The notes under the pieces: model-generated
What the model was told of the DNA's origin: nothing
The model's database searches: none
The model's input: only the letters and a program-made list of their open reading frames with translations
Shown: piece after piece, positions 1 through 24,000 of the stretch
Position numbering within the stretch: the first letter of the stretch is position 1
Layout of the letters: every line of letters starts with the position of its first letter
Origin: Dethiosulfatarculus sandiegensis
Lineage (GTDB): Bacteria > Desulfobacterota > Desulfarculia > Desulfarculales > Desulfarculaceae
DNA length: 24,000 nt
NCBI RefSeq assembly: GCF_000931935.2
Contig: NZ_AZAC01000027.1
Span: 7,194-31,193, forward strand
Direction: 5' to 3'
Program-made: the position numbers and the translations under genes

Positions 1-691
1 TAAAAACGACAAAGTCATTGGCAGCCCGGCAATTGATATTTCTAGAATATATTCCATTAAAAAATTGGAGGCCATGTACATTCAAAGTCACCATGTTGAG
101 GAATTCAAGCAATTCATCCATGCTATATTGTTGCGGTAATCTCCGTTGGTTCCAGTTGCCTTGTAACAGAGTCACCTGGGTTCCGATCCCGGCGTCCCGC
201 AATATCTGCATGTTGTTTTTAATGGTTGTTATTTCCTCCGGGGCTCCTACGTATTTTACAAAATTGGGGATGCCTTTCTGTTTTAACAGGGCAACCCGCT
301 GCATAATATAATCCAGTTTGATGCCGGTTAAAAAGTGATGGCTTATATTTACGAACCCCAAATGGTCGGGATTCCAGGTATTCAGCATCTTCTCCAGCTT
401 GGCCATGGGTATGCAAATATTGGTATCCAGCGAAAAAATATGACCATATCTCCCGCCATAGCTGATCACGTCTTCTAAACCGGGATGCACCAGAGGTTCT
501 CCACCGCTTAAATAGAAATGAGTGGGCGGAATTTGTTCCAGCAGTGAATAGAGGTTCTTATCCTGATATAGATTGTCGCCTATTTGATCTGTCCGGTTGG
601 TTCTCTGCGTACAATAGGGACAGCTGAGATTGCAATAAACTGATCCAAATAAATGCATCCACGGCATTTGGGCTATTTTTCTGAATTTCAT
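1..691 (-). CDS. Radical SAM protein, N-terminal ~230 aa (gene continues beyond the left edge of the window)
   Basis: Absent from the ORF track because no stop lies inside the window. Manual minus-strand translation from ATG (691-689) stays open to position 2: MKFRKIAQMPWMHLFGSVYCNLSCPYCTQRT...FYLSGGEPLVHPGL...NINCRAANDFVVF. CNLSCPYC is a Cx3Cx2C radical-SAM cluster motif and SGGEP is the SAM-binding glycine motif. An AAAGGAG Shine-Dalgarno sits about 8 nt upstream of the ATG. Confidence 0.8.
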   Translation of the reverse strand, partial: MKFRKIAQMPWMHLFGSVYCNLSCPYCTQRTNRTDQIGDNLYQDKNLYSLLEQIPPTHFYLSGGEPLVHPGLEDVISYGGRYGHIFSLDTNICIPMAKLEKMLNTWNPDHLGFVNISHHFLTGIKLDYIMQRVALLKQKGIPNFVKYVGAPEEITTIKNNMQILRDAGIGTQVTLLQGNWNQRRLPQQYSMDELLEFLNMVTLNVHGLQFFNGIYSRNINCRAANDFVVF

Positions 692-747
692 TTCGGACCA
701 CTCCTTTAATATTCATAAAACGCGGTAACAACAAAAAACACGGGCTA

Positions 748-1572
748 TCAGATGGAGTTCCGAACAGCCTCAACACACAAATGCCATCCCAGACGCTCTT
801 CCAAGCACCTGAATACACCATCCGGCAGGAGCCTGAAATACCAAACCTTTTTATACTCACCGCGTTTATATTCCGGGATCGAATATGGGAATATATGCTC
901 TACTTTGGCCTCTTTAATGTTGAAACCGTTCAGTAGGGTTTTTATGGTGGTTTTTGAATAGGAATAGGTGACAGGGCAGCCGGTTTGTGCTTCGGAATAC
1001 CTGGCTATGAGTTCATCTAATTTCCAATACTCACCCTTGCCGTATTTAATCAAAATCCAAAGGACCTTCCAAGAAAGCCGGTTATAAACCATGATTTTGA
1101 AAGTGCCATTTTCGCTTAAATATTTTTTAATCTGCCGGATAACATTTTCCGGGTGTGGGGTGTGATGAATTACCCCGAACGAGTAGACCAGGTCGTACTC
1201 CTCCACTGGGACAACATTGCTGAGCTGTTCTGCATCGGCCTGATAAAATTTTATATCCAGGCCCAAAACTTCGGCGCGTTTTCTGGCGAGAGACAGGGAT
1301 TCTTCTGATAAATCGACCGCCGTAACCTTGGCCCCGGCCCGGGCGAAGTTCATAGTGTCTGTGCCTATGCCGCAGCCGATCTCCAGCACCTTTTTGCCTT
1401 TCCAGCGCTTAAACTCGGCGAATTCGGGGATGTGAGGCTCGACAAAATATTTTTTAGCCTCCACTTCATTGAAATATTTCAAAGTGCCCACCGGGCTGGG
1501 GGAGTGCCGGATATTACAGGGGCGCGCGTTCCAATAGGTTTTGACCTGTTCCAAAGTTACTTCATTGAACAT
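748..1572 (-). CDS. Class I SAM-dependent methyltransferase
   Basis: 274-aa ORF. Motif I VLEIGCGIGTDT is followed by the acidic residue in VTAVDLSE, with a typical Rossmann-fold methyltransferase layout. GGAGAG SD lies 5 nt before the ATG. The start overlaps the upstream dehydrogenase stop by 16 nt, consistent with operon coupling. Confidence 0.85.
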   Translation of the reverse strand: MFNEVTLEQVKTYWNARPCNIRHSPSPVGTLKYFNEVEAKKYFVEPHIPEFAEFKRWKGKKVLEIGCGIGTDTMNFARAGAKVTAVDLSEESLSLARKRAEVLGLDIKFYQADAEQLSNVVPVEEYDLVYSFGVIHHTPHPENVIRQIKKYLSENGTFKIMVYNRLSWKVLWILIKYGKGEYWKLDELIARYSEAQTGCPVTYSYSKTTIKTLLNGFNIKEAKVEHIFPYSIPEYKRGEYKKVWYFRLLPDGVFRCLEERLGWHLCVEAVRNSI

Positions 1573-2954
1573 GGCGACTCTCCATTTTTATCCTGGCTGC
1601 AATCGGCGGCAGGTCCTATTCCCCACGCCTGGTAGCTGAATCCCCTTGGGGGCGAACTGCGCATAGCCCGCCAGCAATCCAACAATAAAGGCCTCTCCCG
1701 GCTTAAGTCCGCAGCCCGCTCCCAATCAAGTTTGGTGAATTCCGGCCAGTTGGTGGCCAAGATGACAGCCGAGGCCTTTTTAAAGCAATCCATGGGATCA
1801 GGGCAGAAGTCCATGCCGGGTGTCAAGACTTTGGCGGCTTCATCAAGAGCCATGGGATCATGGACCGCGACATCATAGCCCAGTTCACTAAGTCTATTCG
1901 CAATATCAATAGATTGTGACCTTTCAACTATCTGGGTCTGCGGTTTGTATGAAAGGCCCAGTATGGCCACACGCTCACCCGGTGCTACTTTTTGTTTGAT
2001 AATGTCGCTCAGCTCGTCAACCACGGAATTATTCGCCGCGACCACGCTGGTGCTGATGCTCAGTTTTTTTTGGAATTCATTGGCTGATTTTTGAAAGGCC
2101 AGATTATCACGAGGAAAACAAGGCCCCCCGAAGCCCAAGCCACCGGAAATGTATTTATTTCCTATCCTGGTGTCGGCTCCCAAGGCATCCGTGATGGTGT
2201 CAATGTCCGCTCCCGGTATGGCCGAACACAAGGCGGACAGCTCGTTGGCAAACGATATTTTCATGGTGACAAAGCAATTGAGGCTCAACTTGCTAATCTC
2301 TGCGTTTATAAGCGACATACAGGCGATTTTGGGGTTGGAGCGGCAAGTGCGTTCATATACCTGGGAAACCATGTGTCCGCTGACCTGGTCTGAGCAGCCG
2401 ATAAGCACCAAATCCGGGTTGAGGAAGTTTTGGATAACCGAACCAAGAGCAATGAACTCCGGATTGTAGGCCAAACCAAAACCCTGTCCGCATTTTTTGC
2501 CGGACAGATTTTCGAGAAGAGGCAGAAAGCTGCTTTCGCTGGATCCCGGCATGACAGTGGAAATTACATCCACTACCTTGTAATCATAGTTTTGTTTAAG
2601 AGCCGGTCCGATTTCGGCAAGCACCTTTTCAATAAATGAGTTGTCAAAACGGCCATCAGGTCCGCTGGGTGTTGGTACGATTATGAAAATGACCTGTGCA
2701 TTGTTAACGGCTTGTTCTGTGCTGGCAGCCAGGCGTAAATTGGGCCAGGCCTCAGGCATCAGCTTTTCTAAGTCTGTTTCCCGAATCGGCAAACGTCTTG
2801 AAGCAAGCTCCTGCATCACTTCCGCATTGGCGTCGTAGCCCCAGACTTCAAATCCGGCCCCGGCAAAGCAGGCCGCTGTGCACAGCCCCAATTTGCCCAA
2901 ACCAATAACCGACACCCTTTGAATTGTTGGGAAATCCGATTGATTTTCTGACAT
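1557..2954 (-). CDS. Nucleotide-sugar dehydrogenase (UDP-glucose/GDP-mannose dehydrogenase family)
   Basis: N-terminal NAD fold VSVIGLGKLGLCTAACFAGAGFEV. Catalytic-cysteine motif GLGFGGPCFPRDN. Length is about 465 aa. I prefer the ATG at 2954 (MSENQSD..., AGAGGA SD 9 nt upstream) over the track start at 2975. Confidence 0.85.
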   Translation of the reverse strand: MSENQSDFPTIQRVSVIGLGKLGLCTAACFAGAGFEVWGYDANAEVMQELASRRLPIRETDLEKLMPEAWPNLRLAASTEQAVNNAQVIFIIVPTPSGPDGRFDNSFIEKVLAEIGPALKQNYDYKVVDVISTVMPGSSESSFLPLLENLSGKKCGQGFGLAYNPEFIALGSVIQNFLNPDLVLIGCSDQVSGHMVSQVYERTCRSNPKIACMSLINAEISKLSLNCFVTMKISFANELSALCSAIPGADIDTITDALGADTRIGNKYISGGLGFGGPCFPRDNLAFQKSANEFQKKLSISTSVVAANNSVVDELSDIIKQKVAPGERVAILGLSYKPQTQIVERSQSIDIANRLSELGYDVAVHDPMALDEAAKVLTPGMDFCPDPMDCFKKASAVILATNWPEFTKLDWERAADLSRERPLLLDCWRAMRSSPPRGFSYQAWGIGPAADCSQDKNGESPCSMK

Positions 2955-3474
2955 TATCTTAAGTCCTCTGAACACCGGTTAATCAACATGAAGCACGAGC
3001 CGTTTTTTGTCTTTTTTATGGAGCCGGTTGGCACAAGAGTTTAATGAGCGTATGTATTGCCCTTTTGTATTCCATAAAGACCCTTTGGGTTTACTATCCA
3101 AAATCCCCCATCTTTCATCGATGCTTAGGCCGGATGGGTTTATATGAAAAACTACATTGGCCGACCTTCTGTTCATTGCTGGCACATGTTAAATATTTAT
3201 GGTGCTTATTACTCATGGGAAGTTTAGAAGTATTAACGGAAACTTCCGGCTAAGTAGATAACTTTTTAAATATATCCAATGCCTTAAGATGATTGGATGA
3301 AGCCTTGTTGTTTGGTGGGCAGTTTTCGCTCTCTCCTGTTTAACGCCAACAGCCAATCTCTTATAATGTGTTTCATGAATAATGGTGTTCTTTTTTATAA
3401 GGAGCCTTTTGTTCCACTCCTGTTGCAGCCATGCTTTTTTCAGGTTTTAAATCAGATATAACCATTTGATTTGA

Positions 3475-4716
3475 CTATATGAACTTGTAAGTCATCGCAT
3501 CATTTAAAATGACCTGCTCATAAATTTCGTTATGGGGCTGATAAGTGCAGCGGGGGCATTCGCTGGCCACATCGATTTGGTCATGGATCGCCCAGTGATT
3601 AGAGCTGCCCCACCATTTTTTGATCTTTTCAAAATCATCTTCGTTTTTAATCAGCTCCAGTTTTTCCGACCCCCGCCTGTCGCAACAAAGGCCCATGGTA
3701 AAGGCATCGTCAGCCTTGCAATCATCACTGGGCGGCATGAAAACCGCTGTCATAAAAATTGCGTAGCAATTGGAAAAATAGTTCGCGATAGAGAACTGGG
3801 AGTTGAACTTGTGAGTGATGCCGTAAACGCCAAAAGTATCGTCATCCAACTCCTGGGCCATGGCGACCTGTTCTTTAAAGTGCTCAATATCCTGTTTGCT
3901 GAAATTGATCTCATCGGCGGTGCCGATTTTATCCCAGGTTGTGCCGGCAGGCCTGAAATGTATGTTGCGGCAGCCTATATCTTTAGCCAGTTTTGCGGCC
4001 TGGTATATCTCACCGATATTTTTTTTGTTATATAAAAGGTACTTATAACTTACCCCATAGGCGGGGTGGGGCTTGCCCAAGGTAGTGAAGTGACGCTTGG
4101 AATAGTCGACCAGCACCGAAATATTATGGATTATTTTTTCGAAAGCCCCGGAATTCTTTGGCAGGCCCTTAAGGGTGCTGAAAGTGCCTGGTGATCCGGC
4201 ATCCACCGAAACTCCCACCCAGGTGCATTGAGAAAGGCTGTCAATTGCCGAGCTGATGTTTAAGCCGTTTGTGACTATGCCAACCTGGATATCGTTTGCC
4301 ACCAGGCGGTCAATGAACTGTGGTGTGCCCGGGTTAAGAAGAGGCTCGCCGCCGCCGGCAATACAGACAGCCTCTACTCCATAACCGTTTGGGTCATTTC
4401 TATGACGCCAACCGCCCAGAAAGTCTGCCAGGTTGTTCATGGCTTGCGCTGATAACGAATTGTGCCTGATCTTGCGGATATATTCCGCGTTGCACCACAC
4501 ACATTTCAGGTTGCAGACATTAGTGGGATCGACAGTAACCAGCACAGGAGGTGGAACTTCGCGATTTCGCTTGATTTCCGCCCACCTTGTAACATGACTC
4601 AACAACTTGTGGCTGTTAAATGGATTCCAGCGTTTTGCCGGGGTCCATTCCAGTTGCTTGGAGGGAGTCTTTTCTTTAGCTTTTTTGGGCTCTGCCAAAG
4701 TCAGGGCGGCTTCCAT
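3475..4716 (-). CDS. Radical SAM protein with a Cys-rich C-terminal region, specific function unknown
   Basis: 413-aa ORF. DPTNVCNLKCVWCN is a Cx3Cx2C motif and CIAGGGEPLLNP is the SAM-binding motif. The C-terminal part carries additional cysteines (GLCCDRRG, ECPRCTYQPH). GAGGAG SD precedes the ATG, and a sigma-54 promoter lies about 70 nt upstream. Confidence 0.85.
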   Translation of the reverse strand: MEAALTLAEPKKAKEKTPSKQLEWTPAKRWNPFNSHKLLSHVTRWAEIKRNREVPPPVLVTVDPTNVCNLKCVWCNAEYIRKIRHNSLSAQAMNNLADFLGGWRHRNDPNGYGVEAVCIAGGGEPLLNPGTPQFIDRLVANDIQVGIVTNGLNISSAIDSLSQCTWVGVSVDAGSPGTFSTLKGLPKNSGAFEKIIHNISVLVDYSKRHFTTLGKPHPAYGVSYKYLLYNKKNIGEIYQAAKLAKDIGCRNIHFRPAGTTWDKIGTADEINFSKQDIEHFKEQVAMAQELDDDTFGVYGITHKFNSQFSIANYFSNCYAIFMTAVFMPPSDDCKADDAFTMGLCCDRRGSEKLELIKNEDDFEKIKKWWGSSNHWAIHDQIDVASECPRCTYQPHNEIYEQVILNDAMTYKFI

Positions 4717-4784
4717 CGGGCTTCTCCTCTTATCTTTAGGTCCCGCCTGTTGGGTGTAATCCGGGTTTATCTGGCGTATTTTAA

Positions 4785-4800
4785 AGCAACTTGCATGCCA
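4785..4800 (-). promoter_or_regulatory. Sigma-54 (RpoN) -24/-12 promoter for the radical-SAM operon
   Basis: The minus strand reads T-TGGCATGCAAGTTGCT. This matches the consensus YTGGCACG-N4-TTGCW at the invariant GG and GC with exact spacing. It lies about 70 nt upstream of the ATG at 4716 and faces it. Confidence 0.75.
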
Positions 4801-5436
4801 ATAAGATGAAGTTGATGGCTTGTTATTTGTATGATCCTTTAGGGGATGTATTAGGGGGACAAGGCCACAATCAATACTTGTAAGGTTAAGCAGCTTAGAT
4901 TACGCACTAATTAAGATGGTGAATTAAAAACTGAGTGAGCATGAACCGGTGCTCGCTTCTAAAATAGACGGAACAAGCAAAACATGCAGAATTGTTTAAA
5001 GGGGAATTTTTTTCCGGAGCTCATATCGAATTGTTTGGGAAGTGTCAAAGATTGTACTATCCTTGGTGAATGACTCGTGAATACCGGATCTGCCACGCAT
5101 GCTGAATATTGTTCGAATCATTGAGTTTGTTTTGGGTCTGCCATCTTGCCCCAAATTTTGATAACTCGATAAAAGGATTGGGTTTAATTACGGTTTTTTA
5201 TCTTAATATTCATCCCCGGTTTTTGTGGGGTCAGCCGCTGGCCGGAGAGGATTTAGTCAATTGTCAGGCGCAGTAAAGATTCCCCAAAAGCATCTGGGCT
5301 GAGAACAAACCTTTAAGGCCGGATTGTTCAATTCAGACCGGCGCGCCTTTGCTCTGGCCGATTTGTGAGGCGGTGATATCCCGATGTGTCCGGGCCCGAA
5401 TAACGGGTCGGTATCTTTTAGGGCATCCTCCCATGG

Positions 5437-6612
5437 TCAGGGGCTGGCGGGGCCTTGGCGCTTGGCATTTTGGGGGGGCCACTCCCGGGAGTCCGGCATT
5501 GGTGGTTTTTGCTCGGGGTCTGCGAATCGGTTGGCGATGGCTTGGAACTCATTCTGAACGGCCAGAAAGGCCTCCACCAGAACAGGGTCAAAGTGGGACC
5601 CGATTTGTTGGGTGATGATATCCGCTGCCTGGTCGTGAGTGCTCGGCTGCTTGTAGGCCCGTTTGGAGATCAAGGCGTCGTATACGTCTGCCAAGGCCAT
5701 GATGCGACCGGATAGGGGGATCTCCTCACCGGCCAGTCCCCGGGGGTAACCGCTTCCGTCCCATCTTTCGTGATGGGTATGGGCGATGTCTTTGGCATGC
5801 ACTAAAAATGAGGGGATGTTCTTGTCCAGAAACAGTTTTTCGCTGTTCTCCAGGGTTCGGCGCCCCAGTTCGCAGTGGCCTTGCATGATCGCGAATTCCC
5901 GCTGGGTCAGCGGGCCCGGCTTGAACAGTATGGCGTCCGGCACGCCCACCTTGCCGATGTCGTGCAAAGGGGCTGATTTGAAAAAGAGTCGGATCATATC
6001 CAGGTCCAGCTGGCCGGTGTAAGGCGAATTGCTTAAGAGCCGCTTGGCCAGGGTGTCCACATAGAACTGAGTGCGCAGAATATGCCCGCCGGTCTCGTCG
6101 TCCCTGGTCTCGCACAGTGTGGTCAGGCTGTGGATGATCACATCCTGGGTGAGCAAGAGCTCCCGGGTCCGCTCCTGCACTTTTTCCTCCAGGATCTCGT
6201 TTTGTTGCTTTTGTTCGCGGCTGGCCAGCACCAGGGATAGGTGAGTCTTGAGGCGGGCCTGCACCTCCAACACTTCAAAGGGTTTGGTGATATAGTCCAC
6301 CGCCCCGAGTTTAAACCCCCTGGTTTTGTCCCCGACCTCACTCATGGCGGTCAGGAATATAACCGGAATTCCGGCTGTGGTCGCTTCAGCTTTGAGCCGT
6401 CGGCAGACCTCGTAGCCATCCAGCCCGGGCATGAGAATGTCCAAAAGGATCAAATCCGGTGGTGATTCATAAATCGCCTCCAGGGCTGCATGCCCGTCCA
6501 TGGCCACCGAGACATCATAATCATCGCCCAGCGCATCCACCATTATGTCCACATTGGCCTCGCTGTCATCCACAACCAGCACTTTACAACCCCTTAGATC
6601 CTTGATTGGCAT
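5437..6612 (-). CDS. Response regulator with HD-GYP output domain (RpfG-type, predicted c-di-GMP phosphodiesterase)
   Basis: N-terminal receiver: KVLVVDDSEAN...DLILLDILMPGLDGYEV...TAMSE...K. C-terminal HD-GYP: LHDIGKVGVPDAIL...GHCELG...HHERWDGSGYPRGL. GAAGGAA SD lies 7 nt before the ATG. The gap to the kinase stop is 4 nt. Confidence 0.9.
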   Translation of the reverse strand: MPIKDLRGCKVLVVDDSEANVDIMVDALGDDYDVSVAMDGHAALEAIYESPPDLILLDILMPGLDGYEVCRRLKAEATTAGIPVIFLTAMSEVGDKTRGFKLGAVDYITKPFEVLEVQARLKTHLSLVLASREQKQQNEILEEKVQERTRELLLTQDVIIHSLTTLCETRDDETGGHILRTQFYVDTLAKRLLSNSPYTGQLDLDMIRLFFKSAPLHDIGKVGVPDAILFKPGPLTQREFAIMQGHCELGRRTLENSEKLFLDKNIPSFLVHAKDIAHTHHERWDGSGYPRGLAGEEIPLSGRIMALADVYDALISKRAYKQPSTHDQAADIITQQIGSHFDPVLVEAFLAVQNEFQAIANRFADPEQKPPMPDSREWPPQNAKRQGPASP

Positions 6613-6616
6613 ATTG

Positions 6617-9460
6617 TTATTCCTTCAATTTTTCCAGAAGCGCTTCGGCCAGGGGCAGGGCCTTTTTGAACTTGTATTTACCTATGAACTTGCCCAGGTC
6701 GGAGAACTCAACACAGTGCTCCGGCGACCATCCCATTTCCTTGAGTCGGTCGAAACTCTCCTTGCAGGGTTTGGGTTTTTTGGCCCGCAGATGGGGCAGC
6801 ATCTCCTCCAGGGCGGTGGCCAATTCCGCAGGCGATGCCGCCGCCTCGTCGGTTGCCGGTGCGGCCTGCGCGGCCTCGTTCGCTCCCAATGGACCCAGCG
6901 CTTGCACCAGGGCCTCCAACTCGGTGCCGAAGGTCTTCAGCAAAGAGGGCAGAGTGGCCTTTTGTCCCTCTTTCACCGCCGATTCAATTGTCGCGGCCAC
7001 ACATTGCAACTGCTTCGCGCCCACGTTTCCTGCCACACCCTTGATGCTGTGAGCCAAGCGTTCGGCCTCGGCCATCTTTCCCCTCTCAACCATGCAGGCG
7101 ATCTCTCCCCTGGCTCCGGCGTATTCCTCACGAAATTTAACCAGGAGCTTGCGGTAGAGTTTTTCGTTTCCGCATACACGGTTAAGCCCTTCTTTCATAT
7201 CCACGCCTGCAATGGCCTCGGGCAGGCCGGCTTCCGTCTCCTCCTGCGGGGTAGTGTCCCGGGTTGCCTGGGCCGCTCCGGGCGTAAAACCGCGCACCCC
7301 GGGTTTTATCCATCTCACCAGGGTGGAAAAAAGCTGCCCCACGTCGATGGGCTTGGCCACGTGGTCGTTCATACCGGCCTCCAGCGCTTTTTCGCGGTCG
7401 CCTGCCATTGCGTTGGCGGTCATGGCGATTATGGGCAGATCCGTGAATTGTTCATCCGCCCTTATGGCCCTGCTGGCGGTGTAGCCGTCCATCACCGGCA
7501 TCTGAACGTCCATTAAAACCGCATGGTAGTCACTGGTCTTTATCGCCTCCAGTCCTTCCTGGCCGTTGTTGGCGATATCCACCCGCACTCCGGCCCCCTC
7601 CAGTATCTCCCTGGCCACCTGCTGGTTGATTTCATTGTCCTCCACTAAAAGCAGGTTGGCTCCGCGGATAGGATCAATTAATTCGGCGATTTTTTCTTTC
7701 CCGGTGGAGCGGCGGCGTCTGGTCACAGTCTTTCCAAAGGCATTCATAATGGCGTCGAAGAGAGACGAGGGGCTAACCGGTTTGATCAACAACCCGTCCA
7801 GCCCGTTTTTTTCCATGGCTCTTGCCGCCTCCTCATGGTCATAAGCCGTAACTAATATGATCTTGGGCGGATTTTCAGGGTCTGCGGCTCTATACAGCAT
7901 CTCAGCCGTTTGAATTCCGTCCTTACCGGGCATCTTCCAGTCCAGAAGGATCAAATCAAAGGGGTGGTCGGTCAGGGCGGCTTTAAAGACCTCCAGGGCC
8001 TTGTCACCACTGGGGGCGTCTTCTACGTCCAAGGAAAACTCAGCCAGCATTTCTTCGAAAATCTTACGGGCGGTTTTGTTGTCATCCACCACCAGGGCCC
8101 GCATGCCGGTTAAATCCTGGGACAGCTTAAGGGGCTTTTCTTCCTTTTGTTCGCTTAAATTGAACTGGGCCGTAAATATAAAAGAGCTGCCGATCCCGAC
8201 CTCGCTCTCCACCCAAATTTCGCCGTTCATCATCTCCACCAGCCTTTTGCTGATGGTCAGCCCCAGGCCGGTGCCGCCGTATTTGCGAGTGGTCGAGCTG
8301 TCGGCTTGGGTGAACGCCTTGAACAGCTTTGCGCTTTGCTCGGGAGTCATGCCTATTCCAGAATCACGCACCGTAAACTTCAGGTCCGCCTTTCCCGTTT
8401 TTTGTTTTACTAAGTCGGTGGATACAACAATTTCCCCACGTTCGGTGAATTTCACTGCATTGTTGCCCAGGTTCACCAGTATTTGGCTGAGGCGCAAGGG
8501 ATCTCCCACCAGGTAATGCGGCACGTCGGCGCCCCAGTGAAAAAGGACTTCCAGGTCATCTTTTTCCTGGGCTTTCACTGTGATCATATTCGCCACGTTT
8601 TCCAGGGTCTCGTTCAGGTCGAAATCCACCTGTTCCATATCCATTTTGCCGGCTTCGATCTTGGAGAAATCTAAAATGTCGTTGATCAGGCCCAACAGCG
8701 ATTTGGCGGAAACATCTATTTTTCGTAGGTAATCAATTTGCTTAGGGGTTAGATCTGTCTTGAGTGCCAGATGGGCCATTCCGATTATGGCGTTCATGGG
8801 TGTTCTGATTTCATGGCTCATATTGGCCAGGAAATCGCCTTTTGCCTTGGTGGCAGTCTGGGCGTCCCGCTTGGCCTTTTCCAGGTCTTCCAATAGATTC
8901 AACATGGCCCGCCGGGAACTGGCCAGTTCCTTTACCTGGATCTCGAGAGCCTCGCTGTTTCTTTCCGCCTCTTCCTTGGCAAGGCGGATTTCTTCTGCGG
9001 AAACCTCCAGTTCCTCGGTCTGCCTTTGCAGATCACGGAGCATTTCTTCCCTGGAGGGCTGGGCGAGCATTTTTTTCTGCTCTGTCAGGAAATTCGGTTC
9101 AAAATCCATTTGATCGTGACTAAATGATTTGAAAGCCCAGACAGTGGTGTCCCCATGCTCCGTATGCACCGTCTGTAATGAATCAAAGAAACGGCCGACC
9201 GTAAACGGCGGCTCGACCATGTAGCCATATTGAAAACCAAGCCCCAAGCCTGACAGCCCTTGGCTGTCGTTGAGGCTCACGTTGACTTCCACCTTTTGGT
9301 TTTGCTTGCTTCCGGCCCGGGCCATTTCGGAAAAAATGCTGGCCAGTCTGGTTGATTGCAGTGCTCCATATCCGATCGCTTCTGCCAAACGCAGAATTTT
9401 ACCCCTGGCATCTTTTAAGGATTCCGCAGTGGAAATATGCAAAAGACCAAGCTCGGTCAT
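6617..9460 (-). CDS. Cytoplasmic hybrid sensor histidine kinase: unassigned N-terminal domain, coiled coil, HisKA, HATPase, two REC domains, Hpt
   Basis: 947 aa with no hydrophobic TM segment. H-box [21 protein letters not shown] boxes [26 protein letters not shown]. Two receivers (ALVVDDNK...[12 protein letters not shown] and [11 protein letters not shown]...[12 protein letters not shown]). C-terminal Hpt motif [12 protein letters not shown]. The gap to the rsbX-like stop is 3 nt. Confidence 0.9.
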
Positions 9461-9463
9461 TTT

Positions 9464-10045
9464 TTAGTTCCTCAAAACAAGGCAACAGGCGTCATCAGTG
9501 CCCTTGCCCAAGTGATGGATTATTTTTTTTGCGATGTCGCCTGCCGAGCCCGTCAAAAGGCCCGGATAATCCAGAAGATCAAAGTTTTCGCGCACACCGT
9601 CCGAAGTCAGCACCAGGGTGTCTCCCACGTGGAAATCCACCTTGAGCTCCTTTGGAGTTGGCGATCTAAAACCCAAGATGCCTCCCCTGGGCACGAATTT
9701 GTAAGCGCCGCCGCCGTATATGCGGGTGTTGATATTGCCCACACCCACATAGGAAAGTTGGCGGTTTTGCAGATTAACCCGACACATGGCGGCAACCGCT
9801 CCCCTGGTGCCCTTGAGGTGTTTGTGCAGCCTCCAGGTGAGGTCCACCAGGTTACTCTTGTAGTTCTCAGCCAGAAACTCTTCGGCCATTAAGGCCACCT
9901 GGTGGGCTTTATTCCCATGCCCCAAGACGTCGATCAGGGCCACAAAGGCCGTTTTGCCTCCTAACTTGATCACTCCTGTGTCTCCACAAGCGTCATCCGG
10001 CCCTTCCAAAGAGTATTTTTCCAGGTGAGCATCCAGTTGGGGCAT
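9464..10045 (-). CDS. rsbX: RsbX-like PP2C/SpoIIE-family serine phosphatase
   Basis: About 193 aa. GDTGVI...ALIDVLGHGNKAH...GTRGAVAAM...YVGVGNI...GDTLVLTSDG matches the RsbX/SpoIIE phosphatase pattern in order and in size. I prefer the ATG at 10045: GGAGGA SD lies 5 nt upstream and the start overlaps the rsbT-like stop as TGATG. The track start is 10057. Confidence 0.75.
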   Translation of the reverse strand: MPQLDAHLEKYSLEGPDDACGDTGVIKLGGKTAFVALIDVLGHGNKAHQVALMAEEFLAENYKSNLVDLTWRLHKHLKGTRGAVAAMCRVNLQNRQLSYVGVGNINTRIYGGGAYKFVPRGGILGFRSPTPKELKVDFHVGDTLVLTSDGVRENFDLLDYPGLLTGSAGDIAKKIIHHLGKGTDDACCLVLRN

Positions 10046-10485
10046 CAGTTCCTCCATTTGAGTGCGGTAACCGTGGTCCCTACGCCTGGAGATGACTCAA
10101 GGCTGAACTCATCCATGATTCTTTTTACGCTGGGCAACCCAAGTCCCAGGCCGGCGCCTCCACTGAAATGATCTTGCATGGCCTGTTCAATATCATGAAT
10201 CCCGGGGCCGGAATCCCGGGCGACCACCTCAATGCCCTCTCGCTCGCCTTCCATGATAATTCTTATGATCACTTGCCCGCGACCGGCATAACGCAAAATG
10301 TTGGTGGCCAGTTCCGAAACAGCCGAAGCTATCAAGAACTGCCGGTTTTTTTCAAAACCCATGTCGCGGGTAATGCTCCGAGCCGCGCTGACCGTAGTTG
10401 CGATGTCCGAAGGCTCAAACAGGTTGATCAAGGTCTCGTCAATAACCCGGGATCGATTCGTCAATCTGCCTCTCAATGGGGTCAT
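10045..10485 (-). CDS. rsbT: RsbT-like serine/threonine kinase (anti-sigma-factor-type HATPase)
   Basis: SELATNILRYAG (N box), ARDSGPGI (G1) and GGAGLGLGLPSVKRIMDEF (G2). It is small and sits between rsbS-like and rsbX-like genes. I prefer the ATG at 10485 (AGGAAGAGGA SD directly upstream) over the track start at 10539. Either way it overlaps the rsbS-like 3' end. Confidence 0.8.
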   Translation of the reverse strand: MTPLRGRLTNRSRVIDETLINLFEPSDIATTVSAARSITRDMGFEKNRQFLIASAVSELATNILRYAGRGQVIIRIIMEGEREGIEVVARDSGPGIHDIEQAMQDHFSGGAGLGLGLPSVKRIMDEFSLESSPGVGTTVTALKWRN

Positions 10486-10912
10486 TTTCCTCTTCCTGCG
10501 TATTATGATCCTCAAGATCTTCTTCTGTAGGATTTTCACTTTGGGAATCGCCGCGCAAAATCTCCAATCCGTCTTTCATGGTCAGGGCGGTTTCCAAGTC
10601 ATCCAACTCTATATCCAGGTCCACCAGGGCCGAAGCAACGCCGGCCTGGAAACCCACAAAAACGGCTCTTTTCCCCAACAGCTTGATCATGCGGAAGGTC
10701 TGGGCCAGTAACCCGAAGAGCACCGAATCAAGCAATCGCACCCGGGAAACGTCCAGCACCACGCCGCTTAAGGGTATTTTTTCCACCTTGGCCAGCACCT
10801 GCTCCCGTAACATCTGAAGTTCACGATCATCCGGCTCAGCGTTAACCGAAGCAACCAGACAGTCATCCACCACATGCATGCCGTCGCCGTTATGGGAAAT
10901 GACTTTCGACAT
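10439..10912 (-). CDS. rsbS: RsbS-like single-STAS-domain stressosome scaffold protein with acidic C-terminal tail
   Basis: 157 aa. The STAS pattern GVVLDVSRVRLLDSVLFGLL...LLGKRAVFVGFQAGVASALVDL contains the conserved DS phospho-serine position. About 37 acidic extra residues follow at the C terminus. Confidence 0.8.
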   Translation of the reverse strand: MSKVISHNGDGMHVVDDCLVASVNAEPDDRELQMLREQVLAKVEKIPLSGVVLDVSRVRLLDSVLFGLLAQTFRMIKLLGKRAVFVGFQAGVASALVDLDIELDDLETALTMKDGLEILRGDSQSENPTEEDLEDHNTQEEENDPIERQIDESIPGY

Positions 10913-10977
10913 ATTGAGGGTTACTCTCCCGATTCTTCAGGTTTGAAAGGTGCAACCGCCAGGCCAAAGGTCAAAAG

Positions 10978-11790
10978 TTACCTGGTGCTGATTTCGTAAT
11001 TCAACATTTTAAAGGCATCCAAAAGGGCGTCTTCCAGGGTTGAGTTGGTGGACACCTCGCCCAGGCTTATGCCCAGCTCCACCAGGGTCTCCGCCACCTG
11101 GGCGGATATGCCTGAGATAATACAGCGGCAACCCATTAATTTTGTGGCCTTGGTTATTTTGATCAGATGGTTGGCCACGGCGGTGTCCACTGCGGCAACT
11201 CCCTGGATGTCCAGGATAATTACCTTGGAAGCGGTTTCGGTGATCTTGGTCAGCATGGCGTTCATCATCTGCTGGGCCCGCATGGAGTCCACTACTCCCA
11301 CCACGGGCAAGACCACTATGCGATCCCACAGCTTAATCGCCGGAGTGGATATTTCCTGGATAGTCCGGCTCTGCTCCTTAAGTTTTTTCTCCGCCCGCAG
11401 CCTTTCGGTGATGTCGAGGATATACTCCAGCCCGCCGACGACCGCTCCGCTCCCATCTCTGAGCGAGGCGGCGGTGTACTCAATTGGTATCTTGCGGCCG
11501 TTGATGTTGGCTTCGCTTAGGGCCGTACTCCTTTGGCCGGTTTCCATGGCCTCCTTCATGCGGCATTCCTGGTTGCCGCAATGAGTAGAATTCATCAAGG
11601 ACTTGCAAGGGGCTCCCTTGATCTGCTCCCAGGGCTTGCCCAGCATGACCCGGCCTGCTGCGTTCATGAATATCACGTGCAGGTTCCGGTCAACAGCCAT
11701 CACCGGCGTTGGTATCTGCTCTATAAGAGTCAACGCCAGCTCACTATTCATCTCTTCTTTGGCTATGGGATTTTTTATTGTCATCGCCAT
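10978..11790 (-). CDS. rsbR: RsbR-like stressosome sensor: N-terminal PAS domain with Cys/His cluster plus C-terminal STAS domain
   Basis: 270 aa. The C-terminal half, TPAIKLWDRIVVLPVVGVVDSMRAQQMM...IILDIQGVAAVDTAVANHLIKITKATKLMGCRCIISGISAQVAETLVELGI, is the characteristic RsbR STAS signature. The N-terminal half looks like PAS (IPTPVMAVDRNLHVIFMNAAG...LEYILDITER). Confidence 0.85.
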   Translation of the reverse strand: MAMTIKNPIAKEEMNSELALTLIEQIPTPVMAVDRNLHVIFMNAAGRVMLGKPWEQIKGAPCKSLMNSTHCGNQECRMKEAMETGQRSTALSEANINGRKIPIEYTAASLRDGSGAVVGGLEYILDITERLRAEKKLKEQSRTIQEISTPAIKLWDRIVVLPVVGVVDSMRAQQMMNAMLTKITETASKVIILDIQGVAAVDTAVANHLIKITKATKLMGCRCIISGISAQVAETLVELGISLGEVSTNSTLEDALLDAFKMLNYEISTR

Positions 11791-11871
11791 GTTCCTTTTA
11801 GTGATATTAGGCCGTTTATAGGGATCACGAGGGCGGCCCTTTTACGCAAAACTCCATCCGCCTCCGTGGCT

Positions 11872-14800
11872 CTAATTTGCTATCTTATATTTTTTCGGCA
11901 GCCCCCCGACCTTAAGTAGCTCATTTATTTCTTCCTTCAGGGAAATCATCATCTCTTCTCTCCCCACCATCAGACGGCTGAAGCGCTCCAACTCGCCTAA
12001 ATTGCGCCGCAACTCCTCCTCGGCTTTCTTTTGTACGGTCACGTCCATGATCGTACCCACCATGCGAGTCACCAGGCCGTTATCATCATACTCAACTGCC
12101 TTGCCTTTACTTACCTGCCAGCGCAGCTCCCCCGATCCCAGGACCACCCGGTAGGTGACCTCATAATTGTCCCGCCCTCCCCGGCGGTACTTGTCCATCA
12201 TTTCGTCCATCATCCGGCGGTCGTCTTGATGAACGGCATCCCGCCAGAAGCGGTAGGGGTCTTCCAACTCCTCCAGGTCCACCTTCATCAGCTCGGCCCA
12301 GCGTCTATCCACCAGGATTTGGCTGGCCTGCAGGTCGGCGTCCCATATCCCCAGGTTGCCGCCCTCCAAGGCCAGATCAAGCCTTTGCTTGTTTTCCCGT
12401 ACACTAAGCTCCGCCTTTTTTTGGGCGCTGATGTCTGCAACCATGGCAAAGGAACCCGTCTTCCGGCCTGAATCGTCCAGAAAGGGGGTGGCATTGAACA
12501 GACAGGGGATCAGGACGCCGTCGGGCCTTGAAATGGATATCTCGTAGGCGGTTTCTTTCTGTTTTTCCCGTAGAGCCAGTTGCTTTTTTAAAATTTGCAG
12601 GTTTTCCTTGTCATAGAAATCAAAGATATGTCTATCCACAACCTGATCCCTGGGTCTTCCCAGTATGCGGCACATGGCCTCATTGACGTCTTTGGTATAG
12701 CCTTGGTTGTCTATGAACCAAAATCCGTCCAGAGCCGTTCCCAGGATTTTTTTCATGTAGTTTTCGCTGGCCTTGAGGGCGTTTTCCGCCTCTTTTCGCT
12801 CTGTAAAATCATGGGCGCTGGTGCGGAAGCCGGTGAACACTCCCTTATCATCAAAAACCGGGTTCCAGGAAATGGCCACCCACACCTGAAGCCCGTCCCT
12901 ACGTACAACCCGGAAGGGCAGGTCATTAGAGACTTTGCCGTCCAAGGCATGCTCCAAGCTGTCCCGCCAGGTCTGGTGGTCGTCAGGATGGATAAGAGGC
13001 AGGGGGTAGTCTCCCATGGCTTTGCATTCCTCGACCGAATAGCCGGTGATGCGTTCCACTGCCGGGTTGAGCCAGATCAAGCGGCCTTGTGCATCATGCC
13101 ACCCCTCCCAGTCATAGGTGTAGTCGGCGATGATGCGGAATTCATCCTGGGAGCGGCGCAAGGCATCCTCGGCCGCCTTGCGTTCTGTTATGTCGCGCAC
13201 CGTCCCCACTGCGTACCATTTTTCATCGAGCTGGAAGGAGGAGAGGGTAACCTCTACCGGGAATTCCTCGCCTCTGCGGTTACGGGCGGTGATTTCCGTG
13301 GTCTTGCCAAGCACCGGGCCCTGGCCGGTCTCGGCAAAGTGCTTTAAGCCGACGGCTATCTTGTTTCGGTACTTTTCCGGCGCGGCCATGTCATGGAAGG
13401 ACATGCCCTTGGCCTCTTCGGTGTTATAACCGAAGAGCCTCTCGGCGGCTGGATTCCAAAACAGCATCTTGCCATTACTGTCAATCATGACCAGGGCGTC
13501 CTCCACCGCTTGGCTCATGGCCATGACCATGCGTTGGTTGGCCAAGTTTTCCTGCTCGGCAAGCTTACGCTCTGTTATGTCCAGGATAAAACCATTGAAG
13601 ATAAGGCCATCGGCGGCGCTGGTGGGAAAGCCATTTAGCCTCACCCATTTAATCTCTCCGTCGGGCAGGAGGATGCGGCCCTCAAAATTGATGCTTTTTT
13701 CCTGCTCGACCGCTTGCTGAAAATTATTTTCGAGCCGTTTTCTATCATCCTGGTGGATTACCAGCAGGCGCTCTTCGTTTATAATCACCTCGGCCGGTGC
13801 TCCAAAGAACTCACTGGCCTGTTGGTTGAGATAGATGTATTTTCGTTTTCCATTGAAGGGAACATGCAGCTGAAATATCGCTCCCGGCACGTTGGCGGCC
13901 ATGGAAGTGAACCGTTCTTCCGCCTTTTTACGTTCAGCCACCTCTCCTGCGATCCGCCGGTTCCAGGCTATGACCACGGCCAGGATAAGGGCAAATACGA
14001 GAGCCGCCAGACCGCCCACTCGCGCCACATCTCCCCAGTCAAGCTGCCTGACCACCCTGATCTTCAGCCACTTTTCATAGATTAATGCTTTCTCTTTCTC
14101 GTCGAAACCGGGCAGAAATTTGTCCAGGATACTGACCAGCTCCGGCCAATCCTTACGGACTCCAATGGAAATTTTGTAGGTATAGGGAGATGTCGCGGCA
14201 ACCTTGAGGTTTTTGATGCCTTCTTTTCTTTTTACGAATTCCAAGGAAGCAACCGTTCCCACGGCGGCCATGGCCTCGCCGTCCGCGACCATGCGAAACG
14301 CCTCCGTCATGTTGTCGGTCAGCTTTAATCTTAATTCGGGGCGCTCCTTGGCGATAAATTGTTGGACGGCGTAACCTTTGCCTAAGGCAATAGTTTTCCC
14401 TTTTAAAGATGCAAGCCCCGAAACTATCGGCGCGTCATCTCTTGTGATAATCACCAGGGGGGCTTTGAAATAAGGTTTGGTGAAATTAAGATATTCTTCC
14501 CGTTCCTTGGTGTGAACAATCGATGAAACTGCATCCACGCGCTTGGCTTTGGCTTCATCAAGCATCTGATTCCAGGTAAGGCCCTTGACGGGTGAAAGTT
14601 CAATATTTAGTTGGCGGCTTAAAATGCGGATGTAATCAGAGCAAATACCCGCGTAATCTCCCTGACCGTCAAAGTATTCGAATGGGACCCAGGTTGGGTG
14701 CACGCCGAGTCGAATTTTTTTGTGATCCTTTATAAAGGCCTTTTCTTTGGCTGTAAGCTGGGTCTGGCTTATTCCTTGGTCTTTTAGCTCAACCCATTGC

Positions 14801-17022
14801 TGTCGAGTGTTCTTTACCTCCCTGGTGGTCAAATCACCCAAGGCCCTGTCTATAATAGCGGCCAGTTGAGGCCAGTCCTTACGCACTCCGATGGTTAAAA
14901 CCGAGCCCACTGAATCGCGCCGACCCTGGATTTGTAAATTGGAAATCAATTCTTTATTGATTATCCAAGAGGCCACGGCCCGGTTTCCCACATAAGCATC
15001 GGCCCGGCCTCGGGACACGGCATCCAGGGCCATGGCGGTGTTTGGGTATTCAACAATTTTTATTTGGCCGGGGTATTTTTTCTTGAAAGCCTTTACAGTC
15101 CCAAAGCCCTTTTCAAGAGCCAGGGTTTTGCCTTTCAAGTCTTCTTCCTTTTCATAATAGGGGCTTTCTTTACGGGCCACTATGACGTGGGGTATGTTCA
15201 GGTAGGGTCTGGTGAAGTTAAGGTATTTTTTACGCTCCGGCTTGGGTGTCACGTCCATGATTGCGTCTATTTCCTTATCCCTTGCCATGGCGAGATTAGT
15301 TTTAAAAGGCCCGGGCACAATTTCGAATATATCTCCGAGCCTCTCGCTCAATAGCTTCAGATAGCCAATATCAATACCGCTGGGTTTGCCTGAGGCAGAC
15401 AGAAAAGTGATCGGGGGCCAGGCATTCATGACCCCAATGCTGATTTTAGGATGTTGGGCCAGCCATTTTTTTTCCTGGGCAGATAATGTAAAGCGAGGGG
15501 CGCTATCTGCCTTTAGAGCTTTGATGGGCAGCCAGCGAAATTTCAGAGCCTGTATGTCTTCCCTTGATATTGCGTTGAGACCCTTTTGCAAAATATCACG
15601 CAATATGGATTGGTCTTTCAAGGTGGCCATGTGAAGCCTGGTTGCCTCGGGCTTCTCAAGTGACACTTCATCGACAATTTTCAAAGAGGGGATAACATTT
15701 TCCCCAAGTAAATACGTGATGACGCCCAGGCTGCCGATAAATGCGTCCGCTTTTCCCAAGGAAACAGCCTTCAGGCCGTCCAGGACATTATCCGCCTTGA
15801 CGGTTTTTATTTCCCGATGTCCTTTTGTTATGACCCTGGAAATGGAAAAGTCTTCCACTATGGCGAGTTTTTTCCCCGCGAGGTCTTCCAGCCTTCTGAT
15901 ATCCGGGGTTTTTTCATGCACAACCAATACCGAGGGATTGGCAGCGTAATAATTGCTCAGTGCGAATTCACGCTCCCTTTCCGCTGTCTTGTATATGGCA
16001 GGGAGAATGTCTATTTTTTTAGCTCTGAAATCCTTTAACAATTCGGCCCAGGTCAGTCCGTAGACAAATTTTAGCCTTAGCCCCACCTTTTGAGCCGCCA
16101 GGCGCAGCAGGTCATTGGAATAGCCCGTGGGGTTGCCGCTTAGTACGAAGTCAAAGGGAGGCCAGTCTGTTTCAGCGCCGACCACCACCGGGGTCTTTCT
16201 TTCGGTCAGCCATTTCCTTTCCGCTTGGCTGAGAGTAACCTCTGTTTCATCCTTGGCTAAATACCGAGGAAACTGTCTGTTCTTAATGGTTAGAATTTCT
16301 TTTGGGGAAATGGCGGCCAAGCCTTTGTTGACCTGGCCCAGCAGTGTGGGGCGATCCTTGGCAACCCCGGCCAATAGGGGATCTTTTGAAAATGGTGTTG
16401 CGCCTTTGATTATTTTTTCGCTTAAGCCCATTTGTGTAAGGAGCGCCTGGAAGGAAATTGCTTCAGCCGCCACGGCCCTGACCTCGCCTTGGTCCAATGC
16501 GCGGGCCAGTTGTTCCGGGGCGGCTATTTGCCTAAAGGCAATGTCAGGGTGTTTTTGAGTCAAAAGGCCTATGAAAAAGGAATCCTTGAGCACTGCCACA
16601 TCTTTGCCGGTCAACTCGGATGGCGCCACCGGGCCGCCCTTTTTGAGATAGAACAGACTGGTGTTAAAGGTGAACAAAGGTTTGGAAAAGTTCAGCCACT
16701 TGATCATGTAGGGTTCGCGCACAAGCCCACCGTGGATATCCGCCCGGCCGTCGCCCACCATGCGCAGAGTCTCGCCATAGGGCGCGGAGACGAACTCCAC
16801 CTTTATGCCCGTTTTTTCCGACCACAACCGCCAGATGTCCACCAGCCATCCCCGGGCCCGGCCTTTGTCGTCCAGTGTGCAAAAGGGCGGGTAATCATCA
16901 CAGATGGCCACATTCAACGAAATAAATTTTTTGGGGGCGCCATGGGCCGGGTCAGAAAGCGCGCACAGGCAAATCCAGACAGCCAGGGTTACTGCCAGGC
17001 TCCCTGTTAAAAATGCTTTCAT
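11872..17022 (-). CDS. Giant membrane sensor protein: signal peptide, 4 tandem periplasmic solute-binding (SBP_bac_3-like) domains, 1 TM helix, 5 PAS domains, short coiled-coil tail, no catalytic output domain
   Basis: 1716-aa ORF. Signal peptide: MKAFLTGSLAVTLAVWICLCALSDPAHGA. Four repeated modules (about aa 33-250, 263-497, 512-743, 755-986) each contain WPPF/YPPF, F(S/T)(K/R)P(Y/L)(F/L) and GK(T/K)(L/I)A motifs. Modules are joined by L(S/T)xxEKxW/F linkers. TM helix GGLAALVFALILAVVIAW is encoded at 13963-14022. Five PAS units each end in D(I/F)T(E/V)(R/Q)K. GAGG SD lies 5 nt before the ATG. Confidence 0.9.
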   Translation of the reverse strand: MKAFLTGSLAVTLAVWICLCALSDPAHGAPKKFISLNVAICDDYPPFCTLDDKGRARGWLVDIWRLWSEKTGIKVEFVSAPYGETLRMVGDGRADIHGGLVREPYMIKWLNFSKPLFTFNTSLFYLKKGGPVAPSELTGKDVAVLKDSFFIGLLTQKHPDIAFRQIAAPEQLARALDQGEVRAVAAEAISFQALLTQMGLSEKIIKGATPFSKDPLLAGVAKDRPTLLGQVNKGLAAISPKEILTIKNRQFPRYLAKDETEVTLSQAERKWLTERKTPVVVGAETDWPPFDFVLSGNPTGYSNDLLRLAAQKVGLRLKFVYGLTWAELLKDFRAKKIDILPAIYKTAEREREFALSNYYAANPSVLVVHEKTPDIRRLEDLAGKKLAIVEDFSISRVITKGHREIKTVKADNVLDGLKAVSLGKADAFIGSLGVITYLLGENVIPSLKIVDEVSLEKPEATRLHMATLKDQSILRDILQKGLNAISREDIQALKFRWLPIKALKADSAPRFTLSAQEKKWLAQHPKISIGVMNAWPPITFLSASGKPSGIDIGYLKLLSERLGDIFEIVPGPFKTNLAMARDKEIDAIMDVTPKPERKKYLNFTRPYLNIPHVIVARKESPYYEKEEDLKGKTLALEKGFGTVKAFKKKYPGQIKIVEYPNTAMALDAVSRGRADAYVGNRAVASWIINKELISNLQIQGRRDSVGSVLTIGVRKDWPQLAAIIDRALGDLTTREVKNTRQQWVELKDQGISQTQLTAKEKAFIKDHKKIRLGVHPTWVPFEYFDGQGDYAGICSDYIRILSRQLNIELSPVKGLTWNQMLDEAKAKRVDAVSSIVHTKEREEYLNFTKPYFKAPLVIITRDDAPIVSGLASLKGKTIALGKGYAVQQFIAKERPELRLKLTDNMTEAFRMVADGEAMAAVGTVASLEFVKRKEGIKNLKVAATSPYTYKISIGVRKDWPELVSILDKFLPGFDEKEKALIYEKWLKIRVVRQLDWGDVARVGGLAALVFALILAVVIAWNRRIAGEVAERKKAEERFTSMAANVPGAIFQLHVPFNGKRKYIYLNQQASEFFGAPAEVIINEERLLVIHQDDRKRLENNFQQAVEQEKSINFEGRILLPDGEIKWVRLNGFPTSAADGLIFNGFILDITERKLAEQENLANQRMVMAMSQAVEDALVMIDSNGKMLFWNPAAERLFGYNTEEAKGMSFHDMAAPEKYRNKIAVGLKHFAETGQGPVLGKTTEITARNRRGEEFPVEVTLSSFQLDEKWYAVGTVRDITERKAAEDALRRSQDEFRIIADYTYDWEGWHDAQGRLIWLNPAVERITGYSVEECKAMGDYPLPLIHPDDHQTWRDSLEHALDGKVSNDLPFRVVRRDGLQVWVAISWNPVFDDKGVFTGFRTSAHDFTERKEAENALKASENYMKKILGTALDGFWFIDNQGYTKDVNEAMCRILGRPRDQVVDRHIFDFYDKENLQILKKQLALREKQKETAYEISISRPDGVLIPCLFNATPFLDDSGRKTGSFAMVADISAQKKAELSVRENKQRLDLALEGGNLGIWDADLQASQILVDRRWAELMKVDLEELEDPYRFWRDAVHQDDRRMMDEMMDKYRRGGRDNYEVTYRVVLGSGELRWQVSKGKAVEYDDNGLVTRMVGTIMDVTVQKKAEEELRRNLGELERFSRLMVGREEMMISLKEEINELLKVGGLPKKYKIAN

Positions 17023-17129
17023 GACAACCTCATGGGTCTAATTGCACCATATTTATGTATGGTTGGGCAAGCCTTCTTACTATTTAATCTCTTTGTTTAG
17101 TAGGTTTTCGTTTTAAGCAAGCCAAACTT

Positions 17130-17450
17130 CCTCCCAGACTGATACGTCGGGCACCCCAAGTAGGGGATAAAGGGCTAATGAGATACCCCCTGATTGTTAT
17201 CTGGCTGGACAGGAGGCAGGCGGGTTGCGTTGCCCGATATCGAGGGCAGGGCCAACGCCTCCGGCATACTGCTAATCTTGCTATAGCTTCGCAACGGTCT
17301 GCCCGAGGTTGCAATCGGCCTGCACCTTTATTTATGGAGAAGCGAACCTCCTGGCTAGCAATCTGGAACCCGCTTGGTCGAGCGGGGTGGACTGGCTCAA
17401 TGTATCCCTTGAGGGCTGGGGCGGTTGCCCGTTTTTATCCGGCTCTCCCC
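17130..17450. other. GC-rich, helix-dense non-coding block (candidate structured RNA or leader; strand and identity unresolved)
   Basis: The block is flanked by AT-rich DNA. The ORFs called here (76 aa minus, 108 aa plus) are Arg/Trp-rich nonsense. Short GC helices include GGAGGC 17212-17217 with GCCTCC 17257-17262, GTTGCG 17224-17229 with CGCAAC 17290-17295, and CCCGCT 17369-17374 with AGCGGG 17381-17386. GGGCAG 17244-17249 can pair either with CTGCCC 17299-17304 or locally with TGCCC 17231-17235. Confidence 0.3.
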
Positions 17451-17771
17451 TTTAAACCTTTTCAGTTGGCAAACAATGTAATTTTTAAAGGAAAAGGGAA
17501 TTGAACCGGGCATTGATCCGGTTAAGCTCAGAAAAGCGGGCAATCGGCGGAGATATATCCTTGGTCCAGAATCAAATGTCTTCCAGGTTAGCCACCTATG
17601 AGTATGAAAAATTAAATTAACTTCCCGTTTGGTACGTTTTCTCTTAAAAACAATGTGGCTGGTTTTTCGGTTTTACTACTATAAAATCAATTATATAAGC
17701 ATGTTAGGTAAAGGGTTCCAGTGACTCATTTTTTTGTAAATACTTCCCGTATGGGCGCGTGGGTCAGAAAT

Positions 17772-18460
17772 ATGGAACTCCGGGTCTTGTTAGAGATCAG
17801 CTGTATTATCGGTGAGACACTCAATCTGTCTCAAAGCCTGGAGCGGGTGTTGGGCATTATGTCCGGCACCCTGGCCATGAAACGCGCCACAGTCACCTTG
17901 CGGGATCCCCGCAGCGTCGGACTGCCCATCTTATGCCTCCCAAGGCCTCGGCGTGGAAAAAATGAAGGGCGGGGTGTACAGCCCATGGCGGGGGCGTCAC
18001 CGGCGGCCGCATATTTGAGACCGCCCACCCCTTTTATGTTCCGGATGTAAGCCGCGAGCCGCTCTTCTTGAATAAAACCCAGTCCCGCGATCTGGATAAA
18101 GGCAAGGTGGCCTTTGTGGGGGCGCCGATTTTCCTCAAGGGCGAGTCCATTGGAGTCCTGAATGTGGACTGTCTTTTTGGCGAGGAGATCTCCGACTGCC
18201 GTAACGTGCTGGTAAGCGGTATTGGCGAGGCCCCCGTGCACTGTTGGACGGTTATGGGGGTGGAGCCTTTGGAAGTTACCGGTTCTATAGAAGAAGCTTT
18301 GAGATTTATCTATACCGGGGATGACTTGTTGGCCATGCGGGTGCGTAAGGCCAAGGTCTGCTCCGTTTAAAAATTGGGGCGGGCCGGCGGTATGGGTTGC
18401 ATGTAGATCGGCTTGGGAGAAGAGAATTTTTAGCTGAAGGCCACCGGTAATGCTGGTAGT
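17772..18460 (+). pseudogene. Decayed sigma-54-dependent transcriptional activator (GAF domain plus AAA+ remnant), disrupted by frameshifts, stops and deletions
   Basis: Three frames must be joined to read a GAF domain. Frame 0: MELRVLLEISCIIGETLNLSQSLERVLGIMSGTLAMKRATVTLRDP. Frame +1: ASQGLGVEKMKGGVYSP. Frame +2: GGGVTGGRIFETAHPFYVPDVSREPLFLNKTQSRDLDKGKVAFVGAPIFLKGESIGVLNVDCLFGEE. This is NifA-like. Downstream only fragments resembling AAA+ motifs remain (NVLVSG.., ..KAKVCSV*KLGRAGG resembling QAKLLRVLQE.EFERVGG), with in-frame stops and no C-terminal HTH. The right boundary is approximate. Confidence 0.6.
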
Positions 18461-18636
18461 GAGCAGGTTGTGACAGGGCGATGAACCCCCAAACGCTTCA
18501 TCCGACAACAGGAAAATAAACCCGCAGTTTTAATATGCAGCGAGCTTGAATTTGGTCTGCTCTTTTAATTTTAAAAATACTATTTCTCCGGTTAAGTGGT
18601 CGGTAAATTACATTTTTGAAAAACTGGGAGATGAAA

Positions 18637-19113
18637 CTATTTTTTTCTTGAAATTAGTTCAATGATTTTTTTGGTGTTTCTACTACTCAGGTAAATAGTT
18701 GTTAAGAATAGGCAAAAAGCAGTGCCAACTGTAACAAGCATGGCCACGCTCAAGTTGCGGTTTTTTGCTGTTCTGGTTTTTTTTTCAGGTTTCACCGAAA
18801 AACCATTTCTAGGTGGAATGCCTTTTTTCAGTGTTATATGTTCAGGTCCGACGTTGAGCATAATCTGATACGGTTCCTTGGGTATGGCAACGGTCAATTC
18901 ACCTTCTTGTGGCAGTCTTTTTTCGAAAAGTTTTTTGCCGGATATTTCGGAAACCAGCCTTACCATGGCACCAACGGCACGCGCCCCTGTGTCCAGCTTT
19001 CCGATAATGGTAATGCTGTCATTATTGTTATTAATTACGCTCAAATTTAATGAATGCGCAAAAACAGTAAACGGAGTCATTAATATAAGAAATGAAAATA
19101 GTAGCTTTTTCAT
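18637..19113 (-). CDS. Small exported, C-terminally membrane-anchored protein of unknown function
   Basis: 158 aa. Signal peptide MKKLLFSFLILMTPFTVFA, followed by HSLNL. A beta-rich middle region is followed by a C-terminal hydrophobic helix (LSVAMLVTVGTAFCLFLTTIYL) and a basic tail. It lies 14 nt downstream of the PepSY-TM gene. AAGGA SD is present. Confidence 0.6.
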   Translation of the reverse strand: MKKLLFSFLILMTPFTVFAHSLNLSVINNNNDSITIIGKLDTGARAVGAMVRLVSEISGKKLFEKRLPQEGELTVAIPKEPYQIMLNVGPEHITLKKGIPPRNGFSVKPEKKTRTAKNRNLSVAMLVTVGTAFCLFLTTIYLSSRNTKKIIELISRKK

Positions 19114-19127
19114 TTGGCAATATCCTT

Positions 19128-20696
19128 TTATCGTCCAAAAGTTAGCGTTTTTGTTTGACTTATGGTCTTTGATAAAACATACGCAACTCTGAGAAAAATT
19201 ACCCCAAGTGTTGCAAAGGCTAAATTAACAATGAATATAGTAAGCATATCATTATGGATCATTTCCATCGGTGTTGATCTGTTTTGAATGCAATAGATAA
19301 CAGGAACGATAAAATATAAAAATCCGCCAAGAGTCAACAGCTCCATGGCGGCTATCTTGGAGTGAATCCTGTAAAAAGACCAGGCAAAGGCGGCAATCCA
19401 AAAATCGAAAAATAAACCTTGCTGCCAGATAAGCCTGTCTTTCATGTCAAAAGGCAGCAGCCATTGCAGATTTAGTAATATTCCGGTGGCCGGTATGACG
19501 CCGATCATGAATGCCAGAGATAACTTGCTCACCCAATGATAAAAGGGAATATTCTTGCCAAAATATTTTTTCTTTTTTTCTAGCCAAAGCATCACTCCCA
19601 GGGCAATGCCAGTGCAACATCCCAACATCAACAGAAACACAAGTGATCTGGTGAATATATCAACACCAAAAAGGAGATGTAGAAAATAGACGGAATCGGT
19701 TAAAAGCACTCCCCATGGCCGATCCATTACCTTGGATTGTTTGATTAAATTACCATCATACCCGTTCAGGACAATGCTCGGTTTATTGCTTACCCCATTT
19801 AAGAATGGTACATAGGGGTTGTATCCCTCCAATTTAATTTTGGCGGATTTGTCCCCCCAATTTATAAGGGTGAGTTTCTGAAAATTTATATTTGAATTTA
19901 CCTTTTGGGCTTTTTTGATTAACTCCTTCAGGGGCAACATGGGTACGGGTTCATTTAGTTTTGGTATTGGCTTGTCTTTCGGAAACAATACTGGAAGAAT
20001 AAGGGGGCGGATGTTTGTCTTTTCACCATGTGTGGTGAGGTAGACAAGTGGCCCGGAGCCAACAAAGCTGAGACCCATAACAGTTGCGCATAGCACTATT
20101 ATCAAGAGAGGAGCCGAGCCCCAGAGCAGAAGTTTGCGATGCCAAAAGGAAAAAATATTTCGGTTGCTTTTTTTTGATCCCTTGAAGTCAAGCACGGAGA
20201 TAAGGATAAGTCCGCCGATAATGAGAAATAGAACACCGGCAGCCACAAGGCCAAAGATTGTGGTGCCAAGTTTTTTTAGGGGCCTGCCATAATGCATTCC
20301 ATTTAAAAACATGGCAAGATTTGAGCTCCCACCTTCGTCTTTTATCCGTTTTTGGGTTATTGGGTTGAATACGATCTTGGGAGAGTGCCTTTGTGATATC
20401 TGTAGGGCGGGATCTTCTCCGGCTCCTGGGAGATCAAGTAAAATTTCTTCCCCGGACAAGTTCGGATCCGACAATGCTTCTTCAAGCATCGGCTCGTAAT
20501 TTATCTCTGTGATTTCCATTGTTGGGAAGTGCCGGGAGGGCTTTTCCCATACTCTGATATACGGCATGAAGATTGCGTAAAGCCCAAAAAATAATGAGTT
20601 GTATAGCAGCAGTGAACAAATGATGCCCATTGCGACATGCCCACGATATAGTCTTTGTTTGTAGACATGTGAGTTGGCTTTGTGTGTGTTTTTCAT
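19128..20696 (-). CDS. PepSY-associated TM-helix family membrane protein (PiuB-like)
   Basis: Repeated His-containing motifs precede TM helices: YRGHVAMGIICSLLLY, LNGMHYGRPLKKLGTTIFGLVAAG, FWHRKLLLWGSAPLLII, YFLHLLFG...GVMLWLEKKKK. This is the pattern typical of PepSY_TM proteins. I prefer the ATG at 20696 (MKNTHKANSHVYK...) over the track start at 20765, which would overlap the upstream gene. Confidence 0.7.
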   Translation of the reverse strand: MKNTHKANSHVYKQRLYRGHVAMGIICSLLLYNSLFFGLYAIFMPYIRVWEKPSRHFPTMEITEINYEPMLEEALSDPNLSGEEILLDLPGAGEDPALQISQRHSPKIVFNPITQKRIKDEGGSSNLAMFLNGMHYGRPLKKLGTTIFGLVAAGVLFLIIGGLILISVLDFKGSKKSNRNIFSFWHRKLLLWGSAPLLIIVLCATVMGLSFVGSGPLVYLTTHGEKTNIRPLILPVLFPKDKPIPKLNEPVPMLPLKELIKKAQKVNSNINFQKLTLINWGDKSAKIKLEGYNPYVPFLNGVSNKPSIVLNGYDGNLIKQSKVMDRPWGVLLTDSVYFLHLLFGVDIFTRSLVFLLMLGCCTGIALGVMLWLEKKKKYFGKNIPFYHWVSKLSLAFMIGVIPATGILLNLQWLLPFDMKDRLIWQQGLFFDFWIAAFAWSFYRIHSKIAAMELLTLGGFLYFIVPVIYCIQNRSTPMEMIHNDMLTIFIVNLAFATLGVIFLRVAYVLSKTISQTKTLTFGR

Positions 20697-20706
20697 GTTT
20701 TTTGCT

Positions 20707-21060
20707 TTAATCCATGCATACAAAATAGATAATCCCTGCGTTGAAGCAGAGAGTAGGCACAACAAAACGAAGTAAGGTGCTTAATTTCGAGGGAGAAACT
20801 GATATCCATAGTGCGGCGCATGACCAGACAAGTGGTGTGAATAAAAATGGTAGAAAAACGGCAAGTTGTACTTTGTCAGGGATAAGGAAGACCAATAAAG
20901 TCATGCCGGAATAGGCAAGTAATAACCCTCCAAAAGTTGCACAGACAATTCTGAACCAACCAATTTTTGATCCGTTTTTTTCGGGTTTTTTCAGATAATC
21001 ATATAGGGTGAAAAGCGACATAGGAATCAGGCCCTTATTAGAATCAAGTAGTGTTGCCAC
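20707..21060 (-). CDS. Small integral membrane protein, DUF3649-like partner of PepSY-TM proteins
   Basis: 104-117 aa with three hydrophobic helices (FRIVCATFGGLLLAYSGMTLLVFLI, LAVFLPFLFTPLVWSCAALWI, VVPTLCFNAGIIYFV). Position and size match the small membrane proteins usually found immediately upstream of PiuB-like genes. The start is ambiguous: GTG at 21060 or ATG at 21021. Confidence 0.5.
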   Translation of the reverse strand: MATLLDSNKGLIPMSLFTLYDYLKKPEKNGSKIGWFRIVCATFGGLLLAYSGMTLLVFLIPDKVQLAVFLPFLFTPLVWSCAALWISVSPSKLSTLLRFVVPTLCFNAGIIYFVCMD

Positions 21061-21134
21061 GATAGCCGGCTCCGGGGCGGCGTAACCAGGATTAAATGGT
21101 CTAGCCTCAGCGTGGTTTTTTAGCCATTGCCTGG

Positions 21135-21179
21135 TTAAGCATGCTTCGTGAGAATGGACATCAAATTGGGCATGCTTAA
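21135..21179. repeat. Pair of GCATGCTT-containing palindromic sites in the divergent intergenic region
   Basis: TTAAGCATGC at 21135-21144 is the exact reverse complement of GCATGCTTAA at 21170-21179. The left site also contains the perfect 10-bp palindrome AAGCATGCTT (21137-21146). GCATGCTT recurs 31 bp apart. Confidence 0.5.
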
Positions 21180-21569
21180 ATTATTTTATAAGTTATAACA
21201 AATTATCTGAGCAATTCTAGCGGTAGATTATAATTTTGTAGCGGGATATGACGCCTGCTATTACCTATGATATTGCTTTTCTTTAATTTGGTCTGGGAAT
21301 ATAACCCATGGCTTGCCGGAAAGCCCTTGTGATTGGTGGGGAGGATCAAGCTGAGGCCTTTAATGGAGAGAGGCTTTTCAAGGCTCGTAGACTATATGGC
21401 GCACAATAAGGCAACTAGGTGTTAAATGCCGATGAGGCTCAATGCTTTTGACTTGAGGTGGATTTCACAGCCCGCGCTCTGGGAATAGCTGAAAGCAGTC
21501 TATGGATTAGGTCGAGGTGCTTTATACTAGTTTTCCTGTTTGACATCTCGAGCTTTAAGAGTTACCTAT

Positions 21570-21593
21570 TTATATGCGTGCGCATGCATATAA
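21570..21593 (+). promoter_or_regulatory. Inverted repeat (candidate operator) overlapping a TATAAT -10 box upstream of the zinc-ribbon/wHTH gene
   Basis: TTATATGC-N8-GCATATAA has perfect 8-bp arms. TATAAT at 21589-21594 lies 25 nt before the ATG at 21619. TTGACA at 21540-21545 is present but 43 nt from that -10 box, which is non-canonical, so the -35 assignment is uncertain. Confidence 0.4.
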
Positions 21594-21618
21594 TAACTTC
21601 AAATCCTGAGAGGGCTTT

Positions 21619-21978
21619 ATGAAATGTGAAGAATGCGGAAGGTTCATGGAAGCTGACGAGGCGCGTGAGTTAAACGGTAAGCAACTGTGCGAGGATTGCT
21701 ATATCGATGCCATGACCCCGGTCAAAACCTGCGATCCATGGGCCACCTATACTGCCAGCCGTTTAGAAGACCAGGAGCTGAGTTCACGGCAGGAGGCTAT
21801 TCTGGCCTGCATTGATGAGAAAGGCGGAGCCACCCTGTCTGAGTTGTTGGCTGCTACTGGTTTGTCTGAAAAGGATTTTTTGCGCGAGTTCGCAGCTCTC
21901 AGACATATGGAGGTGGCGGCTGCGGCGCAGCAGGCGGATAACAACAAGGTTTTCGTACGGTTTGAGAAAAAAGACTAA
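21619..21978 (+). CDS. Small zinc-ribbon plus winged-helix protein, putative transcriptional regulator
   Basis: 119 aa. N-terminal CxxC-x17-CxxC (MKCEECGRFMEADEARELNGKQLCEDCY). The C-terminal segment SSRQEAILACIDEKGGATLSELLAATGLSEKDFLREFAALRHME resembles a wHTH. GAGAGGG SD precedes the ATG. Confidence 0.6.
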   Translation: MKCEECGRFMEADEARELNGKQLCEDCYIDAMTPVKTCDPWATYTASRLEDQELSSRQEAILACIDEKGGATLSELLAATGLSEKDFLREFAALRHMEVAAAAQQADNNKVFVRFEKKD

Positions 21979-22073
21979 GTTATTTTAGGGGGGTGTAAAT
22001 ATGGCCGCCTGTTTTTCATTGTCAGGTTGTTTTTAAACCCGGCCTTGCTCGCCCGGATTGGGAGAAGTCTTAA

Positions 22074-22496
22074 TTGGATAATTTGGTAAGGCTCTTCGAT
22101 TTGATCGTGGTACTTGCCCGTCGCCGGTATCATGCTGCGGAGCACCATTTTAAAGTTTTAGGGCTCAACCATACCAAAGCCAACCTGTTGACTCTGCTTG
22201 ACCGGGAAGGCGGTGTGGCCACTCAGGAGGAGCTATCGAATTTGATCTTTTTAGATCGAAGCAATGCCGGTCGCGCTTTGAAATGCCTTGAAGAGCAAGG
22301 TTATGTTGAACGGCGTAAAAACACAGGTGATAAAAGAACGAACCTGGTTCAAATAACCACCAAGGGCAGCAAGGCGGTGATTGACATATCGCGGCTCAAG
22401 AAAAGGATCATAAAAAGCGTTTCCGGCGAGTTGAGCGATGAACAAGCCGGTCGCATCATGGAGATGCTGGAGAAGACTCTTAAGGCTGAAAAGTAA
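22074..22496 (+). CDS. MarR-family transcriptional regulator
   Basis: 140 aa. LGLNHTKANLLTLLDREGGVATQEELSNLIFLDRSNAGRALKCLEEQGYVERRKNTGDKRTNLVQITTKG is a typical MarR wHTH plus wing. The start is TTG at 22074, with GGGAGAAG upstream. No in-frame ATG is available near the N terminus. Confidence 0.8.
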   Translation: MDNLVRLFDLIVVLARRRYHAAEHHFKVLGLNHTKANLLTLLDREGGVATQEELSNLIFLDRSNAGRALKCLEEQGYVERRKNTGDKRTNLVQITTKGSKAVIDISRLKKRIIKSVSGELSDEQAGRIMEMLEKTLKAEK

Positions 22497-22533
22497 TGCC
22501 TCTCTTTTAATAATAGTTGCGATTAGCCGAAAC

Positions 22534-22554
22534 CAGGCAGATGCCTGTTGTTTT
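22534..22554 (+). terminator. Weak candidate intrinsic terminator after the MarR gene
   Basis: CAGGC-agat-GCCTG is a 5-bp stem with a 4-nt loop, followed by TTGTTTT. The stem is short, so support is weak. Confidence 0.25.
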
Positions 22555-22556
22555 AA

Positions 22557-23414
22557 ATGCGGTCTCTTGTTTATCAGTCATCACCGCATGGTCCTACAAA
22601 ACCACCCCATAAAAGGAACCTGAAATTGAGCACAAGCAGTGGAGCTAAGGTAACGGAGAAGACGAAAAAGGCTTTCTGGGAAAATCTGGCAAGGCATTAT
22701 CCCCTTCCTTTTGATAAAGAGGTTTTGGCCACCACGCAAAAGGTTTTTTCCATGGTCAAAAAAAGGGGGGTGACCTTCAGCAATGCCGAGATTCTGGATA
22801 TAGCCTGCGGCACCGGTATTTACACCTTGCCCCTGGCCGGTGAAGCAGCCGGGGTAACCGGGCTCGATGACTCTGAGGCCATGCTTGATCGGATGAAGCA
22901 GGTCATGGAGGCCAAAGGCATCCAAAACGTGCGGCCGGTTAAGGCATCGTGGGAAGATATAGATATCGCCGCCAAGGGGTTTCAAAAGGCGTTCGATATT
23001 GCCTGGGTGTCTATGACCCCGGCTATTCAAACCGCTCATGATTTTGACTTGATGGAACAATGCGCCAGAAAATGGTGCGTTTACATTGGCTGGGGGCGCA
23101 AACGGGAAAATGCCCTGATGCAGGAGATATTCAGCTCACACGGCCTTTCTTACGGCCCCCCGCCAAATATCGCAAAGGCCTACGATATCTTGCTGGAATC
23201 CGGACGAAAGCCCTCTTTGGATTACTTTGAGACAACCTGGTATTGGAAGGGAACCGCCAATGAAGCCCTTTCAGATATAGCGTTTCATATTGAAATGCAT
23301 GGGGAAAAGCCTCGTCGAGACCTGATTGCAAAAGCCCTGCACAGTTATGAACGAGATGGCGTGCTAAGCTATGCCACTGAGGTGGAACTGAGGCTTTTGG
23401 TGTGGCCGGTTTGA
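22557..23414 (+). CDS. Class I SAM-dependent methyltransferase
   Basis: Motif I ILDIACGTGIYTLPLA is followed by VTGLDDSEAM. The track start ATG at 22557 has no SD and directly abuts the hairpin above. An in-frame TTG at 22626, preceded by AAAGGAA, is an alternative start. Confidence 0.8.
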   Translation: MRSLVYQSSPHGPTKPPHKRNLKLSTSSGAKVTEKTKKAFWENLARHYPLPFDKEVLATTQKVFSMVKKRGVTFSNAEILDIACGTGIYTLPLAGEAAGVTGLDDSEAMLDRMKQVMEAKGIQNVRPVKASWEDIDIAAKGFQKAFDIAWVSMTPAIQTAHDFDLMEQCARKWCVYIGWGRKRENALMQEIFSSHGLSYGPPPNIAKAYDILLESGRKPSLDYFETTWYWKGTANEALSDIAFHIEMHGEKPRRDLIAKALHSYERDGVLSYATEVELRLLVWPV

Positions 23415-23525
23415 GACGGCAGTTTTTGTAACGTGATTGAATCTGCGGCCTGAAAGGCGACTGAAAGGACTTCTCCGTGATCTTGAGCGCCGATCAGGTC
23501 GTAGAGGCAGGTCGACGGCCTTAAA

Positions 23526-24000
23526 GAGACTGTCTTGTTTTCTGTGTATGAGCCAATTACGGATTTGATTTAACATTTCAATTTTGCACCGCCCGAATTC
23601 TTTCGTCAAATAAGATAGCGAATTGATTCATGGCTGCGGTCCAATCCTTTGGCGGCCTCTTCCACTTTTCCGCCAGGTTTTTAATGGCAAGGTAAAGCAG
23701 CTTGGTGGCGGCCTGATCATTGGGGAAATGCCCCCTGGTTTTAACCGCTTTGCGCAGGCTGCGATTCAAGCTTTCGATGGCGTTTGTGGTGTAGATCACC
23801 CTTCGGATTTCGTGAGGATAGGACAGGAAGGGAATGATCTGCTCCCAATTGCGCCGCCATGACTGGCTGATGGTGGGATATTTGCCATCCCACTTTTCTT
23901 CGAATTCACAAAGCCGGCCCTCGGCGGCCTCGGTGGTCTCGGCCCGGTAGATGGCCTTGAGGTCGGCCGCCACTTGCTTGCGGTGCTTCCAGGGCACGAA
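23526..24000 (-). mobile_element. IS256-family insertion sequence, right-hand part; proposed terminus near 23526
   Basis: The transposase stop is at 23578. A candidate terminal repeat GAGACTGTCTTGTTTTCTGTGTATGAG begins 51 nt beyond it. The other IS end is outside the window, so the inverted repeat cannot be confirmed. Confidence 0.45.
23578..24000 (-). CDS. IS256-family (Mutator-type) transposase, C-terminal ~140 aa (gene continues beyond the right edge)
   Basis: KQVAADLKAIYRAETTEAAEGRLCEFEEKWDGKYPTISQSWRRNWEQIIPFLSYPHEIRRVIYTTNAIESLNRSLRKAVKTRGHFPNDQAATKLLYLAI is the characteristic C-terminal region of IS256-family transposases. The frame stays open through position 24000 (..FVPWKHRK), so the M in the track is not the true start. 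Confidence 0.9.
   Translation of the reverse strand, partial: FVPWKHRKQVAADLKAIYRAETTEAAEGRLCEFEEKWDGKYPTISQSWRRNWEQIIPFLSYPHEIRRVIYTTNAIESLNRSLRKAVKTRGHFPNDQAATKLLYLAIKNLAEKWKRPPKDWTAAMNQFAILFDERIRAVQN

What the first reader, a model, noticed from the sequence alone, without database searches (positions are those of the whole stretch)
11872..17022. Output-less giant sensor (4 periplasmic SBP domains + 5 PAS) placed directly upstream of a stressosome operon
Seen in sequence: a 1716-aa protein begins with a signal peptide. It carries four consecutive solute-binding modules of about 230 aa (encoded at roughly 16273-16926, 15532-16236, 14794-15489 and 14065-14760). One TM helix (13963-14022) and five cytoplasmic PAS domains follow. 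The protein then ends, with no HisKA/HATPase, GGDEF, EAL, HD-GYP, MCP or STAS domain. The stop (11872) is only 81 bp from the start of the rsbR-like gene on the same strand, so no kinase gene can be hidden in between.

Established: tandem venus-flytrap/SBP domains feed histidine kinases in BvgS/EvgS-type sensors. Stressosomes are cytoplasmic hubs whose natural inputs are largely unknown.

Inference: this protein may be a trans-acting extracytoplasmic input device. It could pass ligand information through its PAS array to the PAS-STAS RsbR protein, or to the cytoplasmic kinase, encoded next door. That would give a soluble stressosome a membrane antenna. I know of no description of such an arrangement.
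Basis: partly seen in the sequence, partly recalled or inferred. Interest (0 to 1): 0.8.

Follow-up and report, generated by a model that had tools for sequence, protein, structure and literature searches.

The report
Kinase-less membrane sensor with conserved terminal helix
The giant sensor is real and has no known output domain, but it ends in a strongly conserved, unannotated 48-residue helix shared by thousands of PAS sensors, and sensors with its type of ending are usually encoded just upstream of a hybrid kinase / c-di-GMP phosphodiesterase module, so it most likely signals to that kinase in trans, with the stressosome as one of two alternative co-inputs.

Summary
ORF 11872-17022(-) encodes a 1716-aa protein with a signal peptide, 4 SBP_bac_3 domains, one TM helix and 5 PAS domains. 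It has no HisKA, HATPase, GGDEF, EAL, HD-GYP, MCP or STAS domain. It lies 81 bp upstream of rsbR-rsbS-rsbT-rsbX, a hybrid HK and a REC-HD-GYP gene.

"Output-less" is misleading. The last 48 residues (F-x6-RE-x2-MI-x-LK-x-EIN ... KYKIV) form a conserved module absent from Pfam, NCBIfam and PDB sequences. A profile of it hits 13,402 protein clusters (2,999 at E<=1e-10), nearly always at the extreme C-terminus after a PAS domain. AlphaFold models it as one 44-residue helix.

Among 44 KYKIV-type tail genes, 23 sit directly upstream of a V4R protein, a hybrid HK and REC-HD-GYP. Seven sit upstream of RsbRSTX, a hybrid HK and REC-HD-GYP, and 4 directly upstream of a hybrid HK.

Five stressosome operons found through RsbR itself lack a tail sensor. 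Four of them have non-HK effectors. Across my sample the sensor is linked to the hybrid kinase module more consistently than to the stressosome.

Best reading: a kinase-less, trans-acting sensor whose terminal helix couples it to the hybrid HK, which here also takes stressosome input. The direct partner is unproven. I rate it a new variant of a known kind; interest 0.62.

The parts
11872..17022 (-). Sensor gene, 1716 aa: signal peptide, 4 SBP_bac_3, TM helix, 5 PAS, conserved terminal helix
16939..17022 (-). N-terminal signal-peptide-like hydrophobic segment (about residues 1-28)
   Evidence: Hydropathy peak at residues 1-8 and sequence MKAFLTGSLAVTLAVWICLCALSDPAHG. Cleavage is inferred.
14053..16935 (-). 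Four tandem periplasmic family-3 solute-binding (venus-flytrap) domains: residues 30-252, 268-502, 517-748 and 760-990
   Evidence: Pfam SBP_bac_3 with 4 stretches, E 2.5e-93. Self-phmmer gives the boundaries. Sub-threshold NCBIfam match to EvgS residues 185-529.
13963..14022 (-). Single transmembrane helix (residues 1001-1020)
   Evidence: It is the only internal Kyte-Doolittle peak above 1.6.
12028..13935 (-). Five cytoplasmic PAS domains (about residues 1030-1665)
   Evidence: Pfam PAS families. TIGR00229 gives 5 stretches. Five D[IVF][TS]x[RQ]K PAS ends. AlphaFold model of PAS5 has pLDDT 94.
11875..12018 (-). Conserved terminal module (residues 1669-1716): EELRRNLGELERFSRLMVGREEMMISLKEEINELLKVGGLPKKYKIAN. 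Key residues are F1681, R1688, E1689, L1695, K1696, E1698, N1700 and Y1712.
   Evidence: Alignment A1. Profile search found 13,402 clusters. Per-column conservation over 162 tails. Modelled as a continuous helix with pLDDT above 90. Not in Pfam, NCBIfam or PDB sequences.
11791..11871 (-). 81-nt intergenic gap with no ORF, terminator-like or promoter-like site; a purine-rich stretch (AAAAGGAAC) sits just before the rsbR ATG
10978..11790 (-). RsbR-type PAS-STAS protein (stressosome scaffold/sensor)
   Evidence: Pfam PAS_4 and STAS. 1625 homologues, the top 120 at 63-77% identity, several named RsbR by their sources.
10439..10912 (-). RsbS-type single STAS protein
10045..10539 (-). RsbT-type serine kinase (HATPase_c_2). 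The true start is probably downstream of the first start codon.
9464..10057 (-). RsbX-type PP2C phosphatase (SpoIIE family)
6617..9460 (-). Soluble hybrid histidine kinase: N-terminal ~150-aa domain, coiled coil, HisKA, HATPase_c, 2 REC, Hpt
9011..9460 (-). N-terminal ~150-aa domain of the kinase. The same domain begins every effector encoded after rsbX in this stressosome family. I infer it receives the stressosome/RsbT signal.
   Evidence: A6 profile hits the effectors of L124-L128 at E 1e-27 to 1e-33. Weak hhalign match to RsbT (E 3e-4, prob 39%).
8870..8929 (-). Coiled-coil motif [20 protein letters not shown] just before the H-box. It is shared by the kinases paired with V4R or stressosome modules and is a candidate contact for the terminal helix (inferred).
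5437..6612 (-). REC-HD-GYP response regulator (putative c-di-GMP phosphodiesterase); HD at residue 217 and GYP at residue 288 are present

Best explanation
The protein is a kinase-less, membrane-anchored sensor. It belongs to a large, undescribed family defined by a conserved 48-residue C-terminal signalling helix that ends in KYKIV.

Proposed flow: solute binding to the four periplasmic venus-flytrap domains is passed through the single TM helix and the five PAS domains to the terminal helix. That helix probably forms a parallel coiled coil in a dimer, and it has an invariant Arg-Glu pair. It acts as the output by docking in trans on the soluble hybrid histidine kinase encoded in the same operon. 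That kinase controls the REC-HD-GYP c-di-GMP phosphodiesterase by phosphorelay.

In this locus the same kinase also receives cytoplasmic input from the RsbR/S/T/X stressosome, through its N-terminal ~150-aa domain. The kinase would therefore integrate a periplasmic and a cytoplasmic signal. In most relatives a small V4R protein takes the stressosome's place.

Shown here: the anatomy, the conservation of the tail, and the synteny. Inferred: dimeric coiled coil, trans docking, the kinase rather than RsbR as direct partner, the direction of signal flow, and the ligand class.

Rough probabilities: trans-acting input to the downstream module about 0.65; direct partner is the kinase about 0.4; RsbR (or V4R in relatives) about 0.25.
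For: 1. Anatomy as described, with no catalogued output domain.

2. Of the 120 best homologues, 25 have no known output domain and end in the same motif. Others with the same SBP+PAS sensor end in HisKA-HATPase-REC-Hpt or in a PP2C domain, so the tail occupies the output position.

3. The tail profile finds 13,402 clusters at E<=1e-3 and 2,999 at E<=1e-10. In the 150 listed, the match ends within a few residues of the C-terminus in nearly all.

4. The tail (mean column identity 56% in A1) is far more conserved than the sensors overall (26-43%).

5. AlphaFold of PAS5 plus tail has pLDDT 94 and shows one helix of 44 residues continuing from the PAS core. The closest solved folds are PAS/LOV domains with J-alpha helices, LOV-kinase linkers and effector-less short LOV proteins.

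6. Synteny. Of 44 tail genes in genome loci, 23 are followed within 17-162 nt by V4R, hybrid HK and REC-HD-GYP. Seven are followed by RsbR-S-T-X, hybrid HK and REC-HD-GYP. Four are followed directly by a hybrid HK. Operons often carry two tail sensors.

7. Tails linked to V4R and to RsbR are indistinguishable, which points to a shared target.

8. Stressosome operons found from the RsbR side lack tail sensors (5 of 5). Four of them have non-HK effectors.

9. RsbR shows no residues specific to tail-linked operons.

10. Fusions. In L107/L112 a single protein reads REC, full tail (KYPVVE), a 20-residue linker, then ATLNLLEDL coiled coil and HisKA. In L128 a fused SBP-PAS-hybrid HK sits in the same neighbourhood.

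11. No terminator in the 81-nt gap.
Against: - No physical interaction was tested, and no multimer modelling was possible.
- In a broader tail subfamily (RELRMIELK; other C-terminal peptides) only 18 of about 62 genes with downstream sequence are followed by an HK, V4R or RsbR gene. The ten other downstream genes I scanned include solute-binding proteins, a FIST protein and further kinases, so the family is not uniformly wired.
- The sensor gene sits next to V4R or RsbR, not next to the kinase. That order would also fit binding to those proteins.
- One operon with the same kinase type (L128) has no tail sensor, so the sensor is dispensable for that kinase.
- Similarity between the tail and the kinase coiled coil is weak (hhalign E 7e-4, prob 27%).
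- Internal copies of the motif occur as linkers before PocR or CHASE domains, so the helix can also work in cis.
- The genome sample was seeded with one tail subfamily and is dominated by Desulfobacterota.
Confidence: 0.55

Rival explanations
1. One reading: the sensor feeds the stressosome. Its terminal helix or PAS array would bind the N-terminal PAS 'turret' of RsbR (or the V4R protein in relatives). That would give the cytoplasmic stressosome a membrane antenna. RsbT would then relay the signal to the kinase's N-terminal domain.
For: The sensor gene is immediately upstream of rsbR (81 nt here, 17-65 nt in seven relatives) rather than next to the kinase. Adjacent genes often encode interacting proteins (established knowledge). 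V4R (58-83% identity) and RsbR (about 54% identity in the PAS half and 69-88% in the STAS half) are unusually conserved, as hubs tend to be. PAS-V4R fusion proteins exist (PMC12826048). Prli42 shows that stressosomes can be membrane-tethered through RsbR (PMC6614362).
Against: The same tail would have to bind two unrelated folds, a V4R domain and a PAS-STAS protein, and tails of the two classes are indistinguishable. Five of five stressosome operons with 65-68% identical RsbR have no tail sensor. No RsbR position distinguishes linked from unlinked operons, and PAS identity is the same within and between groups (53.5% vs 54.0%).
Confidence: 0.25
2. The terminal helix has no heterologous partner in the operon. 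It would only mediate dimerisation or higher-order clustering of PAS sensors, or target something encoded elsewhere. Co-location with the kinase operon would then reflect co-regulation only.
For: In the broader subfamily many tail genes have no kinase, V4R or RsbR gene downstream (42 of about 62). The motif also occurs internally as a linker. AlphaFold shows a plain long helix with no globular output. Effector-less short LOV proteins with J-alpha helices are known, and to my knowledge their partners are unidentified (own knowledge; structures listed).
Against: Near-invariant polar residues (R, E, K, E, N) and a conserved extreme C-terminal peptide are more than simple dimerisation needs. The KYKIV subtype is tightly syntenic with one kinase family across several lineages. 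Siblings carry true outputs at the same position.
Confidence: 0.17
3. The gene is a decayed or truncated sensor kinase that lost its transmitter.
For: Siblings with the same sensor architecture carry HisKA-HATPase-REC-Hpt.
Against: The ORF is intact. It ends in a motif conserved in thousands of clusters at exactly the C-terminus. No transmitter remnant fits in the 81-nt gap. A 99.2%-identical contig keeps the ORF intact, with 8 synonymous and 8 non-synonymous changes and none in the tail. The tail does not align to the H-box.
Confidence: 0.02

Closest known systems
BvgS/EvgS-type sensor kinases (tandem periplasmic venus-flytrap domains, TM, PAS, HisKA-HATPase-REC-Hpt)
   Same: Signal peptide, tandem family-3 solute-binding domains, a single TM helix and cytoplasmic PAS. 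There is a partial NCBIfam match to EvgS residues 185-529 (E 5.8e-33, far below cut-off). Direct homologues with a fused hybrid-kinase transmitter exist.
   Different: Four VFT domains and five PAS domains. No transmitter, receiver or Hpt domain. A 48-residue conserved helix sits where the kinase core would begin.
Stand-alone sensor proteins that regulate a co-encoded hybrid kinase in trans (H-NOX/HnoK, NosP/NahK)
   Same: A sensor without enzymatic output is encoded next to a soluble hybrid kinase that feeds c-di-GMP enzymes. The window kinase gives a sub-threshold match to the NahK/ErcS family model. A FIST (NosP-type) gene follows one tail gene.
   Different: The sensor is a huge membrane protein with periplasmic domains, not a small soluble haem protein. 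Coupling would use a dedicated conserved terminal helix. Binding has not been shown.
Stressosome modules with two-component or c-di-GMP outputs (e.g. Vibrio vulnificus RsbRSTX with a downstream kinase and regulator)
   Same: RsbR-RsbS-RsbT-RsbX followed by a kinase and a c-di-GMP-related response regulator (PMC9237108, PMC10014275 listed).
   Different: RsbR carries a PAS rather than a globin domain. The output regulator is an HD-GYP protein. A kinase-less membrane sensor is encoded directly upstream. I found no description of this in the literature I could search.
Prli42, membrane miniprotein tethering the Listeria stressosome
   Same: The concept of a membrane component linking a cytoplasmic stressosome to the envelope (PMC6614362, PMC9840623).
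   Different: Prli42 is a membrane miniprotein with no sensory domains, whereas this protein has 1716 residues. I made no sequence comparison. My evidence does not favour RsbR as this sensor's partner.
Short LOV proteins (PpSB1-LOV, SBW25-LOV, etc.): PAS core plus J-alpha helix, no effector
   Same: They are among the closest structural matches to PAS5 plus tail. The protein ends in a helix after the PAS core, and the output is presumably protein-protein contact.
   Different: They are single-domain soluble photoreceptors with a shorter, non-homologous helix. They lack the conserved RE...LKxEIN...KYKIV signature.

Membership tests
BvgS/EvgS-type VFT sensor histidine kinase | Tandem periplasmic family-3 SBP/VFT domains followed by a TM helix and cytoplasmic PAS | tested here: met
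   4 SBP_bac_3, TM at residues 1001-1020, 5 PAS
BvgS/EvgS-type VFT sensor histidine kinase | HisKA/HATPase_c transmitter (plus REC and Hpt) in the same polypeptide | tested here: not met
   No such Pfam or NCBIfam match down to E 0.1. The tail does not align to an H-box.
Stressosome RsbR paralogue | C-terminal STAS domain that co-assembles with RsbS | tested here: not met
   No STAS match in the sensor. The STAS proteins are the two downstream genes.
Stressosome operon (neighbouring genes) | RsbR (sensor-STAS), RsbS (STAS), RsbT (HATPase_c_2 kinase) and RsbX (PP2C) in one cluster | tested here: met
   The same order is seen in L005, L006, L022, L028, L030 and L124-L128.
Terminal-helix ('KYKIV tail') PAS sensors (unnamed family defined here) | About 48 residues directly after a PAS end, with the signature F-x6-R-E-x2-M-I-x-L-K-x-E-[IV]-N | tested here: met
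   Window residues 1681-1700 match every invariant column of A1. It is the first sequence of the profile that retrieved 13,402 clusters.
Terminal-helix ('KYKIV tail') PAS sensors (unnamed family defined here) | The motif lies at the extreme C-terminus and ends G-x3-K-Y-K-I-V-[EDQ] | tested here: met
   Ends ...GGLPKKYKIAN. K, Y, K and I are kept. V is replaced by A (5% of tails) and the last residue is N.
Terminal-helix ('KYKIV tail') PAS sensors (unnamed family defined here) | Encoded directly upstream of V4R or RsbRSTX, followed by a hybrid HK and REC-HD-GYP | tested here: met
   Window. 30 of 44 family genes in genome loci have V4R or RsbR next, and 4 more have a hybrid HK.
Trans-acting accessory sensor of a histidine kinase (H-NOX/NosP type) | Co-encoded with the kinase it regulates | tested here: met
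Trans-acting accessory sensor of a histidine kinase (H-NOX/NosP type) | Direct binding to the kinase and modulation of its activity | not testable with these tools
   No multimer modelling is offered, and the structure tool returns no coordinates. Only indirect support from fusions.
Degenerate DHp (pseudo-HisKA) domain | Profile similarity of the tail to the H-box helix of HisKA | tested here: not met
   hhalign aligns only the first half of the tail to the pre-DHp coiled coil (E 7e-4, prob 27%) and nothing to the H-box. The Pfam His_kinase hit is only E 0.1.

The most novel reading that the evidence does not exclude
The 48-residue terminal helix is a new, widespread trans-signalling output module, a universal 'plug'. 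It would let interchangeable kinase-less PAS sensors, often several per operon, dock on and control one hub hybrid kinase that also takes input from a V4R protein or a stressosome. In this window that would couple periplasmic solute sensing and the stressosome into one c-di-GMP decision, giving the stressosome pathway a defined extracytoplasmic input.
Probability: 0.4. Interest if true: 0.8.

Novelty: new variant of a known kind. Interest (0 to 1): 0.62.

Why it matters
Three reasons.

1. PAS proteins annotated only as 'PAS domain S-box protein' or 'transporter substrate-binding domain-containing protein' are usually written off as output-less. Here they share a strongly conserved, unannotated C-terminal module (13,402 clusters in the profile search). 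That gives them a concrete, mutable output element and a family definition.

2. For the KYKIV subtype, synteny predicts a many-sensors-to-one-kinase design. In it, a hybrid kinase / HD-GYP module combines plug-in sensors with a V4R or stressosome co-input. That is a testable architecture for signal integration upstream of c-di-GMP.

3. Natural inputs of stressosome pathways are a long-standing open question. This locus, and cultured carriers such as Desulfobacula phenolica and Niveibacterium terrae, offer a system where a ligand-binding periplasmic sensor and a stressosome meet on one kinase. My data suggest they meet at the kinase rather than at RsbR.

Tried and rejected
- Truncated or pseudogenised kinase: rejected. 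The ORF is intact, the C-terminus is conserved, and a 99.2%-identical contig keeps it.
- Tail as a degenerate DHp/H-box helix: rejected. hhalign gives no H-box alignment, and the Pfam His_kinase hits are only E 0.1-0.16.
- Known family for the tail: none in Pfam or NCBIfam. The only PDB sequence hit is a chance coiled coil, E2F4, at E 0.68.
- Literature: no paper holds the motif strings, 'V4R' with 'stressosome', or a comparable arrangement.
- The search for related loci with the broad tail alignment A1 failed because no stretch was conserved enough. I repeated it with two narrower subfamilies.
The single-sequence model of that domain was unusable (pLDDT 43.6), so no fold search was run on it.
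- Modelling a tail-partner complex through a linker fusion was considered and dropped.
- RsbR residues specific to tail-linked operons: none found.
- Rfam: no RNA family in the window.
- pN/pS between the window and the near-identical contig rests on only 16 differing codons (crude ratio about 0.3), too few to weigh.
Full report
**Observation**

The ORF 11872..17022 on the minus strand is intact and encodes 1716 aa. Pfam reports four SBP_bac_3 stretches (E 2.5e-93) and PAS families only. Nothing resembling HisKA, HATPase_c, GGDEF, EAL, HD, MCP signal or STAS appears down to E 0.1. NCBIfam's PAS model counts five stretches. The periplasmic part gives a partial, sub-threshold match to EvgS.

Self-comparison and hydropathy place the domains as follows:
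- SBP domains at residues 30-252, 268-502, 517-748 and 760-990.
- Five PAS ends at residues 1148, 1277, 1405, 1530 and 1660.

The genes downstream on the same strand are a PAS-STAS RsbR, a STAS RsbS, an HATPase_c_2 RsbT, a SpoIIE-type RsbX, a HisKA-HATPase-REC-REC-Hpt hybrid kinase, and a REC-HD-GYP regulator with HD and GYP motifs present. The 81-nt gap holds no ORF, no terminator-like site and no promoter-like site.

**The protein is not really output-less**

Among the 120 best homologues, many have the same SBP+PAS make-up and no catalogued output domain. Printing their C-termini showed that 25 of them end in the same sequence. The consensus is L-[DE]-E-L-E-R-F-[SN]-R-L-x-[IV]-G-R-E-x-K-M-I-x-L-K-x-E-I-N-x-L-L-x3-G-x3-K-Y-K-I-V-[EDQ].

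The window protein ends ...LGELERFSRLMVGREEMMISLKEEINELLKVGGLPKKYKIAN. Other siblings carry, at the same position after the last PAS, either a hybrid-kinase transmitter or a PP2C (SpoIIE) domain. The tail therefore occupies the output slot.

A 20-sequence alignment of the tail has invariant F, R, E, L, K, E and N. Mean column identity is 56%, while the sensors overall are 26-43% identical. The tail matches nothing in Pfam or NCBIfam. Its only PDB sequence hit is a chance coiled coil.

A profile search of 1.84 billion cluster representatives returned 13,402 proteins at E<=1e-3 and 2,999 at E<=1e-10. In nearly all of the 150 listed, the match ends within a few residues of the C-terminus, and the host proteins range from 50 to about 1,900 aa. 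Their sequences show the tail directly after a PAS end ('DITERK').

AlphaFold on the last PAS plus tail (36-row alignment, pLDDT 94) gives one continuous 44-residue helix leaving the PAS core, followed by about 10 less ordered residues. The closest solved structures are PAS/LOV domains with J-alpha helices, LOV-kinase linkers and effector-less short LOV proteins.

Hydrophobic spacing places the invariant Arg of the G-R-E motif at a core-like position next to a helix-weakening G/N/D. That is my own reading of the sequence, not a test.

**Genomic context from the sensor side**

Six look-ups of SBP+PAS+tail homologues gave two operon types:
- Type A: sensor, RsbR, RsbS, RsbT, RsbX, hybrid HK (about 950 aa), REC-HD-GYP. 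This is seen in the window's near-twin L001, in L005, and in L006 from Desulfobacula phenolica.
- Type B: sensor, a 175-aa V4R protein, hybrid HK (about 915 aa, with a HAMP-like N-terminus by my reading of its sequence), REC-HD-GYP.

A scan of one genome per species with a tail subfamily found 35 more loci, mostly Desulfobacterota. It also found Nitrospiraceae, KSB1 and Bacteroidales MAGs and the betaproteobacterial isolate Niveibacterium terrae.

I annotated these loci with local phmmer, using the window's own proteins and the V4R protein and kinase N-terminus from L002 as queries. The next gene after each of 44 tail genes was:

| Next gene | Count | Spacing |
|---|---|---|
| V4R | 23 | 17-162 nt |
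| RsbR | 7 | 17-65 nt |
| Hybrid HK directly | 4 | |
| Another tail gene | 1 | |
| Nothing recognised, or contig end | 9 | |

Several operons carry two tail sensors. The N-terminal sensor parts vary from about 100 to 1,840 aa, while the tail and the downstream module stay constant. Tails from V4R-linked and RsbR-linked sensors are indistinguishable. For example, L026/L028 and L039-L041 differ by a few residues only.

**Genomic context from the stressosome side**

RsbR of this type is a large, tight family: 1,625 hits, with the top 120 at 63-77% identity. I looked up five members:
- Four are from Desulfovibrionales isolates or genomes (Desulfobaculum, Desulfovibrio inopinatus, Fundidesulfovibrio, Maridesulfovibrio). 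All four have RsbR-S-T-X without any tail motif within 9 kb. Their effectors contain no H-box, and include a PAS-PP2C protein and a PAS-cyclase protein.
- The fifth, from a Desulfobacter genome (L128), has the type-A kinase and HD-GYP regulator but no tail sensor. A 1,713-aa fused SBP-PAS-hybrid kinase follows the operon instead.

RsbR proteins from tail-linked and unlinked operons are equally similar in the PAS half (53.5% within the linked set, 54.0% between sets). They have no position that separates the two sets. In this sample the tail sensor goes with the hybrid HK/HD-GYP output more consistently than with the stressosome.

**The kinase**

Type-A and type-B kinases differ in the first ~150 residues. 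They share the segment EL-x2-[AS]-R-[RK]-A-M-L-N-x2-[ED]-D-L just before the H-box. Nine PAS-fused kinases in the same loci lack it. The 1,663-aa kinase that directly follows a tail gene in L034 has it.

The type-A N-terminal domain also begins every effector encoded after rsbX in L124-L128, whatever the output (profile E 1e-27 to 1e-33). It has a weak profile match to RsbT (E 3e-4, prob 39%). I infer that it receives the stressosome/RsbT signal.

The tail's first half aligns weakly with the shared kinase coiled coil (E 7e-4, prob 27%) and not with the H-box. This rejects a pseudo-DHp reading.

In L107/L112 one protein reads REC, complete tail (...KYPVVE), about 20 residues, ATLNLLEDL coiled coil, HisKA. 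This fusion places the tail and that kinase helix next to each other in cis.

**Limits**

A second tail subfamily (RELRMIELK), scanned in metagenomes, is wired more loosely. About 62 genes had room downstream. The next gene was an HK in 13, V4R in 4, RsbR in 1 and an HD-GYP-like fragment in 1. Ten of the remaining downstream genes were scanned against Pfam: four solute-binding proteins, a FIST protein, four sensor or kinase fragments and a Meth_synt_2 enzyme. Many of these tails end in peptides other than KYKIV.

Internal copies of the motif precede PocR or TM-CHASE domains, so the helix can also act as an in-chain connector. No interaction was tested.

The structure tool gives no coordinates and refuses foreign sequences, so complex modelling was not possible. 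The single-sequence model of the kinase N-domain was unusable.

**Mechanism I commit to**

The protein is a kinase-less membrane sensor. Periplasmic solute binding to BvgS-like tandem venus-flytrap domains is relayed through the TM helix and PAS array to a dimeric terminal helix. That helix docks in trans on the soluble hybrid kinase of the operon, most plausibly on or near its pre-DHp coiled coil. This sets the phosphorelay to the HD-GYP regulator, and hence c-di-GMP hydrolysis. The stressosome feeds the same kinase through the N-terminal domain. In most relatives a V4R protein replaces it.

- Shown: anatomy, tail conservation, synteny.
- Inferred: dimer, docking, partner identity, direction of flow, ligand class.

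Rough probabilities:
- Trans-acting input to the downstream module: about 0.65.
- The kinase is the direct partner: about 0.4.
- RsbR or V4R is the direct partner: about 0.25.
- No partner in the operon: about 0.17.
- Decayed kinase: about 0.02.

**Comparison with known systems**

The sensor half is BvgS/EvgS-like, but the defining transmitter is absent, so it is not a member of that family. Functionally it resembles stand-alone sensors that regulate co-encoded hybrid kinases (H-NOX/HnoK, NosP/NahK) and effector-less short LOV proteins.

Stressosome modules with kinase or c-di-GMP outputs are known in Vibrio (PMC9237108, PMC10014275). A membrane tether for a stressosome is also known: Prli42 (PMC6614362).

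I could not find the conserved tail in Pfam, NCBIfam, PDB sequences or the searchable literature, nor the two operon architectures that follow it. I rate it a new variant of a known kind.

Noticed in passing
window 9011-9460 (-); L124 11377-11830, L125 11353-11790, L126 11353-11790, L127 11327-11780, L128 11233-11690: The first ~150 residues of the window's hybrid kinase form a domain with no Pfam match. The same domain begins every effector encoded after rsbX in this stressosome family, whether the output is a hybrid kinase, PAS-PP2C or PAS-cyclase (profile E 1e-27 to 1e-33). It has a weak hhalign match to RsbT itself (E 3e-4, prob 39%). It looks like a dedicated stressosome-receiver domain.
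   Followed up: partly
L002 15128-15655, L004 14792-15319, L005 6593-7120 and 20 or more further loci (L008-L042): A 175-aa V4R protein with five invariant cysteines near its C-terminus is 58-83% identical across Desulfobacterota, Nitrospiraceae, KSB1 and Bacteroidales MAGs. In nearly all sampled loci it sits between a tail sensor and a hybrid kinase whose N-terminus looks HAMP-like. This conservation is far higher than that of the neighbouring sensors.
   Followed up: partly
L128 15280-18810: In a Desulfobacter genome the same RsbRSTX / hybrid HK / HD-GYP operon has no upstream tail sensor. It is followed instead by a 1,713-aa SBP-PAS-HisKA-HATPase-REC-Hpt protein, a fused counterpart of the window sensor in the same neighbourhood.
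   Followed up: partly
L107 2226-4355 and L112 1494-3623: A kinase reading REC, complete tail motif (ELERFNKVTVGRELRMIELTREVNALLEAAGQAAKYPVVE), about 20 residues, ATLNLLEDL coiled coil, HisKA. The tail and the kinase-type coiled coil are fused in one chain.
   Followed up: no
P0133, P0137, P0134, P0129 (tail then PocR); P0145, P0150 (CHASE proteins): Internal copies of the tail motif occur as connectors 25-60 residues before PocR domains in four proteins. In P0145 one lies about 130 residues before a CHASE domain; in P0150 the best match follows the CHASE domain near the C-terminus. Some proteins carry two copies.
   Followed up: no
window 21413-21416 versus L001 4345-5652: The window is 99.2% identical to ENA contig ERZ21831104:ctg97422l. 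That contig carries an extra ~1.3-kb element (rve and HTH_Tnp_1 transposase genes) between the PepSY_TM gene and a 119-aa ORF. This is an insertion-sequence polymorphism between two near-identical genomes. There is also a small break in the alignment at window 18185-18222.
   Followed up: partly
L125 13407-16431 and L126 14731-17746: In two Desulfovibrionales stressosome loci the effector gene is followed by DUF6272, SiaC and GAF-HD-GYP genes. This suggests a second partner-switching layer feeding a c-di-GMP phosphodiesterase.
   Followed up: no
P0007, P0014, P0017, P0020, P0022, P0024 and others: Many close homologues of the sensor keep the SBP+PAS architecture but end in a PP2C (SpoIIE) domain. 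They are membrane, periplasm-sensing RsbU/RsbP-like phosphatases of 1,900-2,550 aa.
   Followed up: no
L022 1918-2265: Upstream of rsbR in this MAG contig there is only a 115-aa ORF. Its last ~35 residues are a perfect tail, but the preceding sequence is unrelated. It may be a frameshifted or decayed tail sensor, or an assembly artefact.
   Followed up: no
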